Of a DNA stretch of 64,000 nucleotides, positions 1 to 64,000 are shown one piece after another; the stretch's first letter is position 1, and each line of letters begins with the position of its first letter. A model generated the notes under the pieces. It saw only the letters and a list, made by a program, of their open reading frames with translations. It did not search any database and was not told where the DNA came from. The stretch lies in contig NZ_JMCB01000004.1 of NCBI RefSeq assembly GCF_000737315.1, positions 62,001 through 126,000 on the forward strand. Direction: 5' to 3'. This DNA comes from Hyalangium minutum. Its GTDB lineage: Bacteria > Myxococcota > Myxococcia > Myxococcales > Myxococcaceae. Both the position numbers and the translations under genes were made by a program.

Positions 1-2
1 CC

Positions 3-2003
3 GGCGCGCTGGACCTGGTGCTCAACTTCCTCGCGGGCCCCATCAACGAGAAGCAGCAGAAGTACCTGGCGATGGCCAAGGACTCCACCGAGAAGCTCAA
101 CACCCTGGTGGATGACCTGCTGGATCTGGCCAAGTTCGCCAAGGGCCGGCTGCAGATGAACTTCGAGCTGACGTACCTCGACGAGCTGGTCCGCCGCGCC
201 GTCGAGAAGTACGGCCCCGCCTTCCAGGAGCGGCGGGTGAAGGTGAACACCGCGCTGCCCCAGTACGGCTTGCGCGTCATGGCCGATCCCAACCGCGTCA
301 ACCAGGTGCTCAACAACCTGCTGACCAACGCGGCCAAGTTCACCCCCGAGGGCGGCGAAGTCACCCTGGAGCTGCGCGCCACCTCGTCCCTGCCGGGCTT
401 CGTGTCGCTGTCCTGCTGGAACAGCGGCGAGCCCATCGCCGACGAGAACCTCGAGCGCATCTTCGACCGCTTCGAGCAGGCCCGCACCCCGTCCAATCGC
501 ACCGTGCGTGGCACTGGCCTGGGGCTCGCCATCTGCCGCCACATCGTCGAGGCCCACGGTGGCCGCATCTGGTGCGAGCCCAGCGTCCAGGGCGTGCGCT
601 TCGTCACCGTGCTCCCCGTGGAGCCTCCCCAGGAGCTGCTCCGTCCCGACGCCAACGAGATCCCTTATCAGGCCCGCAAGCTCGATTCGCGCGGCCGGGT
701 GCTCGTCATCGAGGGCGAGGTGGAGCTCGCCTACATCATCAAGGCGCTGCTGCTCGGGCGCGGATATGCGGTGCACATCGCCAGCACCGCCGAGGAGGGC
801 ATCCAAGCCGCTCGGCGCCACCACCCGGACGCCGTCCTCGTGGCCGTGCGCCTGCCCGACGTGGACGGACTGCGCCTCACCGAGATCCTCCGGCACGATC
901 CCGACACCCGGCGCACGCCGCTGCTCGTGAACTCCTCGTTCGATGAGCGCCAGCGCGCGTTCCGCTCGGGCGCGGACGCCTTCCTGTTGCGGCCCCTCAT
1001 GGTGGACAAGCTCCTGGCCACCGTGGACTCGCTGGTGCGCGGCCGCACCGGCCAGCAGCATGGCCGCGTGCTCGTCGTGGACGACGACGCGAAGATCGGC
1101 AGCATCTGCGGCGAGGTGCTCGCCAGCCTCGGGTTTGAAGTGACGGTGGTCGGCTCGCTCGAGGAGGCCCGGAAGATTCTCCGCGAGCGCCGCCCGGACG
1201 TCGTCCTCCTGGACGTGACGCTGCCGGACGGCGACGGCTTCGTCTTCATCGAGGAGATCAAGGCCGAGCGCGCCAGCGGCCACATCTCCGTCATCTTCCT
1301 GTCGGCCCGCGCGGAGACGGCCTCGAAGATCCGCGCCCTCAAGCTGGGCGGCGACGACTACATCACCAAGCCCTTCGATGCCCTGGAACTGGGCGCTCGC
1401 GTGGAGAGCGTGCTGCGCCGCAAGGAGCAGGAGCTGTCGGCCTCGCCCACCACGCAGCTGCCGGGCTCCAATGCCATCGAGCGCGAGGTGCAGCGCCGCC
1501 TCATGGCCCGCAAGCCCTTCGCCTTCTGCTACCTCGATCTCGACAACCTCAAGGCCTACAACGACTACTACGGCTTCGCGAAGGCCGATGGTGTCGTGCG
1601 TCAGACGGGCGACCTGCTGCGGGACATCTTCGCGCAGGAGGGCGTGCCCGGAGACTTCCTGGGCCACGTGGCGGGCGATGACTTCGTCTTCATCGTCGCC
1701 CCCGAGTCCGTGGACCGCATCTGCCAGCGCGCCATCGAAGCGTTCGACCGCATCATCCCGCTCTATTATGATCGGCAGGACCGCGAGCGCGGCCACATCG
1801 AGGCCGAGGACCGGTTCGGAGAGAAGCGGAAGTTCCCCATCATGAGTGTCTCCATCGTGGCGGTGATGAGCGACGGTGTGGCCCTGGATCACGCGGAACT
1901 GGCGCGGCGCGCCGCGGACATGAAGAAGCGCGCCAAGGCCATTCAAGGCTCCATCTACCTGCGCAGCGACCGCGAGCGGGAGACCCGGACCGTCACCGGA
2001 TGA
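3..2003 (+). CDS. Hybrid histidine kinase HisKA-HATPase-REC-REC-GGDEF, 5' end outside window; architecture resembles M. xanthus TmoK as I recall it
   Basis: Frame open from base 3. N box NLLTNAAKF, G2 box GTGLGLAIC, two receiver domains, C-terminal FCYLDLDNLKAYNDYYGFAKAD...GHVAGDDF. Confidence 0.9.
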   Translation, partial: GALDLVLNFLAGPINEKQQKYLAMAKDSTEKLNTLVDDLLDLAKFAKGRLQMNFELTYLDELVRRAVEKYGPAFQERRVKVNTALPQYGLRVMADPNRVNQVLNNLLTNAAKFTPEGGEVTLELRATSSLPGFVSLSCWNSGEPIADENLERIFDRFEQARTPSNRTVRGTGLGLAICRHIVEAHGGRIWCEPSVQGVRFVTVLPVEPPQELLRPDANEIPYQARKLDSRGRVLVIEGEVELAYIIKALLLGRGYAVHIASTAEEGIQAARRHHPDAVLVAVRLPDVDGLRLTEILRHDPDTRRTPLLVNSSFDERQRAFRSGADAFLLRPLMVDKLLATVDSLVRGRTGQQHGRVLVVDDDAKIGSICGEVLASLGFEVTVVGSLEEARKILRERRPDVVLLDVTLPDGDGFVFIEEIKAERASGHISVIFLSARAETASKIRALKLGGDDYITKPFDALELGARVESVLRRKEQELSASPTTQLPGSNAIEREVQRRLMARKPFAFCYLDLDNLKAYNDYYGFAKADGVVRQTGDLLRDIFAQEGVPGDFLGHVAGDDFVFIVAPESVDRICQRAIEAFDRIIPLYYDRQDRERGHIEAEDRFGEKRKFPIMSVSIVAVMSDGVALDHAELARRAADMKKRAKAIQGSIYLRSDRERETRTVTG

Positions 2004-3835
2004 AGCTCTACCAGCAGCTGATCCTCTTCATGCTGGCAGCCACCGTCCTGCCCCTCGCGGTGGTGGGCTTCTACCTTTTGTCGAGCTCCGAGGCGGAGCT
2101 CGTCCGGCGCATCTCCAGCGAGCAACGCGCGCTGGCCGAGGCCTCCGCCGAGAGCGTGGGCAGCACGCTCATGAAGACCGTGGATGCCATGGCGCTGGTG
2201 GCCGAGTCCCTCGAGTGGGACGGTCTCAATGATGATGAGGCCCGTGGCGCGCTGACCCTGATCTTCCGCCAGTCCAACGCCGTGAGCGCGGTGATGCGGC
2301 TGGACTCCGCCGGCAAGCCCCTGGGCCAGCCCGTGTTCTACACCCAGGAGTCCAATGGCCACCCGGGCTTCGCCGAGGCCTCCCTGGAGACGCTCTCGCA
2401 GTCCGTGCCCGTGCAGACGCTGAAGCATGGAGACAAGGGCCAGGCGGCCCTGGGCCGCGTCTACGCCCACGCCCTCAGCGGGCATTCCGCCGTCGCCGTG
2501 GCCATCAAGCTGGGCGCTGGCGAGAATGCCTCGTTCGCCCTGGCCGAGATCGTCCTGAAGGACCTGGAAGACGTGCTGGCGCACAAGGCCAAGGACAGCG
2601 TGGGCCGGTTGGATCTGGTGGATAGCACCGGGCGCATCCTGGTGAGCTCCGAGCCCGAGCGGCGGCTCGCCATGCTGGAGGCCGCTGTCCAGGCCCAGCG
2701 GACCGCCGCCGCGGGAGAGATGGTCCGCAGCTTCCAGGTGGAGCAGCCCTCGCTCCGAGTGAGCGCGGCACGGGTGCCGCGGGCGCTGGACTTCGACGTG
2801 GTGGTCTCCGTGGACGAGGCCGTGGCCCTGGCCCCCGTCCGCACCATGCGCCACACGGTGCTGGGCTCCATTGGCGGCTCGTTCGCGGTGCTGTTGGCCC
2901 TGGGCGCGCTCTTCACCCGCCGCATCACCGCCCGGCTCTCCCAGGTCTCCTCCGCCGTCGAGGCCCTGGGGCGCGGCGAGCTGGATCGGCGCGTGAAGGT
3001 GGATGGCGATGACGAGATCAGCGCCCTGGCCTCCACCTTCAACATCATGGGCGCCGAGCTGGAGGCGGCCCGCGCTCGGCTCATGCGCTGGAACGATGAT
3101 CTGCGCGCCAAGGTGGATGAGGCCACGGCCGAGTTGAAGGCCGCCCAGGTTCAGTTGCTCGAGGCGCAGAAGCTGGCCGCCGTGGGCCAGTTGGGCGCCG
3201 GCGTGGCCCACGAGCTCAACAACCCGCTGGCCGGCATCCTCGGCTACGTGCAGCTCATGCTCATGAGCCGCAACGACAGCGACGATGACATGGACACGCT
3301 GCGGAAGATCGAGCAGAGCGCCAAGCGCTGCAAGGAGATCACCCAGAACCTCCTGCGCTTCTCCCAGCAGCGCGCCCGCGCGGACCTGCGTGCCGTGGAC
3401 CTGAACAACGTGGTGCGCGAGGCGCTCAGCCTCACCGAGAGCCAGATGAAGGGAGAGGGCGTCTCCCTCCAGATGGAGCTGGCGCCTCCCGTGCGCGTGA
3501 AGGCGGACCCCGCGCAGTCCACCCAGGTGGTGCTGGCCCTCGTGTCCAACGCCCGCACCGCCATGCTGAAGACGGGCTCCAAGGTCCTCACCCTCCGGAC
3601 GGGCGAGCGCGACGGCAAGGGCTTCATCGAAGTCGAGGACACCGGCAAGGGCATCCTCCCCGAGCACCGCCACCGCGTCTTCGAGCCCTTCTTCACCACC
3701 AAGGATGTGTGGTCCAATGTGGGGCTCGGGCTGTCGGTGGCCTACCGGATCGTGAGTGAAGCCGGCGGCACCATCGACATGCGGAGCGAGGTGGGCAAGG
3801 GATCGTGCTTCACCGTGTGGCTGACGAAGGCGTGA
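2000..3835 (+). CDS. Membrane sensor histidine kinase (TM-periplasmic Cache-like-TM-HAMP-HisKA-HATPase)
   Basis: H box GVAHELNNPL, DTGKGI, FFTTK, VGLGLSVAY; ATGA overlap with upstream stop. Confidence 0.93.
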   Translation: MKLYQQLILFMLAATVLPLAVVGFYLLSSSEAELVRRISSEQRALAEASAESVGSTLMKTVDAMALVAESLEWDGLNDDEARGALTLIFRQSNAVSAVMRLDSAGKPLGQPVFYTQESNGHPGFAEASLETLSQSVPVQTLKHGDKGQAALGRVYAHALSGHSAVAVAIKLGAGENASFALAEIVLKDLEDVLAHKAKDSVGRLDLVDSTGRILVSSEPERRLAMLEAAVQAQRTAAAGEMVRSFQVEQPSLRVSAARVPRALDFDVVVSVDEAVALAPVRTMRHTVLGSIGGSFAVLLALGALFTRRITARLSQVSSAVEALGRGELDRRVKVDGDDEISALASTFNIMGAELEAARARLMRWNDDLRAKVDEATAELKAAQVQLLEAQKLAAVGQLGAGVAHELNNPLAGILGYVQLMLMSRNDSDDDMDTLRKIEQSAKRCKEITQNLLRFSQQRARADLRAVDLNNVVREALSLTESQMKGEGVSLQMELAPPVRVKADPAQSTQVVLALVSNARTAMLKTGSKVLTLRTGERDGKGFIEVEDTGKGILPEHRHRVFEPFFTTKDVWSNVGLGLSVAYRIVSEAGGTIDMRSEVGKGSCFTVWLTKA

Positions 3836-3872
3836 GCCTCGCCCGCGCGTGCGGTAGCCTTGCGACAACACA

Positions 3873-4856
3873 ATGGCTGGAAATTCTCCCCCCAGGCGCC
3901 AGGCGCCCTTCATCCTCGGGCTCGTCCTGATCCTCGCGGCGCTGCCGCTGGGGTACTTCGTGTTTCTCCACCAGCCTCCGCCGCCTCCCGTGGCGCCTCC
4001 GCCGCCGCCACCGCCGCCCGCGGTCGTCGAGCAGAAGGCTCCGGAGAAGCCCCAGGAACTGACGATCACCGATGTGAAGGGTGACGTCGAGGTCCGGCGC
4101 GCGGACGGCACGTGGGAGCCGGTGAAGCCCGGCCGCAAGCTGCTCCCTTCAGAGGTGCTGCGCACCAAGGACGGCGGGACGGCGTCTCTCCGTGGCGACG
4201 CCGCGGACGTGACAGTGGAGCCCAGCTCCGAGATGTCGATGGAGGAGATCTCCGCCACCGCGACCCGGTTCCTGCTCGTCAACGGTATGGCGACCGCCGA
4301 GGTGCACTCGGGCGTCCGGCACACCTTGGTGATGCGCGCCACGGGCAGTGATGCCGTGGCGACCACCACCGCAGGCAAGTTCGCCATGAGCAACAACGGC
4401 GCGGGCACCGTCGCCGTCGGCACGCAGGCGGGTGAGGTCACCTTCCAGGGCAACGGGAAGATCGTCATCGTCCGCGCCGGCCAGCAGTCCGTGGTGCGGC
4501 CGGGCTCCAGCGGCCCCTCCGAGCCGGTGAACATTCCCTCCAGCCTGCTGCGCAAGGTGCAGTGGCCCTCGGCGCGGCAGAACAAGCGCGAGATCATCGT
4601 TCAGGGCGAGGCCGAGCCCGGCACCCGCCTGGAGATCGGCGGACAGACGTTCTCTCCGGGCCAGGACGGCGTCTTCACTCGCACCGTGTCCCTGAAGGAA
4701 GGGGAGAACGACGTGAAGCTCAAGGTCTCCTCCGTGGGCGGCAACCAGGAGGAGGCGAGCCAGAAGTTCCACGTCGACACCCAGGCTCCCAAGTTCAAGG
4801 TGAAGATCCCCTGGAATAACGCAGGGGGTCAGACTTCACCCAATCCGAATCCCTGA
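3873..4856 (+). CDS. Membrane-anchored FecR-domain protein with Pro-rich linker and C-terminal Ig-like domain
   Basis: N-terminal TM, poly-Pro linker, FecR-like GDVEVRR...LLPSEVLRTKDGGTASL...VTVEPSSEM, C-terminal SLKEGENDVKL. Confidence 0.8.
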   Translation: MAGNSPPRRQAPFILGLVLILAALPLGYFVFLHQPPPPPVAPPPPPPPPAVVEQKAPEKPQELTITDVKGDVEVRRADGTWEPVKPGRKLLPSEVLRTKDGGTASLRGDAADVTVEPSSEMSMEEISATATRFLLVNGMATAEVHSGVRHTLVMRATGSDAVATTTAGKFAMSNNGAGTVAVGTQAGEVTFQGNGKIVIVRAGQQSVVRPGSSGPSEPVNIPSSLLRKVQWPSARQNKREIIVQGEAEPGTRLEIGGQTFSPGQDGVFTRTVSLKEGENDVKLKVSSVGGNQEEASQKFHVDTQAPKFKVKIPWNNAGGQTSPNPNP

Positions 4857-4948
4857 AGCGCATGACGCCTCGGCGCTGCCAGCCGAGTTCCCGCCCTGCG
4901 AGATAGGATTTCTGGGATTCCGGAGGGGATTGTAGAGTCGGAGACAAT

Positions 4949-6886
4949 CTGAACCGGCTTGCTCCAGTCCTGCTCCTACTGCTCGCTCCGGCAGCGCTGG
5001 CGGATACGCTCGAAATCCTCGGGCCTTCCGAGGCCGTGCCGCCGGAGGGCTTTGCCGTGGCGCTCGTGCGGCGCGACGCGGTGGGGGCCCCTGCTTCTCT
5101 GGAGGCCCCGGTGCTGTCCGCCGAGGGCGCTGAGGTTCGCGCTGGAGCTCCGCAGCCGCCGCTGAGCACCTTCCTCGTCCAGCCCCAGCCGGGCGCTCGG
5201 ACCGTGGTGCTGCACGCTCGCTCCGGCTCGCTGCAGGCCGAAGCGCGGTATGCCATTGGCCCTCCGGTCTCCGCTGTCACCTTGGCGCTCGAGCCCGCCA
5301 CTCCCGTGAAGGGACGGGACAAGGAAGCCACCCTCACCGTGCGGCTGCTGCGGCCGGATGGGACGCCGGATGATTCCGGTGCGCCGCCCGTGGTGCGCTC
5401 GAACGTGGGCCGCGTGGAGGCGCTCTCGAGGACGGGGCCCGGCACGTACCGCGCCCGCTACGTGCTGCCCTCCACGAGCTACCCGGAGGTGGCCGTCCTC
5501 GTGGCGCTCTCGGCATGGCCGCACCCGCAGTCCATCTATGGCGCGTTCGGGAAGATGCTCGTCCCGCTGGCGGCGGCCGTGGATCTGCCGGGCGAGACGG
5601 AGCCGGATGCGCAGATCTCCATCACCATCGCCGGGAAGACGTATGGCCCGGCGCAGGCCGGCAGGGATGGGAGCTTCCAGCTCCCGGTGATCGTCCCTCC
5701 TGGGTTTCCGTTCGGACAGGGGCGCGTGGTGGACAGGGCGGGCAACGTCCGGCGCACGCCCATCGATCTCGGCGTGCCTCCCACGGATGGCCTGGCCTGC
5801 GTGCTCAACCCAACGCGGCTGCCCGCGGATGGGGCCTCGCGCGCGCGGCTGCTGTGCGCGGCGAGTGATCGGCTGGGCCGGCTCATGCCGGATGCCCGCG
5901 TCACCGCGAAGCCGCGCTACGGAACGCTGCGAGGGCCCCAGCGCGCCGAGGGCGGTCTGCTCGAGTGGATCTACACGGCGCCTCGGGAGCTCCCCACGGA
6001 GCCCGAGCGCATCCTGGCGGCGTGGCCCCAGGGCGGCTCGAACTCTCGGGAGGAGCTGACGCTCCAGCTGGTCCAGGGGCCGGTGGAGAAGGTCTCCGTG
6101 TCCATGGCCGAGCCGCTCGTGCACCACGGCGCCGAGGTGCCGCTGGCCGTCGAGGTGGAGGATGCCTTCGGCCGGCGCCGCCCGGGTGCCCAGGTGGTGC
6201 TCAGCGTTCCCGAGGGGACAGCCTCTCCGCTGAAGGAAGAGCGCCCGGGAACGTTCCGAGGCACGTGGACACTGCCCGCCGAGGGGCCGGGCGGGGAGGG
6301 CGTCGTACAGGTGCGCGCGTTTGGCCCCGTTGGCAGCGAGCCCGCTCGCCTCAGTGCGTGGGTCCGGGACGGAGAGCTGTTCGTAGGCGTGTCGGATCTG
6401 GCCGGCCTGCCCATCCCCGCGCAGCCGTTGAAGGTGGGCGGTGAGCAGCGCGAGACGGGAGCGGATGGCACGGTGAGCCTGGGCCTGCTGCGCCCCGGCC
6501 GGGTCGAGGTCGTCCACGGCATCTGGCCCGGGCTGCGCAAGGTGATTCATGTGCTGGGCTCCAGCGGCCCGGTGTATCCGCAGGACCTCCCGCTGGTGCC
6601 CGCTCCCGTGGAGAAGAAGGTGAGCATCGAGGCCTTCATCCCCGTGAACGTGCGGCTCCAGGTGGAGGGCTCTCGGGTGACGTACTGGGCGGAGGATCTC
6701 CGCGGGAACGTGCTCCCTCAGCGCCCCCTGCATGTGGCGCTCTCTTCCGGACGCCAGGAGGCGGTGGAGAAGCTCCGTGACGGGAAGATCCGGTTCACCG
6801 TCGCAGGCGCCCGGCCCGGGCGGGTCAGCGTGTCCGTGGCGGATGTGCAGACGGGGATGACGGCTGTGGCCGAGGTGAAGCCGTGA
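4949..6886 (+). CDS. Secreted multi-Ig-like (invasin/Big_1-type) protein; probable CTG start
   Basis: In-frame extension of ORF 5036-6886 gives signal peptide (M)NRLAPVLLLLLAPAALA-DT after GGAG; in-frame TAG at 4904. Repeated beta-sandwich motifs (GPGTYRARYVLP, GGLLEWIYTAP, PGTFRGTWTLP). Confidence 0.75.
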   Translation: MNRLAPVLLLLLAPAALADTLEILGPSEAVPPEGFAVALVRRDAVGAPASLEAPVLSAEGAEVRAGAPQPPLSTFLVQPQPGARTVVLHARSGSLQAEARYAIGPPVSAVTLALEPATPVKGRDKEATLTVRLLRPDGTPDDSGAPPVVRSNVGRVEALSRTGPGTYRARYVLPSTSYPEVAVLVALSAWPHPQSIYGAFGKMLVPLAAAVDLPGETEPDAQISITIAGKTYGPAQAGRDGSFQLPVIVPPGFPFGQGRVVDRAGNVRRTPIDLGVPPTDGLACVLNPTRLPADGASRARLLCAASDRLGRLMPDARVTAKPRYGTLRGPQRAEGGLLEWIYTAPRELPTEPERILAAWPQGGSNSREELTLQLVQGPVEKVSVSMAEPLVHHGAEVPLAVEVEDAFGRRRPGAQVVLSVPEGTASPLKEERPGTFRGTWTLPAEGPGGEGVVQVRAFGPVGSEPARLSAWVRDGELFVGVSDLAGLPIPAQPLKVGGEQRETGADGTVSLGLLRPGRVEVVHGIWPGLRKVIHVLGSSGPVYPQDLPLVPAPVEKKVSIEAFIPVNVRLQVEGSRVTYWAEDLRGNVLPQRPLHVALSSGRQEAVEKLRDGKIRFTVAGARPGRVSVSVADVQTGMTAVAEVKP

Positions 6887-9800
6887 GGTGGATCGCCTGC
6901 ATGCTCGGCGTCGTGCTCCTGCCCTGGACCGTCCGGGCGCAGGGCGGGGTGGAGGATCCACCGGCGCTCTCGTCCACGGTGGCCGGGCGCGTGTGTGACG
7001 ATCGCGATGGAGATGGGCGCTGCGCTCCGGACGAGCCGGGCCTGGCCGGGGTGCGGCTGGTGCTCGCCACGGGCAGCGAGGTGCGGACGGATGCGCAGGG
7101 GCGCTACCACCTCACGGGCGTGGACTCGCGCACCCCAGACCGGACGGGCGGCGTGCACCTGCGGCCGGGGCGCCACCGCCTGCGCGTGGATCCGCGTACC
7201 TTGCCGCCCGGGAGCAGGCCGAGCCCCGAGGCCGTCACGGTGGAGGTGCCCTGGGGCGCCGTGGTGCTGCAGGACTTCGCGATCCGCGTCCGCGTGGAGT
7301 CCGTGAGGGCTCTGGCACCCCCGCCCGCCGAGGCCCCTCCCCAGGCGGAGATCCGAGATGAGGGCCTCGCCTTCGTCGTGACGGGGCAGGCCTCGCCGGG
7401 CGATCGCGTGCGCGTTGCGGACACCGAGGCCGAGGTGTCCGCGGATGGAATCTACCGCGCGACCGTGATGCTCGGGCCCGGAGAGAACGTGCTCTCCATC
7501 ACCGCGACCTCGCCGGGCGGAACAGCGCGCTTCTTCCGCCAGCGCGTCGATGCCGTACGGCGGCAGGGCAGTTGGCTCATCGCTCCCCGCGCCATCGAGC
7601 CTCAGGGCGTGCTGCGGCTGCCGGCCGGGCCCGAAGAGGAGGTGCCCAGCGGCATGGCCTCTCTGCGCGTGGAGGCTCCCAAGGGAACGCGCGTGCGCTC
7701 GCCTCAAGGTGAGGTAACGGTGGGGCCCCAGGGTGAGGCCGAAGTGCCGGTGACCCTCACGCCCGGGCGGAACACGGTGGCTCTCGAGCTGGAGCGGCCG
7801 GGTGAGGCGGCCCGGAAGGAGACGCTGGAGATCGTCGCCGCAGCACGGCCCTTCGCCGTGGGGTTACTGGATCTCGAGGGCGCATACTCGCTCGGCGAGG
7901 GGGACTTCCAGCTCCACGGGCGTGGCGCGGCCCATGTGGAGGCCCAGCTGGGTCAGCTTCAGCTGCTCGGTGAGGTGGACCTGCGCGACACGGACTTCCG
8001 GGCGCTCCACTCTCGGGATGCGTCGTCCTGGCTGCGGCCCCGCTTACCCGAGCGCTTCGAGCGCAGCCTGGACCCGGAGCGGGCCATCAACGAGTGGGGA
8101 GATAACTCCGTTTCCCTGGCGCCCAACGCCTCCGAGGGCCGTCTGCGCCTGGAGGCCCGGCATGAGGCGTTCGGGCGCGCGGGCCTCGGGACATACCGGG
8201 CCCTCATGGCCGAGGGCGAGGTGGGCCGCTACTACCAGCCTCTCTTTGGACCCTTCGCGGAGCTGAGGACGGAGGCGGGCCCCGTCCGCGTGGGCGTGAA
8301 CGCGTTCGCGGGCAGCCTCTCGGATCCCGTGCGGGGCCTGTCCTCCAAGCCCGCCCACGAGGAGCTGCGGGCCACTGGCGGCAGCCTCTACTTCCTGGGC
8401 GCGACGGCCATCGCGGAGGGCTCCGAGTTGCTGCGCGTGGAGCTGCGGGACGGGCTCACCGGACTGCCCCTGGCCGAGCAGCACCTGGTGCGCGGCAAGG
8501 ACTACGAGATCGATTACCTCGCGGGGCGCATCTTCCTGGCGCGGCCGCTGTCGTTCCTGGCGGGCGGCCCGTGGCTGCGCACCGATGCGCTGACGGCGGC
8601 TCCCGAGCCCGTGCTTGTCGCCGACTACGCCGCGCTCGAGCTGTCGGGCTCTCGGGACTCGGCCGGTGGCGAGGCTTGGGCGGAGTGGGGTGGTTCGCGC
8701 GTGTCTCTCTCTGGAGTGCGCGAGCGCCGCGCGGGGGCTCCTTATGGGCTCTTCTCTGGGCGGGCGCGGAGCAAGCTGGCGGGCTACACGCTGGAGGCCG
8801 AGGCGGCTCGCAGCTCCGGGCTGGCCATCTCGCCCGAGGTGTTCGGTGTCTCGGACGACGGCGGAATCACGTACCTGCGGCCCACGAGGGACCTGGCCAC
8901 AGGCGGCGACGCGCTCGGTGTCCGGGTGCATGGCCCAGGGCCGCTTGGAGGCGGCTCGGTGGACGCGGCGTTCCGGTGGCGGGACCGTGGCTTCTCCGAT
9001 GGCGCGCACACCGAGACCGCGCTCTTCCGGCAGCTCTCCCTGCGCGCCTCGCAGCCGGTGGGGGCTTTCCGCCTCACGCTGCTCGGGGATGATCGGACCA
9101 CCGCGGATCCGCGCTTGCCGTTTGCTTCCACCTCCATCTCCGCGCGCACACTGGGTCTGGGCGCCGCGTACGAGCGCGAGGACTGGAGCGTCCGTCTGGA
9201 GCTGAGGGACGCGTGGCTCCGCGCCTCCGAGCTGGCAGGGGAGGGGATCGCGCTGGAGGGTGGACGGACCTCGGTGGGCCTCCAGGGGCGTTTGCGCGTG
9301 CACGAGCGCGTGGTGCTCACGGCGGGGCATCGGCAAGCGCTCCTGATGCGCGGCGCGGGGTTGGGCAGTGTGGATGACTCGTTTGCTTCGGCGGGCGTGG
9401 ACGTGCAGCTGGACGAGGACACCACCGTGGGCGTCCGCGGCGGCTGGGGGCCGGAGCTGGGCCCGCAAGTCTGGGCGAACGCCGCCGTGCGCCGCGGGCC
9501 CGAGGTCTTCTATGGCGGCTACTCGGCGGACGTGGACGGTCCGGACTTCGGGGCGGGCCGCGCCGTCATGGGGGCTCGGACCGAGCTGGACGATGGGACG
9601 AGCGTCTTCGTGGAGGACGTCAGCGCGCACGATGCGAACGCGGTGCGGCAGGCCCGTGCGGTGGGCTTCCAGCAGGCCCTCTTCGGCGGGCTCCAGGTGG
9701 GGGGCCGCTACGAGCGCGGCGTCCGCCACCCGCTGGATCTGCCCTCTTCGCTGACGCGGGACAGCGGTGGGCTGTTCGGGCAGCTCGTGCGCGAGCGCTT

Positions 9801-10464
9801 CCGCGTGGACGGCCGGGCGGAGCTGCGCCGCGAGCGGGGCACGCCCGTGCGCGGGGCACAGGTGCCGGTGGATCGGGTGCAGGCGGTGGTGGCGCTCGCC
9901 GCCGAGGCGCTGCTGCGCGAGGACCTGAGCCTCTCCGGGCGCGTGAACTTCGCTCGCACTGTGGGTGGGGAACAGCTGGAGGAACGGCTGCTGGAGGGGT
10001 CGGCCGGCGCGGCATGGAGGCCCGGCCCGTTCCTCCTCGTGGCGCGCTACAGTGTCACCCGCGAGCTGCTCCCGGGGGAGCGGGGCGCCTTCGGCGATCG
10101 GGCCTTGCAGGTCCTCTCGTTGTTGCCGGCGGTCCGGCTCGGAGATCGGCTGGCGGTGGCGGCCGGGGTGCACGCGGGGCGCTCGAGCCTGGGCGGCACG
10201 GCGGCCTGGGGCGTGACGGGGACGTTGCGGCCCTCCGTGCGGGTGGTCGGGGGTCTGGAAACGGCGGTGGAGGTCGCACGGCGGACAGCGGCGAGTGACG
10301 GTGGCGCGCTGAGCTCGCTACGGGCCGAGGTGGGGTATCGGGTGGACGAAGGCCTGCGGTTCGCCGCAGGCTACACGGTGTTGGGTTTCAGCGGCCTCGG
10401 GCTGTCTGGAGAGACGACGGATGAGTCGAACCGGCTCTACCTCCGAGCAGAGATCGCCTACTGA
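6883..10464 (+). CDS. Large outer-membrane protein: signal peptide, SdrD-B-like domain, Ig-like domains, C-terminal beta-barrel
   Basis: GRVCDDRDGDGRCAPDEPGLAGVRL is SdrD_B-like; long amphipathic beta-strand region; ends RLYLRAEIAY (aromatic beta-signal); GTGA overlap. Confidence 0.78.
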   Translation: MRWIACMLGVVLLPWTVRAQGGVEDPPALSSTVAGRVCDDRDGDGRCAPDEPGLAGVRLVLATGSEVRTDAQGRYHLTGVDSRTPDRTGGVHLRPGRHRLRVDPRTLPPGSRPSPEAVTVEVPWGAVVLQDFAIRVRVESVRALAPPPAEAPPQAEIRDEGLAFVVTGQASPGDRVRVADTEAEVSADGIYRATVMLGPGENVLSITATSPGGTARFFRQRVDAVRRQGSWLIAPRAIEPQGVLRLPAGPEEEVPSGMASLRVEAPKGTRVRSPQGEVTVGPQGEAEVPVTLTPGRNTVALELERPGEAARKETLEIVAAARPFAVGLLDLEGAYSLGEGDFQLHGRGAAHVEAQLGQLQLLGEVDLRDTDFRALHSRDASSWLRPRLPERFERSLDPERAINEWGDNSVSLAPNASEGRLRLEARHEAFGRAGLGTYRALMAEGEVGRYYQPLFGPFAELRTEAGPVRVGVNAFAGSLSDPVRGLSSKPAHEELRATGGSLYFLGATAIAEGSELLRVELRDGLTGLPLAEQHLVRGKDYEIDYLAGRIFLARPLSFLAGGPWLRTDALTAAPEPVLVADYAALELSGSRDSAGGEAWAEWGGSRVSLSGVRERRAGAPYGLFSGRARSKLAGYTLEAEAARSSGLAISPEVFGVSDDGGITYLRPTRDLATGGDALGVRVHGPGPLGGGSVDAAFRWRDRGFSDGAHTETALFRQLSLRASQPVGAFRLTLLGDDRTTADPRLPFASTSISARTLGLGAAYEREDWSVRLELRDAWLRASELAGEGIALEGGRTSVGLQGRLRVHERVVLTAGHRQALLMRGAGLGSVDDSFASAGVDVQLDEDTTVGVRGGWGPELGPQVWANAAVRRGPEVFYGGYSADVDGPDFGAGRAVMGARTELDDGTSVFVEDVSAHDANAVRQARAVGFQQALFGGLQVGGRYERGVRHPLDLPSSLTRDSGGLFGQLVRERFRVDGRAELRRERGTPVRGAQVPVDRVQAVVALAAEALLREDLSLSGRVNFARTVGGEQLEERLLEGSAGAAWRPGPFLLVARYSVTRELLPGERGAFGDRALQVLSLLPAVRLGDRLAVAAGVHAGRSSLGGTAAWGVTGTLRPSVRVVGGLETAVEVARRTAASDGGALSSLRAEVGYRVDEGLRFAAGYTVLGFSGLGLSGETTDESNRLYLRAEIAY

Positions 10465-10477
10465 GTGGAGGCCTCGG

Positions 10478-13400
10478 GTGAGGCTCGCCTTGATGGCGGG
10501 CCTGCTGCTGACGGTGGCCACCACGGCCAGCGCCAGCTGGACAGTGAAGGACGTCCCCGGCACTCCGAATGACGTGGAGGTGTGGGACGACACGCGCTTC
10601 TCCGTGTCGACCAGCACGGGGGCCTATCTGTACAGCACGGATGGGGGGACGCTCGCGAGCCTCTCCACAGGCCCCTCCACAGGCACCTACCTCACGGGCA
10701 ATGGATGTTTTGCCAGCTTCGTGAGCAACGATTCCGTGGTGTCTCCGGCGAACTGTGCCGGCGCGGACAACGTGCTCGGTGATAACCGGCTCGCGGGTCC
10801 CAAGGTGAAGGCCACCGAGACAGGGGCCTTCTACGCGTTGGTCCAGGAGCCTGACCTCGGTGCCGCACGGGTCGCTTTCGGGCCTCCCGGCAGCTTCGAG
10901 GCGAGGCCCTGGCGCTCGTATCAACTGTTTTCGGGAACGGCGATGGCCTTGGGGGTGGCGCACCACGGAGCTGCGGAGCATGCGCTGGCTGCGGTGAGCT
11001 TCCTGCGCGACGTGAACCTGCACTGGTTGATCGATGGTTCCCCCGCTGGCACCCCGATCACCCCCCTCAACGATGGAAGCTTCCCGCCCAAGGAGGTACA
11101 GACCATCGACTTGTTCCCCACGGGGCGCGCCGATCCCACGGCCCTGCTCGGCTGGAACAATGGGCTCTACCGAGGGGAGCTGAGCCGCGGCCCCGGTGCG
11201 AATGTCTCCTTCGGGGAGGTCCCCCTGCCTGGGGGCCCGGGCCTGGTCACGGCCCTGGATGTGAACACCGGAGTGGGGGCTCAGCACGGCGATGGCTTCG
11301 GCATGGCCACGGTCCGGCGCTCGGGCGGTGTCGCCCTGTTGAGGACGGTGCCGACAACTCGGCCCCAGGACATTGGGACCCAGTGGGTGGCGAGCACGCC
11401 GGTACCCGCATTGTCCTCGTTGCTCAGCCCGAGGTACCTGGAGTGCCAGGGCGCGAAGCTGTGCGTCGTCGCGCAGACCACCGCCAATACGGGCAACGTC
11501 TTCGTCTACATCAATGACGCGCCTCCGCAGCTCATGGTGGGGACGGGGCAGGCCGAGCCGTTCATCCTGCCCGAGCGCACGAGCCGCACCGTCAACGTGA
11601 GCGCCCCGGACTCGGATGGGGATCCGGTCCGGCTGGAGGTGTCGCCGAGCAGCGTGTCGCTCCCGGGCCTCACCATGACGCCGACGGTGGTGGGTGGAGG
11701 CGTGGACCTGGCGATCACCGCGGGCGCCGTCTGCGCGACCATTTCCCAGCCGCTCACGATCACCGCGACCGACGGCCTGGATGGTCACGCGGTGGTCCGG
11801 AACTATCTGCTCCAGGTGCAGCACACCCTCCAGCCCAATGCGCCCGTGATCACGCCGCAGGAGCAGCCGGGCCCCATTCCGGCGGGCAGTGGGCGTCGGA
11901 CCTTCAAGGCCAGCCAGACGAACGCCGGGTGCGTCATCCGCGAGTACCGGTGGACGCCGCTGTCTCCGGGCGCTCCCCCGCTCGAGCTGAGCGGAGCGGA
12001 CAAGTCGACCGCGGTCTTCGACTCGCCCCAGATTTTGTGCAATCCGCTGGGTGAGACCCACCGCTACCTCGTGGAGGCCGTCGACGAGGGCGGGTTGGTG
12101 TCCCAGCCTACCGACCTCACCCTCCAGGTGTTGCCGTGGGGGGCCCCGAGCCCGCCGCTCGCGCCCAACACGCAGGTGACGGTGGTCGCGGGGGACACGG
12201 CGAGTGGGCCCGTGTGGCTGAGGCCCGCTGCACCCGTCCACCCCTGCGAGGGGAGCAACGGCTTCCCGGGCGTAGAGACCGTGTGGGAGCTCGCGGACGG
12301 TCAGCCGCCTCCCCCAGGAGTCCGGCTGGTGACCCAGGACGGCACGCGCATCACGGGCTCCAGAGTCGTGACGCCGGAGCTCGGCATTGAAGCGGACGAG
12401 TGCATCGACGCCGAGTTCTCCATCGACGTGCAGCACTTCACGGCCGGGGCGCCGGGGCCTGCCAGCGCCGTGTCTCGGGTGCTCGTGAAGGTGCAGAGCC
12501 ACTTGAACCCGGTCTCCGAGGGCACGGTGACGCTCACCCCGACCCTCACGACCGCGGAGTCCGTGGCCGGCATCGCGGGCGTGACGGGGATCCAGTGCCT
12601 CGACCAGCGCACGGAGCGGCTTCAGGCGCGCCTGACCTTGAAGCAGGGGGGCATGGTGATCCGCGAGGCGACGGTTCCCGTGCCGGGGCCCTGGCAGTTC
12701 ACGCTGGGAGAGGCGTGCTTCGGAGCCACCTACCAGCTCGAGGGCGAGCTGCTGGCTGGAAAGAACTCGGGCTCTGGGGTGCTGCCGGGTGGACCGCAGT
12801 CGGTGGTGGTGCGTGAGGACATCTCCGTGCCTCCCGTTGAGAGGGTGACGCTGGAGCCCATGGAGGCTCCGCACTTGACGGCCCAGTGTGGCCAGCCGGC
12901 CACCGGCACGCTGGAGCAGCGTCCCCTGGCGCCGTGCGCGGAGCTGCCGGTGTCCTGGGAGCAGGTGGGCGGACCCGCGCTCACGGAGGCCTCCTTCACC
13001 GGCCAGCGGATCGATGTAGCCACGCAGGAAGCGGACTTCGGGGCGCTCATCGGCCAGCAGGTGGTGATGCGCATGCGCGCCCGGACGATGCAGGAGACCT
13101 CGCTGGATCAGGAGATTCCCATCACCGTGGAGCCCTTCGTCGAGCTGCAGCGCCGCACCGAGCGGGGCACGGGCACCGACACGGGGCTCGTGGGCGTGTC
13201 CGTGGAGTTGCGCAACACCACGGCGTGCGGCGTGAGCGAGGTGGAGCACTGGGAGCGCCTCGAGGGCATGGACTACCAGCCTGGCAGCGCGCGCTTCAAC
13301 GGCACACCCGTGGAGGCCGAGCTGGACGGGGACGTGCTCAAGATGAAGGGGCTCGTGCTGGAGGGCGGCAGCTTGGGCCAGCTCACCTACGTGGTGCGCC

Positions 13401-13579
13401 CGCGGCTGCTCGAGAGCGCCCGCTTCGAGGGCCAGTCCTTCCTGCGCAAGGTCTCCCTCTCGCGCCCGCTGGAGGAGCCTCCCGTCGAGGGGTGTGGATG
13501 CTCGGGTGGGGGCTCGGGGCTGGCCGCGTTCGGGCTCGCGAGTCTGGCTGCGGCGTTGCGCAGCCGGCGGGGACGTTGA
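10478..13579 (+). CDS. MYXO-CTERM cell-surface protein with beta-rich repeats and a DUF11-like last domain
   Basis: GGAGG then GTG 10478, signal peptide MRLALMAGLLLTVATTASA; C-terminus GCGCSGGGSGLAAFGLASLAAALRSRRGR matches the MYXO-CTERM pattern. Confidence 0.85.
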   Translation: MRLALMAGLLLTVATTASASWTVKDVPGTPNDVEVWDDTRFSVSTSTGAYLYSTDGGTLASLSTGPSTGTYLTGNGCFASFVSNDSVVSPANCAGADNVLGDNRLAGPKVKATETGAFYALVQEPDLGAARVAFGPPGSFEARPWRSYQLFSGTAMALGVAHHGAAEHALAAVSFLRDVNLHWLIDGSPAGTPITPLNDGSFPPKEVQTIDLFPTGRADPTALLGWNNGLYRGELSRGPGANVSFGEVPLPGGPGLVTALDVNTGVGAQHGDGFGMATVRRSGGVALLRTVPTTRPQDIGTQWVASTPVPALSSLLSPRYLECQGAKLCVVAQTTANTGNVFVYINDAPPQLMVGTGQAEPFILPERTSRTVNVSAPDSDGDPVRLEVSPSSVSLPGLTMTPTVVGGGVDLAITAGAVCATISQPLTITATDGLDGHAVVRNYLLQVQHTLQPNAPVITPQEQPGPIPAGSGRRTFKASQTNAGCVIREYRWTPLSPGAPPLELSGADKSTAVFDSPQILCNPLGETHRYLVEAVDEGGLVSQPTDLTLQVLPWGAPSPPLAPNTQVTVVAGDTASGPVWLRPAAPVHPCEGSNGFPGVETVWELADGQPPPPGVRLVTQDGTRITGSRVVTPELGIEADECIDAEFSIDVQHFTAGAPGPASAVSRVLVKVQSHLNPVSEGTVTLTPTLTTAESVAGIAGVTGIQCLDQRTERLQARLTLKQGGMVIREATVPVPGPWQFTLGEACFGATYQLEGELLAGKNSGSGVLPGGPQSVVVREDISVPPVERVTLEPMEAPHLTAQCGQPATGTLEQRPLAPCAELPVSWEQVGGPALTEASFTGQRIDVATQEADFGALIGQQVVMRMRARTMQETSLDQEIPITVEPFVELQRRTERGTGTDTGLVGVSVELRNTTACGVSEVEHWERLEGMDYQPGSARFNGTPVEAELDGDVLKMKGLVLEGGSLGQLTYVVRPRLLESARFEGQSFLRKVSLSRPLEEPPVEGCGCSGGGSGLAAFGLASLAAALRSRRGR

Positions 13580-13583
13580 TCGA

Positions 13584-13603
13584 GGGCTCCGGCCTCGGAG
13601 CCC
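13584..13603. terminator. Hairpin between convergent genes
   Basis: GGGCTCCG-GCCT-CGGAGCCC, 8-bp perfect stem, no U tract. Confidence 0.5.
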
Positions 13604-13609
13604 GCAGCC

Positions 13610-15289
13610 TCAGAGCCCGAAGGAGATGCGGCGCTTGCTGCTGGACTCCTCGCGCCGCTCCTGGAGGATGCCCATCAGCTCCAGGCCGTGCAGCGTGGCG
13701 AGCGTCTCGCGCTCCGAGAGATCCGTGAGCGTGAGCAGATCCTCGACCGTCTTGGAGCCGTCCGCGTAGGCCAGCAGCATCGCCTGGGGGCCTGTCAGCT
13801 TCAGCTCGTGCAGGGCGTAGGGCGGAGCGGCCGTGGGTGACAGCCGGCGCGGGCGCGGCATCTTCTGCCGCAGGGACACCAGCGTCTCCAGCTTGAGCAC
13901 GCCCTCGAGGATGAGATCGCCCGGGAAGATGGACAGCTTCACCAGCCCCGTGCGCTGCAGCCGCATGGAGCTGAAGCCATAGCCCCCCGAGCTCCACGCG
14001 AAGGTGGACCAGATGATCTCCTTCACCTGCTCCTCGACGAGCTGACGGCGCTTGTCCGCGTCCAGGAGCCCCAGGCGCATCATCGCCTCCCCGGTGCGCA
14101 CGCCCTCCTCCTTCGAGAGCGCCGCCACGGCCTGCAGATCGCTGTCGGAGAGCAAGCCCCGGCGCGCGCAGAAGCGGGCGAAGCGCTCGTTGGCGAGGTT
14201 GGAGGCGGCGTACACGGGCTGGCCCGCTTCGAAGTAGACGACCTTGAGGACCTGTCCCTGCTTGAGCTTCAGCTCCCCGTGGTGGCGCGTCTCGTAGTAC
14301 GCGTTCAGGAGCCGAGGGATCGTGGCCTCCTTGATCTCTCCCTCGAGCGTCCACTCCGGCAGGGCGCGGCGGCCCGCGCGGGCTGGGGCCGGGGCCTCCT
14401 GGCCCTTCTGCTTGGCCCACACCTTCTCGCGCTCACCGAACGGCAGGACCTCCGGCTCGGCGGGGGCTGGCTCGGGCTCGGGTGCGGACTCGGGCTCGGG
14501 TGCGGACGTGGGCTCGGGCGCAGCGGCTGGCTCCGGGGACGCCGAAGCCACCGGGGGCTCGCTGGCAGCGGGGGACTGGGGCTCACCCTGAGTCGAGGAG
14601 GCGGCCTCGGCCAGCTCGGCCAGGAGCGCCTCGTCAGGGCCCAGCGTGGGGAGGGCGACACGGTGGCTGGACTGCTCCTCCTCCTCCTCTTCAGGGAGGA
14701 AGGCGTCCGGAGGCAGGGCGGTCGCGTGAGGCTGGGTCACCTCGTTGTCGGTGACCTCGCGCGGGGGAGGGGGCGGGGACAATGCCGCGGCTGGGAGCAG
14801 GCTCTCCTTCGGGCGCTCGGGCGGGGGCTCGCCCTTGTCCTCATCCTCCGGGAGCAGCTCCATGAGCTCGAGGATGGACTCCTCTTCCTCCTGGGCCTCG
14901 GGCGGGGGAGGGGGCGGGGCTATTGTCCGAGGCAGGCCGCACTTCTGCTCGAGGGCGTCCAGCAGGTCGTCCAGCTTGAAGGGCTTGGAGAAGAAGTCCC
15001 GAGCCCCGTAGACGCTGGTGGCCTCCCGGGCGAGCTTGTCCCCCTTGAACACGCCGCTGATGGCGATGGCGGGGATGCCGTGGGGGATGAGGGCGGTGAG
15101 CAGCTCGGAGCCGCGCATGTCCGGCAGGAGCAGGTCCACCACGGCCGCGTCGTAGGCACGGGGGCGGAGCAGCACGAGCGCTTCCTCCCCCGTGTGGACG
15201 GCCTGGGCCGAGTGGCCTCGGCTCTGGGCGGCCGCCACCATCAGGGAGGCGAGTTCGTGGTTGTCTTCGACGATGAGCAGTCGCGCCAT
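13610..15289 (-). CDS. Response regulator: REC, acidic/Pro-rich linker, DUF4388 domain
   Basis: MARLLIVEDN...VVDLLLPD...FFSKP receiver; LEGEIKEATIPRLL...HHGELKL...VVYFEAGQPVYA is DUF4388-like. Confidence 0.85.
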   Translation of the reverse strand: MARLLIVEDNHELASLMVAAAQSRGHSAQAVHTGEEALVLLRPRAYDAAVVDLLLPDMRGSELLTALIPHGIPAIAISGVFKGDKLAREATSVYGARDFFSKPFKLDDLLDALEQKCGLPRTIAPPPPPPEAQEEEESILELMELLPEDEDKGEPPPERPKESLLPAAALSPPPPPREVTDNEVTQPHATALPPDAFLPEEEEEEQSSHRVALPTLGPDEALLAELAEAASSTQGEPQSPAASEPPVASASPEPAAAPEPTSAPEPESAPEPEPAPAEPEVLPFGEREKVWAKQKGQEAPAPARAGRRALPEWTLEGEIKEATIPRLLNAYYETRHHGELKLKQGQVLKVVYFEAGQPVYAASNLANERFARFCARRGLLSDSDLQAVAALSKEEGVRTGEAMMRLGLLDADKRRQLVEEQVKEIIWSTFAWSSGGYGFSSMRLQRTGLVKLSIFPGDLILEGVLKLETLVSLRQKMPRPRRLSPTAAPPYALHELKLTGPQAMLLAYADGSKTVEDLLTLTDLSERETLATLHGLELMGILQERREESSSKRRISFGL

Positions 15290-15317
15290 GGGGGCCTGCC
15301 ACCATACCATTCAGCTC

Positions 15318-15704
15318 ATGGACGTTCAGGGCTTCCACCATGTGGCCATTCAGGCGAGAGATGTGGAGCGGGTGACCGCCTTCTACCGGGACCTGTTAGG
15401 GCTCCCGGAGCTGACCCGGCACCACCGCCCGGACGGCTCCCTGCGGAGCATCTGGGTAGGTGTCCCCGGAGGTGGGTTTCTGGCCATCGAGGCCGTGTCC
15501 GGGGAGCCCGAGCCACTTCCCTTCCGCCACGAGCGGCCCGGCTACCTGCTGCTGGCCTTCCGCATCCCCCGGGCCTCCCGGGGGGTGACGGTGGAGGCGC
15601 TCCTCCGCGCGGGGGTGCCCCTGGAGCACGAGACGCGCTGGACCGTGTACGTCCGGGACCCGGAGGGCAACCGGGTGGCCCTCAGCCATCACCCGGAGGA
15701 CTGA
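15318..15704 (+). CDS. VOC/glyoxalase family protein
   Basis: FHHVAIQARDVERVTAFYRDLLGL and VYVRDPEGNRVAL motifs. Confidence 0.88.
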   Translation: MDVQGFHHVAIQARDVERVTAFYRDLLGLPELTRHHRPDGSLRSIWVGVPGGGFLAIEAVSGEPEPLPFRHERPGYLLLAFRIPRASRGVTVEALLRAGVPLEHETRWTVYVRDPEGNRVALSHHPED

Positions 15705-15767
15705 CCGGGTACAACCGTCAGGGGTCGCCTTGCGAAAGGCGGACCCCCTAGGTATCAAGCGAGCCAC

Positions 15768-17531
15768 ATGCGCCTTGGGGAACTGCTCATCCAAGAGAAG
15801 CTCATCACGCCCCAGGCCCTGGAGGAGGCCCTGGAGGCGCAGGTCGTCCATGGCGGGCGCCTGGGGACGAACCTGCTGGAGCTCGGGTTCATCTCGGAGA
15901 AGGACCTGGCGCGCATGCTGGGGCAGCTGCACGGGTGTGCGCACTCCTCGGGGACGATGACCCCGGATGCCCAGGCGCTGGCCCTGGTGGACCTCAACGA
16001 CGCGGACAACAAGGACTACCTGCCCATGCGGGCGGACGCGACGCGGCTGAGCCTGGCGGTCATCAACCCCCGGGACTTCGCGACGCTGGATGCGTTGGCG
16101 TTCAAGACGGGCAAGCGGGTGGTGCCCGTGGTCATCCCCGAGTTCCGGATGAACCAGTTGCTGCGCCGCTACTGCAAGGCGTTCCGGCCGCTGCGAGCCA
16201 TCGACATGAACGCCATCCGGCCGCCCAAGGCGGCGCAGGAGGCGGCGGCGGGCGCTCAGGCCAAGGCCAATAAGACGGCGGAGCTCATCAGCGAGGATGA
16301 GTTCCAGTCCGTCTACGCCCAGGCGCTCACGGGCGGCGCTCGCTCCGAATTCATCAACGAGCTGCTCGAGGAGGAAGAGGAGGTCATCACCGGCGAGGAG
16401 GTTGTCGCCGAAGAGGAAGAGGTCATCACCGGAGAGGTACTGGAGGAGCCCGCGCCCGCGCCTGCGGCACCCGAAGAGGTGTACGCGTCGCTGCCGCCCG
16501 CTCCGCCCGAGCGGCCGACGCTTCCCATGTGGACGCTCCCGGCCGTCATGCCTTCACTGGAGCCGGCACCTGCCCCGAGCAAGCCCCCGGTTCCGGACTA
16601 CCCGATGCCTCCGGTGGCGCCCCCTGTGGCCGCTCCGGTGGCTCCTCCCGTGGCCTCTCCCGTGGCGCCGTTCCGGCCCGTGCCCTCGGAGCCTTCGCCT
16701 CCCGTGCCGGACATCCCGTTCATCCCAGCGCACGTTCCCACGCCCGCGGAGACGCCCGCGCGCCGCCCCACAGCGGCCTTCATCCCGGTTCCCTCGGACG
16801 CTGCCGCGCCGCGCGCCGCGCCGCCGGTGGGAGCGCTGCCTCCCGTGGCGCCGATCGTTCCGCCCGTGGCTCGGCCCACGATTCCTCCTGTCCCCACTCA
16901 GGCCAAGGCTCCGCCCGTCGCGGCCAGCCCGGGTGTCGCCGCGCCTGCGAAGCCGGGTGTCGCCGCGCCAGGGAAGACGGTGACTCGGCGTCCTGCCGCG
17001 CTCTCGGCCAAGCCGCCGCCTCCGAAGCCGCTCAACTTCGCGGAGGCCCAGGCACAGCTCTCGCAGAGCTCGGACCGCGAGGACGTGGCGACGACGGTGC
17101 TGCGCTATGCCGTGGGCCGGTGGCGGCGGTGCCTGCTGCTGTCGGTGCAGGGCAGCCTGGTGACGGGCTGGCACGGCATGGGCCGAGGCGTCCGGGACGC
17201 CGCGATCCGCCGCATTGGCGTGGCGCTGCGCGAGGGCAACACCTTCCGGCTGGTGCGGGACACGCGCTCGCACTACATCGGGCCGGTCCGCCGGGACACG
17301 GCGATGAACGTCTTCTACCGGCTGCTCGGCGCGGACAAGCGGCCGGAGCCGCCGTTCCCGAAGACGTCCGTGATCCTCCCGCTGCTCGTGCGGGGCAAGG
17401 TCGTCCACCTGCTGTACCTTGACAACGGTCCAGACCAGCTCACCACGCCCGATGTGGGCGAGCTGCTCATCCTGGCGCAGAGCGTGGCCCGCTCGTACGA
17501 GGCCATGATCCGGCGCCGCAAGAGCGCCTGA
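15768..17531 (+). CDS. MshEN/T2SSE_N-domain protein with Pro-rich linker and GAF-like C-terminal domain (FrgA-like), no ATPase
   Basis: Tandem RLGELLIQEKLITPQALEEALEAQ-VVHGG-RLGTNLLELGFISEKDLARML; no Walker A seen. Confidence 0.82.
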   Translation: MRLGELLIQEKLITPQALEEALEAQVVHGGRLGTNLLELGFISEKDLARMLGQLHGCAHSSGTMTPDAQALALVDLNDADNKDYLPMRADATRLSLAVINPRDFATLDALAFKTGKRVVPVVIPEFRMNQLLRRYCKAFRPLRAIDMNAIRPPKAAQEAAAGAQAKANKTAELISEDEFQSVYAQALTGGARSEFINELLEEEEEVITGEEVVAEEEEVITGEVLEEPAPAPAAPEEVYASLPPAPPERPTLPMWTLPAVMPSLEPAPAPSKPPVPDYPMPPVAPPVAAPVAPPVASPVAPFRPVPSEPSPPVPDIPFIPAHVPTPAETPARRPTAAFIPVPSDAAAPRAAPPVGALPPVAPIVPPVARPTIPPVPTQAKAPPVAASPGVAAPAKPGVAAPGKTVTRRPAALSAKPPPPKPLNFAEAQAQLSQSSDREDVATTVLRYAVGRWRRCLLLSVQGSLVTGWHGMGRGVRDAAIRRIGVALREGNTFRLVRDTRSHYIGPVRRDTAMNVFYRLLGADKRPEPPFPKTSVILPLLVRGKVVHLLYLDNGPDQLTTPDVGELLILAQSVARSYEAMIRRRKSA

Positions 17532-17562
17532 GCCAGCGAAACGGTCCTCTCCGGCCGCGCCT

Positions 17563-17806
17563 TATCCGAACCGGTCTGGTTGTTGGACAGGTTGGGCCAC
17601 GGAAAGGTGGGACGGGTGCCCCTGGGCACACTCTGTCCAGACCGGTCTGGCTGTCAGACAGGTTGGCGCGGAGCGGGTGGGGTGAGCGTCCTCCGGCCGT
17701 GCTTTGCCCGAACTGGTCTGGCTGTCAGACCAGTTGTTGCGCAGCGCGGGGGAGGGGCTCCCCGGAGGCGCCCTGTCCGGACCGGTCTGGTTGTCAGACC
17801 CGTTTG
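17563..17806. repeat. Four-unit array of a ~31-33 bp palindromic repeat, period 71/71/69 bp, between convergent genes (REP/BIME-like)
   Basis: 25-mer cores at 17569, 17640, 17711, 17780; consensus RACCGGTCTG-GYTGT-CAGACMRGTT; copy 3 is a perfect 10-bp stem. Confidence 0.85.
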
Positions 17807-17841
17807 TAAGCAGTGCCGCCGGGAGGGGCTGACCGGCGCCG

Positions 17842-19767
17842 CTACTCGCCTTCTTCCTGGTCCTCGAAGTCGACGCTGAAGTTCACGCGCTGGGTGGGTT
17901 CGACCACGAAGGACTTCTGCCAGCGCGCGCCGTTCACGATGACCACGAGCCGGTGCGCGCCCTCGTAGAGATCCAGCTCTTCCACGGGGGCCTTGCCCAC
18001 GTTGCGCCCGTCCACCTGAACCACGGCGCCCTCGGGGGCATGCACGTTGACGAAGCCCTTGTTCAGGTAGATGCGGACGGTGGTGCGGCCCTCGGGCCCC
18101 ACGGTCACCGTGCGCGAGGTCTGGATGCCCAGTGCCGAGTTGCTCAGCGACAGCAGGTACCGTCCCGGCGTCAGAGGCGCGATCACCGGAGTGCGCCCCA
18201 GCGGTCCACCATCCGGGAGGAAGGCGTCCACGCGCGGGTCCACGATCAGCTCCAGCGTGGGCTCGACCCCGGCATCCACGCCGCCATCCGTGCCTCCGTC
18301 AGCACCCAGCTCAGGCACTCCCGCATCCGCGGGCACGCCGCCATCCGCGAACGCCATCGGGTCCGTGGAAGGGGGCACGATCTGCGAGGGATCGGCGTTC
18401 AGCAGATCTCCCAGGCCCGGGATGTTCAGCGGGATCCTGTCTCGCGCGACGACCACGGCCGCCGCCACCGAGATCAGCATCAGCGATGCGATCACGGCCA
18501 CTACCGGGAATCGCGAGCCGGAGCCCTTCGCCGCCGGAGGTGGTGGCACGGGCGCCACGGGTCCAGCCGGCGCAGCCACGGGCGGCTGAGGCGTGGGAGC
18601 GGACGCTGCGGCAGGTGGGGGCACCGCGGCAGGAGCCGGCGGCGCGGAGGGGGTGGCGGGAGGCGTCGCGGGACGCGCAGTCGCGGAGTTCCCAGCCGGA
18701 GGAGGCGCGGCCGGGGCTTGTGGCTTGGGCGTGCTGGCCGGAGGCTGCGACGGAGCCTTGGCCACCGGCGCCGGGGCCGGAGCGGCAGGAGCCACGGTGG
18801 GCGCGGAGCCCGTCGCGGGCTTCAACGCACCCGAGTGCTTGATCGCCTCCGCGATCCCGAACTCGAGCACCTTGCTCCGCGCCGAGCGGGCCTCGTCGTT
18901 CACCGGGAAGAGCCGGTTCATGAACGTCATCAAGACGTCCTGAGGCGGCAGGTCGCCCATGGCCTCGACAATGGCCTCGCGCAGGGCGAGCGCCGAGGGG
19001 TAGCGCTCATTGGCGCGCTTGGCAGTGGCCTTGTGCACCACCGCATCCAGCCCGCGCGGGACATTCAGCGGCAGCGAGGGCAGCGCCTCCGTCAGCGTCG
19101 CCGTGTCCGCGTCCTTCGCGTCCTTGAAGGGGATCTTCCCCGTGAGCAGCTCGTACAGCGTGAGCCCCAGCAGGAAGACGTCCGTCTGCACATTGACGGC
19201 ATCGCGGCCGCCGAGCAGCTGCTCGGGAGCGCTGTACTTGCGCCGGTTGCGCACACGGCGGCCCCCGCGCTCGCGAGGCGCCACACCCAGCGCGCCGTAG
19301 CCCGTCACCTTGCACACGCCCGTGAACGAGATGATCAGAGTCTCCGGACGCACGTCTCCGTGCACCAGCGGCGTACCGTCATCGTTGCCGGCCATGTGCG
19401 CGTAGTGGATGCCCACGGCCGCGTCCGCCACGATCTTCGCGGCGAGCGGGGGCGGAATCTTCGGCGTCACCTCCATCACCCGGCGCAAAGTCTCGCCGTC
19501 GGCGTACTCGGTGACGCGCGCCAGGCCCTGATCCAGCTGCGTCAGGCCATGCACTTTCAGGATGTGAGGGTGATCGAAGACGACCGCGCGGTTCGTCTCT
19601 CTTCGCAGCTTGTCGATCAGCTCGGGATCCTGAGCCACTTCCTGCGGCGCCCAGATGAGCACCACGGGAGTTGGAGCAGCGCCCTCTTCGAGGGCCAACC
19701 CCAAGAAGGCCCGAGAACCCTCGCCCGACAGCAGAGGGCCCAGCGGTTGATAGCGAACCTGGCTCAT
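17842..19767 (-). CDS. Ser/Thr kinase-like protein (probable pseudokinase) with TM and C-terminal PEGA-like domain
   Basis: Kinase fold (HPHILKV, YSAPEQ, TDVFLLG), but VVLIW replaces VAIK, HGDVRPET, and GYG replaces DFG. Confidence 0.85.
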   Translation of the reverse strand: MSQVRYQPLGPLLSGEGSRAFLGLALEEGAAPTPVVLIWAPQEVAQDPELIDKLRRETNRAVVFDHPHILKVHGLTQLDQGLARVTEYADGETLRRVMEVTPKIPPPLAAKIVADAAVGIHYAHMAGNDDGTPLVHGDVRPETLIISFTGVCKVTGYGALGVAPRERGGRRVRNRRKYSAPEQLLGGRDAVNVQTDVFLLGLTLYELLTGKIPFKDAKDADTATLTEALPSLPLNVPRGLDAVVHKATAKRANERYPSALALREAIVEAMGDLPPQDVLMTFMNRLFPVNDEARSARSKVLEFGIAEAIKHSGALKPATGSAPTVAPAAPAPAPVAKAPSQPPASTPKPQAPAAPPPAGNSATARPATPPATPSAPPAPAAVPPPAAASAPTPQPPVAAPAGPVAPVPPPPAAKGSGSRFPVVAVIASLMLISVAAAVVVARDRIPLNIPGLGDLLNADPSQIVPPSTDPMAFADGGVPADAGVPELGADGGTDGGVDAGVEPTLELIVDPRVDAFLPDGGPLGRTPVIAPLTPGRYLLSLSNSALGIQTSRTVTVGPEGRTTVRIYLNKGFVNVHAPEGAVVQVDGRNVGKAPVEELDLYEGAHRLVVIVNGARWQKSFVVEPTQRVNFSVDFEDQEEGE

Positions 19768-19779
19768 GTGGTGATCATG

Positions 19780-21108
19780 CTAAAGGCGTTGGCCTTGGAA
19801 CGGGAGGGTGATGTGATACCCATACCGCCCTCGGCGTACGAGCAACAAGACGCTACGCCCCCGTCTCGCCGTCAGCAGGGCCTCTCGGAAGCTCTCCGAG
19901 TCAGGGGTTGGCTGGTTGTTTACCCTCAGCACCACGTCCCCTAGCTCCAACCCTACTTCCTGGGCTACGGAGCCCGGCCGCACGCCCGAGACGGTCAACC
20001 CGCCCCGGGCCTCTTTCATTTTCAGTCCCAACCTTTCCCAGGCCAGGGACTCGACCAGCCGAGGGGGAAACTCCACGGGCGTCACCTGGAGTGTGCGCAG
20101 GTTTCCATCCCGGAAGAGCACCAGTGGGAATGGAGAGCGGGCCGGGTAGCCACGCGCGCGCGTGTCGAAGTCCTCCGAGTCATTGATGCGCGAGCCGCCC
20201 ATCTCCGCCACCACGTCCCCTCGGCGGACTCCTGCCTGCTCGGCCGGGCTGCCAGGCTCTACGTTGTCCACCAGGGCCCCGTACGAGCGATCCCAGCCCA
20301 GCTGCGAGGCGACTTGCACCGGCAGATCCACCGTGTCGATGCCCACCCACGCCGGGCGCACCTTCCCGAAGCGGGTCAGCTCGTCGACGATGCGCCGCAC
20401 CTTGTCCGCGGGGATCGCGAAGCCAATGCCTTGCCCACCCGCGAAGATCGCCGTGTTGATGCCGATGATCTCGCTGTCCACGTTGAGCAGCGGGCCGCCC
20501 GAGTTGCCCGGGTTGATCGCCGCGTCCGTCTGCAAGAAGTCGTTGTAGACGGTGCCGTCCTCGGCGCGGAACGTGCGCCCCGTGGCGGACACCACGCCCG
20601 CTGTCACCGTCTTCGCCAGGCCAAACGGGCTGCCAATGGCAATCACCGTCTCGCCGATCATCAGATCCGCGCTCGTGCCCAGCTTTGCCGTGGGCAGCGG
20701 CTGCTTGGCGCTCACGCGCAGCACCGCCAGATCGTTCGTCGAGTCGCTGCCCAGCACCTCCGCCTCTAGCGTGCGCCCATCCGCCAGCACCACGTGGATC
20801 GCCGAGGCCCCGCGAATCACATGATCATTCGTGACGATGATGCCCGAGGCGTCGATGATCGCCCCGCTGCCCAGCCCCTGCACCCGCCGCCGCTGCTCGC
20901 GGCCGCCTCCGAAGAAGTCCTCCATGAACGAGCGCCGGCCCCGGAAGCGAGACTCCACGTCCTGCTCCGTGCCGATGTAGACGACCGCGGGAGAGACTTT
21001 CTGGACCACCTCGACGATGGCGTCACGGCGCCGGGCCATGTCCGCTTGCGCGCTGGAGGCCACCATCAACGTCATCAGCAACCACCACTTCATACCTGCG
21101 AGCCTCAT
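19780..21108 (-). CDS. HtrA/DegP-family serine protease with two PDZ domains (alternative start 21093)
   Basis: Triad motifs TNDHVI, NDLAVL, INPGNSGGPL; signal peptide; two PDZ repeats. Confidence 0.95.
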   Translation of the reverse strand: MRLAGMKWWLLMTLMVASSAQADMARRRDAIVEVVQKVSPAVVYIGTEQDVESRFRGRRSFMEDFFGGGREQRRRVQGLGSGAIIDASGIIVTNDHVIRGASAIHVVLADGRTLEAEVLGSDSTNDLAVLRVSAKQPLPTAKLGTSADLMIGETVIAIGSPFGLAKTVTAGVVSATGRTFRAEDGTVYNDFLQTDAAINPGNSGGPLLNVDSEIIGINTAIFAGGQGIGFAIPADKVRRIVDELTRFGKVRPAWVGIDTVDLPVQVASQLGWDRSYGALVDNVEPGSPAEQAGVRRGDVVAEMGGSRINDSEDFDTRARGYPARSPFPLVLFRDGNLRTLQVTPVEFPPRLVESLAWERLGLKMKEARGGLTVSGVRPGSVAQEVGLELGDVVLRVNNQPTPDSESFREALLTARRGRSVLLLVRRGRYGYHITLPFQGQRL

Positions 21109-21280
21109 TCCATACCTTCCTTGACACCTCAGGTGTCGAGCGAGCGACGGCAGGACTGTCGGGAACTCCGCAGCATTCCCGGCACCGTCTGGATGCGGTG
21201 TGCGGCTCTTTAATAGATCAAGTGGGTCGGCCAGGGGTGGCTCGAAGGGCTTGTTCCCCTGGCGTCGAGGAGTGCGAGTC

Positions 21281-22303
21281 ATGAGTCTCGTGCTGGTGGC
21301 GGACGATGAGCCAGCGGTGCTCGAGGTATTGAGCCAGGTGGTCGAAGATCTGGGGCACGACGTGCTCCTGGCGCGGGATGGAGAGGAGGCCTTCGGGCTG
21401 GCACGCGCCAAGCGGCCGCAGCTCGTGGTGACGGACCACATGATGCCGCGGCTGAGCGGGCTGGAGCTGTGCCGCAAGCTGAAGGGCGATCAGGCCCTCA
21501 AGGACGTGCCCGTCATTCTCTTGAGCGCGGTGCTGCCCCAGGGCGTGCCGGAGGCCGCGGCCTTCCTGCACAAGCCCTTCGAGATTACGGACTTCGAGGC
21601 GGTCATCCGCCAGTCGCTGGGGCACGTGCCGGAGCAGCGCCTGTCTCCGGATGCTCCGCCGGTGGAGGCGCTGGGGCACTGGATGGCGCACACGCTCCAG
21701 GGGCCGCTGGCGGCGGCGCGCGAGCAGCTGCAGCGGCTGCAGGTGGCGCCCATGGTGGATCAGCAGGTGGTGGAGGCGCTGGGCACGCACCTGCGTTACA
21801 TGGAGTTCCTGAGCCGGAGCCTCCAGGAGGCCGCGCGGCTAACGGCCGGGAGCGTGACGCTGCACCCGGTCTCCGGTGATCTTTCGCAGCACCTGCGGCG
21901 CGTCGTGGAGGCGTGGCAGGCGCAGGCGCCCGCAGTGCCCATCCAGCTCCAGGGGCCCGGAGAGCCGGTGGAACTGCGCTTCGATCCTGAGCGCATCCGC
22001 CAAGTGTTCGACGGGCTGCTGGCGAACGCGGTGCACCATGGGGGGGGCCGCGGGGCGGTGAGAGTGGAGCTGACCGCCTCGCAGTCGCTGGTGACGGTGC
22101 GGGTGCGGGACGAGGGCCCGGGTCTCACGGACCACGAGCTGCCCCGGCTGTTCACGCCGTTCCAGGTGCGGACGGACGATGGCGGCACGGGGCTGGGGCT
22201 CTACATCGCCTCGGAGCTGGCGAGGCTGCACGGCGGGGCGCTGTCGGTGGAGACCCAGTTGAACAAGGGCTCCACGTTCAGCCTGCTGCTGCCGCGCGGC
22301 TGA
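21281..22303 (+). CDS. Cytoplasmic hybrid REC-histidine kinase
   Basis: LVLVADDE...VVTDHMMP...FLHKP; H box AHTLQGPL; DEGPGL; GTGLGLYI. Confidence 0.88.
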   Translation: MSLVLVADDEPAVLEVLSQVVEDLGHDVLLARDGEEAFGLARAKRPQLVVTDHMMPRLSGLELCRKLKGDQALKDVPVILLSAVLPQGVPEAAAFLHKPFEITDFEAVIRQSLGHVPEQRLSPDAPPVEALGHWMAHTLQGPLAAAREQLQRLQVAPMVDQQVVEALGTHLRYMEFLSRSLQEAARLTAGSVTLHPVSGDLSQHLRRVVEAWQAQAPAVPIQLQGPGEPVELRFDPERIRQVFDGLLANAVHHGGGRGAVRVELTASQSLVTVRVRDEGPGLTDHELPRLFTPFQVRTDDGGTGLGLYIASELARLHGGALSVETQLNKGSTFSLLLPRG

Positions 22304-23341
22304 TCAGGCGCGCTGGGACTTCAGCATCCAGCCGATCATCTTGTAGAGCAGCCGCGCACCCACGTTGCCGTCCCACTCGCCGCCATCGGGATCGGGGGCG
22401 ACCTCGGTCAAATCGAAGCCGACGATGGTGCGCCCCGAGCGGACCACGCCGGCAATGAGTGCCGTGGCCTGAGGGAAGGAGAGGCCGCCAGGCACGGGCG
22501 TGCCGGTGTGCGGGCAGAGCACGGGATCCAGACCGTCGATGTCGAACGAGAGGTACACCTGTTGCGGGAGGTGGGCGACGAGTTCATCCACCAACCGGTT
22601 CCAGGGCATGCCGTCGAACTGCCTCTGCTGGAGCGTGGAGTCGAAGTAGGAGCGGATGCGGCCGTTGGAGAGCTCGATGACCTGGTTCTCCTCCTCGCTC
22701 ATGTCGCGCACGGCTACCTGGACGAGCGACTTCACGCCCGGCAGGCGCTGTACCACGTTGTACATGATGGAGGCGTGGGACCAGGTGAAGCCCTCGTAGG
22801 CGTTGCGCAGGTCCGCGTGCGCATCGAGGTGGAGCACTCCGAGCCCCGGGTACTTCTCGGCGTGGGCCTGGATGGAGCCGTAGGAGATGGAGTGGTCCCC
22901 GCCGATGGAGCCCACGCGCTTGCCCTGGTCGAGCCAGTGCTGGGTGGTGCGGTAGACGTAGTCGTTCATCTTCTCGGAGAGCGCGTTGACCTCGTTGGCG
23001 GCGGCGCGGAGCTCGGGCTGGTCGGCGTGGACGCCTCCGGCCTCGATGACGAGCTGGGCGCGCTCCTTGGCGCGGGTATTCCAGGCGCGGAGATCCTCGG
23101 ACTCGGGGAGCATGGCGATGCCGCGCTCATAGGGGCGGCCGGTCTCCACGTCGAAGAGGTCGACCTGGCGGCTGGCATTGAGGACGGCGCTGGGGCCCTC
23201 GGAGGTGCCGCCGCCGTAGCTGGTGGTGGCCTCGAAGGGGACGGGGACGAGGACGACATGGGCCTCGTCGGGAGAGTGGGGGAGGCCGAAGATGCCGGAA
23301 TCAGGGGAGGCGGCGGCGCCGGGGTCGAAGTGGGTAGCCAT
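22304..23341 (-). CDS. speB: Agmatinase / ureohydrolase
   Basis: GGDHS, HLDAHADLR, SFDIDGLDP, PHTGTPVPGG metal-binding motifs. Confidence 0.9.
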   Translation of the reverse strand: MATHFDPGAAASPDSGIFGLPHSPDEAHVVLVPVPFEATTSYGGGTSEGPSAVLNASRQVDLFDVETGRPYERGIAMLPESEDLRAWNTRAKERAQLVIEAGGVHADQPELRAAANEVNALSEKMNDYVYRTTQHWLDQGKRVGSIGGDHSISYGSIQAHAEKYPGLGVLHLDAHADLRNAYEGFTWSHASIMYNVVQRLPGVKSLVQVAVRDMSEEENQVIELSNGRIRSYFDSTLQQRQFDGMPWNRLVDELVAHLPQQVYLSFDIDGLDPVLCPHTGTPVPGGLSFPQATALIAGVVRSGRTIVGFDLTEVAPDPDGGEWDGNVGARLLYKMIGWMLKSQRA

Positions 23342-23469
23342 GGCGCGGCGCAGGATATGGAGTCAGCCGGGGTTGGCAATGGCCTTCGGTCGGCGCTCGA
23401 ACGGGTCCTTGCTGCGTGGGTAGACTGGCTCACTCTGCGGAAGGGCGCAGACCGAGGGGGAGTCCACAT

Positions 23470-23937
23470 ATGCGAGAGGCTGTGAAGCGGTTTGGCTGGG
23501 GGCTTGTGTTGGGTGCGGCGCTGGTGGGGTGTGGAGGGGATGAGGAGGAAGCTCCCGTCATCCAGACGATGCGGGTGGTGGAGCACGCGAGCACGGATGC
23601 CGTCACCGACAATTCGCCCCCGGGAGACTCCGTGGGGGACGTGCTGACCTTCGCGAACGAGCTGTACGACGAGACGAACACGCGGAAGGTGGGCACAAAC
23701 CAGGGCTACTGCGTGCGGGTGGTGGCGGGGCAGGCCTGGGAGTGTCTGTGGACCGCTTTCCTGGAGGGCGGGCAAATCTCGGTGGAGGGCCCCTTCTACG
23801 ATGTGAAGGGGTCCACCCTGTCCATCACGGGCGGCACCGGGAACTTCAATGGCGCCCGTGGGCAGATGCAGCTGGAGTTCCGCAACCCGCAGGGCACGGA
23901 GTTCGACTTCATCTACCAGGTCCTGCTGGACCGCTGA
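23470..23937 (+). CDS. Lipoprotein with allene oxide cyclase / dirigent-like beta-barrel
   Basis: Lipobox LVG-C; GDVLTFANELY, GYC, ISVEGPF, LSITGGTGNFNGARGQ resemble plant AOC motifs. Confidence 0.75.
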   Translation: MREAVKRFGWGLVLGAALVGCGGDEEEAPVIQTMRVVEHASTDAVTDNSPPGDSVGDVLTFANELYDETNTRKVGTNQGYCVRVVAGQAWECLWTAFLEGGQISVEGPFYDVKGSTLSITGGTGNFNGARGQMQLEFRNPQGTEFDFIYQVLLDR

Positions 23938-23955
23938 GGTGAAGGCGCTGTGGGC

Positions 23956-26760
23956 TCAGGGGCCGAAGCCCACCACCAGGGCCGGCGTGGTGCGGTAGAG
24001 GTACCCGCCGTTGCCCAGCTGGCCCAGCCAGTTGTTGCCCCACACCGACAGCGTGCCGGTCTGGCTCAGCGTCATCGAGGACAGGTTGCCCGCGATGACC
24101 TTTTGCACGCCACTCACCCCCGTGAGCTGCTTGATCGTCGTGCCGGGGATGGTCGTCCCCGCGCCCGCCTGGCTCTGGGAGTTGCTGCCCCAGCCCCACG
24201 CCGTGCCGTCCGTCTTCACCGCCAGCGTGTGGCTCGAGCCCGCGGACACCCCCGCCACGCTGCTCAGGGCCGTCACCCGCACCGGCGTGCTGCGCGAGGT
24301 GTACGTGCCGTCCCCCAGCTGGCCCGAGCCGTTGTTCCCCCACACCCAGAGCGTCCCGTCGCTCTTGACCGCCAGCGAGTGGTCGTCTCCCGCTGCCACC
24401 GCCACCACGCCCGTCATCCCCGGCACCTGCACCGGCGACGTGCGGCGCGTGGTCGTCCCATCTCCCAGCTGGCCGTAGTCATTGCGTCCCCACGCCCACA
24501 CCGTGCCGTCCGACTTCAGCACCAACGTGTGCGCATAGCCCGCCGCCATCGCCGCCACGTTCGTCATCCCCGGCACCAGCACCGGCGAATAGCGCTGAGT
24601 CGTCGTACCGTCCCCCAGTTGTCCGTAGATGTTGCCGCCCCACGCCCACATCGTCCCGTCGCTCTTCAGCACCAGCGAGTGGAAGTAGCCTGCCTTGATC
24701 GCCGTCACCCCCGTCAGGTTCGGTACCTGGAGGGGCGAGTAGTGGTACTCGGTGCCATTGAGGGGCCCGATGCCCAGCGAGCCATAGCCTCCATAGCCCC
24801 AGGCCCACACGGTGCCGTCCGCCTTCAACGCCAGCGAGTACATCTGGCCCGCCGCCACCGCCGTCACGCTGCTCAGCCCCGTCACCTGCGCCGGCAGGTT
24901 CTGGGCCGTTTGCGGATGCCCCAGCGGGAATGCGTAGGAGAGGCCCCCGCCCCACGACCAGAGCGTGCCATCCGAGCGCAGCGCCAGCATGTGCCAGTAG
25001 CCCACCGCTGCCGCCGTCACGTTCGTCAGGCCCTGCACCGTCACCGGGGTGGTGGTGTGCACGATCTTCCCATCCCCCAGCTCGTAATCATCGTTGCCGC
25101 CCCAGGCCCAGATCCGCCCGTCCGAGTGCTTCGCCACCGAGTGGGAGCCTCCAGCTGCCACCGCCACCACCCCGCTCAGCCCCACCACCTGCACCGGCGT
25201 GTTGCGCTGGGTGGTCGTCCCATCGCCCAGCTGGCCCAGGTTGTTGCTGCCCCACGTCCACACCGTGCCGTCCGACTTCAGCGCCACCGAGTGGTTGTAC
25301 CCCGTGGCCACCGCCACCACCCCGCTCAGCCCCACCACCTGCACCGGTGTGTTGCGGCTGGTGGTCGTCCCATCGCCCAGCTGGCCCGAGCCGTTGCTGC
25401 CCCAGGCCCACACGGTGCCGTCCGTCTTCAGCGCCAGCGAGTAGCCCATCCCCGCCACCACCGCCTTCACCCCGCTCAGCCCCACCACCTGTCCCGGCGT
25501 GTTGCGGCTGGTGGTCGTCCCATCGCCCAGCTCGCCATTCCAGTTGGAGCCCCAGCTCCACACCGTGCCCGCCGGCGAGGTCACCGCCAGCGTGTGGTAG
25601 TCGCCCGCGTCCGCTGCCACCACGCCGCTCAAGCCCTGCACCTGCGCGGGCAGGGAGCGGGACGTGGTCGTGCCATCCCCCAGCTGGCCGTACATGTTGT
25701 TGCCCCAGATCCACAGCGTCCCGTCACTCTTCACCGCCAGCGAGTGCCTCGAGCCCCCAGCCAGCACAGCCACCGAGCTCAGCCCTACCGCCTGCACCGG
25801 GTTGCCGGGGTAGTTCGTCGTCCCGTCGCCCAGCTGCCCATCGTTGTTGCTGCCCCAGCCCCACACCGTGCCGTCCTGCGTCAGCGCCAGCTGGTGCCCG
25901 CCCCCGGAGGCCAGCGACACCACGCTGCTCAGCCCCCACACCTGCGTCCGCTGGCCGCGGAGGGTGGAGTACCCATCCGTGTAGTCTCCCTGGTTGCTGC
26001 CCCACGTCCACACCGTGCCATCCGCCGCGATGCTCAGCGACAGCCGATCACCACTGCTCACGGTGGCCCGGCTCGAGGTGGGAGGCGGCGGAGGCGTGGC
26101 GGTCCCTACCTCGAAGACCAGGTCGTCGCGATCATCGTAGCCCCCGGAGGTGCAAGGGGCGGCCGTCCCCGAGTACCGGAACGAGGCGCGCACCGCCTGC
26201 ATGCTGCCGCCGGTCGAGGGCAGGGTGGTGTTGGCCACCAGCACCTGCGTCCCCGCTCCAGACGGCACCAGCGTGGTGACGAAGGTCCACGACGGGTTGC
26301 TCGCGTCCGCCGCCACGTAGATGTCCAGGTAGTCCGAGCTGTAGCCGGAATACGCCCAGACGGTGGCCTCCACCGTGACCGCCTTGCCCGGCGCCAGGGC
26401 CGTGCCGTCCACCGTGGAGACCTTCAGCCGATCCAGCGACTCATCCGAGTGGAACATGCCCGAGGGGCCGTCCGCACAGCTGCCGCCCAGCGTGTTGGGG
26501 GCATGGGACTCTGGGCCGACTGAACCGCGGCCCAGTACCAACGACGGCCCCGTGTCACAGCCCGAAGCTCCCGCGGTGCACTTGGGCGCCTGGAGCGCCG
26601 GATCGTAGCTCGCCGTCTGCACCAGGGCCGCCGAGGCCGTGGCGGCCTGGAGGGGGCTGACCGGCGCCTGCTCCGCTGCCGTCCCGAGCTCTGCTCCACA
26701 GCCGCTCGCCAGCGCTCCCAGCAGCAGCCACAGTGTTCTCGCACTCTTCGCTGTCCGCAT
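23956..26760 (-). CDS. RCC1-repeat lipoprotein with N-terminal myxobacterial accessory domain
   Basis: Lipobox ASG-C; ~14 repeats of [21 protein letters not shown]. Confidence 0.93.
25158..25570. repeat. Three near-identical 150-bp intragenic tandem repeats (RCC1 units)
   Basis: CCGCC..CACCCCGCTCAGCCCCACCACCTG recurs at 25161, 25311, 25461. Confidence 0.85.
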
Positions 26761-26909
26761 CCGTTTTGCTCCCTTTTCGAGCACACGCTTTGAACGTGCT
26801 TACCGGTGAAAAACGGTAAAAAACGTACTTCTCGCGAAGTCCGCCAGTAATGAAATTATCTGATAGACTTGGAGTGTGGGTGAGGTGAGGAATCGCTGGG
26901 AGGAAGGAC

Positions 26910-27899
26910 TCACTCCCAGTGCAGGACTACCTTGCCCACAGCCTCGTTGCTCGCCATGCGCGTGAGCGCGTCCCGGAGGTCCGTCATCGGCACCACGGCG
27001 TCGATGACGGGCTTCAGCGCTCCCGAGCGGAACAGCGGGAGCAAGTGACGCTCCGCCGCTTGGGCCAGGGCGATCTTCTCCTCCAGCGGACGGCTGCGCA
27101 GCACCGTGCCGGTAATCCGCAGGCGCTTCATCAGGATCAGCCCCAGGTTCACCTGCGTCTTGTTGCCCGCCACCAGCCCCACGAGCATCGCCCGGCCCTG
27201 CGGTGCCAGCGCCTCCAGCGTCTCCGGGACGTAGTCCCCGCCCACGAGATCCAACGCCACGTCCGCGCCTCGGCCTCCCGTGGCCTTCTTCACGGCCTCG
27301 GCGAAGCGGGGTGGGGTGCCGTCCACATGCACCGTGTGCTCCACGCCCCACTCGCGGGCTCGCTCCAGCTTCTTCGCGTTGCGCCCCGTGCCCACCACCT
27401 GCACACCCATCGCCCGGCACAGCTGCGCCGCTGCCGAGCCCACGCCACTCGCCACCGCGTGCACCAGCGCTGTCTCGCCCGGCCGCATGCCTCCTTGCAG
27501 CACCAGCGCGTCGAACGCCGTCAGGTACACCTCCGGTAGCGCTGCTGCGTCCGTGAAGTCCATGCCTTCGGGCATGGGCAGCGCCTCACGCTCGTGGACT
27601 GTGAGCTGCTCCGCCCAGGCCCCGCCTCCCACCAGTCCCATCACCCGATCCCCAGGCTTGAAGCGGCGGCACCGAGGCCCCACCGCGAGCACCTCGCCCG
27701 CGTACTCCAGGCCCGGAACGTCCGGCGGCACATCCGGCGGAGCCGCGTAGTGCCCCTTCACCTGCAACAGGTCCGCCCGGTTGAGTGCCGTGGCTCGAAC
27801 CCTGACGAGCAATTCCGAGGGCCCCGGTGTCAGATCCGGACGATCTTCCAGCGAGAGGACCTCGGGACCGCCTGCGCCTGTGGTGCGGAAGACTTTCAT
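26910..27899 (-). CDS. NAD(P)H-quinone oxidoreductase (PIG3/MDR family)
   Basis: ALNRADL, PGLEYAGEV, LVHAVASGVG, GKVVL. Confidence 0.92.
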   Translation of the reverse strand: MKVFRTTGAGGPEVLSLEDRPDLTPGPSELLVRVRATALNRADLLQVKGHYAAPPDVPPDVPGLEYAGEVLAVGPRCRRFKPGDRVMGLVGGGAWAEQLTVHEREALPMPEGMDFTDAAALPEVYLTAFDALVLQGGMRPGETALVHAVASGVGSAAAQLCRAMGVQVVGTGRNAKKLERAREWGVEHTVHVDGTPPRFAEAVKKATGGRGADVALDLVGGDYVPETLEALAPQGRAMLVGLVAGNKTQVNLGLILMKRLRITGTVLRSRPLEEKIALAQAAERHLLPLFRSGALKPVIDAVVPMTDLRDALTRMASNEAVGKVVLHWE

Positions 27900-27911
27900 G
27901 CGTGCCTCGCT

Positions 27912-29039
27912 TCAGCCGTTCCATTCCGTGTAGTGCGTCGTCGCCTCGCCCATCGCCAGCCCGTGCCGCCGCGCCACCTGGAACATGTGGGGAAACGCCG
28001 CCAGCTGATACCAGAACGGCTTCTGATCTTCCCTCCGCCAGAGTGAGTCGCGTGCGGCGCTGAACGCTTGCCACCACTCGCGCAGCTCCCGCCACGAGCG
28101 CAGCCGAGGCAGCGCCGCCGTCCACATGAGCATGCCCAACATCACCGGCTTCTCCAGATCGGGCTCGGCGATTCCCTCGCCGAACATCGCCCGCCCGAGC
28201 CTCCCATCCTCCGGGAACAGGAGCATGCCGCTCGTCATCCGGGGATTGCACTCCAGCGCGTACAGCGCTCCGCTCGCCGTCTCGATGAAGTCAAACCCGA
28301 GGCTCCCCGTGAAGCCCGTGCCCTCCAGGAAGCGCAGCACCCAGTCGCGGCTGCCCGCGTGGGCGATGGGCTCGTAATAGAACCCGGGCCCTCCCGGGAA
28401 CCGATACCGCGGCTGGTAGCAAACATGCGCCACCAGCGCTCCCTCCCAGACGAGGCTGGAGGTGCACAGCTCGGTGCCCTCGATGAACTGCTGGGCCAGC
28501 AGGCGCTGCTGGAAATCGAGCCCCCTCCGCGAAGCTCCCGCCTGCAGCAGCCGCGTCTTCTGTCCGAAGCGCGTGAACGCAGGCTTCACGATGAGCCGGC
28601 CGTGCTCCCGCAGGAGCGCCTCCAACTGCGAAGGGCCCTCCAGGGGCCACGTCTTCGGCGCGGGCAGGCCTCGGGCGGACAACCGCTGGTTGAACGCCCA
28701 CTTGTCATGCCACTCCGCGAGCTGCTCGAAGCGGCCCGCCACCACGAGGCAGCGCTCCCTCAGCCGCTCCCAGTGCCGCGCCACATAGAGGACCTCCTCC
28801 CCCGTGGGCACGAGCGCATCCACCCCATGCTCCTCGATGAGCGAGAGCAAGCGTTGGATGAACGCCTCCTCCTCGAAGCGAGGCGAGGGAATCTGGAACG
28901 TCCTCGCCACGTCCCGCGAGTGCCGCATCGGGTACGTCGGGAAGGTGTCGCAGACGAACACCTCGTGTCCCGCCCGCTTCAGCTGCCGCACCGCCCCAAG
29001 CGCGGGGATTCCTCGGGCTCCGGTCAGCAGGACTCTCAC
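27912..29039 (-). CDS. ATP-grasp domain enzyme (putative carboxylate-amine ligase)
   Basis: GTG start overlaps the desaturase stop (GTGA); LIVKPAFTRFG, QQFIEGTE, GFDFI, LECNPR. Confidence 0.85.
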   Translation of the reverse strand: MRVLLTGARGIPALGAVRQLKRAGHEVFVCDTFPTYPMRHSRDVARTFQIPSPRFEEEAFIQRLLSLIEEHGVDALVPTGEEVLYVARHWERLRERCLVVAGRFEQLAEWHDKWAFNQRLSARGLPAPKTWPLEGPSQLEALLREHGRLIVKPAFTRFGQKTRLLQAGASRRGLDFQQRLLAQQFIEGTELCTSSLVWEGALVAHVCYQPRYRFPGGPGFYYEPIAHAGSRDWVLRFLEGTGFTGSLGFDFIETASGALYALECNPRMTSGMLLFPEDGRLGRAMFGEGIAEPDLEKPVMLGMLMWTAALPRLRSWRELREWWQAFSAARDSLWRREDQKPFWYQLAAFPHMFQVARRHGLAMGEATTHYTEWNG

Positions 29040-29971
29040 GATGGGTACTGACGCGGAATGTCCTTCAGCGGCTCCGGGCCCGGCTCCTGCGCGGGCATCG
29101 GCCCCGTGGTCCACTGACGGAGGTAGTGAAGGATGTACGAGCGGCGCTGCTCACCCGGCGGAGACAGCGCGGGCAGGTGGAGCCACGACACGTCCGGGTA
29201 CGCGTGGTGGTTGTAGTCCAGCTCGCGGTGCAGGTTGAGCCAGCCATACGGCCACGGCGCCTCCAGGTTGAACGCGCCCTTGATGACGTCCCTCGGCGCG
29301 TACGAGTGCTCCAGGTAGTTCACCCCAGACCAGAGCGCTCCCGCTGCCACGTAGAACAACCCCAGCCGCCCCAGTGACAGCCCGGACAGCACGCTCGCCC
29401 CTGTTATCGCCACGGCGCACAGCAGCAGCTCCGCGCGGATGCGCCCGATGCTGATCTCCGGATGGCGGAAGATGGCCTCCGCGATGTGGAGCTTCTCGGA
29501 CATGCGGCGGAACACCCCCGGCGCCACGAGCAGCAGCAACAGGAACGGAGGGATGACCCAGTACCAGAACCCCACCAGCATCAGGTACCAGGCGATCGTC
29601 CGCCCCACCCGCGAGTGGTGCGGGTAGTACAGGTCGAACATCTCCTGGTCGCTGCGGTTCTTCAGGTGGTGGCTCCAGTGGGTGATGGAGAGCATCGACG
29701 CCGACATCGGGAACAGCAGCCCGCACAGCACCCCCAGCCACCGGTTCCACACCGGATTCGGGTGCAGCTTGAGGTGCGAGGCCTCGTGCATCAGGGCGAA
29801 CTGTGTCTGGAAGAGCAGGGCGTAGGCCCCCACGCACAGGCCCAGCGCCCAGCCGCTCTCCACCCGCGCTCCGAGGAGCAGCAGCCCCACCAGCGCCAAG
29901 AACACGCTCAGCGTCAGGAACGTGTTCAGGCGGTAGGGGATGCTGCGGAAGTCTCTCGGCGCGCTGCTCAT
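29036..29971 (-). CDS. Membrane fatty-acid-desaturase-like protein
   Basis: His boxes HEASH, HWSHH, H...NHHAYP; several TM segments. Confidence 0.87.
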   Translation of the reverse strand: MSSAPRDFRSIPYRLNTFLTLSVFLALVGLLLLGARVESGWALGLCVGAYALLFQTQFALMHEASHLKLHPNPVWNRWLGVLCGLLFPMSASMLSITHWSHHLKNRSDQEMFDLYYPHHSRVGRTIAWYLMLVGFWYWVIPPFLLLLLVAPGVFRRMSEKLHIAEAIFRHPEISIGRIRAELLLCAVAITGASVLSGLSLGRLGLFYVAAGALWSGVNYLEHSYAPRDVIKGAFNLEAPWPYGWLNLHRELDYNHHAYPDVSWLHLPALSPPGEQRRSYILHYLRQWTTGPMPAQEPGPEPLKDIPRQYPS

Positions 29972-30004
29972 ACGGGACCCCAGTATGACCCAAGTGGCTC
30001 GGGG

Positions 30005-30625
30005 TCAGCGACGCTCGCGACGATCTCCCACCACTCTTGCGGGAACCCCCGCCACGATGGCCCACTCGGGCACGTCTCGCGTGACGATCGCCCCCATGCC
30101 CACCACCGCGTGGGCGCCAATCGTCACCCCGTCCGTGACGCCCGCGTTCGCGCCGATCCACACGTCCGCGCCCACCCGGATGCCTCGCGACGTCACCGGC
30201 TGCTCGCGCAGGGGCCGATCCGGATCCATCCCGTGGTTGAAGGCGTAGAGCGTGGCCCCCGTCGCGATGCGCGTCCCATCTCCAATGTGGATGCCCGCAG
30301 CGCCTCCATCGAGGCTCGCCCGCGCGTTGATGCTCACCTGTCGCCCCAGAGTCACCGGCCCGTGGACGAACACATCCGCCGCGATGCTCGAGCCTGGACC
30401 GATGACGAGCGTCCGCCCGGGCTCCGCGAACAGACGGGCCTCGGGCGCCACGAAGCAGCCCTCGGCGATCTGGATGGTCTCCAGCTCCATGAAGCGCGCC
30501 TGCACCTCGCGCTGCCACTCCTCAGCCCATTTCCGGTGCCGGGGCTTCAGCGAGAAGTACAGCCACGGCATCCACGAGAGTCGCTGCTTGTGCTGCTCCC
30601 GGCGGCGTGCGTCCAGGTCTTCCAC
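30005..30625 (-). CDS. Hexapeptide-repeat (left-handed beta-helix) acyltransferase
   Basis: IRVGADVWIGANAGVTDGVTIGAHAVVGMGAIVTRDVP...AGVPAR. Confidence 0.9.
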   Translation of the reverse strand: MEDLDARRREQHKQRLSWMPWLYFSLKPRHRKWAEEWQREVQARFMELETIQIAEGCFVAPEARLFAEPGRTLVIGPGSSIAADVFVHGPVTLGRQVSINARASLDGGAAGIHIGDGTRIATGATLYAFNHGMDPDRPLREQPVTSRGIRVGADVWIGANAGVTDGVTIGAHAVVGMGAIVTRDVPEWAIVAGVPARVVGDRRERR

Positions 30626-30647
30626 GAGCGTGCGAGCTCCTTGGGCC

Positions 30648-32432
30648 TCAGCGCCCGATCGCGAACGGCACCTGGATGGGGACTCTCGGGCGCAACGGAT
30701 CCGCGGGGAAGGTCACCTTGCTCATCTTCGCCTTCAAGCACTGAACCAGGCTGGGCGTGAGCGGCTTCGTGCCGGTGATCTCGATGTCGGAGAGCGAGCC
30801 TGAGGTCTCGACCTTGCTCACGATGGTCACCCGGGTGCCCAGGGGAATTCCCTCGGCATGCTCATCCACGCACTGCTTGAGCTTGCCAAGGTGAGGCGCC
30901 ATGGTCGCGTTGAGGTCCTCGGTCGTGAGTTGGCCCGGGACGCTCACCTTCTTAGAAGTGGGCTTCTTGGCCTTTCCCTTGGACGGAGACTTCGCAACCT
31001 CCGCAGGCTCCTCGGGAAGTGGCTTGGGTGGCTCGACCGCAGCCTGCGCGGCTTCGGGCGGATTGGCCACCGGTGGAGGGGGGGGCGTGGGAGCTGGCTG
31101 TGCGACCACAGGCTGCGCCACTGGCGGGGTCGTCACGATGCCCGGCGCTGGAGCCTCGGGCCGAGACCTCAAGTACCAAGCCGCTCCTCCTCCGAGGGCC
31201 AGCAGCAAGACCGCCGCGAAGGCTCCTACGGCTGCAGAGAGCCCGGTGCTCCGAGCAGGAGCCGTGCTCACCGGCGCAGGTGGGCTCACCAGGGCGGGCG
31301 CGCTGACGGGCGCCGTCACCACGGGGATGCCGTGGGGATCCGACGGCCGGATCAGTGTCTTTTCCAGCCCTACTAGATCCGTCTGCAGCGGGCGGCGGAC
31401 CTCTGGCTCGGCGGACGGCAGGATCGCCGCCAGCTCCGTGAGCGAGGGCACCTTCGTCTTCTGCTCGACGTGGGACGCGCCGAACAGGTTCTGCATGTAG
31501 TGCGCGAGCTGCGATGTACCCGGCACCGAAGGCGTCACCCGCAGGAACTCTTCCAGGTCCGCCCGCATCTCCGCAGCGCTCGCGTAGCGATCCTCGGGGC
31601 GGCGCTCCAGCGCCTTCATCACGATCCGATCCAGCGCTGGCGGCACGTCCGGACGCCGCTCGCTCGGTGGCGGAATGGGCTGCGCCATCAGCGCCAGCAG
31701 CACGCCGATCTCGTTGTCCTTCTCGAACACGCGGCGCACCGTGAGCAGCTCGTAGAAGGTGACGCCCAGCGAGAACAGATCGCTGCGGGCATCGATCTGC
31801 TCACCCCGGGCCTGCTCGGGGGACATGTAGCCCCACTTGCCCTTGAGCAGCCCCGGCTGCGTCTGCGTCATCCGCGACGAGGCCTTGGCGATGCCGAAGT
31901 CCAGCACCTTCACCATTCCCTGGAAGGTGACGAAGATGTTCGAGGGGGAGATGTCTCGGTGCACCAGCCCCAGCGGCTGGCCCTGCTCCTGGTAGCTGTG
32001 GGCGAACTCCAGACCCTCCAGCGCGGAGAGGATGATGCGAGCGGCGATGGCGATGGGCACGCCCTCACCCCGGGCGTGCGACGCGGTGATGACCGCGTCC
32101 AGGTCCTCGCCCGCCAGGTACTCCATGCAGATGTAGTAACGGTTGTCCGCCACCCCCAGATCCGAGATCTGCACGATGTTCGGGTGGTGCAGCCGCGCCG
32201 CCAGCCGCGCCTCGTCCAGGAACATGGAGACGAAGTCCCGCGACTGGGTGAAGTGATCCAGCATGCACTTGATCACCACGTCGCGCTCGAAGCCCTCGGC
32301 GCCCAGTTGCTTGGCGAGGAAGATCTCCGCCATGCCGCCCTCGGCGAGCTTGCGCAGCAGCACGTAGTTGCCGAAGCGGCGGGGCGTGGTGACCGGCCGT
32401 GTCAGGGGGATCACCGCGGGGGGGGAGCTCAT
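30648..32432 (-). CDS. Membrane Ser/Thr protein kinase with extracytoplasmic AgmX/PglI (TonB_C-like) domain
   Basis: GGMAEIF, VVIK, HRDISPSN, DFG, YMSPEQ all intact; TM; C-terminal LKQC...LVQCL; TAATG overlap with FecR gene. Confidence 0.9.
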   Translation of the reverse strand: MSSPPAVIPLTRPVTTPRRFGNYVLLRKLAEGGMAEIFLAKQLGAEGFERDVVIKCMLDHFTQSRDFVSMFLDEARLAARLHHPNIVQISDLGVADNRYYICMEYLAGEDLDAVITASHARGEGVPIAIAARIILSALEGLEFAHSYQEQGQPLGLVHRDISPSNIFVTFQGMVKVLDFGIAKASSRMTQTQPGLLKGKWGYMSPEQARGEQIDARSDLFSLGVTFYELLTVRRVFEKDNEIGVLLALMAQPIPPPSERRPDVPPALDRIVMKALERRPEDRYASAAEMRADLEEFLRVTPSVPGTSQLAHYMQNLFGASHVEQKTKVPSLTELAAILPSAEPEVRRPLQTDLVGLEKTLIRPSDPHGIPVVTAPVSAPALVSPPAPVSTAPARSTGLSAAVGAFAAVLLLALGGGAAWYLRSRPEAPAPGIVTTPPVAQPVVAQPAPTPPPPPVANPPEAAQAAVEPPKPLPEEPAEVAKSPSKGKAKKPTSKKVSVPGQLTTEDLNATMAPHLGKLKQCVDEHAEGIPLGTRVTIVSKVETSGSLSDIEITGTKPLTPSLVQCLKAKMSKVTFPADPLRPRVPIQVPFAIGR

Positions 32433-34345
32433 TACCGGGGACTCCGAAGGGTACGGACCCAGTATGCCTCGCTTTGCCCCGAGACGAGACGGAACACCAG
32501 GGTATCCGCTGCGGGCACACGCTGGGAGAAGCGGCCCTTGGCGTCGAGTGCGACAGCCTGGCCGTTGAGGAAGAGCCGCGAGCCCACGGGCACCACGCCC
32601 TCCACCGGCACTTCGCCTTTGCCTCGCTTCTCTCCCGGGCGGGGGCGGCTGAGGGCCAAACCCCGGCGCTCATTGTCGTACACCAGCTCAAGCTTGTTCA
32701 TCCGGCCGCCTGCCAGCTCGTCTCCCCCCGGGCCGAGCGCCGCCACGTACCAGAGATAGCGCCCTTCGGAGAGCGAGCCCGGATCCAACGTGTACTGGGT
32801 CTTGTTCGTCACCCGCTGGAGGATCGGCGTCTTCATGTCCGAGGCTCGGTAAAGACGCAGTTGGTAGGAGCGGGCGCCCTCGCGCGGCGAGAACGTGAAG
32901 TGCAGCGCCGGAGCCGCGCTCTGGAAGAGGACGCGGGCGTTGAGGCCCGTCTCCATCACCTCGGCCTTGGGGCTCTCGGTGGTGAGTGAGGAGCGTCCGC
33001 GATCGGGCTCGAAGCGCGCCGAGCCCTGCGTGCGCACCGCCCCGTCCTCCCCCAGGAAGCGCCAGTGCAGCTCGCCTCGGGCCGGTGGTTCTACGCGCAC
33101 CCAGTCTGCTCCCACGCGCCCCACCAGCAGCGGCTTGCTGAACGAGGGATCCGGAGACACCTCCACCCGCAGGGGTCCTTTCGCGCCGGAAGGAACCTGG
33201 ATCCCCGCCCCAGGCGTCCCGTCCGAGAACACCCGCGTCTTGAGGTCCGCTGGCAGCACGAGCGCCGGGGCGGGCTCGCGCGAAGCCTGCGTCGCCGCCG
33301 CAGCCCGGTTCACCTTCTCTCCGGCTTGGACCACCGTGGACTTCCCATCGGCCAGCAGCTCGGCCTTGCCTGTGAGCACCTGCACGGTGGATCCAGCTTC
33401 GGGCGCGCTCACGGCGATGGTGCTCTGCTCGGAGACCTTGAGCTCCACCGGCCCCCGGCCATCGCTGAGCTTCAGCGTGTGCTTCCCCGCGCCGAACTGG
33501 AGCCGTGCCGAGCCCCGGCTGAGCTGCAGCGCGTAGGTCCGCTGCTCGCCCTCGCGCGACGCCTCCTGGAACGTCCCTGCCGAGTCTCCCGCGAGGTTCA
33601 CCTGCAAGTCGTTGGAGACCAGCCGGGCGCTGGACTTCGCGGGAATCTCGAACGCCGAGCCGGGACCCAGCTCCTGGGACTGCTCCGGGCCGAGTTCCGT
33701 GAAGGCGGACTCCTGCGCGCCCTTGACGCGGGCCTTGCCGTCCTGAGGCTCCAGCTTGAAGACGATCAGCTCCGCGCGCACCACTGGCACAGGGACCTGT
33801 TTCGGCTCGCGCACGTCGAACACGATCTCCTTGCCCACCACCATTGGCACCGACTGCCCATCCGTGTCGATGACGCGGATGTCGCCGAACTGGACCGTCA
33901 GCTTGGGCTGTGGGGCCCGGAGGTCGAACACGATGGTGGATGCGGTGACCATCTCCGCCCGGCCGAAGGAACCCGTGACGGTGAGCCCTCCGCCGCCCTC
34001 CTTGGGAGCGCTGGAGACGACGCGGCCCGCTTGGACTTCCACCGTGAGCGCCCCAGGGCCGCCGTTGATGCGGAAGCGGCTGTTCTCGCCCACGTCCAGC
34101 TCGGCGCCGTTGATGTACCGCACGCGCGCGGTGCTGCCCTGGCTCGTGACGATCGTCTCGCCGGGGTACAGGGGCTCGTTCGCCTGGGCGGGCCGAGCCG
34201 CCGCGTCCTGCTGCACCGTCACCTGTCCCTGCACCTGGGTGAGCGTCGCGATCTGCGGCGCAGAGGGCGGGGTGGGCTTCTTGTCACACCCCTCGCATCC
34301 CCAGAGGAGCAGGAGCAGCGGAAGCGTGAGGGAGAGGGCTCGCAA
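32432..34345 (-). CDS. Lipoprotein with tandem FecR-like domains and C-terminal Ig-like domains
   Basis: TTG start, lipobox LWG-C; GQVTVQ...LYPGETIVTSQGSTARV...LDVGENSRF; second FecR-like unit. Confidence 0.78.
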   Translation of the reverse strand: MRALSLTLPLLLLLWGCEGCDKKPTPPSAPQIATLTQVQGQVTVQQDAAARPAQANEPLYPGETIVTSQGSTARVRYINGAELDVGENSRFRINGGPGALTVEVQAGRVVSSAPKEGGGGLTVTGSFGRAEMVTASTIVFDLRAPQPKLTVQFGDIRVIDTDGQSVPMVVGKEIVFDVREPKQVPVPVVRAELIVFKLEPQDGKARVKGAQESAFTELGPEQSQELGPGSAFEIPAKSSARLVSNDLQVNLAGDSAGTFQEASREGEQRTYALQLSRGSARLQFGAGKHTLKLSDGRGPVELKVSEQSTIAVSAPEAGSTVQVLTGKAELLADGKSTVVQAGEKVNRAAAATQASREPAPALVLPADLKTRVFSDGTPGAGIQVPSGAKGPLRVEVSPDPSFSKPLLVGRVGADWVRVEPPARGELHWRFLGEDGAVRTQGSARFEPDRGRSSLTTESPKAEVMETGLNARVLFQSAAPALHFTFSPREGARSYQLRLYRASDMKTPILQRVTNKTQYTLDPGSLSEGRYLWYVAALGPGGDELAGGRMNKLELVYDNERRGLALSRPRPGEKRGKGEVPVEGVVPVGSRLFLNGQAVALDAKGRFSQRVPAADTLVFRLVSGQSEAYWVRTLRSPR

Positions 34346-34348
34346 GGA

Positions 34349-35179
34349 TCAATTCTCCTGCGGTGACAGGTCCACGTAGAACAGCGCCTGGTCTCCAGCG
34401 CCCACGTCCACGGTCTTGGCCTGCGAGAGATAGCCAGGGGCCTCGAAGGTGACGCGGTAGCGTCCGGCCGGCAAGCGCAGCTCGAAGTCCCCCGAGGGCT
34501 TGGTGCGCGCCTTGAGCTTCGCCTCGGGGATGCGGAGGGTGGCCGAGACAGGACGCCCCAGCGTGGAGCGGACGCGCCCACGCATCCACGCGCGGATCTC
34601 CTCGCCCTTCTGCATGAGGACCTCGACCGACGTCTCCCCATGCGACGGGACGACCACCAGCTCTTCTTTGGGTCGCACGCCTCCGCCCGCAAGCTTCAGC
34701 GCGACGGGACCCGGCCCGGCCTCCGGCACCACGAAGAGGCCCGTCGAGTCGCTCTTGGCCACCACGCGCTCGCCGATCATCACCTCGACCTCTGGGACAG
34801 GGACCTTCGTGCCATCGCGGCCCTCCTCGCGCAGGACGCGGCCCTTCACCACTCCAGGGCCGGGGATGCGCTCGAGCGGCAGGAACACACTGGCCTGTCC
34901 ACCGGCGGGCAGCACCACCTGGCGCTCCACCTGCTGATAGCCCTCCGCCGAGGCGCGCACGGCCACGGGCCCGGAGGCCAGTCCGTCCATGCGGAACGCA
35001 CCGCTGGCGTCGGCCCTGGCGTCCTTGCCGCCCACCTGGACGCGCGGGCTCTTCAGCGGGAGCGAGGCCTGCGGACGCAGGGTGATCCACACCGTCCCTG
35101 TCTCCTCGGCCGCGGGAGGATCGGCCAGCGCCACGCTGCTCAGCAGCAGGAGCACTCCTATCGTCAGGCACCGGGTCAT
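34349..35179 (-). CDS. Secreted carboxypeptidase-regulatory-like (transthyretin-fold) repeat protein
   Basis: ATGA overlap; signal MTRCLTIGVLLLLSSVALA; three units ending ASAEGYQ / LAGGGVR / FEAPGYL. Confidence 0.8.
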   Translation of the reverse strand: MTRCLTIGVLLLLSSVALADPPAAEETGTVWITLRPQASLPLKSPRVQVGGKDARADASGAFRMDGLASGPVAVRASAEGYQQVERQVVLPAGGQASVFLPLERIPGPGVVKGRVLREEGRDGTKVPVPEVEVMIGERVVAKSDSTGLFVVPEAGPGPVALKLAGGGVRPKEELVVVPSHGETSVEVLMQKGEEIRAWMRGRVRSTLGRPVSATLRIPEAKLKARTKPSGDFELRLPAGRYRVTFEAPGYLSQAKTVDVGAGDQALFYVDLSPQEN

Positions 35180-36624
35180 GGCGACGGGCCCCCGCCGAAC
35201 ACGAACTGGTACCCGGCCGCCAGGGTCAGGCCGCCCAGGTTCCCGCTCACGCTGTTGCGCCCAGGTGCATAGGTCCACTCGAGCTGGCCACAGAGGCGGC
35301 CAGGGCCCACGCTCCACGCGGCGCCGCCTCCCACGGACATGGCGGGCCCCACCGAGCGGAGCTCCTCCTTCACCGACTCGCTTCCCGGGAACTGAAACTC
35401 CACCGGGCCGCTCGCGGCCAGCAAGCCCACGGACGCGTCCGCGAAGAGCACCCCGCGCGTCAGGAACGGATGACTCCACCGCCCGCCCGCCCGGATGCCC
35501 AGGCCACCGAGGGTGAACGTCTTCGTCACGGTGTCGCCGCTGGAGGTGGTTCGCTCCTCGGTCACCTCTTTGTTCTTCTTGAGCTCCACCAGCACCAGCG
35601 CCTCCCACGGCCGCTGCGCCAGCCTCAGCGCTCCCTCCACCCGGAGGCCCGCGCCGTTCGCGCGCGCGGTGTTGCTCTGGCCGAACAAGAAGAAGCCTGC
35701 GGTGCGCTGCCACGGTGTCCACGGAGAGCCCGAGGCCAGAGGCCCTGTGCCGGCGCCACCCGGCTGACCGTTTCCGGTGCCAGGTCTCCCCGCCGAGGCC
35801 ACGGGCGCCGCCACCGGCTCGAGCGGCAGCGTGAAGGCGCGCTCCGTCTCCTCGATGGGCGCGGCGGAGATGTGCACCGGAGCGCCCGGCGCCGGGGCGG
35901 TATAGGGCAGCTCGAAGGTGCCGCCCTCCTTCGGCGAGATGGGGCCGAGCGTCCCGCGATCCACGGTGATGGCCAGAGGAGGGATGGCGGCGGCCGGGTT
36001 GCCGCTCTCGTCCACGACGAAGCCCTGCAGCGATACGGGCTTGCCCTGAACGGGCGGATCCAGCGCCACGAGCCGGATGCGGGCGAACGTCGGCTCGGGG
36101 AGGGCCACTGTCTGCGTGCGTGCGCGGCCCGAGCGCTCGGTGGCGGTCACCTCGGCGCTCGTTACCCCAGGCGGCACCTTCACCGGCACGGAGACCTCGC
36201 CGCTGGCCGAGGCCGTGACGGGCCCATAGGAGGCAGCCCCCACGAGGACCTTCACGCGCGAGCGCGGAGCCACGCGGACGCGCAGGAGGTGGTTGCCATG
36301 GACGGGCAGGGCGAGCCACGCCCCGGAGTTGCTGGCGCCGCGTTTCACGGTGGCATGGAACAGGGCCACCTGTGGGCCCTCCTGCCCGGCGGGCTGGTAG
36401 GTGGCGCGAAAGGTGCCGTCCTCGGCGGCGACAGGCTCGGTGACAGATCCTGCGTTGACGGTCAGGGACACCTGGACATCGCGCAGGGGCTTGCCCGTGT
36501 CATCGAGCGCACTGAGCTCGATCCGGGCACTGTCCCCGGAGGTGACGAAGGCCTTGTCGGAACGCAGCGCGACAGCCTGACTCGTGAGGGTCAGGACCAG
36601 GAGAGTGAGGGGCGCTGCTACCAT
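35176..36624 (-). CDS. Secreted Ig-like (invasin-type) protein with C-terminal small outer-membrane beta-barrel; paralog of 4949-6886
   Basis: Signal peptide; DGTFRATY; LVGAASYGPVTA...VPVKVPPG aligns by eye with IAGKTYGPAQA...LPVIVPPG; C-terminal alternating strands. Confidence 0.72.
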   Translation of the reverse strand: MVAAPLTLLVLTLTSQAVALRSDKAFVTSGDSARIELSALDDTGKPLRDVQVSLTVNAGSVTEPVAAEDGTFRATYQPAGQEGPQVALFHATVKRGASNSGAWLALPVHGNHLLRVRVAPRSRVKVLVGAASYGPVTASASGEVSVPVKVPPGVTSAEVTATERSGRARTQTVALPEPTFARIRLVALDPPVQGKPVSLQGFVVDESGNPAAAIPPLAITVDRGTLGPISPKEGGTFELPYTAPAPGAPVHISAAPIEETERAFTLPLEPVAAPVASAGRPGTGNGQPGGAGTGPLASGSPWTPWQRTAGFFLFGQSNTARANGAGLRVEGALRLAQRPWEALVLVELKKNKEVTEERTTSSGDTVTKTFTLGGLGIRAGGRWSHPFLTRGVLFADASVGLLAASGPVEFQFPGSESVKEELRSVGPAMSVGGGAAWSVGPGRLCGQLEWTYAPGRNSVSGNLGGLTLAAGYQFVFGGGPSP

Positions 36625-38519
36625 GGTGCCTGGCGGTCAATCCTTTCGCGCTGCCGCAGTCTACGCGAACGCTCCCAGGGGCGCGACGCCGCGAGGAGGA
36701 GAACGAGCCAGCTCACGAGGTGGCCCGGCAGCGTGGCAGGCTGGCTGCCGCACCCGACGTTCACGTCCCTGTCTCCCACGTGGAGGGTGACGCTCTTCTC
36801 CGGAGTGAGCGGGATGCCATTCTCCCGCGTGTACAAGGCCGTGAGACGCATGGACTGGTCCTGCTGCGCCGAGGCCTGGGCGGTGATGCGCACCGTCAGC
36901 GTCTTGCCCGGCTCCAGCGGGAGCTCGGCGGCGTTGTCCTGGAGGGTGAGGGGCGTTCCATCCACCTCGGCTTTGACCTTCGTGAGGCCCTCGGTGGACA
37001 GGTCCAGCACGCCCTGGGGGACGGGCTCCGAGCTCTTGTTCTCGAGCTTCACCTCGAACTCCACCTGGGCGCCCGGCTTCGCCAGCGCGCTGTCCTCCTT
37101 GGAGCGGAGGGAGAGTTCCACGAGGGGATCGCTGCACTTCGGTTGGATGTGCAGCTCGAAGAGCTCACCGAGGATGGGGGTGCCGTCAAAGGCAGGCCGG
37201 ACGACCAGCCGCTGCGAGAGGTCAGCGGGGCAGCCCGCCAGCGCCACCGAGGCCTTCCACACGCCGGGGGACGGCTGGGAGACGGGGCCGACGAACAGCG
37301 GCTGGTCGGCGGTGAAGCTGAACAGCTTCTCCGAGGGCGCCAGCGGCTGGTTGCACGTGTCCTTCAGCTCGAATTGGAGGAGCAGTTGATCGATGTAGGA
37401 GGTGAGCGTGGGCTCCGGGTAGAGCTTCCCCACGTACGAGAGGCTCGAGTGCTGCGGGCTCGGCAGCCGCTTCCAGGTGATGGTGAGATCGCCTACAGGC
37501 TCCCCCTCGTGGAGGACGAAGGGAACGTCCACGTCGTCGGTGCTGATCCACGTCACGGACTGGGCGCTGCCTTGCAGGATCCGGACAGCGCAGTCCGAGT
37601 CGCGGGTGTCTCCTGCCTGGGTGGGGACGAGGCTCACCGCGCTGCCGACGGGCCGGCACAGTCTCACGGTGGCTGGCTCCGGGGAGGGCTGGCCCTGGTC
37701 ATTCACCACCTGCAGGGTGAACGTCGTCGATTCGCACGTCCCCACGAGCTTGCGCGTGGGCACCACCGAGACCTTGGGGTACAGCACCGGGAGGGTGGAG
37801 CTCTGCGCGTTGAGGTTCGCTTGCGCGACATCCTGGATCGTCAGCTGGTAGTTGCCCGGCGCCGGGAACGTGAGGGTGAAGGTCCTCTCTCCGTTGTCCC
37901 GCAGGGGCTCGAAGTTGCTCTCCAGCGGCAGCTCGGGGATGGAGAGGTTGGAGGAGAGGATAAACCGGCCCGCGTACCCGACGGCCTTGTTGTTGAACTC
38001 GTCGTAGGCCTTCACCTTCACCTGGGCGGTGTTCCCGGGGCGCAGCGTGGTGGGCACGGCCGTGAACTCCAGGCGGGCCGTGTAGCCAATCACCACCGAG
38101 ATGGGCCGGGACGCGCCCGGATTGAGGCCCAGCACCCCGTCGGTCGCGATGAGCATCACGCGTCCCAGAGTCGAGGCCTTGTAGTACACCCTCTTTCCGA
38201 TGGAGCCGAAGGGGATGAGGGTCTCGGTGATCGGGGCTTGGAGGCACCCCGGCAGATCGTGGAAGGTGCCCAAGGGCTGGTTTTGACCCAGCGAGACGTT
38301 GACGGCGTACCCCAGGTTGACCCCCATGCCCGCCAAGGTCTGCGTCTGCACGGTGACAGCGATGCACTCGTTCTGCTTGATCTCCAGCGGTGGGCCGTCG
38401 AAGCCCAGCTTCCAATCGGAGAGCGGCAGAAGCTGCGGCGAGGGCGTGGCCGCCACCAGCAGGGGCGCGAGCAGCAGCAGGGTGCGCATGCGGAGCCAGC
38501 GGCTCTGGGGGTGGTTCAT
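36618..38519 (-). CDS. Secreted Ig-like/DUF11-like surface protein with MYXO-CTERM-like tail (alternative start 38489)
   Basis: Signal MRTLLLLAPLLVAA; VEFEVKLENKS domain; tail VGCGSQPATLPGHLVSWLVLLLAASRPWERSRR. Confidence 0.7.
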   Translation of the reverse strand: MNHPQSRWLRMRTLLLLAPLLVAATPSPQLLPLSDWKLGFDGPPLEIKQNECIAVTVQTQTLAGMGVNLGYAVNVSLGQNQPLGTFHDLPGCLQAPITETLIPFGSIGKRVYYKASTLGRVMLIATDGVLGLNPGASRPISVVIGYTARLEFTAVPTTLRPGNTAQVKVKAYDEFNNKAVGYAGRFILSSNLSIPELPLESNFEPLRDNGERTFTLTFPAPGNYQLTIQDVAQANLNAQSSTLPVLYPKVSVVPTRKLVGTCESTTFTLQVVNDQGQPSPEPATVRLCRPVGSAVSLVPTQAGDTRDSDCAVRILQGSAQSVTWISTDDVDVPFVLHEGEPVGDLTITWKRLPSPQHSSLSYVGKLYPEPTLTSYIDQLLLQFELKDTCNQPLAPSEKLFSFTADQPLFVGPVSQPSPGVWKASVALAGCPADLSQRLVVRPAFDGTPILGELFELHIQPKCSDPLVELSLRSKEDSALAKPGAQVEFEVKLENKSSEPVPQGVLDLSTEGLTKVKAEVDGTPLTLQDNAAELPLEPGKTLTVRITAQASAQQDQSMRLTALYTRENGIPLTPEKSVTLHVGDRDVNVGCGSQPATLPGHLVSWLVLLLAASRPWERSRRLRQRERIDRQAPW

Positions 38520-38644
38520 CGTCCCCCGATATTAGAGATGCGTGCACAATTGTTGCAATAATGCGCTGTGGGTGTGGGCGCGGGAGGCCTCGCTCGGTGC
38601 TGGCCGTGGAGGGCCGCAGGGCTTATTGAGACAGGGAGATCCCC

Positions 38645-38848
38645 ATGCCGTCCCCTCAATGTCCCATCTGCCAGAAGCCCGTGGCTCCGCGCGCGGAGAA
38701 CCCTTCCTATCCGTTCTGCTCCCGGAGGTGCCGGGCGGTGGACCTGGGCCGCTGGCTGGGCGAGGAGTACCGCATGCCCGAGCAGCGGGGGGACGAGCGG
38801 GAGGATGAGCTGCCGCCCGACCACCCCGAGCGGGGGAGCGACGCGTGA
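38645..38848 (+). CDS. yacG: DNA gyrase inhibitor YacG
   Basis: CPICQKP...YPFCSRRCRAVDLGRWLGEEYRMP. Confidence 0.93.
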   Translation: MPSPQCPICQKPVAPRAENPSYPFCSRRCRAVDLGRWLGEEYRMPEQRGDEREDELPPDHPERGSDA

Positions 38849-39576
38849 GCGGGTGGGTGGATCTGCACTGCCACCTGCTGCCGGGCGTGGATGACGGGGC
38901 GAGGACGTTCGAGGACAGCCTGGAGATGGCGCGGGCGCTGGTGGACCTGGGCTTCTCCACGGTGGCCCCGAGTCCCCACGCGCGGCCCGAGTACGCACCG
39001 GCCGAGCTCGTGGACCAGCGGCGCTCCGAGCTGCGCGCGGCCCTGGCGCGCGAGGGGATTCCGCTGACGCTCGGGCGCAACGCGGAGAACGTGCTGGACG
39101 AGGCCTTCCTTCGGAGCCTGGGCACTCCGGCGGCGCGCATGCTGGGAGAGGGCCGGTACGTGCTGGTGGAGCTGCCGTACACCACGCCCGTGCCAGCGCT
39201 GCTGGACATCCTCTTCCGCATCCGGACCCAGGGGGTGACGCCTGTGCTTGCCCACCCGGAGCGCTGCCTGGAGTTCGAGCGCAAGGGCCGCGCGGCGGAG
39301 GCGGTGCGGTGCGGCGCGCTGCTGCAGCTGGACGTGGGGGCGCTCACCGGGCGCTACGGGGGGACGGCGAAGAAGCTGGCGCGCGAGTTCCTGGAGCAGG
39401 GGCTGTACGGGCTGGGCGCCACGGACCTGCACTCGCCCGTGGGGGCGAGGGATTGGCTGGGCCGGGCGTTCACGGAGCTGCGCGCGAGGGCAGGGGAGCA
39501 GGCCTTCGGCCGCCTCATGAGGGACCACCCTGCACGTCTGCTGGCCGGTGAAGCCCTGGAGTCCGAGGGGGAGTGA
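38845..39576 (+). CDS. PHP-family tyrosine-protein phosphatase (CpsB/YwqE)
   Basis: DLHCHLLPGVDDGA, SPH, LAHPERC, ATDLH. Confidence 0.92.
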   Translation: MSGWVDLHCHLLPGVDDGARTFEDSLEMARALVDLGFSTVAPSPHARPEYAPAELVDQRRSELRAALAREGIPLTLGRNAENVLDEAFLRSLGTPAARMLGEGRYVLVELPYTTPVPALLDILFRIRTQGVTPVLAHPERCLEFERKGRAAEAVRCGALLQLDVGALTGRYGGTAKKLAREFLEQGLYGLGATDLHSPVGARDWLGRAFTELRARAGEQAFGRLMRDHPARLLAGEALESEGE

Positions 39577-40655
39577 CGGTATACCCGCCCGCTGTGAAGC
39601 GTGCTCTGAAGCTCGTGGCCAGTGTGCTGGTCACCCTGCTGTTTACCTGGTGGGCGTTCCGGGAGACCGACTGGAGGGCCCAGTGGGCCAGCCTGCGCTC
39701 GGCCAACTATCTCTACGTGGTGCCGTACTTCGGCATCCTCACGTTGATCCACATCTGCCGCACGGTGCGGTGGGGGTGCCTGCTGTCGGGCATCCAGAAG
39801 GTGCCGTTCCGGCCGCTCAACGAGGCCTCGGGCATCGGCTTCATGATGTTGCTCGTGCTGCCGTTCCGCCTGGGCGAGTTCGCCCGGCCCTTCCTCATCG
39901 CCCAGCGCAGCTCCATCCGCCGCAGCGCGGCGATGACATCCGTGGTGCTGGAGCGCATCACGGACGGGCTCCTGGTGGCCACGCTGCTGCGCGTGCTGCT
40001 CTTCTTCATCCCCGAGGAGACGGCGCAGGTGCGCTACGTGAAGCTGGGCTCCACGCTGATGTTCGCCGTGTTCGGCGGTGGGCTGGCGTTCCTGCTCTTC
40101 GCACGTTGGCAGCATGACCGCGCGGTGCACCTGGTGCGCATCACGGTGGGGCGGGTGTCGCCAGGACTGGCCCACAAGATGGCGGACGTCGTCGACGGCT
40201 TCGTGGGGGCGATGCGCCAGCTTCCGGGGCCGGGGCAGCTCGCGCTCTTCTTCGCCCTTACCCTGACGTACTGGGGGCTGAACGGCGCGGGCATGGCGCT
40301 GGTGGCGCGGGCCTTCGGCTGCGTGGGCGTCACCGACGCCGCGTGCCAGCCCATGAGCCTGACGCTCTTCCAGGGCTACGTGGTGATGACGGTGCTGGTG
40401 GTGGGGCTGATGATCCCGGCGGCGCCCGGGATGATGGGCACCTTCCAGGCGGCGACCAAGGTGGGCCTCGGCCTCTTCTTGCCCGCCACGGTGGTGAACG
40501 CGAGCGGGCTGGCCTACGCGAACGTGGTGTGGCTGTGCCAGACGGTGCAGCAGGTGGGCTTCGGCCTGCTCCTGCTGTCCCTGGGGCACCTGTCCTTCAA
40601 GGACATCGCCAACAAGCTGGACAAGGAAGGCGAGGCCTCGGCGCCCATGGCGTGA
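39573..40655 (+). CDS. Lysylphosphatidylglycerol synthase TM-domain (UPF0104) membrane protein
   Basis: RTVRWG, LPFRLGEFAR, SVVLERITD, IPAAPGMMGTF; multiple TMs. Confidence 0.88.
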   Translation: MTVYPPAVKRALKLVASVLVTLLFTWWAFRETDWRAQWASLRSANYLYVVPYFGILTLIHICRTVRWGCLLSGIQKVPFRPLNEASGIGFMMLLVLPFRLGEFARPFLIAQRSSIRRSAAMTSVVLERITDGLLVATLLRVLLFFIPEETAQVRYVKLGSTLMFAVFGGGLAFLLFARWQHDRAVHLVRITVGRVSPGLAHKMADVVDGFVGAMRQLPGPGQLALFFALTLTYWGLNGAGMALVARAFGCVGVTDAACQPMSLTLFQGYVVMTVLVVGLMIPAAPGMMGTFQAATKVGLGLFLPATVVNASGLAYANVVWLCQTVQQVGFGLLLLSLGHLSFKDIANKLDKEGEASAPMA

Positions 40656-40679
40656 GGCCCGCCGCTTCCGGGCTCGGGA

Positions 40680-40844
40680 CTACAGCTCCTCGTTGAGCCA
40701 GCGGATGATGGCGCCCTTGATGGAGGAGGCGGCCTCCTTGCGTGGCGCGGGCTGCGAGGGACGCGTGTTCTGCAGCTCCCGGAGGAAATCCACGGGCAGC
40801 GCGTCGCGGATGTGGCGCGTGTCCTGCACGGTGGCCGTCGTCAC
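40680..40844 (-). CDS. Small 54-aa protein, not in the ORF track
   Basis: GTG overlaps the RHH stop (GTGA); MTTATVQDTRHIRDALPVDFLRELQNTRPSQPAPRKEAASSIKGAIIRWLNEEL; GC-rich third positions. Confidence 0.7.
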   Translation of the reverse strand: MTTATVQDTRHIRDALPVDFLRELQNTRPSQPAPRKEAASSIKGAIIRWLNEEL

Positions 40845-41077
40845 GGCGTGCCCCCGCGGCCGTACTTGGAGAGCAGATCCTCCACCGCCTCGCGGAGGTA
40901 CTCGCTCTGGGCGATGCGCGAGCGCCGGGACAGCTCGCGGAGCTTCTGCACCTGCTCTTCGGCGACGAGGACGTGGGTGGATACGACTTCGGCCTCGGGA
41001 CCGGCGCGGCGCTCGCCGGTGTCGACCGGAGCCGACACGGTGTCGGCGCTCAACGGGCTGATGTTGCCATCCTGCAT
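40841..41077 (-). CDS. Ribbon-helix-helix protein (CdbA/CdbB-like family)
   Basis: AGGAGG then ATG 41077; VVSTHVLVAEEQVQKLRELSRRSRIAQSEYLREAVEDLLSKY. Confidence 0.85.
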   Translation of the reverse strand: MQDGNISPLSADTVSAPVDTGERRAGPEAEVVSTHVLVAEEQVQKLRELSRRSRIAQSEYLREAVEDLLSKYGRGGTP

Positions 41078-41157
41078 CGGGGGCCTCCTGCCTGACGGGC
41101 TGCTACAGGCCGCTACTGGCCTGTGGGGAGGCATTAGGAGGTCGCCAGGGCCTTCCG

Positions 41158-42090
41158 TCAAAAAAAGTACCCACGGCTGTGTGCCAGCCACCGCCAACCC
41201 AGCAGCACGGGCACGGCGAGCAGTCCGAGCAGCAGCCCCGTGCGCAGAGGCGTCGAGTGACGCCAGGGGGCGCTCAGGGCGGCGGAGGGGGTGGGCGCGA
41301 GCGGCTGGCTCGAGGCGGGTGCGGCCGGGCGGAGCGGACGCCGGATCAGGGTGCTCAGGAGCCGAGGGCGCGGGGCCGCGCCGTTGACGTAGACCTCGCG
41401 CTTGGGATGGCGGGCGCTCCGGACGATGGCGCGGGCAATGCGATCGGCGGCGTAGAGGGGCTCGAGCGGCTTCACGCGCTTGTGGGTGGCGGAGGCGCCC
41501 TGGTGGAGGAGCGGCGTGGTGAGCGTCGCGGGGAGCACGGTGACGACGCGGACGAGAGCGTCCCGGCCCTCTTGGCGCAGCGTCTCGGAGAGCCCGCGCA
41601 GGGCGTACTTCGAAGTCGCATAGGCGTTCTGGTACGGCGCGCCCAGGGTGCCGAAGACGGAGGAGACATTGATCAGCACGCCGTGGCCCTGCTGGTGGAA
41701 AGTGGGCAGGGCGGCGCGAGCCCCCTGGAGGTAGCCGACGAGGTGCGTCTCGACGCGCTGGCGGAAGGCGTCGGGCGGCGTGTCCTGGAGGCCGACGAAG
41801 AGGGACTCCTCCGCGTTGTTCACCCAGACGTCGATGCGCTGGAAGGCCCCCGCCGCGAGCTGTGCGAGCTCATGCGAGGAGGCCTCGTCCGTGACGTCGG
41901 CGGGGAGCACCAGGGTCCGCGCGCCCAGCCGCTCACATTCGGAGGCCAGCTGGCGCAGCGCGGACTCGCTGCGCGCGGTGAGGACCACGGTGGCGCCCTT
42001 GCGGGCGAACCGAAGCGCCGTGGCTCGGCCAATGGCGCTGGAAGCTCCTGTGATGACGACGACCGACTCGCGCAGTTTTGTGGCGCCCAT
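41158..42090 (-). CDS. SDR family oxidoreductase with C-terminal hydrophobic tail
   Basis: ITGASSAIG, IDVWVNNA, YATSK. Confidence 0.9.
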   Translation of the reverse strand: MGATKLRESVVVITGASSAIGRATALRFARKGATVVLTARSESALRQLASECERLGARTLVLPADVTDEASSHELAQLAAGAFQRIDVWVNNAEESLFVGLQDTPPDAFRQRVETHLVGYLQGARAALPTFHQQGHGVLINVSSVFGTLGAPYQNAYATSKYALRGLSETLRQEGRDALVRVVTVLPATLTTPLLHQGASATHKRVKPLEPLYAADRIARAIVRSARHPKREVYVNGAAPRPRLLSTLIRRPLRPAAPASSQPLAPTPSAALSAPWRHSTPLRTGLLLGLLAVPVLLGWRWLAHSRGYFF

Positions 42091-42192
42091 ACCCCTCCCG
42101 TGCTTGGCCTCCTCAAAATGGCCCTCTCCGCGGGTTCAGCGAGGCAGGAGGGGTGGAATGAGGGCTCTCCCGGTGCCCTGGAGGGCAGCCGG

Positions 42193-42423
42193 TCAAGCGA
42201 TGATGTCCGGCTTGCCGGGGGGCTGGTCGGGGACCGGCGGATCCTGAATCCCAGGAACGGGCTTGCCCGGCTCGGGCCCCCGAGGCGGCGGATCCTTCTC
42301 TGGAGGCTGTTTGGCGGGAGGGTCTCCTTCGGGTGCTTTCTCGGGAGGAGGCTCTCGCTGAGGAACTTCGGGGATGGGCTCCTTCACGGGCGCTTTCGGC
42401 GGTGGCGGAATCTCGACAGGCAT
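42193..42423 (-). CDS. Small Pro-rich protein (76 aa, ~30 Pro)
   Basis: GAGGGA RBS before ATG; repeated (D/E/Q)PP units; fills the intergenic gap. Confidence 0.55.
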   Translation of the reverse strand: MPVEIPPPPKAPVKEPIPEVPQREPPPEKAPEGDPPAKQPPEKDPPPRGPEPGKPVPGIQDPPVPDQPPGKPDIIA

Positions 42424-42635
42424 GGTCCCTCATCAGCACGGGCGAGCGCTCGGGCGTGAGGCCCACGCCTCGCCCTGGGTTCGAGCCTTCAAGGTGTCCA
42501 TCCCGCGAGGCCGGTGCAGTGGGACTGTCGCCGGGTCAACGCGAGGCAGACGGTGAAGGAGTTCCTTGCTCGGTTGCTGCTCAGGGGCAGCGTCGCCTTC
42601 ACGTTGAGGAGGCGAACACAAAGGGAGGCCAGGTG

Positions 42636-43829
42636 ATGACCAGAGCACGGTGGGTACTCGGCGGCGCGGGGCTCGGAGCGGCGGTGATGTACTGGGCGGA
42701 TCCACGCAGCGGGAGGGCCCGCCGGGCGCACGTCCGGGAGAAGGCGTGGCACCTGATGCTGAGCGTGGGGGATGCGTTGGAGGTGGTGGGGCGGGACATG
42801 GCGCACCGGGCGCGAGGGCTCGCGTTCAAGCTGCGCAGCCGGTTCCACGAGGAGGACGTGGACGACGTGACGCTGGAGGCGCGCGTGCGCTCGGCGCTCG
42901 GGCGGGTGTGCTCGCATCCGGGGTCGATCCAGGTCTCCTGCCGGCAAGGGCGGGTGGAGCTGAAGGGGCTGGTGCTGGCCAGCGAGGTGAAGCAGGTGCT
43001 CGCGCAGGTCCGCCATGTGCGCGGGGTCCAGGAGATCGACGATGACCTGGAGCCGCATCCGGAGGCGGGGAACCATCCGAAGCTTCAAGGGGGCATCGAG
43101 CGCCCGGGGGTGCGGCCGGAGTTGATGCAGCGGAGCTGGTCTCCGTCGGCGCGGTTCCTGGTGGGGCTGGGGAGCCTGGGGCTGCTGGCGTATGGGCTCT
43201 CGAGTCGAGGCGTGGTGCGGTGGGGGCTGGGCGGGGTGAGCTTGCTGCTGGGAGTGCGCAGCGTGACGAACGTGGAACTGCGGCGGCTGACGGGGGTGGG
43301 GGTAGGGCCGCAGGCGCTGACGCTTCATAAGGACATCACCGTGAGCGCGCCGGTGAATGAGGTGTTCGCGTTCTGGCAGGCCATGCACAACTTCCCGCGC
43401 TTCATGCGGCACGTGGAGGAGGTGCGGCTGCACAAAGAGGGCCGCTCGAGCTGGAAGGTGCGCGGGCCGGCGGGCATTCTCTTCGAGTGGGACGCGGTGA
43501 CGACACGTATCGAGCCCGGGAAGCTGCTCGAGTGGAAGAGCGTGGAGGGGGCGATGGTGGAGAACGCGGGCTGCATCCGCTTCGAAGATGTGGGGAACGG
43601 GCGGACGCGGCTGGACATCCGGCTGTCGTACAACCCACCGGCGGGAGCCATCGGGCACGCGTTCGCGCGGCTGCTGGGGGCGGATCCGAAGAGGCAGATG
43701 GACGATGATCTGCTGCGCTTCAAGTCGCTGATGGAGCTGGGCAAGACGACAGGGCACGAGACGGTGCGGCGGGACGAGCTCGTGCCAGGGCGTGGGGTGG
43801 AGAACTGGGTCTACTCGGAGCGGGGCTGA
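42636..43829 (+). CDS. BON + SRPBCC (polyketide cyclase-like) domain protein
   Basis: GGGAGG RBS; DDVTLEARVRSALG (BON); ITVSAPVNEVFAFW...FPRFM...EWDAV (SRPBCC). Confidence 0.87.
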   Translation: MTRARWVLGGAGLGAAVMYWADPRSGRARRAHVREKAWHLMLSVGDALEVVGRDMAHRARGLAFKLRSRFHEEDVDDVTLEARVRSALGRVCSHPGSIQVSCRQGRVELKGLVLASEVKQVLAQVRHVRGVQEIDDDLEPHPEAGNHPKLQGGIERPGVRPELMQRSWSPSARFLVGLGSLGLLAYGLSSRGVVRWGLGGVSLLLGVRSVTNVELRRLTGVGVGPQALTLHKDITVSAPVNEVFAFWQAMHNFPRFMRHVEEVRLHKEGRSSWKVRGPAGILFEWDAVTTRIEPGKLLEWKSVEGAMVENAGCIRFEDVGNGRTRLDIRLSYNPPAGAIGHAFARLLGADPKRQMDDDLLRFKSLMELGKTTGHETVRRDELVPGRGVENWVYSERG

Positions 43830-43912
43830 GCGGTGGCAGGGTTGCCTGCTCGGTTCGGGTGGATCCGGACGGGGCTGCTTGTTAGGCACAGAACTTCACC
43901 CAAGGAGTAGCT

Positions 43913-44404
43913 GTGTTCCGACTCGAGACAGATCGGGCCCTCATCGAGGCCTTTCGCCCGCGGGATCGCCGGGTGATCGAGATGCCCGAGAACGTGATGT
44001 TCCCGCTCTTCGTGCGCGACTACCTGGCGTGGACGGAGACGTCGGGGGCACGGGTGTACCTGGTGTTCGCCGCGCCGGTCAGCCGCAAGCCGATTGGCAT
44101 CATCTTCCGGAGGGAGTCGCAGGACAGTGGGGTGGGCACGTCACGCATCTGCGAGTGGTGCCACAGCTACGGCTCGTCGAGCGAGGTGGGGCTGTTGACC
44201 ACGGACGTGAACAGCAAGCGCCGGGTGGGGGTGCACCTCTGCCTGGACCTGCGGTGCAAGGAGAAGCTGGAGGACGCGGCGGATCGGGCCGGGCGGCATC
44301 CGATCGAGATCCTCAAGCAGCTCCAGGAGCGCATGTTCCGCTTCGCGCACGAGGCGCTCGGCATCGAGGCCCAGCCCACGTCAGATCGGGCTGTCGTTCC
44401 GTAG
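43913..44404 (+). CDS. FBP/FusB C-terminal treble-clef zinc-finger protein
   Basis: AAGGAG RBS, GTG start; DYLAW, ICEWCH, GVHLCLDLRC. Confidence 0.8.
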   Translation: MFRLETDRALIEAFRPRDRRVIEMPENVMFPLFVRDYLAWTETSGARVYLVFAAPVSRKPIGIIFRRESQDSGVGTSRICEWCHSYGSSSEVGLLTTDVNSKRRVGVHLCLDLRCKEKLEDAADRAGRHPIEILKQLQERMFRFAHEALGIEAQPTSDRAVVP

Positions 44405-44451
44405 GAAGCGAGCGGGAGACCCATGAGGTAGGGTAGGGTGCTGAGGAGCGG

Positions 44452-45975
44452 ATGTCCGCCCTGCACTGGAGCCCACCCATGGGGAAGCGAGAGCCCTTGC
44501 TGGAAGAGAACCCGCGCTGCTTGCCAGTGGGGATGCAGGTGGGCCCGTGGCGGGTAGTGGGCTTCGGAGGGCTGGGGGCCTACGGCACCACGTATCAGGT
44601 GGAGCGGGTGGGGCGCGAAGACGAGGGACCGTTCGCGCTCAAGCTGGCGGTGTACCCGGGAGATGAGCGCTTCGAGCGCGAGGCGAAGCTGCTCTCGCGC
44701 ATCCGCAGCCCGTTCGTTCCGCGGCTCCATGATCAGGGCGTGTGGGAGTTCGCTTCGGGCCGCCATCCCTATCTCGTCATGGACTGGATCGACGGCGAGC
44801 CGCTGTATGAGTGGGCCGCGCGGCGAAACCCCTCGCAGCGGCAGGTGCTGGGACTGGTGGCGCAGGTAGCGCGAGCCCTGGCGGACACGCATGCGGCCGG
44901 GGGCCTTCACCGGGATGTGAAGGGCGCGAACGTGCTGGTGAGGCGCGCGGACGGTCAGGCGATCCTCACGGACTTTGGCGCGGGGGACTACCGGGGAGCG
45001 GAGACGTTGACGTCGAAGCTGTTGCCCCCGGGGACGCCGGCCTACCGCAGCCCCGAGGCGTGGGCATTCCTGAGTGCATTCCGGCGGCACCCCACCGTGC
45101 ACTACCCGGCCAGCACGTGCGACGACCTGTTTGCCTTGGGAGTGATGGCGTACCGGCTGGTGACGGACCAGTACCCGCCGTTGACGAACCCGTCGGTGCC
45201 CGGCTCGGAGGTGTGGCGAGAGGGAGGGGGTGGGCCGCGTCCGCCGAGTGCGCTCAATCCGCAGGTGGGCTCTGAGCTGGACAGGCTGATTCTCCGGCTG
45301 TTGGCGGTGGCTCCCGAGGAGCGATTTCAAGGTGTGGCGCAGGAGGCCGCCCAGGCAGCGGAGCGGGCCCGAGAGAGCATTCCCCCCGAGAGAGACACGC
45401 CGTTGTTCCGCTGGAGCTTGGGGCGTGGCCCGGGCTGGCGGTCACCGGAGGCGGTGAAGTGGGCAGAGGAGCGGGAGGCAGAGAGAGCGGAGCTCGCGCG
45501 GCGGAGGGCGGAGGAACGGGTTCGGGCCGCAAGTGCTGCGGTGCAGGTCCGCCCTGTCGAGTTCACGTGGACATGGGGTGTGGAGGGCGCAGCTGCGGCG
45601 GTGGCGGTGCTCCTCCTGCTCATGGTGGGCGCGGCGCTGAACCGTGCCCACGAGTTGCTCGAGGGCGTGGCTGCGGAGGGGGCGGCTGTGGCGGTGGGGG
45701 ATCGCCGACTCCACGTGCCTTGCGAGACGTGCGCTCGGAAGGAGCGGGAAGAGAGCACTGCCACCGTGACCCAGCCGCTGCCCGAGAAGCCGCTGCCAGG
45801 GCAGCGCAAGCCACCGTGCAACAAGAACGGACAGACGGAACTCAGGGGTGGGTGTTGGTACCGGCTCAACGATGCCAAGCCCCCCTGCGCAGAGGACAAC
45901 TACGTGTGGCAGGGAGCCTGTTACGCGCCGGTGCCCGCTTCCACGCGGCCCCAGCCCGCAGCGGATCCGCCGTAG
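44452..45975 (+). CDS. Myxobacterial Ser/Thr protein kinase with TM and Cys-containing C-terminal domain
   Basis: GLGAYG, FALKLA, HRDVKGAN, DFG, GTPAYRSPE; C-terminal PLPGQRKPPC...GGCW...PPC...GACY. Confidence 0.9.
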   Translation: MSALHWSPPMGKREPLLEENPRCLPVGMQVGPWRVVGFGGLGAYGTTYQVERVGREDEGPFALKLAVYPGDERFEREAKLLSRIRSPFVPRLHDQGVWEFASGRHPYLVMDWIDGEPLYEWAARRNPSQRQVLGLVAQVARALADTHAAGGLHRDVKGANVLVRRADGQAILTDFGAGDYRGAETLTSKLLPPGTPAYRSPEAWAFLSAFRRHPTVHYPASTCDDLFALGVMAYRLVTDQYPPLTNPSVPGSEVWREGGGGPRPPSALNPQVGSELDRLILRLLAVAPEERFQGVAQEAAQAAERARESIPPERDTPLFRWSLGRGPGWRSPEAVKWAEEREAERAELARRRAEERVRAASAAVQVRPVEFTWTWGVEGAAAAVAVLLLLMVGAALNRAHELLEGVAAEGAAVAVGDRRLHVPCETCARKEREESTATVTQPLPEKPLPGQRKPPCNKNGQTELRGGCWYRLNDAKPPCAEDNYVWQGACYAPVPASTRPQPAADPP

Positions 45976-45986
45976 CCGCCAGGAAT

Positions 45987-46132
45987 CTCACGCTGCGGAG
46001 GGAGCACCATATAAAGGTGGGAGTCAGTGGGGGCCTCTCCTCCGCAGGAGGGCCCTGGTTGGTCGTCACAGCTGACCAGTCAGCTGTGGCGAACGCCGAC
46101 TCCCCGCTGAGTGGTGACCGGAACGCAGCGAG
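45987..46132. ncRNA. Candidate structured RNA or miniature repeat element, family unknown
   Basis: Nested stems: CGCTGCG/CGCAGCG, CACC-ATATAAA-GGTG, GGGAGTC/GACTCCC, GGGCC-T-CTCCT/AGGAG-GGCCC, CACAGCTGAC/GTCAGCTGTG. Confidence 0.35.
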
Positions 46133-46147
46133 TCGCAAGGGTCGGAC

Positions 46148-46191
46148 AAAGAAAAGCCCCGGAATCACTCAAGAAAGTGACTCCGGGGCTT
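46148..46191 (-). terminator. Intrinsic terminator directly after the tRNA
   Basis: AAGCCCCGGAGTCACT-loop-AGTGATTCCGGGGCTT followed by TTCTTT on the minus strand. Confidence 0.88.
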
Positions 46192-46192
46192 G

Positions 46193-46266
46193 TGGCCAGG
46201 GTCGGACTTGAACCGACTACCTGCGGATTATGAGACCGCCGCTCTAACCAGATGAGCTACCTGGCC
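46193..46266 (-). tRNA. tRNA with CAU anticodon, non-initiator (Ile2 or elongator Met); CCA not encoded
   Basis: GGCCAGG acceptor / CCTGGCC-A; D arm GCTC...TGGTTAGAGC; loop CT-CAT-AA; T arm GTCGG-TTCAAGT-CCGAC. Confidence 0.95.
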
Positions 46267-46281
46267 GTGATGTGGGCGCCC

Positions 46282-46310
46282 TTACTACTGCTCCTGCATG
46301 CGCCATGCAA
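46282..46310 (-). promoter_or_regulatory. sigma70-type promoter of the tRNA with GC-rich discriminator
   Basis: TTGCAT-N17-TAGTAA then GGGCGCCC, 15 nt before the mature 5' end. Confidence 0.7.
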
Positions 46311-46548
46311 CTGGTACGGACTGCGTACCGGGTGGAGCCCTGAAACCGGCTCCACGGGCGGCTCTATACCACACGGTTTTCCGGGGGCAACGAGAAGGAT
46401 GCGCTCTCGCAGCGTGCCCTGTTCAAGAGGTCTCCTATCGCCTCCCGGCCCAGGTCCCGGCGTCCAAGCCAGTGCAGCATGCACGGCTCCGAGATCGAGC
46501 GGCTGGCCCGTGGTGAGCATTGGCGAGGGAGTGCGCCCTTCCATACGC

Positions 46549-47466
46549 TCACTGAGCCATCGTCTCATCCCAGAAAAGGGGCTGGCATGAGTAGGGCTTG
46601 TCCTCCCAACGGCGGCTACAGTGATAGCCGTCTCCGCATACATCGGGGGCATGAGGATCGCAGTCTGGCATGCAGTGATAGCCGTCGCAGACCTTCCCAG
46701 CGCCGCAGGGCGGCAAGCCATCGCCACACTCCTCGACACACTCCATCCACACCTTGCCTGGATGCGGAGGGGCGTAGTCCACTTTGCATTGGCGACCATC
46801 AGGGCAGGGAGTCTGCTGGCACTGGGGGCCATACACCTGCGCGCACACGGAAACACCTTCACTGAACTGGATGCACTGCTGACCCGAGGGGCATCCGCGA
46901 GTCATGCACGTAGGCAGGCAGGCGAACTGGGGAACGGTGTCGGCGCAGAAGAAGCCCTCGGGACAGCCCTTGTTGTCGTCCATGCGGCAAGGTCGGGCAC
47001 ACCACTCCTCTTCACGGCCGCTGCACAGCCATTCAGGAGCGCAGGCATTCGCTTTGTCCCATGGAAGCGTGACGCAGCCGTCCCCTTCCTGGCGCGGACC
47101 CACGGGGACACAGCGGCGAACCTGGGGTCCGTCTCCCCAGGTGGCAATGCGGCGACAGACCTCGCCTTCCAGGCACTGCTCATCCGTCAGGCACTCGCTG
47201 TCAATGCAGGTGGTCCGTGGGTAGCGGTAATCGGAAAAGCAGCCCAGCGGCGGCTCACACTTCTCCTGGCCCGGACCACAGGGCCGCCCGTACGTCGTCA
47301 AGCGCATACGCTGGTCGTGGGTGAGGATGGGGCTGGCGCGCACCCCAGGGGGCGCATCCGTCGGCACCTCTGGCTTCAGCAGCCCCCACAGCAGCACCAG
47401 CAGGGGCAGAGGCAGCAGCACTCCCACGAAGACAGCTACCCACTTGCGCCAGCTCCTCGTCCGCAC
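46549..47466 (-). CDS. Membrane-anchored Cys-rich protein (~32 Cys)
   Basis: GTG directly follows the upstream TAG; N-terminal TM; repeated C-x(4-5)-C units. Confidence 0.75.
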   Translation of the reverse strand: MRTRSWRKWVAVFVGVLLPLPLLVLLWGLLKPEVPTDAPPGVRASPILTHDQRMRLTTYGRPCGPGQEKCEPPLGCFSDYRYPRTTCIDSECLTDEQCLEGEVCRRIATWGDGPQVRRCVPVGPRQEGDGCVTLPWDKANACAPEWLCSGREEEWCARPCRMDDNKGCPEGFFCADTVPQFACLPTCMTRGCPSGQQCIQFSEGVSVCAQVYGPQCQQTPCPDGRQCKVDYAPPHPGKVWMECVEECGDGLPPCGAGKVCDGYHCMPDCDPHAPDVCGDGYHCSRRWEDKPYSCQPLFWDETMAQ

Positions 47467-47688
47467 CTACGGCGGCCCTCCGCACTCAAGACACTCCTTC
47501 GAGTGCTCCTTGCCACGCGCGCAGACCCGCTTGCGTTCCTGGTCCGCGCATCTCCTGATGATGATGACCTGTTCCTGCGCGTCCTTGTGGGCAGCCTTGG
47601 CAATGCGGCCGTCCTTGCCGAATTCAGAGGGGCAGCCGGTTGTTGCCATGACTGAAAGTACGAGCACTCCCGCCCGGAGCCAACCCAT
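47467..47688 (-). CDS. Small Cys-containing lipoprotein (73 aa)
   Basis: Lipobox TTG-C; four further Cys; abuts the Cys-rich gene. Confidence 0.65.
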   Translation of the reverse strand: MGWLRAGVLVLSVMATTGCPSEFGKDGRIAKAAHKDAQEQVIIIRRCADQERKRVCARGKEHSKECLECGGPP

Positions 47689-47808
47689 GAGTCCCTCCCG
47701 TGAAGGACCCTCGACGCTACCAGCGCGGATCCCGTTGCGTCCACGTTGCGGGCAGGGAGGTGGTGCCCAACGTGTCGCGATGAGCCCGCAGGTTGCGTGT
47801 GCGACTTC

Positions 47809-48168
47809 CTACTCAGGCCGGGGCGGCTCGTCCGCTCCAGGTACCAGAATCTTCTCGCCACGCATGCGGGCTCGGAACACCGCAGCCCGCATCAGAAAGA
47901 GGGTGGTGATCGGCGCGGTGAGAGCAATGAACACCGCGATGAGCAGCGCATGAAGATAGAGCTGGCTGTGCTCGAAGGAGATCTGCACCGCCGTGGCGAG
48001 TGCGAAGCCCCAGGTTCCCAGGGTCGCGCCCAAGGTCGGCGCGTGCACGCGCTGAAAGAAGCTCTTCAGACGCAGCAACCCGAACGAGCCGAGCAGTGCC
48101 GCCAGAGCGCCCACCACCACGAGCAACGCGGTCAGAGTATCCACCCACAGAGGAGTCCATCCGTTCAT
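47809..48168 (-). CDS. phaG: Pha/Mrp cation:H+ antiporter subunit G
   Basis: GSFGLLRLKSFFQRVHAPTLGATLG, TAPI. Confidence 0.93.
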   Translation of the reverse strand: MNGWTPLWVDTLTALLVVVGALAALLGSFGLLRLKSFFQRVHAPTLGATLGTWGFALATAVQISFEHSQLYLHALLIAVFIALTAPITTLFLMRAAVFRARMRGEKILVPGADEPPRPE

Positions 48169-48443
48169 TCGATGATCTCCCCGCGCAGGAGGAACTTGGA
48201 CATTGCCGTGGAGCCCACGAACCCAAACAGGGCGATCAACAGCGCCGCCTCGAAGTAGGAACTGCTGCGGTAGATAAGCCCGAGCGCGAGGATGACCAGC
48301 ATCACGTTCAGGTACAGGCAGTCGAACGCCAGCACGCGGTCCTCCGCCCGGGGTCCGAGAATCATCCGTGCCAGTGCCAGCATCATCGCGAGGGCAAGAC
48401 AGCCCAGGGCGAAGGCCAGCGCCCAGGAGAGGAGAGGGCTCAT
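48165..48443 (-). CDS. phaF: Pha/Mrp antiporter subunit F
   Basis: GPRAEDRVLAFDCL, ALFGFVGSTAMSKFLLRGEIIE; ATGA overlaps. Confidence 0.93.
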   Translation of the reverse strand: MSPLLSWALAFALGCLALAMMLALARMILGPRAEDRVLAFDCLYLNVMLVILALGLIYRSSSYFEAALLIALFGFVGSTAMSKFLLRGEIIE

Positions 48444-48928
48444 TCGAAGATCTCCTGGAGCGAGCGCTCGTAGCGCTGCTTGATGAAAGCCACCAAAGCC
48501 TCCTCGCTCTGAATGGCGAGCACGTGCAGCAGCAGGACGCGATTGTCCGCCGACAGTTGTGCCCAGGCCGTGCCCGGCGTGAAAGTGACGATCATCGCCA
48601 GCACCGCCAACCCATTCGGATCCTTCAGCTCGAGCGGGATTTGGACAAACCCGGAGCGAACGGCGCTCGAGCGCTGGGTGAGGATCACCCAGGCCACCTC
48701 TGCGTTCGACCGCAACATCTCGAGCACGACCCGGCAGAACAGGCGTGCCATGACGAAGGGCTTGCGCAACCGCACGGGGGCGGGCCTGAGTCGGACGGTG
48801 ACCACGGGCCAGAACAGCGCCAGGGCGGCGCCCAATACCAGCGTGCCCGCGCTCACCGACTGCATGAGCAGAATCCAGAGCAGGAGCAGTGCCACCGAGA
48901 GCACAGGGAAAGGGATGAGCCTCCTCAT
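48440..48928 (-). CDS. phaE: Pha/Mrp antiporter subunit E
   Basis: IVTFTPGTAW, LLLHVL, IKQRYERSLQEIFE. Confidence 0.93.
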   Translation of the reverse strand: MRRLIPFPVLSVALLLLWILLMQSVSAGTLVLGAALALFWPVVTVRLRPAPVRLRKPFVMARLFCRVVLEMLRSNAEVAWVILTQRSSAVRSGFVQIPLELKDPNGLAVLAMIVTFTPGTAWAQLSADNRVLLLHVLAIQSEEALVAFIKQRYERSLQEIFE

Positions 48929-50565
48929 CGATCGTCCTCCCGCACCGTGGCCGGCGGCCGTACCGCTGCTCCGAGAACCGCGTCAATGTACCCCCGGCGG
49001 TCATAGAGGGATTGCGCCGTCGCGCGCGCGAGCTCCATCGTGGGCCCCGCTGCGAGCGTCAGCACTCCGCATGCGGCGAGGAGCGCCACCAGGGGCAACC
49101 CCTCCGGCGCACGAACCTGCGGGGGCGTGCGCTGCATCTCTGGCCAGAAAGTCCGGATCCCTGTCCGCGTGAGCGCGATGAGGGTGAGCAAGCCGCAACC
49201 CAGCAGCACGCCGGTGAACAGCCATGCACGGGGGGAGACAGGCGCGCTCCCGGAGCCCGGCCCAAGCGCCGCCGACAACATGCCGAGCTTGCCGATGAAG
49301 GTGGAAAGGGGAGGCAGGCCCGAGGTGAGCAGCGTGCACGCGACGAAGGCCATGCCCATCAGCGCGGTGGAAGCGGGGAAGGGCAGGGCGACGAGCGGCT
49401 CCCCCTCGTCGTCGAGGTTGACCTCCTGCGCTTCGAGCGTTGCGCTCAGGAAGGGCGCCTCGTCCACCGCCGTCGACCCCGTGCGCCACCGCTCGACAAG
49501 GTCAACGAGCAGGAAGAACGCGCTGGAGGCCAGCGTGGAGCTCACCAGGTAGAACATCGCGGAGCCGAGGACGGCTTCCTCTCCCAGCCCCAGTGCGGCC
49601 AGGAGCGTCCCGGCGGAGACCATCACCCCCGCCGCCGCCTGGACCGCGAGCCGCTGCGAGGCGATCATCCCCAGGGCCGCGAGCACCGCGGAGACCCCTC
49701 CGAACACGAACAGGCCGTCCGCGCCGAACCCCGCCAATGGCCCCCCGGCGAACATCAGCGTCCACAGCCGCATCAGTGCGTAGACACCGACCTTTGTCAG
49801 CACGGCGAACATCGCTGCCACGGGCGGAGTCGCCGACGCATAGGCGGGGACGAGCCAGAAGTTGAGCGGCCAGGCCGCCGCCTTGGCCAGGAACGCCACC
49901 GCGAGGATGGCTGCTCCCGCGTCGATGAGGTGTCTGTTGGCTACGTTCCCCTCGGAAAGGCGCGCGGAGAGCTCCGCCATGTTCAGCGTCCCCGTGACGC
50001 CGTAGATCATCGACACGCCGATGAGGAACAGTGACGAGGCGGCCAGGTTCACCGCCACGTAGTGCACCCCCGCGCGGACCCGCGGCTTTCCAGCGCCGTG
50101 CAGCAACAGGCCGTACGAGGCGGCGAGCAGGATCTCGAAGAAGACGAAGAGGTTGAAGACGTCGGCCGTCAGGAACGCGCCCGAGAGCCCCATGAGCTGC
50201 AGTTGAAAGAGCGGGTGGAAGTGAACGCCCGCGCGGTGCCAGCGCGCGGAGGCGAAGGAGAGCGCGCAGGTGCCCAGGATCCACGTCAGCACCAGCAGTC
50301 CCGCCGAGAGGCGGTCCACCGCGAGCGTGATTCCGAACGGCGCGGGCCAGTTGCCGGGCAGGTAGGCCACCGCGCCGTAGGCGTCCACCCAAGCGAAGAG
50401 TGCCACCGAGAGGGCGAGCCCCAGGAGCGCGGAGCTCATCCCCAGCACCAGCTTGGCGGGGCGCCTTCCCTCGCCCATGAGGACCATCACCGCCGCGATC
50501 AACATCGGCAGGAGGATGGGGGCCACCATCAAGTGGGGCATCAGGCCTTGGATGAGTGCCGTCAT
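48925..50565 (-). CDS. phaD: Pha/Mrp antiporter subunit D
   Basis: GNWPAPFGITLAVDRLS, DVFNLFVFFEILL, LTKVGVY. Confidence 0.95.
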   Translation of the reverse strand: MTALIQGLMPHLMVAPILLPMLIAAVMVLMGEGRRPAKLVLGMSSALLGLALSVALFAWVDAYGAVAYLPGNWPAPFGITLAVDRLSAGLLVLTWILGTCALSFASARWHRAGVHFHPLFQLQLMGLSGAFLTADVFNLFVFFEILLAASYGLLLHGAGKPRVRAGVHYVAVNLAASSLFLIGVSMIYGVTGTLNMAELSARLSEGNVANRHLIDAGAAILAVAFLAKAAAWPLNFWLVPAYASATPPVAAMFAVLTKVGVYALMRLWTLMFAGGPLAGFGADGLFVFGGVSAVLAALGMIASQRLAVQAAAGVMVSAGTLLAALGLGEEAVLGSAMFYLVSSTLASSAFFLLVDLVERWRTGSTAVDEAPFLSATLEAQEVNLDDEGEPLVALPFPASTALMGMAFVACTLLTSGLPPLSTFIGKLGMLSAALGPGSGSAPVSPRAWLFTGVLLGCGLLTLIALTRTGIRTFWPEMQRTPPQVRAPEGLPLVALLAACGVLTLAAGPTMELARATAQSLYDRRGYIDAVLGAAVRPPATVREDDR

Positions 50566-50900
50566 GCCTCGGTGCCGTCCACGTGATCAGTCCCGGTCAT
50601 CCCGCGTGAGGCCAGGACGATGACCAGGAGGAGGGCCGTCATCGCAAAGCTGATGACGATGGCTGTCAGCACGAGCGCCTGAGGGACCGGATCCGTGTAG
50701 TGGGCGAGGTCCGGTGGGACGCCGTCCGCGAGGATGGGCTCCTTGTCGATGGCCAGGCCGCCGATGCTGAAGATGAAGAGGTTGACCGCGTAGGAGATGA
50801 GCGACAGTCCGACGACCAGCTGGAACGTGCGGGGCCGCAGCAGGAGCCAGACGCCCGAGCCGATCAAGATGCCGATCGCGAGTGCAAGTACAACTTCCAT
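50562..50900 (-). CDS. phaC: Pha/Mrp antiporter subunit C
   Basis: DPVPQALVLTAIVISFA. Confidence 0.95.
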   Translation of the reverse strand: MEVVLALAIGILIGSGVWLLLRPRTFQLVVGLSLISYAVNLFIFSIGGLAIDKEPILADGVPPDLAHYTDPVPQALVLTAIVISFAMTALLLVIVLASRGMTGTDHVDGTEA

Positions 50901-53800
50901 CAGTTACCTCCCGAGGCCCGGTGAGCGCGGATGGACTGGTGCGCGAGCGCCACGAGGATGAGCAACGTGGAGCCCAGCACCAGGCAGAACACGCCCAGGT
51001 CGAAGAACAGCGCGCTTCCGATGTGGAGCTCGCCCAGCACCGGCACGCTCAGATGGAAGGTGTGCGAGGTGAGCAGCGGGTACCCGACGGCGAGCGCCCC
51101 CGCGGCCGTGCCGAGGACAAACAGGAGCCCCATGCCTATCAGCGCGCGCGGCGCGAGGCGCACCCGCTGCTCGATCCACTCCGTCCCGGAGACGATGTAC
51201 TGGAGCAGGAAGCCCACCGACATCACCAGCCCTGCCACGAACCCGCCACCCGGCGCGTTGTGTCCACGCAGGAAGAAGAACGCCGCCACGACTCCCGAGA
51301 CGGGCAGGAGCAAGCGGATCAGCACCGCTGGGATTGTCAGGTAACCCGTCGCCGTGTCGCGCGTCTCTCGTGGAGTCACCAGATCTGTCTGCACGTCCTT
51401 CGGCTGCGCCTGCTGTTGAGGAGGGAGCTTCATCACCTCGGACGCGGGCCGGAAGCGCCGCAGGAGCGCGTAGACCGTGAGCGCGACGAGCGAGAGCACC
51501 ACCCCCTCCCCGAAGGTGTCGAACCCGCGGAAGTCCACCAGCATCACGTTCACCACGTTCCGCCCGCCTCCGCCGCTCAGTGAGTGCTCGAGGAAGAAGG
51601 AGGTGCGCTCGGGGAGCTCGCGCGTCATCACCGCATAGGCCAGGAGCGCCATCCCGCAGCCGCTGCTCACCGCGATGATGAAGTCGCGGATTCGCCGGCC
51701 TCTGGCGATCCGCCGGGTATGCGCATCGTACACGCCGCGAGCTGGCTCCCGCGCCGGGAGCCACCTGAGCCCGAGCAGGATGAGCAGCGTCGTCACCACC
51801 TCCACGATGAGCTGGGTGAGCGCCAGATCCGGAGCGGAGAACCAGATGAACGTGATGCAGCTCACCGCGCCCGCGGTCCCCAAGAGCATGAGCGAGGCAA
51901 GCCGGTGGAACTTGGCCTGCCAGGCGGCTCCCACCGCCGCGATGCCTCCGATGACCCACAGCGCGGTGAACACCGGAGAGAGCGGTACCAGCGGGCGATC
52001 TCCCTTGCCGATGCCACCCCACAGCGCCACGACGCCTACCAGCAGCGTGACCAGCACCATCGCCATCAACTGCCGCTGGAGCCCCGCGGTGAGGAGCCAG
52101 CGGCGGATCCACCGGCTCGCCGCGGTGAGCCACGCCAGCAGTGACGTGAAGAGCCGCGCGCCATCGAACCGCTCCACGAAGCGGCCTCCGAGGCCCACCC
52201 GTGCCGCCTTCAGCCGCTGGACCCCCCGGTACAACACCACGCCCCCCCCCAGCGCCAGCGCGCTCATGAGGAGCGGAGGCGTGAACCCATGCCAGAGCTT
52301 GAGGCTGTAGGGGGGGATCTGTCCGCCCACGACCGGCCGGGACGCGGCCTCGAGAATCGGCCCGATCGACACCGCGGGAGCGACGCCCACCACCAGGCAC
52401 AGGAGGACCAGGATCTCGACGGGGACGCGCATCCACTTGGGCGGCTCCTCCGGAACACGCGGGGTGTTCCGCTCGCTGGCGGGTCCGAAGAACACCTGCA
52501 CCGCGAACCGGAGCGAGTAGGCGACGCTCCCCATGCCCGCCAGGGTCGCCGCGATGGGCAGGCCCACCTGGACTGCGGGAATGGCGTCGATGAAGACGGT
52601 CTCGGCGAAGAACATCTCCTTCGACAGGAAGCCATTGAGCAGGGGAACACCCGCCATCGCCGCCGTGGCGACGAGCGCCAGCGTGCCGGTGATGGGCATC
52701 AGGCGGAAGAGCCCCGACAGCCGCCGGATGTCCCGCGTCCCCGTCTCATGATCGATGATGCCCACCGCCATGAACAGCGACGCCTTGAAGGCCGCGTGGT
52801 TCATGATGTGGAACACCGCCGCCACCGCCGCGAGCGGGCTGTTGAGCCCGAGCAGCAGCACCACCAGCCCCAGGTGCGAGATGGTGGAGTATGCGAGCAG
52901 CCCCTTCAGGTCGCGCTGGAACAGCGCCGCCCACGCGCCGAGCAGCAGCGTGACGAGCCCCGCGGAGCCAGTGAGCCAGAACCAGAGCTCCGTCCCAGAC
53001 AGCACCGGCCACAGCCGCGCCAGCAGGAACACGCCCAGCTTCACCATGGTCGCCGAGTGCAGATACGCCGACACCGGCGTGGGCGCCGCCATCGCGTTCG
53101 GGAGCCAGAAGTGGAAGGGGAACTGGGCGCTCTTGGTGAACGCGCCGATGAGGATGAGGCAGAGCGCCACCGGGTAGAGGGGATGGGACTGGACTGCCTG
53201 CGCGCTCCCGAGGACGGTGTCCAGTTCGTAGCTGCCGGCAATCTTCCCGAGCACCAGCAGCCCCGCGAGGAGGCTCAGGCCGCCCATACCGGTGACCGTG
53301 AGCGCCATCCGGGCCCCCCGCTGTGCGTCCTTCCGCTGGTTCCAGTAGCCAATGAGCAGGAACGAGAAGAGGGACGTCAGCTCCCAGAAGAAGGCAAGCT
53401 GCAGCAAATTTCCCGAGAGGGCCACGCCCAGCATCGCCCCCATGAAGGCCAGCAGGAAGGCGAAGAACCTGGGCACGGGATCCGACGGTGAGAGGTAGTA
53501 GCGCGCATACAGCATCACCAGCGCGCCGATGCCCAGCACGAGCACGCAGAAGGTCCACGAGAAGCCGTCGAGCCGCAGCACGAGGCTGAGCCCGAGCGAG
53601 GGGACCCACGCGAAGCGCTCGGCCCACACGCCCCCGTCCTGGACGCTCGGGAAGTGGAGCGCCACGCCCACGAGGCCCGCCAGCGCGGTGAGCCCCGCGA
53701 GCCCCGCTGCGCGGTTCCGGGCACTCGTGGGCAGCAATGCCGCGATGACACCGGCAACCCAGGGAATGACCAGGAGGGCAAGGAGGGGCATCCCTGGCAT
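50900..53800 (-). CDS. phaA: Pha/Mrp antiporter fused subunit A/B (alternative start 53791)
   Basis: FWELTS, TKSAQFPFHFWLPNAMAAPTPVSAYLHSATMVK, APDLALTQ, DFRGFDT, GHNAPGGGF. Confidence 0.95.
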   Translation of the reverse strand: MPGMPLLALLVIPWVAGVIAALLPTSARNRAAGLAGLTALAGLVGVALHFPSVQDGGVWAERFAWVPSLGLSLVLRLDGFSWTFCVLVLGIGALVMLYARYYLSPSDPVPRFFAFLLAFMGAMLGVALSGNLLQLAFFWELTSLFSFLLIGYWNQRKDAQRGARMALTVTGMGGLSLLAGLLVLGKIAGSYELDTVLGSAQAVQSHPLYPVALCLILIGAFTKSAQFPFHFWLPNAMAAPTPVSAYLHSATMVKLGVFLLARLWPVLSGTELWFWLTGSAGLVTLLLGAWAALFQRDLKGLLAYSTISHLGLVVLLLGLNSPLAAVAAVFHIMNHAAFKASLFMAVGIIDHETGTRDIRRLSGLFRLMPITGTLALVATAAMAGVPLLNGFLSKEMFFAETVFIDAIPAVQVGLPIAATLAGMGSVAYSLRFAVQVFFGPASERNTPRVPEEPPKWMRVPVEILVLLCLVVGVAPAVSIGPILEAASRPVVGGQIPPYSLKLWHGFTPPLLMSALALGGGVVLYRGVQRLKAARVGLGGRFVERFDGARLFTSLLAWLTAASRWIRRWLLTAGLQRQLMAMVLVTLLVGVVALWGGIGKGDRPLVPLSPVFTALWVIGGIAAVGAAWQAKFHRLASLMLLGTAGAVSCITFIWFSAPDLALTQLIVEVVTTLLILLGLRWLPAREPARGVYDAHTRRIARGRRIRDFIIAVSSGCGMALLAYAVMTRELPERTSFFLEHSLSGGGGRNVVNVMLVDFRGFDTFGEGVVLSLVALTVYALLRRFRPASEVMKLPPQQQAQPKDVQTDLVTPRETRDTATGYLTIPAVLIRLLLPVSGVVAAFFFLRGHNAPGGGFVAGLVMSVGFLLQYIVSGTEWIEQRVRLAPRALIGMGLLFVLGTAAGALAVGYPLLTSHTFHLSVPVLGELHIGSALFFDLGVFCLVLGSTLLILVALAHQSIRAHRASGGN

Positions 53801-53996
53801 TGCGCCAACCTGTTCGTTCCCACGGCAAGCAGTAATGAGAAGAAAGGCGGCGGAGGGCGTTGGGTAAGTAACGGATGGAGCGCCGTGGGAGGCCTTGGCG
53901 ACCAGCCCTTGAGGGTCTGTCCGAGGAGCACGCGGCACGACAGCCCTTGTGGCCCCTCCTCCTGCGCCCCACTTCTTTCCGTAGGAGAGACCTTCC

Positions 53997-54680
53997 ATGG
54001 TGCGTTTTCGAGATCGCTTCGAGGCGGGCCGTGTTCTCGCTGGGCGTCTGCACGCCTATGCCGGCCGCGGCGATGTGCTCGTGCTGGCGCTGCCACGTGG
54101 CGGCGTTCCCGTGGGCTTCGAGGTCGCGCGGAGGCTCGGTGCGCCTCTGGACGTGTTCGTGGTGCGCAAGCTCGGCACGCCGGGCCACGAGGAGCTGGCC
54201 ATGGGGGCCATCGCCACGGGGGGCGTCCGGGTCCTCAACGAGGACGTCGTCGAGAGCCTCAACATCCCCGAGAGGGCCATCGCGCGCGCCACCGAGCGCG
54301 AGGAGCTGGAGCTGGCCCGGAGGGAGCGGCTCTTCCGGGGCAGCAGACCGCCGCCCCGCATCGAGGGCCAGACGGTGATTCTCGTGGATGACGGGCTGGC
54401 CACCGGCTCCACCATGCGGGCTGGGCTCATGGCGCTGCGCCAGCGGGCGCCCGCTCGCCTCGTGGCCGCCGTCCCCGTGGGCGCCCCCGAGACATGTGCG
54501 GAACTCCAGGAGCTTGCAGACGAGGTGATCTGCGCCATCACGCCCGAGCCCTTCTTCGCGGTGGGCCAGTGGTACGGGGACTTCATGCAGACCTCCGACG
54601 AAGAGGTGTACGAACTGCTGGAGCGCGCGGCGCACGAGCATGAGGAGCGAGGGGCGGGGGCCTCTCCAGAAGCCCCTTGA
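53997..54680 (+). CDS. Phosphoribosyltransferase-family protein
   Basis: FRDRFEAG, LPRGGVPV, VRKLGTPGHEELAMGAI, ILVDDGLATG. Confidence 0.92.
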   Translation: MVRFRDRFEAGRVLAGRLHAYAGRGDVLVLALPRGGVPVGFEVARRLGAPLDVFVVRKLGTPGHEELAMGAIATGGVRVLNEDVVESLNIPERAIARATEREELELARRERLFRGSRPPPRIEGQTVILVDDGLATGSTMRAGLMALRQRAPARLVAAVPVGAPETCAELQELADEVICAITPEPFFAVGQWYGDFMQTSDEEVYELLERAAHEHEERGAGASPEAP

Positions 54681-54740
54681 GCCCAGCGGGAGAGGCGTGC
54701 GGCAGGTGCCTGCCCCGCCTGAAGAGCGGAGGGACAGACC

Positions 54741-55445
54741 ATGGCGGAGCGCGGTGTCACGGAACACGAGGTGCAGGTCGAGGCGGAGCCCGGTGTGCGG
54801 CTGGAGGGCACCTTGAGCGTGCCGGAGATGGCCTTGGGCGTGGTGCTGTTCGCCCACGGCAGTGGCAGTAGCCGGTTCAGTCCTCGCAACCGGTACGTCG
54901 CCAGCGTGCTCCAGCGTGCGGGGTTGGCGACGCTCCTCATCGATCTGCTGACGGCGGGCGAGGAGGAATCCGAGCGGTGGACGCGCCACTTGCGCTTCGA
55001 CATCGAACTGCTGGCGCGGCGGCTCATCGGAGCCAAGCAGTGGCTGATGCAGGCGCCGGAGCTGCGAGGACAGTCCATCGGCTTGTTCGGGTCGAGCACG
55101 GGGGCGGCGGCTGCGCTCGTGGCCGCGGCGCGTGAGCCCGAGTCCATGGGTGCCGTGGTGTCTCGGGGAGGCCGGCCAGACCTGGCGGGCCTCGTGCTGC
55201 CCCATGTGCGGGCGCCCACGCTGCTCATCGTGGGCGGGGACGACGTGGAGGTGCTGGAGCTCAACCGCGAGGCGTTGGATGCGCTGCGCACCGTCAAGCG
55301 GTTGGAGGTGGTTCCGGGGGCGAGCCACCTCTTCGAGGAGCCGGGGACGCTCGAGCAGGTAGCCAGGCTGGCCCGGGACTGGTTCCTCCAGCAGTTTGCC
55401 GCCGCTTCGCGCGAGAGCCCGGCGGGCGAGCCGCCGTCCTGGTGA
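54741..55445 (+). CDS. Dienelactone hydrolase-family alpha/beta hydrolase
   Basis: FAHGSGSSRFSPRN, GSSTG, SRGGRPDLA, PGASHLFEEPG. Confidence 0.9.
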   Translation: MAERGVTEHEVQVEAEPGVRLEGTLSVPEMALGVVLFAHGSGSSRFSPRNRYVASVLQRAGLATLLIDLLTAGEEESERWTRHLRFDIELLARRLIGAKQWLMQAPELRGQSIGLFGSSTGAAAALVAAAREPESMGAVVSRGGRPDLAGLVLPHVRAPTLLIVGGDDVEVLELNREALDALRTVKRLEVVPGASHLFEEPGTLEQVARLARDWFLQQFAAASRESPAGEPPSW

Positions 55446-55458
55446 AGCGCCAGGACCC

Positions 55459-55552
55459 TGGCAAAATGCCTGGGTGGGTGTGGCACGTTGCCACGGTCTC
55501 TCGTGCCTTGAGGTGGAGTCACGTGGGCGGTCACGCAGGTTCGTAAGTTGCT
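55459..55552 (+). promoter_or_regulatory. Tandem palindromic enhancer + sigma54 promoter, copy 1 (HK-EBP operon)
   Basis: TGGCAAAATGCCT 55459, TGGCACGTTGCCA 55481, 44 nt, AGGTTCGTAAGTTGCT 55537-55552. Confidence 0.7.
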
Positions 55553-55594
55553 AAGGATGGCGGCCCCCCCTTGGGACGTTGAGCAGTCCACTCC

Positions 55595-57715
55595 ATGCGC
55601 CATCCTCTGGTCCCCATCCTCCTGCTCTGTGCCGCGCTCGCCGCTGTGGGAGGAGGCGTGCTCATGGTCCTCCAGCGCAGCCGCGCCGAGCTGGTGCAGC
55701 AGTTTGCCCGCGACCGTCAGGCCCAGCTCGATGAGGCGGCTCGGGGTGTGGCCGAGGCACTGGAGGACGTCAGCGAGGATCTCCTCTTCGCCGGAGAGCT
55801 CCTCTCCCAACCCGGAACCTCCGAAGATCATCGGCGCGAGCTGAGGGCCCTGTTGGAGGTCATCGGTCAGTACAAGACCATTGCCTCCTATGACGCGGCC
55901 GGCATCGAGCAGCTCCGGCTGGTGGATCGGCGTGCCGACCCCCTGGTCGTCCAGGGAAAGTTCTTCCCCGCCCTCTCGGAGACTGCGCTCCGGGCGCTTG
56001 AGCGGCCCCCAGGGGACATCACCAGCTCTCCGCCTCTGGCCGTCGGCGCGGAGGGGGGCTGGCTGCGCATCCTCGCCACCGCGATCCCCAGCGAGGAAGG
56101 CCAGCCTCGAGGTGCTGTCGCCGTCCTGGTGGACACGCAGTCCCTCTTCGCTCCGCTCAAGATCGTCACCTCGGATCCCGAGGCACGTCTGCTGCTCATC
56201 GGCGCGCACGGACGGCCCAGCCCTGCCAGTGATGCAGGGCTCGCTGACTGGTACCGGCGGCTGGAGACAGAGCAGGGGCTCGTCCCCACGTACGCCGAGC
56301 TGGCCTCGAAGATGAAGAGTGGCGAGCGCGGCACGCTGATGATCAGCGAGCAAGAAGCGGAACGGCTGGGCCTGGGAAGGGCCGAGGCCGTCGCCGCCTT
56401 CACCGCCATGCAGCTCAAGGGCGGCAGCCACTGGTCCGCCGCCACCCTGGTCTCCACCCATACACTGCGCTCCCACGAGCGGGGGCTCATCTTCCGTCTG
56501 TCGCTGGCGGCCCTCCTGGTGACGCTGTTCCTGGTGGCGTTCGGGATCTACGTCTTCGTGGCCCAGCGCCGCGCTGTAGCCCTGCGCGAGAGCCGCCGGC
56601 ATGCGGATCGGCTCGCGCACCTGCACGACAAGACCCAGAAGATCCTCGACAACATCCCCACTGGGGTGCTGGCCCTGACCGCCGAAGGACGCATCAGCGC
56701 TGTGAACCAGGCCCTGCGCTCCCGGATGCCCTCCCGTGTCGTCGGCATCTCCCTGGCCGAGGCCTTCCCCCATGCGCCCGAGCCGGTGATGAGCCGGATG
56801 CAGGGGCTCGTGGAGGCCGCCACCCGTGAGACCCGTGTGCGCAGCCTCTTGGGAGAACCGCTGGCCCTCTTCGGCGAGGAAGGCCAGTACAGCATCCACG
56901 CCGTGCCGCTGGAGGCCCGCGAGCCCGAGGTGCGCACGCTCCTCGTCGTCGAGGATCTCAGCAACCTCCGCGCCCTGGAGACCCAGCTCCTGCGCGCCGA
57001 GAAGTTCGCCACCGTGGGCGTACTCGCCGCGGGCATTGCTCACGAGATCGGCACGCCCCTGGGCGTGGTCCGAGGCCGCGCGGAGTATGTCCTCGGCAAG
57101 CTGGGCTCAGGCCATCCTCAGGCAGCCGGTGTGGGCGTCATCATCGAGCAAATCGATCATGTGAGCCGGACCATCCGCCAGCTGCTCGACTTCTCGCGGC
57201 TCCAGCCCGCGGCGGTGCGTCCGGTGGCGCTCGGGCCGCTGCTGCGCGACGTGAGCGAGCTGCTCCGCCTGGAGGCCGAGCGGCGTCAGGTCCGCCTCGA
57301 GTGGGAGCTCCCAGAGGGAGTGCCCGCGATCGCCGCTGATCCCGATCAGATCCAGCAGGTGCTCGTGAACCTGGCGCTCAATGCGTGTGATGCGTGCAGT
57401 GCCGGAGGCCGTGTCCGCCTGAAGGCCGCGGCGCCGGATGCGTCCTCCTCGAGCGCCTGGGGGCTCGTGCCGGTCACCGTCGAGGACGATGGGTGCGGAA
57501 TTCCGCCGGAGAGTCTCAACCAGGTGTTTGATCCCTTCTTCACGACGAAGAAGCGAGGGCAGGGAACCGGGCTCGGCTTGACGGTGGTCGCGCACGTCGT
57601 CCGCAACCATGGTGGGCGGGTGGAACTGGAGAGCAAGCCCGGGCGTGGCACGTGTGTCACCGTGCTCTGGCCCGCGGCGGGGCCCGCCGTGACAGAGGAG
57701 CAGCATGGCATCTAA
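55595..57715 (+). CDS. Membrane sensor histidine kinase (periplasmic Cache-like, PAS, HisKA, HATPase)
   Basis: Two TMs; AHEIGTPLG; NLALNA; DDGCGI; FFTTK; GTGLGL. Confidence 0.93.
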   Translation: MRHPLVPILLLCAALAAVGGGVLMVLQRSRAELVQQFARDRQAQLDEAARGVAEALEDVSEDLLFAGELLSQPGTSEDHRRELRALLEVIGQYKTIASYDAAGIEQLRLVDRRADPLVVQGKFFPALSETALRALERPPGDITSSPPLAVGAEGGWLRILATAIPSEEGQPRGAVAVLVDTQSLFAPLKIVTSDPEARLLLIGAHGRPSPASDAGLADWYRRLETEQGLVPTYAELASKMKSGERGTLMISEQEAERLGLGRAEAVAAFTAMQLKGGSHWSAATLVSTHTLRSHERGLIFRLSLAALLVTLFLVAFGIYVFVAQRRAVALRESRRHADRLAHLHDKTQKILDNIPTGVLALTAEGRISAVNQALRSRMPSRVVGISLAEAFPHAPEPVMSRMQGLVEAATRETRVRSLLGEPLALFGEEGQYSIHAVPLEAREPEVRTLLVVEDLSNLRALETQLLRAEKFATVGVLAAGIAHEIGTPLGVVRGRAEYVLGKLGSGHPQAAGVGVIIEQIDHVSRTIRQLLDFSRLQPAAVRPVALGPLLRDVSELLRLEAERRQVRLEWELPEGVPAIAADPDQIQQVLVNLALNACDACSAGGRVRLKAAAPDASSSSAWGLVPVTVEDDGCGIPPESLNQVFDPFFTTKKRGQGTGLGLTVVAHVVRNHGGRVELESKPGRGTCVTVLWPAAGPAVTEEQHGI

Positions 57716-59078
57716 GGAACGCATCCTGGTCGTCGACGACCACGTGGAGATGGGGCGGATGCTTCAGGATCCCCTCACGGACGAGGGGTATGAAGTGGAG
57801 CTCGCCACGGGAGGCTCGGAGGCCATCCGGCTCGTGCGTGCCCGCCCGTTCGACGCGGTCCTGAGCGATCTGCGCATGGAGCAGGTGGACGGCTTCGACG
57901 TGCTGGCCGCGGTGCGCGCCATGGACCCCGAGGTGCCCGTGCTGCTGATGACGGCCTTCGGGAACGTCGAGAGCGCGGTGGAGGCGATGCGGCGGGGCGC
58001 CTGGCACTACTTCACCAAGCCCTTTCGGCTGGAGGAGGTGCTCATCTACCTGCGCCGGGCCCTGGACGAGCGGCGGCTGCGCGCGGAGAACCGGGTGCTG
58101 CGCAAGGCCGCGGGGCCGGGCGGACTCGGGGCGCTGGTGGGCCGGAGCGCCGCCATGCGCAGCCTGTACGAGATGATCGAGCCCGTGGCCCACTCGGGTG
58201 CACCCGTGCTGCTCCGGGGCGAGAGCGGCAGCGGCAAGGAGCTGGTGGCGCGGGCGCTGCACTCGGAGGGGCCTCGGGCCGCCGAGCCCTTCGTGGCCGT
58301 CAACTGCACCGCTCTGCCGCACGCACTGCTGGAGAGCGAGCTGTTCGGCCACGTGAAGGGCGCCTTCACCGGGGCCACGACGCCCCGGCGGGGGCTCTTC
58401 GTCGAGGCGGACAAGGGCACGCTCTTCCTGGACGAGATCGGCGACATGCCCTCCGAGCTCCAGGCCAAGCTGCTGCGGGTGCTGGAGGACGGCGAGGTGC
58501 GCGCGGTGGGCGCGGATTCCAGCCGCAAGGTGGAGGTGCGCATCGTCGCGGCCACCCACCAGGACCTGGAGATGCGGGTCCGCGAGGGCCGCTTCCGGGC
58601 GGATCTCTTCTACCGCCTCAACGTCGTCACCCTGCGGATTCCGCCCCTGCGCGAGCGGCGCGAGGACATTCCGCTGCTCGTGGAGCACTTCGTCTCGCGG
58701 GCCCGTGCGAGGAACCCCCGCTCCAAGGTGACGGCGCTGTCGCCCGAGGTGGTCTCCGCGCTGGGCGCCATGCCGTGGCCGGGCAATGTGCGCGAGCTGG
58801 AGAACCTGGTCGAGCGGCTGGTGGTGCTCATTCCCCGGGAGATGGTGGAGGTGGGCGATCTCCGGCTTCACGCACCGGCGGTGAGTCCCGAAGCCCACCC
58901 GCTCGCCCTGGCCCAGGAGGGGGTGTGGCCCCTGCGCCAGCTCGAGGGCGAGTACATCTCCTGGGTGGTGGCCCACTGTGGGGGCAACAAGACGCGGGCG
59001 GCGGAGCTGCTCGGCATCGATGTCTCCACCATCCACCGCCGCGAGCGGGAGAGGGGTTCTGGCAATCCGCCACGGTGA
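57705..59078 (+). CDS. sigma54-dependent response regulator (REC-AAA+-Fis HTH enhancer-binding protein)
   Basis: GESGSGKE, ELFGHVKGAFTGA, LFLDEIG, WPGNVRELEN, GNKTRAAELLGI. Confidence 0.96.
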   Translation: MASKERILVVDDHVEMGRMLQDPLTDEGYEVELATGGSEAIRLVRARPFDAVLSDLRMEQVDGFDVLAAVRAMDPEVPVLLMTAFGNVESAVEAMRRGAWHYFTKPFRLEEVLIYLRRALDERRLRAENRVLRKAAGPGGLGALVGRSAAMRSLYEMIEPVAHSGAPVLLRGESGSGKELVARALHSEGPRAAEPFVAVNCTALPHALLESELFGHVKGAFTGATTPRRGLFVEADKGTLFLDEIGDMPSELQAKLLRVLEDGEVRAVGADSSRKVEVRIVAATHQDLEMRVREGRFRADLFYRLNVVTLRIPPLRERREDIPLLVEHFVSRARARNPRSKVTALSPEVVSALGAMPWPGNVRELENLVERLVVLIPREMVEVGDLRLHAPAVSPEAHPLALAQEGVWPLRQLEGEYISWVVAHCGGNKTRAAELLGIDVSTIHRRERERGSGNPPR

Positions 59079-59154
59079 GGGTGGCGGGATACCAGGGTGG
59101 ACGGTGGGAGGAGGGGGACTCCCGAGGGAGGAGGGCTCGGGCACGGACGTTGCT
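59060..59154 (+). promoter_or_regulatory. Tandem palindromic enhancer + sigma54 promoter, copy 2 (pal operon); overlaps the EBP 3' end
   Basis: TGGCAATCCGCCA 59060, TGGCGGGATACCA 59082, 45 nt, GGGCACGGACGTTGCT 59139-59154. Confidence 0.78.
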
Positions 59155-59166
59155 TCAACGAGGGGC

Positions 59167-59694
59167 ATGCGCTCATACCTTCTTCCCCTCGTCCTGCTCG
59201 CGATTGGCGCGAGCGCCTGTGCCACGAAGACCGCGGCGACCACCTCCACGGAGGGCGTCTCCTCGGTGGACACCTCGCCGCGTCCCGGCCCGGTGAAGCC
59301 CGCTCCGGCGCCCGCGCCGGTGGCCGAGCTGTCACCGCTGGACTTCGGCCCCATCTACTACGAGCTGGACTCGGCGACCCTGCGGGCGGACTCGCGGGAG
59401 ATGCTCGAGCGGGCCGCGGAGGCCCTGCGGAAGCGTCCCGAGGCGCGCGTGACGATCTCCGGGCACACCTGTGAGCTGGGCACCACCGAGTACAACCTGG
59501 CGCTGGGCCAGCGGCGGGCCGCCTCCGCTCGGGACTACATGGTGAAGCTCGGCGTGGAGCCGGCGCGCATCGGTCTCGTGTCCTATGGCGAGGAGCGTCC
59601 GGCCGAGCAGGGCACGGGCGAGAGTGTCTGGTCCAAGAACCGCCGCAGCGAGTTCACGGTCACTGTGGCCCACGCCCGGGCGGGTACGCCGTAG
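59167..59694 (+). CDS. pal: Pal/OmpA-family peptidoglycan-associated lipoprotein
   Basis: Lipobox ASA-C; ISGHTCELGTTEYNLALGQRRA, SYGEERP, KNRRSEF. Confidence 0.88.
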   Translation: MRSYLLPLVLLAIGASACATKTAATTSTEGVSSVDTSPRPGPVKPAPAPAPVAELSPLDFGPIYYELDSATLRADSREMLERAAEALRKRPEARVTISGHTCELGTTEYNLALGQRRAASARDYMVKLGVEPARIGLVSYGEERPAEQGTGESVWSKNRRSEFTVTVAHARAGTP

Positions 59695-59696
59695 CC

Positions 59697-60074
59697 GTGG
59701 GGGCTCGACAGGCCGGTCAGGCGCTGCTGTTGGGCGCCGACGAGTCACTGGCCGCGCTCCTGGCGGATGTTCTCTCGGAGGTGGGCATCTCCCTGCACGT
59801 GGGGGAAGGGCCTCCCGCTCGTCCGGATCTCGTGCTCGTCCAGATCGAGCGCGGCGAGAGCCTCCTGAGCGCGCTGCAGGGCGCCCGGGATGGGACGTAC
59901 CCGGCACCGGTCTTCGTCCTGCTGCCGTTCGCGGACGATCGAATGATGCAGCGCGCGCTGCGGCTGGGCGCTCGGGGGTGCTTCGCGCTCGGGCAGCCGC
60001 TCGAAGTGCTGCGGCGGATGGTGCTCTCGGTGCTCCCCGCCGTGGGTCCGCTCGCGCCCAAGAGGATTCGATGA
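59697..60074 (+). CDS. Stand-alone degenerate receiver-like protein
   Basis: Receiver topology (RPDLVLVQIE, PVFVLL, ALRLGARGCF), but Gln at the phospho-Asp position and no conserved Lys. Confidence 0.6.
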   Translation: MGARQAGQALLLGADESLAALLADVLSEVGISLHVGEGPPARPDLVLVQIERGESLLSALQGARDGTYPAPVFVLLPFADDRMMQRALRLGARGCFALGQPLEVLRRMVLSVLPAVGPLAPKRIR

Positions 60075-60535
60075 GTGATTCCGAGCAGGTGACAGGACCT
60101 CAGTTGGGGCAAGAGGAGACTCTCCTCTTCAACGAACAGGGCGTGCTCGTCACGAGCGAGCGCGTGGTCGCCTCCGGCCGCACGTGGCGAGTGGGCGAGC
60201 TGGTCGGGGTGGGCTCCATTCGCCGCAGTCCGCGCGTCCTCCCCTGGCTGGTGATCCTGGTGCTGGGCGCGATCGTGGGGTTGCCGGTGCTCAGCTCGCT
60301 CCTGGTCAGCCCCCACGCGCCGGGCAGCCTGAGCTACGACGTGGTGCTGGCGCTGGCGGGGACGGCCATCTTCGCCTCCATCGCTGCGCTCGTGGTGGTG
60401 GGAGACAGCTACTGGCTCGTGCTGCGCACGCGGCAGCGAGAAGGGCACGTTCTCCGCAGCCGGGACCCCCAGCTCATCTCGAAGCTGGTGACCGTGGTGG
60501 GCGAGGCCGCGGAGGCCGCGCGCCAGCGGCGCTGA
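60071..60535 (+). CDS. Small two-TM membrane protein (DUF6232-like)
   Basis: ATGA overlap; GVLVTSERVVASGRTWRVGEL, two TMs, SRDPQLISKLV. Confidence 0.7.
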   Translation: MSDSEQVTGPQLGQEETLLFNEQGVLVTSERVVASGRTWRVGELVGVGSIRRSPRVLPWLVILVLGAIVGLPVLSSLLVSPHAPGSLSYDVVLALAGTAIFASIAALVVVGDSYWLVLRTRQREGHVLRSRDPQLISKLVTVVGEAAEAARQRR

Positions 60536-60577
60536 GCAGGCAGAGCAGGCCGGGGCTGGGAGGCCCCGGGCGAGACG

Positions 60578-61426
60578 TCACGGAACGGTGATCTCCGCCG
60601 TGCCCACCTTGCGGCCGGCGGAGATGGAGATCAGGGCGCGCCCAGGCCCCACCGCCGTGGCCTTGCCGGAGCGGGAGATCCGGACGACGGAGGCATTCGA
60701 GGTGAACCAGTGGACGGGCACGCCTTCCACGGGCTTCCCCCGGCTGTCACGCACCTTGGTCTGGAGCTGAAGCTCCTGGCCTCGCTTCAAGGTAGACGTG
60801 CCCGGGTCGATGGACACCTGCGAGAGCGCGGGCATGACGAGGACGGACAGCTCCTGCCGCAAGTCTCCCAAGGTGGCCGTGAGCACGGCGGTGCCTGGGG
60901 CCACGCCGACGACCTTCCCGGCCTCGATGCGCGCGATGTGCTCGTCGCTGCTGCTCCACTCGGGAGTGCCATGGCGGATGCGCTTGCCCCGCTCATCCAG
61001 CACCGTGGCGGTGAGCCGCTCGGGGCGTCCCACCTCGATGAAGCTCCCATTCCCCGCCTGAAGCACCAGCTTGCCGGGAATGGACACCACGAAGCTCAGG
61101 CTGGCCCGGGCCTTCCCGCCGGAGACGTGGATGGTGGCGCGCCCGGTGCTCCGCGCGGTGACCACCCCGTTCTCCACCGTGGCGACCTCTGGCGCGGAGC
61201 TGGACCAGCTCAGCCGGGGCTCCGCCAGCCGTCGTCCCTGGGCATCGTGCGCCATGGACTCCAGCCTGATGGCTTGGCCTCGCTCCCCCAGCAGGCGAAC
61301 CTCCGGCTCCACGAGCGTCAGCTGCTCGGGAACCGGATCGCACCCGATGAGCAGGGCGCTCGAGAGGAAGCACAGCAGGGGGCGGCGGAGCAGCGGGGGC
61401 ACGATCATTCCGAGGCGCATGGGCAT
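60578..61426 (-). CDS. Lipoprotein with three Big_2 Ig-like domains (start may be 61420 or 61408)
   Basis: Lipobox LIG-C; WSSSAPEVATV, WSSSDEHIARI, WFTSNASVVRI. Confidence 0.88.
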   Translation of the reverse strand: MPMRLGMIVPPLLRRPLLCFLSSALLIGCDPVPEQLTLVEPEVRLLGERGQAIRLESMAHDAQGRRLAEPRLSWSSSAPEVATVENGVVTARSTGRATIHVSGGKARASLSFVVSIPGKLVLQAGNGSFIEVGRPERLTATVLDERGKRIRHGTPEWSSSDEHIARIEAGKVVGVAPGTAVLTATLGDLRQELSVLVMPALSQVSIDPGTSTLKRGQELQLQTKVRDSRGKPVEGVPVHWFTSNASVVRISRSGKATAVGPGRALISISAGRKVGTAEITVP

Positions 61427-61440
61427 GCGGCGGCAGGGGG

Positions 61441-61722
61441 CTACTTGCGGCCCGTCTTCTTGGGGGGCGGGGGGGCAGGCCTCTCCGCGGCGAGCTTCAG
61501 CTCATCACGCTCCCGCGACACCTCCGTGAGGGTGTCTTCCAAATCCGCGACCTTGGCCTTCAAGGTCTTGTTCTCCGCGCGCAACACGCGCGACTCCGCG
61601 CGCAGCGAGTCGGTCTCCGAGCGCAGTGAGGTCGCCTCCGCGCGCACCTGCCTCAGCTCCTTGGAGGGACCACATGCCGAGAGCAGCCCTCCGGCTAGCA
61701 CTGCCATCACCCAGGTCTTCAT
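61441..61722 (-). CDS. Small coiled-coil lipoprotein, paralog 2
   Basis: MKTWV...LSA-CGPSKEL, heptad repeats, ERDELKLAA, tail PPPPKKTGRK. Confidence 0.85.
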   Translation of the reverse strand: MKTWVMAVLAGGLLSACGPSKELRQVRAEATSLRSETDSLRAESRVLRAENKTLKAKVADLEDTLTEVSRERDELKLAAERPAPPPPKKTGRK

Positions 61723-61790
61723 CAACGCCAAGCTCCTCGAGGGCTCGCGCCAGCGGCCTTCCGCTGGAGGCGGCCCACCCGCGAGTGCAG

Positions 61791-61884
61791 AGCAAGCCGT
61801 GTGCCCACAGCCCAGCTGCTCTGAGTCGCCCGGCTCTGGGCGCGGAACCGTGGCAAGACGCCAGACCTCCCTGGCGTGTTGCCA
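61791..61884 (-). promoter_or_regulatory. Tandem palindromic enhancer + sigma54 promoter, copy 3
   Basis: Minus strand: TGGCAACACGCCA, TGGCGTCTTGCCA (21 bp apart), 45 nt, GGGCACACGGCTTGCT. Confidence 0.8.
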
Positions 61885-61912
61885 TGCCTCTGTGGCACGC
61901 CCGGGGCCTGCG

Positions 61913-62188
61913 CTACTTCTTGGCCGTGGTGCCTGGCTTCTTCGGGGCCGCCGGAGCGGGAGCCGGTGTGGCCGCTGGGGCGGGCTTCGCCGCGGCGAGC
62001 TTCAGCTGGTCGCGCTCCTGGCGCACCTTCTGGAAATTCCCCTCCAGCTCGGCGAGCTGGGTCTTCAGCTTCGTGTTCTCCTGGCGGAGGGCATCCGCGT
62101 CTCCCTTGGCCCGCTCCAGCTCTTTGGAAGGTCCGCACGCCACCAGGGGAGCGAGCGCCAGCACCAGGGCTGCCATCCACGCCTTCAT
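61913..62188 (-). CDS. Small coiled-coil lipoprotein, paralog 1
   Basis: MKAWM...LVA-CGPSKEL, heptad repeats, ERDQLKLAA, tail APKKPGTTAKK; GGAGG RBS. Confidence 0.87.
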   Translation of the reverse strand: MKAWMAALVLALAPLVACGPSKELERAKGDADALRQENTKLKTQLAELEGNFQKVRQERDQLKLAAAKPAPAATPAPAPAAPKKPGTTAKK

Positions 62189-62258
62189 TCGTCTTCAACC
62201 TCCTGACAGGTCCGAGCCGGAGTCCGTCTCCGGGCTTGGCCTGAGCGGGAGGAGCCAA

Positions 62259-62353
62259 AGCAAGACGCGTTCCTCCCGTGCGTCCCGAGGGGCGCCCTGC
62301 GTGAGCTCAAGAAAACCGTGGCAGGAAGCCATGGCCACCCAGGTGTGTTGCCA
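62259..62353 (-). promoter_or_regulatory. Tandem palindromic enhancer + sigma54 promoter, copy 4
   Basis: Minus strand: TGGCAACACACCT, TGGCTTCCTGCCA (22 bp apart), 45 nt, AGGAACGCGTCTTGCT. Confidence 0.75.
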
Positions 62354-62430
62354 TGGCTGGATGCTCCCTTTTTCCGTTGTGTCGAGGGGGGCACCGCCCC
62401 ATCCTGAGGAAGGCTGTCATCAACGTTCCC

Positions 62431-64000
62431 ATGACTTCCTCCCCCTCCGAGCAGGAACAGGCCCTCCTGGGCGAGATCGCTCGCCTTCGCGCACTGGAGG
62501 ACGCCCTTCGCGTGGCCAACGAGCGCATCCAGCTGGCGCTGAACGCTGGAGCGGTGATTGGCACCTGGGTGTGGGACGTCCGAAGGGACCACTTCACGGC
62601 CGATGAGCGCTTTGCCCGGTCCTTCTCAATCAATCCGGAACTGGCGGCGCAAGGCCTTCCGTTGAGCGTGGTCATCACCTCCATCCACCCGGAGGACCGT
62701 CCTCGAATCGAAGCCCTGGTCGCCCGGACGGCGGAGATGGGGGGGCCCTATCGCGCCGAGTACCGGACACGCCAGCTCGATGGCTCCTACCTCTGGGTGG
62801 AGGCCAATGGCCACTGCGAGCACGGACCCGACGGCAAGCCGGACCGTTTCCCGGGGGTGCTGATCAACATCGACGAGCGGAAGAAGGCGGAGCTGCGCCA
62901 GGCCGCCCTCGTCGAGGTGGGCGACAAGCTTCGAGAGCTGGGCGACGCCGGCGAGGTGGCCCACGCCGCCATGGAGGTGGTCGGGCGGGTCATCGGCGTC
63001 ATCCGCGCCGGCTATGGCCGGGTCGACCCGGCCCTGCGAAAGGTGGAGATCGAGCAAGACTGGGTCAGTGCTCCCGGCGCGCTCAGCGTCCGGGGCGTGC
63101 ACGAGTTCACCCGGTACGGCACCTACATCGAGAACCTCGAGCGGGGCGAGGTGGTCAGCATCCGGGACATCGAGGTGGATTCCCGGACCATGGTGGGCGT
63201 GGAGAACCTGCGGCGGTTTGGCATCCGCGCGATGGTCAACGTGCCGTTGCTGGAGCAGGGGCGCCTGGTCGCGGTCCTGTTCCTTCATGACCGGGTGGTG
63301 CGCGACTGGTCTCCGGACGAGATCGAGTTCATGCGCAACGTGGCCGACCGCATCTGGGCAGCCAGCGAGCGCATCAAGGCCGTGGCGGAGCTGCGGCGGG
63401 CCAAAGAGACGCTCGAGCAGCGTGTCGCTCAGCGCACCCGCGAGCGCGATCGCCTCTGGAACGTCTCGCAGGATCTGCTGCTGGTGGCGGACTTCGAGGG
63501 CCGCTTCCTCAGCGTGAACCCCGCGTGGACCTTGGTGCTGGGCTGGACGGAAGCGGAGCTGTTGGGGAAGACCTCCCGCTGGCTGGAGCACCCGGAGGAC
63601 GGAGGAAAGACGCAGGCCGAGGTGGCGAGCCTGGCGGCGGGCTTCGCGACGCTGCGGTTCGAGAACACGTTCCGGCACAAGAACGGCACGTACCGCACCT
63701 TGTCCTGGACGGCGGTGCCGGTGCCGGAGGAGGGCGTGCTCTACGCCGTGGCGCGCGACATCACCGAGCAGCGCCAGACCGAGGATCAGCTGCGCCAGGC
63801 CCAGAAAATGGAGGCCATTGGCCAGCTGACGGGCGGCGTGGCGCACGACTTCAACAACCTGCTCCAGGTCGTCAGCGGCAACCTCCAGCTGCTCCAGCGG
63901 GACGTGGGCGGCAACCCGAACGCCCTGCGCCGCCTGCAGACGGCCGTCAGCGCCGTGGAGCGAGGCGCCAAGCTCGCGTCCCAGCTGCTCGCGTTCTCCC
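62431..64000 (+). CDS. Cytoplasmic PAS-GAF-PAS histidine kinase, 3' end outside window (absent from ORF track)
   Basis: ATG 62431 in frame with IGTWVWDV, SIHPED, GAF region, VNPAW, and H box QKMEAIGQLTGGVAHDFNNLL. Confidence 0.93.
   Translation, partial: MTSSPSEQEQALLGEIARLRALEDALRVANERIQLALNAGAVIGTWVWDVRRDHFTADERFARSFSINPELAAQGLPLSVVITSIHPEDRPRIEALVARTAEMGGPYRAEYRTRQLDGSYLWVEANGHCEHGPDGKPDRFPGVLINIDERKKAELRQAALVEVGDKLRELGDAGEVAHAAMEVVGRVIGVIRAGYGRVDPALRKVEIEQDWVSAPGALSVRGVHEFTRYGTYIENLERGEVVSIRDIEVDSRTMVGVENLRRFGIRAMVNVPLLEQGRLVAVLFLHDRVVRDWSPDEIEFMRNVADRIWAASERIKAVAELRRAKETLEQRVAQRTRERDRLWNVSQDLLLVADFEGRFLSVNPAWTLVLGWTEAELLGKTSRWLEHPEDGGKTQAEVASLAAGFATLRFENTFRHKNGTYRTLSWTAVPVPEEGVLYAVARDITEQRQTEDQLRQAQKMEAIGQLTGGVAHDFNNLLQVVSGNLQLLQRDVGGNPNALRRLQTAVSAVERGAKLASQLLAFS

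Follow-up and report, generated by a model that had tools for sequence, protein, structure and literature searches.

Four enhancer–promoter cassettes predict a two-component, sigma-54-dependent regulon of cell-envelope genes in Hyalangium minutum

Do four sites that share one layout, spread over both strands around a sensor kinase and an NtrC-type activator, make up a regulon, and what would it control? The window analysed here, a 64-kb stretch of the Hyalangium minutum genome, contains four times a 13-bp box, 8-9 bp, a second 13-bp box, 44-45 bp and a GG-N10-GC element ending in TTGCT (Table 1). The boxes start 22, 22, 21 and 22 bp apart in copies 1 to 4, and the gap to the promoter measures 44, 45, 45 and 45 nt. 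Each copy lies between genes or at a gene's end and is oriented toward a start codon, and in an independent repeat search no inverted repeat of the region was longer than the one formed by copies 1 and 4. A first-pass annotation had listed the eight boxes, their spacings and gaps and the four GG-N10-GC elements, all of which are present to the base, and had named the downstream units (kinase/activator, Pal-like, lipoprotein 2 plus Big_2, and lipoprotein 1), with which the Pfam matches agree. It had also placed copy 2 inside the final codons of the activator gene; this is true of the distal box, but the proximal box lies just beyond the stop codon (59076-59078).

Table 1. Coordinates of the cassettes and genes in the H. 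minutum window.
Feature	Position	Strand	Sequence	Remarks
Copy 1 cassette	55459-55552	+		Upstream of kinase/activator operon
Copy 1 distal box	55459..55471	+	TGGCAAAATGCCT	
Copy 1 proximal box	55481..55493	+	TGGCACGTTGCCA	
Copy 1 predicted sigma-54-type promoter	55538..55552	+	GGTTCGTAAGTTGCT	-24 element weak
Copy 2 cassette	59060-59154	+		Upstream of Pal-like operon
Copy 2 distal box	59060..59072	+	TGGCAATCCGCCA	Doubles as coding sequence for activator C-terminal tail (..GNPP..)
Copy 2 proximal box	59082..59094	+	TGGCGGGATACCA	
Copy 2 predicted sigma-54 promoter	59140..59154	+	GGCACGGACGTTGCT	TTGC, then ATG 13 nt later
Copy 3 cassette	61884-61791	-		Upstream of lipoprotein 2 + Big_2
Copy 3 distal box	61872..61884	-	TGGCAACACGCCA	
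Copy 3 proximal box	61851..61863	-	TGGCGTCTTGCCA	
Copy 3 predicted sigma-54 promoter	61791..61805	-	GGCACACGGCTTGCT	
Copy 4 cassette	62353-62259	-		Upstream of lipoprotein 1
Copy 4 distal box	62341..62353	-	TGGCAACACACCT	
Copy 4 proximal box	62319..62331	-	TGGCTTCCTGCCA	
Copy 4 predicted sigma-54 promoter	62259..62273	-	GGAACGCGTCTTGCT	
Sensor histidine kinase, 706 aa	55595..57715	+		Pfam, hydropathy, synteny; orthologue of MXAN_4262
NtrC-type enhancer-binding protein, 457 aa	57705..59078	+		Orthologue of MXAN_4261
Pal-like OmpA-domain lipoprotein, 175 aa	59167..59694	+		Lipobox ..GASAC; Pfam, NCBIfam
Pseudo-receiver protein, 125 aa	59697..60074	+		Profile search
DUF6232 membrane protein	60071..60535	+		Pfam; start overlaps stop of preceding gene (ATGA)
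Big_2 (bacterial Ig-like) lipoprotein, 282 aa	60578..61426	-		Pfam; 3' of lipoprotein 2
Lipoprotein 2, 93 aa	61441..61722	-		Lipobox, coiled coil, Pro-rich tail, end ..GRK
Lipoprotein 1, 91 aa	61913..62188	-		Lipobox, coiled coil, Pro/Ala-rich tail, end ..AKK

To estimate the excess over chance, we ran the regular expression of the first-pass annotation on 1,000 dinucleotide-preserving shuffles of the 64-kb window. Box pairs were expected 0.003 times and observed five times (four sites, with one of them hit on both strands), and the full layout was observed four times and in none of the 1,000 shuffles. A looser, mismatch-tolerant scan gave four against 0.36 expected. We also scored the window with position weights derived from 16 instances: the four copies reached 61-66 bits, and the next best positions stayed below 20 bits and were the same sites hit out of register, so the 64 kb contain no fifth copy. 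A box pair (at least 14 of 16 matches) plus promoter was absent from 903 kb of unrelated NtrC-family loci.

The box consensus is an imperfect dyad, TGGC-N5-GCCA, usually followed by (C/G)GGT. The dyads are 13 bp long, and their centres fall some 52 and 73-74 bp 5' of the GG; in number, symmetry, helical phasing and position they agree with NtrC-type enhancers, which have two or more such sites about 70-150 bp 5' of the promoter. GG and GC are exactly 10 nt apart in all four window copies and in 19 of 19 collected instances, and most copies match GGCA(C/T)G-N4-TTGCT, in line with the extended sigma-54 consensus TGGCACG-N4-TTGC(T/A) (PMC9765219); the promoters are predicted to be sigma-54 dependent. 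The -24 element is poor in copy 1 (AGGTTCG; GGTTCG), whose orthologues carry GGTACG or GGTATG, and reads GGAACG in copy 4. The mRNA of the Pal-like gene is probably leaderless.

The kinase has transmembrane segments at aa 3-28 and 296-325 around a periplasmic domain of roughly 270 aa and, after these, PAS_4, HisKA and HATPase_c; the activator start overlaps its stop by 11 nt. In the activator, Pfam finds Response_reg (2.4e-26), Sigma54_activat (3.4e-69) and HTH_8 (Fis-type, 4.5e-09), with Walker A (GSGKE) at aa 175 and GAFTGA at aa 219; a receiver, an AAA+ domain with GAFTGA and a C-terminal Fis-type helix–turn–helix make it an NtrC-type enhancer-binding protein. It is neither AtoC, ZraR nor NtrC by the NCBIfam equivalog cut-offs (445 versus 714, 410 versus 760 and 444 versus 559 bits, respectively). 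Synteny with aibR-mvaS (mxan_4263-4267) identifies MXAN_4262/MXAN_4261 as the Myxococcus xanthus counterpart, with an activator 75% identical to ours and a kinase of 702 versus 706 aa with the same domains. HK_4262 and NtrC_4261 are a phosphotransfer-competent cognate pair in vitro (Willett & Kirby 2011, PMC3147164); the literature we found reports no targets, motif or phenotype for them. The M. xanthus locus likewise has a pseudo-receiver and DUF6232 operon downstream with the same cassette, but it has neither the Pal-like gene nor a cassette 5' of the kinase.

On the target side, the Pal-like protein is not canonical Pal: it scores 120.8 bits against a TIGR02802 cut-off of 125.35, and its gene neighbours are the kinase/activator and pseudo-receiver genes, with no tol genes. 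PDB matches of the pseudo-receiver profile are receiver domains only, and the position of the phospho-accepting Asp holds Q, H or M. Lipoproteins 1 and 2 are paralogues.

The cassette extends well beyond this window. With the same spacing, it lies 5' of the kinase and of the OmpA gene in Stigmatella aurantiaca, 5' of OmpA in a Hyalangium contig, and 5' of the kinase, of OmpA and of a coiled-coil lipoprotein 4 kb away in a Myxococcaceae metagenome-assembled genome. Five metagenome contigs carry it 5' of OmpA orthologues. M. xanthus, Pyxidicoccus and Corallococcus have it 5' of the pseudo-receiver/DUF6232 operon; in Corallococcus, where an extra kinase gene separates activator and target operon, it remains with the target operon. 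It adjoins or overlaps the 3' end of an activator orthologue at eight loci in different genera. In Stigmatella sp. ncwal1 and Hyalangium versicolor, the cassette precedes lipoprotein genes with no kinase/activator within 8 kb, and the former also has the lipoprotein–lipoprotein–Big_2 cluster. Mean pairwise identity is 0.72-0.94 in the boxes and 0.67-0.83 in the promoter, and 0.39-0.49 in the 40-nt spacer; each box carries about 19 bits of information and the promoter about 18.

The first-pass reading of the four sites as one enhancer-plus-sigma-54-promoter cassette holds, and the cassette is kept before the same gene classes in other myxobacteria. 'Complete' and 'local', as the regulon had been described, are unsupported, since the scan covered 64 kb and lipoprotein targets lie elsewhere in the Stigmatella sp. 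and H. versicolor genomes. The proposed autoregulation fits the apparent copy 5' of the kinase operon here, and three lineages have such a copy, but it is lineage-specific and not general: the kinase-upstream cassette is absent from four of the eight kinase/activator loci read (M. xanthus, Pyxidicoccus, Corallococcus and one Hyalangium contig).

Because the same cassette stands before four envelope gene clusters and is kept in related species, these clusters are probably switched on together by the adjoining sensor/activator pair. We consider it likely that they form a two-component, sigma-54-dependent regulon for cell-envelope proteins that would operate as follows. The membrane kinase, through its periplasmic sensor domain, would phosphorylate the activator, whose dimers would occupy the two dyads of each cassette; with starts two helical turns apart, both dimers would sit on the same DNA face. 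The pair would nucleate an ATPase ring that remodels sigma-54 RNA polymerase at the promoter, whose fixed distance from the proximal box puts the box centres at about -76 and -98. The units so driven would be the operon for the Pal-like lipoprotein, the pseudo-receiver and the DUF6232 membrane protein, lipoprotein 2 with the Big_2 lipoprotein, lipoprotein 1 and, in this lineage only, the kinase/activator operon itself as positive feedback. The likely output would be a remodelled or reinforced connection between outer membrane and peptidoglycan on a putative envelope signal; the envelope-stress role is suggested by gene content.

That the adjacent activator binds the boxes is suggested by its position, by conserved synteny and by the copy that would make it autoregulatory. 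Its recognition helix (..GIDVSTIHRRER..), however, recurs unchanged in at least three groups of paralogues, and two of these groups have no boxes nearby (loci L087 and L133), so a paralogue could bind or share the sites. The cassettes would then be real but bound, wholly or jointly, by another regulator, likeliest a same-helix NtrC-type paralogue, and such cross-regulation would leave the adjacent activator as one of several inputs or no binder at all. We judge this unlikely, given the cassettes beside or inside the 3' ends of activator orthologues and those 5' of the kinase/activator operon, even though the ..LGIDVSTIHRRER.. helix is identical in all paralogues examined, a cassette variant accompanies both such systems of M. 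xanthus (L082 and L131), Archangium violaceum has at least five such proteins among the matches listed, and the Stigmatella sp. and H. versicolor lipoprotein targets are unlinked to any activator. The paralogue-B sites are also clearly diverged (about 30 versus 61-66 bits), which suggests some partitioning of specificity. Weak or decaying members may exist, since the OmpA promoter of paralogue B in M. xanthus reads TTGT or TTGA at -12.

It is far less probable that the TGGCA boxes are secondary or decoy sites for the sigma-54 holoenzyme, whose -24 element TGGCAC they resemble, or sites of an unrelated repressor. Several do contain TGGCAC or TTGC, as the copy 1 proximal box does, but the 6 nt between GG and GC within a box, where the -24/-12 geometry asks for 10, leave no box that fits, and dyad symmetry, pairing at two helical turns and a constant spacing to a genuine -24/-12 element are the layout of activator sites. 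We give next to no credence to copies without regulatory function, whether a dispersed repeat (REP or MITE-like) or a product of chance: short palindromes abound in a GC-rich genome, and the regular expression also hit about 34 places in the metagenome collection as a whole that seem unrelated, but the outcome of the shuffles and the placement of the copies facing start codons speak against it, and conserved boxes and promoters around a diverging spacer, kept before orthologous genes across genera, effectively refute it.

The regulon, a well-supported prediction, is of an ordinary kind, as NtrC-type activators that act from tandem dyads on a -24/-12 promoter are already known. In M. xanthus, NtrC-like activators use tandem dyads 5' of sigma-54 promoters, for example the autoregulated NmpR with its two sites S1 and S2 (5-N5-5), whose regulon came from a motif search that EMSA and reporter assays then bore out (PMC11841059). 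NmpR differs in its motif (GCGCA-N5-TGCGC), in sites 14-15 rather than 8-9 bp apart, and in serving oxygen use, not the envelope. The first-pass annotation did not recognize TGGC-N5-GCCA from any described myxobacterial activator, and it is indeed unlike both published M. xanthus activator motifs with which we compared it, those of NmpR and Nla28. CrdS-CrdA-CrdB of the Myxococcales has the same order of kinase, NtrC-type activator and OmpA-domain lipoprotein; CrdA was described as highly similar to NtrC_4261, with a proposed envelope-stress input and targets 'not yet known' in 2011. It is a different paralogue: CrdA/CrdS are Mxan_5153/5184, synteny makes MXAN_4261/4262 the counterpart here, and CrdS, at 578 aa, does not match the 702-706-aa kinase layout. 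E. coli ZraSR (HydHG), an envelope stress system, and AtoSC likewise pair a REC-AAA+-HTH_8 activator with a PAS-HisKA kinase and lend their names to automatic annotations; JGI records label the activator orthologues 'HydG'. PspF/psp and other sigma-54 envelope responses also join a sigma-54 activator to a small, compact set of membrane or envelope stress genes, but PspA controls PspF, which has no receiver domain, and the target proteins are unrelated.

The regulated lipoproteins resemble Braun's lipoprotein (Lpp) in build: they are small, with a lipobox Cys (..VACG / ..SACG), weak coiled-coil Pfam matches and a C-terminal Lys. The Lpp/OprI family model NF040598 gave 23.1 bits, below its cut-off of 43, for lipoprotein 1 only. 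A C-terminal (R/K)K ends lipoprotein 2 and all nine lipoprotein-1 family sequences retrieved, the window's own among them. A more specific reading, which we hold to be rather doubtful, is a dedicated system tethering outer membrane to peptidoglycan, in which the sigma-54 two-component switch would co-induce the Pal-like lipoprotein, as a binder of peptidoglycan, and small Lpp-like coiled-coil lipoproteins, the latter combining a lipid anchor, a coiled coil and the invariant (R/K)K as putative peptidoglycan link. If true, Lpp-type tethers would exist outside the gamma-proteobacteria and under inducible control, with a rigid, invariant enhancer–promoter geometry and a leaderless Pal-like mRNA as a further oddity.

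The four-copy cassette recognized by the first-pass annotation, in which a distal and a proximal box precede a GG-N10-GC sigma-54-type promoter, is present with every listed element when the sequence from 54500 to 64000 is read and searched by pattern. This includes the distal box of copy 2, which does lie within the final codons of the activator gene (stop codon at 59076-59078). Dyads combined with a sigma-54 promoter are the textbook layout for NtrC-type activators; here the two dyads start 21-22 bp apart, so that both face the same side of the helix, with an unvarying 44-45 bp between them and the -24 GG.

Coordinates of the cassette copies and of the genes around them
Feature	Strand	Position	Sequence, domains or basis
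Copy 1	+	distal box 55459-55471; proximal box 55481-55493; promoter 55538-55552; kinase ATG 55595	TGGCAAAATGCCT; TGGCACGTTGCCA; gap 44 nt; GGTTCGTAAGTTGCT
Copy 2	+	distal box 59060-59072; proximal box 59082-59094; promoter 59140-59154; ATG 59167	TGGCAATCCGCCA; TGGCGGGATACCA; gap 45 nt; GGCACGGACGTTGCT
Copy 3	-	distal box 61884-61872; proximal box 61863-61851; promoter 61805-61791; ATG 61722	TGGCAACACGCCA; TGGCGTCTTGCCA; gap 45 nt; GGCACACGGCTTGCT
Copy 4	-	distal box 62353-62341; proximal box 62331-62319; promoter 62273-62259; ATG 62188	TGGCAACACACCT; TGGCTTCCTGCCA; gap 45 nt; GGAACGCGTCTTGCT
Membrane histidine kinase	+	55595-57715	PAS_4, HisKA, HATPase_c (Pfam)
NtrC-type activator	+	57705-59078	receiver domain, Sigma54_activat, HTH_8 (Pfam)
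OmpA-domain lipoprotein	+	59167-59694	Pfam; NCBIfam
125-aa pseudo-receiver (probable)	+	59697-60074	no Pfam match; profile search of PDB
DUF6232 membrane protein	+	60071-60535	start overlaps preceding stop codon
Small coiled-coil lipoproteins 1 and 2, paralogous pair	-	61913-62188; 61441-61722	
Big_2 lipoprotein	-	60578-61426	

The layout is far from what chance would give in this window. Using the regular expression of the first-pass annotation on 1000 dinucleotide-preserving shuffles, we found 5 box pairs (four sites, one of which also matches on the opposite strand) against 0.003 expected per window, and 4 full layouts against none in any shuffle; a looser scan that counts mismatches gave 4 against 0.36 expected. 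In a position-weight scan the composite scores of the four copies are 61-66 bits, and no other position in the 64 kb exceeds 20 bits except off-register versions of the same sites. A negative control of 903 kb, made up of loci with generic NtrC-family matches of at most 50% identity from a whole-activator search of genome contigs (L001-L080), contains no site with at least 14 of 16 box matches and a promoter. In an independent repeat search, no inverted repeat of the region is longer than the one formed by copies 1 and 4, and Rfam reports no known RNA family between 54000 and 64000. The regular expression loses its uniqueness at the scale of a database: the 40 matches from a scan of the whole metagenome collection comprise five cassettes of OmpA-class orthologues (one from the contig of the Hyalangium locus L084), one possible extra target (L125) and 34 that look unrelated, as chance or coding matches.

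Across 19 instances, each box carries roughly 19 bits of information and the promoter roughly 18, and the mean identity between copies is 0.72-0.94 for the boxes, 0.67-0.83 for the promoter and 0.39-0.49 for the 40-nt spacer. Each gene class has its own box variant, TGGCAAT(C/T)CGCCA followed by TGGCG..AT(A/G)CCA for the OmpA/pseudo-receiver class and TGGCAAC...CC(A/T) followed by T(G/T)GC(G/T)TC(C/T)TGC(C/A)A for the lipoprotein class. As (C/G)GG(T) usually trails both boxes, the true repeated unit is about 17 bp. NmpR of M. xanthus has two GCGCA-N5-TGCGC dyads 5' of sigma-54 promoters, with dyads and promoter both needed (PMC11841059). The window boxes resemble neither these dyads nor the Nla28 motif, CT(C/G)CG(C/G)AG, so that the earlier remark that the motif is unfamiliar among myxobacterial activators holds against these two published motifs.

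The genes next to the cassettes encode a two-component pair and mostly envelope proteins. In the kinase, the roughly 270 aa between two transmembrane segments (aa 3-28 and 296-325) form a periplasmic domain, and PAS_4 comes next; the periplasmic domain has no match in Pfam or in a PDB sequence search, and its AlphaFold single-sequence model (pLDDT 41.7) is too low in confidence for use. The activator gene overlaps the kinase stop by 11 nt and encodes GAFTGA at aa 219 and the Walker A motif GSGKE. The activator does not reach the NCBIfam equivalog cut-offs for AtoC, NtrC or ZraR, and the 'HydG' labels of its orthologues in JGI records are therefore generic. The OmpA-domain lipoprotein scores 120.8 bits, slightly below the Pal equivalog cut-off of 125.35. 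When the PDB is searched with a seven-sequence profile of the 125-aa protein, receiver domains are the sole matches (best, DesR, E value 0.006); as Q, H or M stands in place of its phospho-accepting Asp, this protein is probably a pseudo-receiver. Its gene always adjoins a DUF6232 gene, with an ATGA overlap in the window.

Close orthologues of the activator occur throughout Archangiaceae and Myxococcaceae, with identities of 91% in Hyalangium, 85% in Stigmatella aurantiaca, 82% in Pyxidicoccus, 79% in Corallococcus and 75% in M. xanthus. The cassette accompanies them: with the same spacings, it precedes the kinase (4780) and OmpA (8356) genes in S. aurantiaca (L081) and the OmpA gene in the Hyalangium contig L084; it lies 5' of the kinase, OmpA and, 4 kb off, a 101-aa coiled-coil protein gene in a Myxococcaceae MAG (L085), and 5' of the pseudo-receiver/DUF6232 operon in M. 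xanthus (L082), Pyxidicoccus (L086) and Corallococcus (L088). In the last, an additional kinase gene lies between activator and cassette, and the latter remains with the target operon. The lipoprotein family is narrow, restricted to Hyalangium and Stigmatella relatives, and the cassette precedes lipoprotein genes both in a lipoprotein-lipoprotein-Big_2 cluster of Stigmatella sp. ncwal1 (L129) and at a locus with two such genes in Hyalangium versicolor (L130), with no kinase or activator gene within 8 kb of them. This presence before unlinked genes is the strongest evidence that the cassette is the mark of a regulon rather than a local repeat. It also removes support for the first-pass description of the regulon as 'local', and 'complete' is equally unsupported by a scan that covered 64 kb only. 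The proposed autoregulation could apply to part of the group: the cassette is found 5' of the kinase in the window, L081 and L085, but is absent from that region in M. xanthus, Pyxidicoccus, Corallococcus and the Hyalangium contig L084.

We assign the boxes by inference to the adjacent activator as their predicted binder. Phosphorylated activator dimers would occupy the two boxes, build the ATPase ring and drive opening of the sigma-54 complex. The outputs would be four transcription units for outer-membrane/peptidoglycan-associated proteins, along with a membrane protein and a pseudo-receiver in the cytoplasm, and the kinase/activator operon would be under positive feedback in the lineage of the window. 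Paralogues of the activator could also bind the boxes, as the recognition helix ..GIDVSTIHRRER.. is the same in all of them. At a second, paralogous M. xanthus locus (L131: kinase of 704 aa, activator of 457 aa, OmpA lipoprotein of 180 aa and a 160-aa gene), which has an equivalent in another Myxococcus (L083), the box-box-45-promoter architecture is kept at 4239-4330 and 7893-7990 with diverged boxes (GCAA for GCCA); sites of this type have a non-canonical -12 element, TTGT or TTGA, and score roughly 30 bits. No boxes were found near the paralogue loci of Archangium lansingense (L087) and Melittangium boletus (L133).

For the adjacent activator, a biochemically studied counterpart exists in M. 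xanthus. The divergent neighbours at L082 (a TetR gene, two CoA-transferase genes, a dehydrogenase gene and an HMG-CoA synthase gene) are the aibR-mvaS operon, mxan_4263-4267 (PMC5389471), which identifies the 702-aa kinase and 452-aa activator as MXAN_4262 and MXAN_4261. Willett and Kirby purified both proteins as comparators for CrdS/CrdA, demonstrated autophosphorylation and rapid cognate phosphotransfer, and termed NtrC_4261 highly similar to CrdA (PMC3147164); a literature search returned no paper on the targets, motif or phenotype of MXAN_4261. The crdS-crdA-crdB genes (kinase, activator, OmpA lipoprotein) are conserved in Myxococcales, with envelope stress as the suggested input and CrdA targets unknown in 2011 (PMC3147164). 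The OmpA homologue analysed in M. xanthus belongs to the paralogous locus L131 and is not crdB.

Myxobacteria encode dozens of sigma-54 activators, and for few of these are a DNA motif or targets known. The general type of system is known already and the result is unsurprising in principle; what is new is a predicted motif and regulon for a conserved, uncharacterised activator. This gives the MXAN_4262/4261 pair, whose proteins have already been purified, and its orthologues a testable motif and regulon, ties the pair to outer-membrane/peptidoglycan proteins and provides a starting point for the related CrdSAB system. With its fixed 44-45 bp spacing and class-specific box variants, the cassette is also a tidy model of enhancer-promoter geometry, of use to myxobacterial signalling research while leaving the understanding of sigma-54 activation unchanged.

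Both small lipoproteins (homologues P0121-P0134) match the design of Braun's lipoprotein: each combines a lipobox Cys with some 50 aa of coiled coil and a tail rich in Pro/Ala, and closes on (R/K)K, where E. coli Lpp has ..YRK. The ending is found in lipoprotein 2 and in all nine lipoprotein-1 family sequences retrieved, that of the window included, and lipoprotein 1 scores a sub-threshold 23 bits against the NCBIfam Lpp/OprI model (cut-off 43). The two genes are 71% identical over 117 nt (repeat D1), and that of lipoprotein 2 contains three 21-nt periodic repeats at 61572-61646 (-), which correspond to three heptad-multiple coiled-coil units (repeat D3). In the metagenome contig L125 (73% GC), a cassette with a weak proximal box (465-558) precedes the gene of a 654-aa lipoprotein that resembles a CotH-like protein by eye and is a possible further member of the regulon, in a different myxobacterium.

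Among seven genomes with an OmpA-class cassette (the window, at 59151-59169, and the retrieved loci L081, L084, L085, L092, L106 and L118), six have 13 nt from TTGC to ATG, the exception being L081, with tandem ATGs 10 and 14 nt after TTGC. As the expected sigma-54 start falls 0-2 nt before the ATG, the mRNA of this class is probably leaderless. Copy 2 (at about 59118-59131) and other OmpA-class copies share, with weak conservation, a CTCC(C)GAGGGAG-like inverted repeat 10-20 nt 5' of the -24 GG, which may act as a further site for a protein or as a bend.

The C-terminal tail of the activator, ..SGNPPR (59057-59078), arises from translation through the distal box. In M. xanthus and Corallococcus the box is intergenic and the activator ends earlier (..RERERG and ..RERER), lacking this tail, which is apparently a side effect of the DNA element. 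The kinase promoter region of these two genomes is common to the aib operon and carries no cassette; between aibR and the kinase gene it holds CCTACCGACCGGTAGGT palindromes (about 4800-4830 in L082 and 7740-7790 in L088), presumably AibR operators. The divergent PAS-GAF-PAS kinase gene (62431 onwards) has, by eye, no sigma-54 promoter directed at it from copy 4. When a consistent third box was sought 5' of the distal box in the four copies, only copy 1 had a candidate, TGGTGAAGCGCCA at 55440-55452, which starts 19 bp 5' of that distal box and shares bases with the stop codon of the hydrolase gene lying upstream.

Follow-up and report, generated by a model that had tools for sequence, protein, structure and literature searches.

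Paralogous leucine-zipper lipoproteins in a predicted sigma54 regulon of Hyalangium minutum as candidates for an inducible outer membrane–cell wall link

The window (i.e. the whole 64 000-nucleotide stretch of the Hyalangium minutum contig that was analysed) carries on its minus strand two genes, here called A and B, which encode small lipoproteins. The original prediction had described them as paralogs of about 90 amino acids, and this was borne out, the two ORFs having 93 and 91 codons respectively and their products sharing 39% identity (BLASTP, E 6e-12) across an alignment broken by a single gap of 14 residues, i.e. two heptads. The length of 93 residues for A is that of the public gene call; the TTG start at 61731 taken by the ORF lister gives 96 residues. 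These genes and the associated features of the window are as follows, in order of position:

55459..55496, plus strand: fourth activator site, before the kinase/activator operon (element 55459..55552 together with the promoter)
55537..55552, plus strand: weaker sigma54 promoter of the kinase/activator operon, AGGTTCgtaagTTGCT
55595..57715, plus strand: sensor histidine kinase, with PAS, HisKA and HATPase domains after a periplasmic region
57705..59078, plus strand: NtrC-type response regulator, with receiver, AAA+ Sigma54_activat (232 bits) and Fis HTH (HTH_8) domains
59060..59097, plus strand: activator site of the Pal-like gene, same dyad (element 59060..59154 together with the promoter)
59139..59154, plus strand: sigma54 promoter of the Pal-like gene, GGGCACggacgTTGCT, GG and GC likewise canonically spaced
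59167..59694, plus strand: Pal-like OmpA-domain lipoprotein (PF00691, 78.3 bits)
60578..61426, minus strand: Big_2 lipoprotein of 282 aa with Ig-like domains, starting 14 nt past the stop codon of A
61441..61722, minus strand: gene A, from its ATG, 93-aa paralog of B; lipobox LSAC with Cys17, then GPSKEL
61750..61767, minus strand: hairpin in the 5'UTR of A, CCAGCGG-aagg-CCGCTGG
61791..61806, minus strand: sigma54-type promoter of A, GGGCACacggcTTGCT, −24 GG and −12 GC at canonical spacing
61848..61884, minus strand: activator site of A, TGGCAAcacGCCAGggaggtCTGGCgtcTTGCCA, a conserved match to the dyad
61913..62188, minus strand: gene B, 91-aa lipoprotein; lipobox LVAC with Cys18, then GPSKEL
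62217..62233, minus strand: hairpin in the 5'UTR of B, CCGGAG-acgga-CTCCGG, directly 5' of the Shine-Dalgarno sequence
62259..62274, minus strand: sigma54-type promoter of B, AGGAACgcgtcTTGCT, with correct GG/GC spacing and a predicted 5'UTR of ~60 nt
62316..62353, minus strand: activator site of B, dyad TGGCAA-N4-CC-N2-GG-N8-GC-N4-TGCCA

Both proteins display the architecture expected from the original prediction, every element of which (lipobox and CGPSKEL, ERD(E/Q)LKLAA, Pro/Ala spacer and a basic tail ending in Lys) was found in A as well as in B. Protein B consists of a signal peptide, the lipobox, GPSKEL, a leucine zipper of ~6 heptads and a disordered, Pro/Ala-rich tail of 24 residues, while in A the lipobox and GPSKEL are followed by a zipper of ~8 heptads, a short PAPPPP spacer and a Lys-rich tail; ERDELKLAA or ERDQLKLAA stands between helix and spacer. 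The mature proteins have Gly at position +2 and Leu at +7 (lipoboxes LSAC/G and LVAC/G). As Lys at +2 retains lipoproteins in the inner membrane of Myxococcus xanthus and Ala at +7 directs them to the matrix (PMC3222651), A and B lack both of these sorting signals, and we infer that they are outer-membrane lipoproteins.

Homologs fall into three length classes of 6 (B-type), 7 (C-type, from Myxococcus/Pyxidicoccus) and 8 (A-type) heptads, and the conserved sequences found, 28 of the A-type, 15 of the B-type and 14 of the C-type, support these being real genes. The family has neither a Pfam nor an NCBIfam model and is limited to a few genera of the Archangiaceae/Myxococcaceae; this narrow range, together with its absence from M. 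xanthus, marks it as accessory. A scan of the genome collection yielded four loci, and an exhaustive HMM search (E ≤ 1e-3) gave 314 matches, mostly generic long coiled-coil proteins, about a dozen being short lipoproteins with basic tails. One paralog carries a PDZ domain on the same stalk in place of the basic tail, which suggests that the C-terminus is the working end of these proteins. The loci of the C-type and PDZ-type paralogs contained no enhancer, sigma54 promoter or envelope-related neighbours. Some homologs are named 'EnvC' by the automatic annotation at JGI.

AlphaFold2 models consist of a single long helix (residues 22–80 in A, 59 aa with pLDDT above 90; residues 22–67 in B, 46 aa) followed by a disordered tail. 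Hence the six or so heptads originally proposed for each protein hold for B but not for A, which has about eight, and the proposed difference in spacer length between the paralogs is real and quantised by heptad (6 vs 8). The A, B and C types differ by indels of 7 or 14 residues exactly, as would be expected of a length-tuned rod. Across 53 family sequences Leu is almost invariant at position d, and Asn51 and Arg72, both at position a, are invariant; A shows 7/8 attractive g–e' pairs, B 4/6 and C 6/7, and no pair is repulsive (heptad/salt-bridge analysis). Leu at d combined with an invariant Asn and Arg at a favours a dimer over a trimer, suggesting that the rods are leucine-zipper dimers rather than alanine-zipper trimers of the Lpp type. 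The family's top-ranking profile matches in PDB and Pfam are to dimers of the GCN4/bZIP type. A Foldseek search of the PDB with the monomer model of A returned no matches, a single helix being an uninformative query. The rods measure ~8.8 nm in A and ~6.8 nm in B, the former close to the outer-membrane-to-peptidoglycan spacing of roughly 85 Å attributed to Escherichia coli Lpp (PMC12729407).

The likeness to Lpp that had been proposed for A and B stood as regards architecture, i.e. a lipid anchor, a rod of ~7–9 nm and a basic C-terminus ending in Lys, but does not extend to homology and probably not to the type of oligomer. With a cut-off of 43, the Lpp/OprI model NF040598 gave 19.4 bits for A and 23.1 bits for B; PRK15396 gave 13.9 against 108, and PF04728 neither matched B at E ≤ 1 nor figured among the 25 Pfam families most matched by the 53 members. 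Lpp was also absent among the best 60 of the 150 matches from a PDB sequence-profile search (E ≤ 10), and the hhalign alignment with E. coli Lpp did not extend past the signal peptide and the coil's first half. Since every Lpp profile score lies under its cut-off, A and B stand outside the Lpp family, and we rejected homology to Lpp, the sub-threshold Pfam, NCBIfam, PDB profile and hhalign matches being driven by signal peptide or coiled coil. Further sub-threshold matches were seen to the SA0632 family lipoprotein model NF047408 (38.7 and 32.6 bits vs a cut-off of 70) and to the coiled coils of DivIC (28/53 members), FtsL, PcsB and MreC, while B matched Rz-like spanins weakly in PHROG (E 1e-4 and 5e-4) and LysB weakly in NCBIfam.

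The tails end in ...KKTGRK (A), ...PKKPGTTAKK (B) and ...KKRKK (C), and are rich in Lys although the neighbouring genes encode 2.0% Lys vs 8.6% Arg. The terminal Lys, whose conservation the original prediction made a test, proved strict in the B-type (15/15) and C-type (14/14) but not in the A-type, where it occurs in 21/28 sequences and the remaining seven end in Arg; the subterminal Lys89, however, is invariant in all 39 aligned A and B sequences. The tolerance of Arg in A implies that its binding would be at least partly electrostatic or would use this subterminal Lys. Among more distant look-alikes K and R endings are about equally frequent, so that a generic polybasic tail may suffice. 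The 'Lpp box' is loosely defined, with a C-terminal Lys both necessary and sufficient, and the RK and KK endings of A and B fit it; yet among the periplasmic proteins and the lipoproteins of E. coli, > 20% also end in Lys (PMC12274547), which makes the motif by itself weak evidence. A regex search for the YkuD catalytic motif SxGC[IVLFM][RH] found none in six-frame translations of the window or of loci L001–L011. For B, covalent attachment to peptidoglycan would be plausible.

As the original prediction had it, each of the two genes has its own predicted enhancer and sigma54 promoter, the TGGCAA...TGCCA dyad lying ~45 nt upstream of the promoter in both cases. The dyad half-pattern occurred four times in the window against 0.78 expected by chance. 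The sigma54 promoter pattern, with six matches vs 4.6 expected, is in itself not above chance, so the support for these promoters comes from location and conservation: activator site and promoter are kept as a module in nine A/B promoters from six genomes, with GG, A and TTGC invariant in 9/9. No sigma70 promoter or intrinsic terminator was found on the coding strand between 60400 and 62450. Control by sigma54 would imply that A and B are expressed conditionally, unlike the constitutively abundant Lpp. The activator that binds the dyad sites is presumably the NtrC-type protein encoded at 57705..59078, and the fourth activator site with its promoter suggests that the kinase/activator operon is autoregulated. 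A metagenome scan for a wider regulon with the enhancer-plus-promoter pattern produced two matches, both inside unrelated sequence, which were dismissed as chance.

The proposed co-regulation with Pal also found support, as the same predicted enhancer and sigma54 promoter precede the Pal-like gene, whose mRNA is predicted to be nearly leaderless (the −12 element ends 13 nt upstream of the ATG). This gene scored 120.8 bits against TIGR02802, just under the equivalog cut-off of 125.35, and it is flanked by the activator gene and a small ORF of unknown function rather than by tolB/ybgF as in a tol-pal operon; given a clear OmpA domain, we therefore label its product a 'Pal-like OmpA-family lipoprotein'. 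The kinase has two transmembrane helices either side of a periplasmic domain of ~270 residues. The Big_2 lipoprotein gene is probably co-transcribed with A, from which it is separated by 14–28 nt in three genomes, and the order B-A-Big2 is kept in Stigmatella aurantiaca and in one Archangiaceae MAG. The operon adjoins the outer-membrane exchange genes traB/traA in Stigmatella and in one MAG. In a second genome, too, A is linked to the kinase/activator/Pal-like cluster, there in a different gene order.

We tentatively read A and B as outer-membrane-anchored struts, induced by the two-component system, that tether the outer membrane to peptidoglycan or space it from it, a reading to which we give slightly less than an even chance and in which the outer-membrane location, oligomeric state, peptidoglycan as target and attachment chemistry are the inferred parts. 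From the N-terminal lipid anchor the rods would reach into the periplasm as parallel, in-register coiled coils, most likely homodimers, and the flexible Pro/Ala spacer with the Lys-rich tail at the rod end would engage the peptidoglycan layer. A, B and the Pal-like and Big_2 lipoproteins would form one regulon, turned on by the envelope-facing histidine kinase and the NtrC-type sigma54 activator, and so a module that, when induced, adds outer membrane–cell wall links or changes their spacing. In the B and C (Myxococcus/Pyxidicoccus) tails the terminal Lys would most likely be cross-linked to meso-DAP by an L,D-transpeptidase encoded elsewhere. Two putative L,D-transpeptidases are known from M. 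xanthus, in which E. coli Lpp apparently couples the outer membrane to peptidoglycan and requires its terminal Lys to do so (bioRxiv 10.1101/2025.05.15.654258). The fuller proposal of a convergent Lpp-type tether outside the Gammaproteobacteria, built of Lys-ended zippers of 6, 7 or 8 heptads linked by myxobacterial L,D-transpeptidases and, in Hyalangium/Stigmatella, induced through the two-component system and sigma54 together with a Pal paralog, appears rather unlikely to hold in all its parts. As an inducible outer membrane–cell wall link, A and B are good but unproven candidates.

The coiled coil might instead be a mere spacer that places the polybasic tail for a target other than peptidoglycan, be it LPS or the head groups of phospholipids, exopolysaccharide or the Big_2 lipoprotein encoded in what is probably the same transcript, and even exposure at the cell surface would then be possible. 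Such stalked presentation would account for the closeness of the Big_2 gene to A in three genomes, for the operon lying next to traB/traA in Stigmatella and one MAG, and for a terminal residue that may be K or R in A-type proteins and distant look-alikes, and the PDZ-bearing paralog shows how the stalk could serve as a general-purpose presenter. We nevertheless find it somewhat unlikely, because co-regulation with a peptidoglycan-binding OmpA-domain lipoprotein indicates the cell wall, the rod lengths fit the gap between outer membrane and peptidoglycan rather than the whole width of the periplasm, and the terminal Lys of B and C is strict in spite of the strong Arg bias of the genome; nor do A and B carry the +7 Ala matrix-sorting signal.

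A role as periplasmic coiled-coil regulator or scaffold of cell-wall enzymes or division, of the EnvC, DivIC/FtsB or LpoB kind, in which the zipper recruits or activates a hydrolase or synthase and bears no load, would fit the DivIC, FtsL, PcsB and MreC matches and the 'EnvC' names. All these profile matches are nonetheless below cut-off and arise from generic coiled-coil composition, and A and B have no enzyme-binding domain, conservation being that of anchor, rod length and basic tail, which leaves this role quite improbable. Least probable would be lipoproteins for lysis or membrane fusion of a spanin-like or phage-derived kind, as hinted at by the PHROG and LysB matches. Rz proteins are not lipoproteins but are held in the inner membrane by a transmembrane helix, whereas A and B have a lipobox and no transmembrane anchor; their genes are chromosomal, kept across genera, without phage genes nearby and, together with a Pal-like gene, part of a predicted regulon under two-component/sigma54 control. 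With weak matches that reflect coiled-coil composition and no phage context, a spanin or phage origin was rejected.

The tethering reading matters because Lpp is the textbook case of an outer membrane bound covalently to the cell wall, and myxobacteria are at present the example of an outer membrane that is loosely tethered and fluid, is shed, is exchanged between cells and divides on its own. Lpp homologs occur in four orders of Gammaproteobacteria and nowhere else (bioRxiv 10.1101/2021.05.31.446380); for M. xanthus, Lpp-like proteins are stated to be lacking (bioRxiv 10.1101/2025.05.15.654258), and how the outer membrane is attached in other diderm bacteria is an active question. A native, regulated Lpp-like family in close relatives would offer the field a direct genetic handle, opening questions on induced tethering versus vesiculation, outer-membrane exchange and division, on rods of 6, 7 and 8 heptads as periplasmic rulers, and on the covalent link. 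If the convergent covalent tether is true, the cell could tune on demand both the tightness and the distance of a loosely attached outer membrane; if A and B bind something else, what is left is a lipoprotein family peculiar to this lineage and not yet characterised, whose sigma54 regulon is clearly defined.

Lpp itself is a parallel, trimeric alanine-zipper coiled coil of ~56 residues, expressed constitutively and massively, and its covalent bond, from the epsilon amine of Lys to meso-DAP, is made by YkuD L,D-transpeptidases. A and B resemble it in being small lipoproteins predicted to be nearly all one parallel coiled coil, with a rod of ~8 nm, an R-K or K-K end and Pal alongside. They differ in their leucine-zipper core with Asn and Arg at a, which suggests a dimer, in their extra Pro/Ala spacer, in their predicted sigma54-inducible expression and, in a quarter of the A-type sequences, in the replacement of the terminal Lys by Arg. 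In sequence pattern alone, GCN4/bZIP zippers are closest, with Leu at every d, one buried Asn at a and g–e' salt bridges; A and B lack a DNA-binding region and are predicted to be periplasmic and lipid-anchored, so that the resemblance is one of convergent coiled-coil sequence only. Pal and other OmpA-domain lipoproteins, one of which is encoded in the A/B regulon, reside in the outer membrane, as A and B are predicted to, have a Pro/Ala-rich hinge and bind peptidoglycan, whereas A and B lack the OmpA domain and a basic tail of 6–10 residues would have to account for any non-covalent binding.

The Lpp box of Dickeya dadantii OutB (VRTTKK, with VRTYKK in Lpp), which tolerates many substitutions (PMC12274547), resembles the ...GTTAKK of B and the ...KKRKK of C in placing Lys-Lys after Thr or basic residues; OutB, however, is an inner-membrane scaffold of a gammaproteobacterial T2SS, and the likeness spans only 2–4 residues. 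Lineage-specific, non-Lpp tethers of the outer membrane to meso-DAP are represented by LimB27 of Coxiella burnetii and Lpg1810 of Legionella, for which attachment via a non-terminal Lys (Lys21 and a C-terminal Lys-Thr respectively) was shown by mass spectrometry (PMC12729407). By this they offer a precedent should A and B use their invariant subterminal Lys, but the sequences and folds are unrelated and the tether is short, about 35 Å (PMC12729407). The abundant verrucomicrobial lipoprotein WP_009060351, which has a conserved C-terminal Lys, occurs in the peptidoglycan fraction and is constitutively highly expressed (PMC10260701), has, like A and B, been proposed as a non-homologous Lpp analogue outside the Gammaproteobacteria; it belongs to another protein family and has some biochemical support, whereas A and B are known from sequence.

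Two short open reading frames lie on the minus strand at the predicted coordinates, followed by a gene for a Big_2-domain lipoprotein (window positions):

61913-62188, minus strand: gene B, open reading frame of 91 aa
61441-61722, minus strand: gene A, open reading frame of 93 aa from its ATG
60578-61426, minus strand: Big_2-domain lipoprotein gene, starting 14 nt after A

The start of A matches the public gene call (NCBI GCA_000737315.1, JMCB01000004.1). Both products start with a lipoprotein signal peptide, whose lipobox reads LSAC (A) or LVAC (B), and have the mature N-terminus CGPSKEL, after which come a long heptad-repeat region, the motif ERD(E/Q)LKLAA, a Pro/Ala-rich stretch and a basic end (...KKTGRK in A; ...PKKPGTTAKK in B), all in agreement with the original prediction. 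Aligned by BLASTP they share 39% identity (E 6e-12) with a single gap of exactly 14 residues, and are by sequence paralogs.

AlphaFold2 monomer models built on family alignments displayed one confident helix in A (residues 22-80, pLDDT >90) with a disordered tail (residues 81-93), and a helix of residues 22-67 in B with a disordered tail of 24 residues. These spans correspond to about eight heptads in A and about six in B, so that the 'about six heptads' predicted for both fits B but not A. The heptad register is unbroken across an alignment of 53 sequences, with Leu almost invariant at d positions (Val or Ala at the ends) and L, A, T/V/A, V/A, N, V, L, R and A in order at a positions, where Asn51 and Arg72 are invariant in A, B and a third type, C. 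Attractive g-e' pairs predominate (7 of 8 in A, 4 of 6 in B and 6 of 7 in C; none repulsive), and lengths differ between types by exactly 7 or 14 residues. Together, the register, the a/d cores, the g-e' pairs and these length steps indicate a parallel, in-register homo-oligomeric rod whose length is under selection. In coiled coils, Leu at d together with one buried Asn plus a basic residue at a is known to favour dimers, and the core of all three types favours this state over a trimer. In accord with such a core, the best PDB sequence matches were dimeric zippers (GCN4, MafB, BST2 and GABA-B), Lpp being absent from the best 60 listed. At 1.5 Å per residue the predicted rods measure ~8.8 nm (A) and ~6.8 nm (B), and the longer Pro/Ala spacer of B compensates for its shorter rod; the outer-membrane-to-peptidoglycan distance that Lpp sets in E. 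coli is ~85 Å (PMC12729407).

Word-indexed searches of 5.8 billion proteins yielded 27 sequences of type A and 13 of type B; those with a named source are from Hyalangium, Stigmatella and 'Myxococcaceae' MAGs. When 1.84 billion cluster representatives were searched exhaustively with an HMM, many matches were generic coiled coils and few further ones proved to be true relatives, but the search brought to light type C (seven heptads, tail ...GKKRKK), which a follow-up search located in Myxococcus sp., Pseudomyxococcus hansupus and Pyxidicoccus; no M. xanthus member was found in any of these family searches. Type C and a further Hyalangium paralog are represented by the following loci (L) and proteins (P):

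L008 3984-4259 and L009 7024-7305; P0044, P0196-P0206: C-type members, invariant ...KK end, mostly GKKRKK
L015 6001-6597; P0049/P0192-P0194: Hyalangium PDZ paralog

Each C-type gene stands singly between a DOT1-like gene and a DUF4326 gene. In the Hyalangium paralog the signal peptide and leucine-zipper stalk are unchanged, but a GspC-like PDZ domain stands where the basic tail would be; NCBI names this protein 'type II secretion system protein GspC', and its gene lies outside any T2SS operon. One metagenomic protein (P0050) follows the A-type pattern to about residue 45 and continues as unrelated Arg/Cys-rich sequence, probably because of a frameshift in the gene or faulty assembly. For none of the 53 aligned members did a Pfam or NCBIfam model reach its cut-off, sub-threshold matches being to leucine-zipper families (CENP-F_leu_zip, HALZ, bZIP_1 and DivIC). 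As judged from these searches, the A/B/C family is undescribed and narrowly distributed.

Conservation of the terminal Lys, set beforehand as a check, was complete in B-type sequences (15/15) and, as a Lys-Lys end, in type C (14/14), but only partial in type A, where 21 of 28 end in Lys and seven, scattered across several sublineages, in Arg (GRR). All 39 aligned A and B sequences share a Lys just short of the end (K89 in A, motif [KR]-K-x-G). Lys retention in the tail is not explained by composition, since neighbouring genes encode 2.0% Lys against 8.6% Arg; among more distant short lipoproteins built alike, K and R are about equally frequent as the last residue. Lpp boxes follow a loose definition: in Dickeya one C-terminal Lys is both required and enough, and the box accepts many substitutions; a Lys end is, however, shared by >20% of the periplasmic proteins and lipoproteins of E. 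coli (PMC12274547). Coxiella LimB27 and Legionella Lpg1810 use an internal or penultimate Lys (PMC12729407). In B and C, covalent linkage through Lys is plausible; in A, to judge from the Arg-ending members, a terminal Lys is not strictly needed.

The putative control elements and the genes downstream of the Pal-like gene are:

62274-62259, minus strand: sigma54-type promoter of B, consensus 16-mer with correct GG/GC spacing
62217-62233, minus strand: 5'UTR hairpin of B (6-7 bp), directly 5' of the Shine-Dalgarno
61806-61791, minus strand: sigma54-type promoter of A, consensus 16-mer with correct GG/GC spacing
61750-61767, minus strand: 5'UTR hairpin of A (6-7 bp), directly 5' of the Shine-Dalgarno
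59060-59097 and 59139-59154, plus strand: dyad and promoter of the Pal-like gene
55459-55552, plus strand: module of the kinase/activator operon, dyad 55459-55496 and weaker promoter 55537-55552, AGGTTCgtaagTTGCT
59697-60074, plus strand: 125-aa open reading frame with no family match
60071-60535, plus strand: DUF6232 two-TM protein

The putative promoters of A and B lie ~60 nt 5' of the start codons, and ~45 nt further 5' stands the dyad TGGCAA-N4-CC-N2-GG-N7-8-GC-N4-TGCCA. The sigma54 pattern by itself is not above chance in the window (six matches, 4.6 expected), whereas the dyad half-pattern occurs four times against 0.78 expected, every dyad preceding a neighbourhood gene (A, B, the Pal-like gene or the kinase/activator operon). 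S. aurantiaca, H. versicolor and three MAGs also have the module 5' of their A/B genes, and across nine promoters neither the dyad core nor the promoter positions GG, A and TTGC vary; this retention and the excess of dyads bear out the enhancer and sigma54 promoter predicted for each gene. The promoter before A is confined to certain lineages, since in S. aurantiaca A lies 8 bp after B without one of its own. The module was absent at the C-type and PDZ-type paralogs. Co-regulation with Pal, also predicted, is well supported by the common module, which precedes the Pal-like gene of a second genome as well, although by its profile score (TIGR02802 120.8, cut-off 125.35) this neighbour is Pal-like, an OmpA-family lipoprotein encoded outside any tol-pal operon. 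Its -12 element ends just 13 nt before the ATG, with a GAGGGG motif in between (59139-59169, plus strand), which would leave the mRNA with little or no leader; a MAG ortholog has the same tight spacing (L006 about 2660-2695). The hairpins of A and B are retained in nine homologous leaders, with compensatory changes in four of ten predicted pairs, and may act in mRNA stability or translational control.

In the kinase a periplasmic domain of ~270 residues lies between two transmembrane helices, and the activator combines receiver, AAA+ sigma54-interaction and Fis-type HTH domains; the dyad and weaker promoter 5' of their operon imply positive autoregulation. Further 5', a large fused Mrp/Mnh-type cation/proton antiporter subunit (Proton_antipo_M, MbhD, MbhE and MnhB domains) is encoded at 50900-53998 (minus strand). 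Downstream of the Pal-like gene, the 125-aa reading frame and the DUF6232 gene are packed so closely that stops and starts overlap or adjoin and, as their order is kept in MAG L006 (66% and 49% identity), probably belong to its operon and regulon. B-A-Big2 is found in the same order in S. aurantiaca and one Archangiaceae MAG, and in a second MAG A lies, in a different orientation, 3 kb from the kinase/activator/Pal-like/small ORF/DUF6232 cluster. In S. aurantiaca DW4/3-1 (L001 7255-11051) the outer-membrane exchange genes traB (TSP_3 and OmpA) and traA (Myxo_TraA_N) are convergent after B-A-Big2, and one Archangiaceae MAG has an OmpA-domain gene at the equivalent convergent position (L007 about 4640-4950); this adjacency may be fortuitous or may connect tethering with outer-membrane exchange. 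A YkuD L,D-transpeptidase motif was found neither in the window nor in loci L001-L011.

Tentatively, and at slightly below an even chance, we read A and B as tethers or spacers between outer membrane and peptidoglycan. As parallel zippered rods they would reach 7-9 nm into the periplasm and offer flexible Lys-rich tails to the peptidoglycan. On sensing an envelope signal the kinase would switch on the activator, which would boost its own synthesis and induce A, B, the Big_2 lipoprotein and the Pal paralog, jointly adding or re-spacing contacts between the two layers. About half of the weight of this reading falls to a covalent link, which is credible because M. xanthus has two putative L,D-transpeptidases and E. 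coli Lpp expressed there couples outer membrane and wall only with its terminal Lys (bioRxiv 10.1101/2025.05.15.654258). The main rival, which we consider unlikely, is a stalk presenting its polybasic tail to LPS, lipids, exopolysaccharide or the Big_2 protein. An EnvC/DivIC-like regulator or a spanin-like protein is a minor alternative: each is suggested by sub-threshold profile matches, but these are driven by the coiled coil and are its sole basis.

For the tether reading, the architecture, the heptad-quantised length classes and a clean, inducible regulon add up to a timely hypothesis that can be tested, its weight tempered by a function that we infer throughout, a narrow and accessory family and a diagnostic terminal Lys that varies in one of the two paralogs. 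By sequence, A and B do not qualify as members of the Lpp family. Lpp homologs (PF04728) are limited to four gammaproteobacterial orders (bioRxiv 10.1101/2021.05.31.446380), and the cases listed in a 2025 review of L,D-transpeptidase-mediated tethering include no myxobacterial one (PMC12729407). A and B differ from Lpp in having no family-level sequence match and, with a Leu-at-d zipper in place of its alanine-zipper trimer, probably in oligomeric state, but they resemble it in anchor, rod length, basic Lys terminus and Pal-type partner, and are therefore a candidate analogue of Lpp rather than a homolog.
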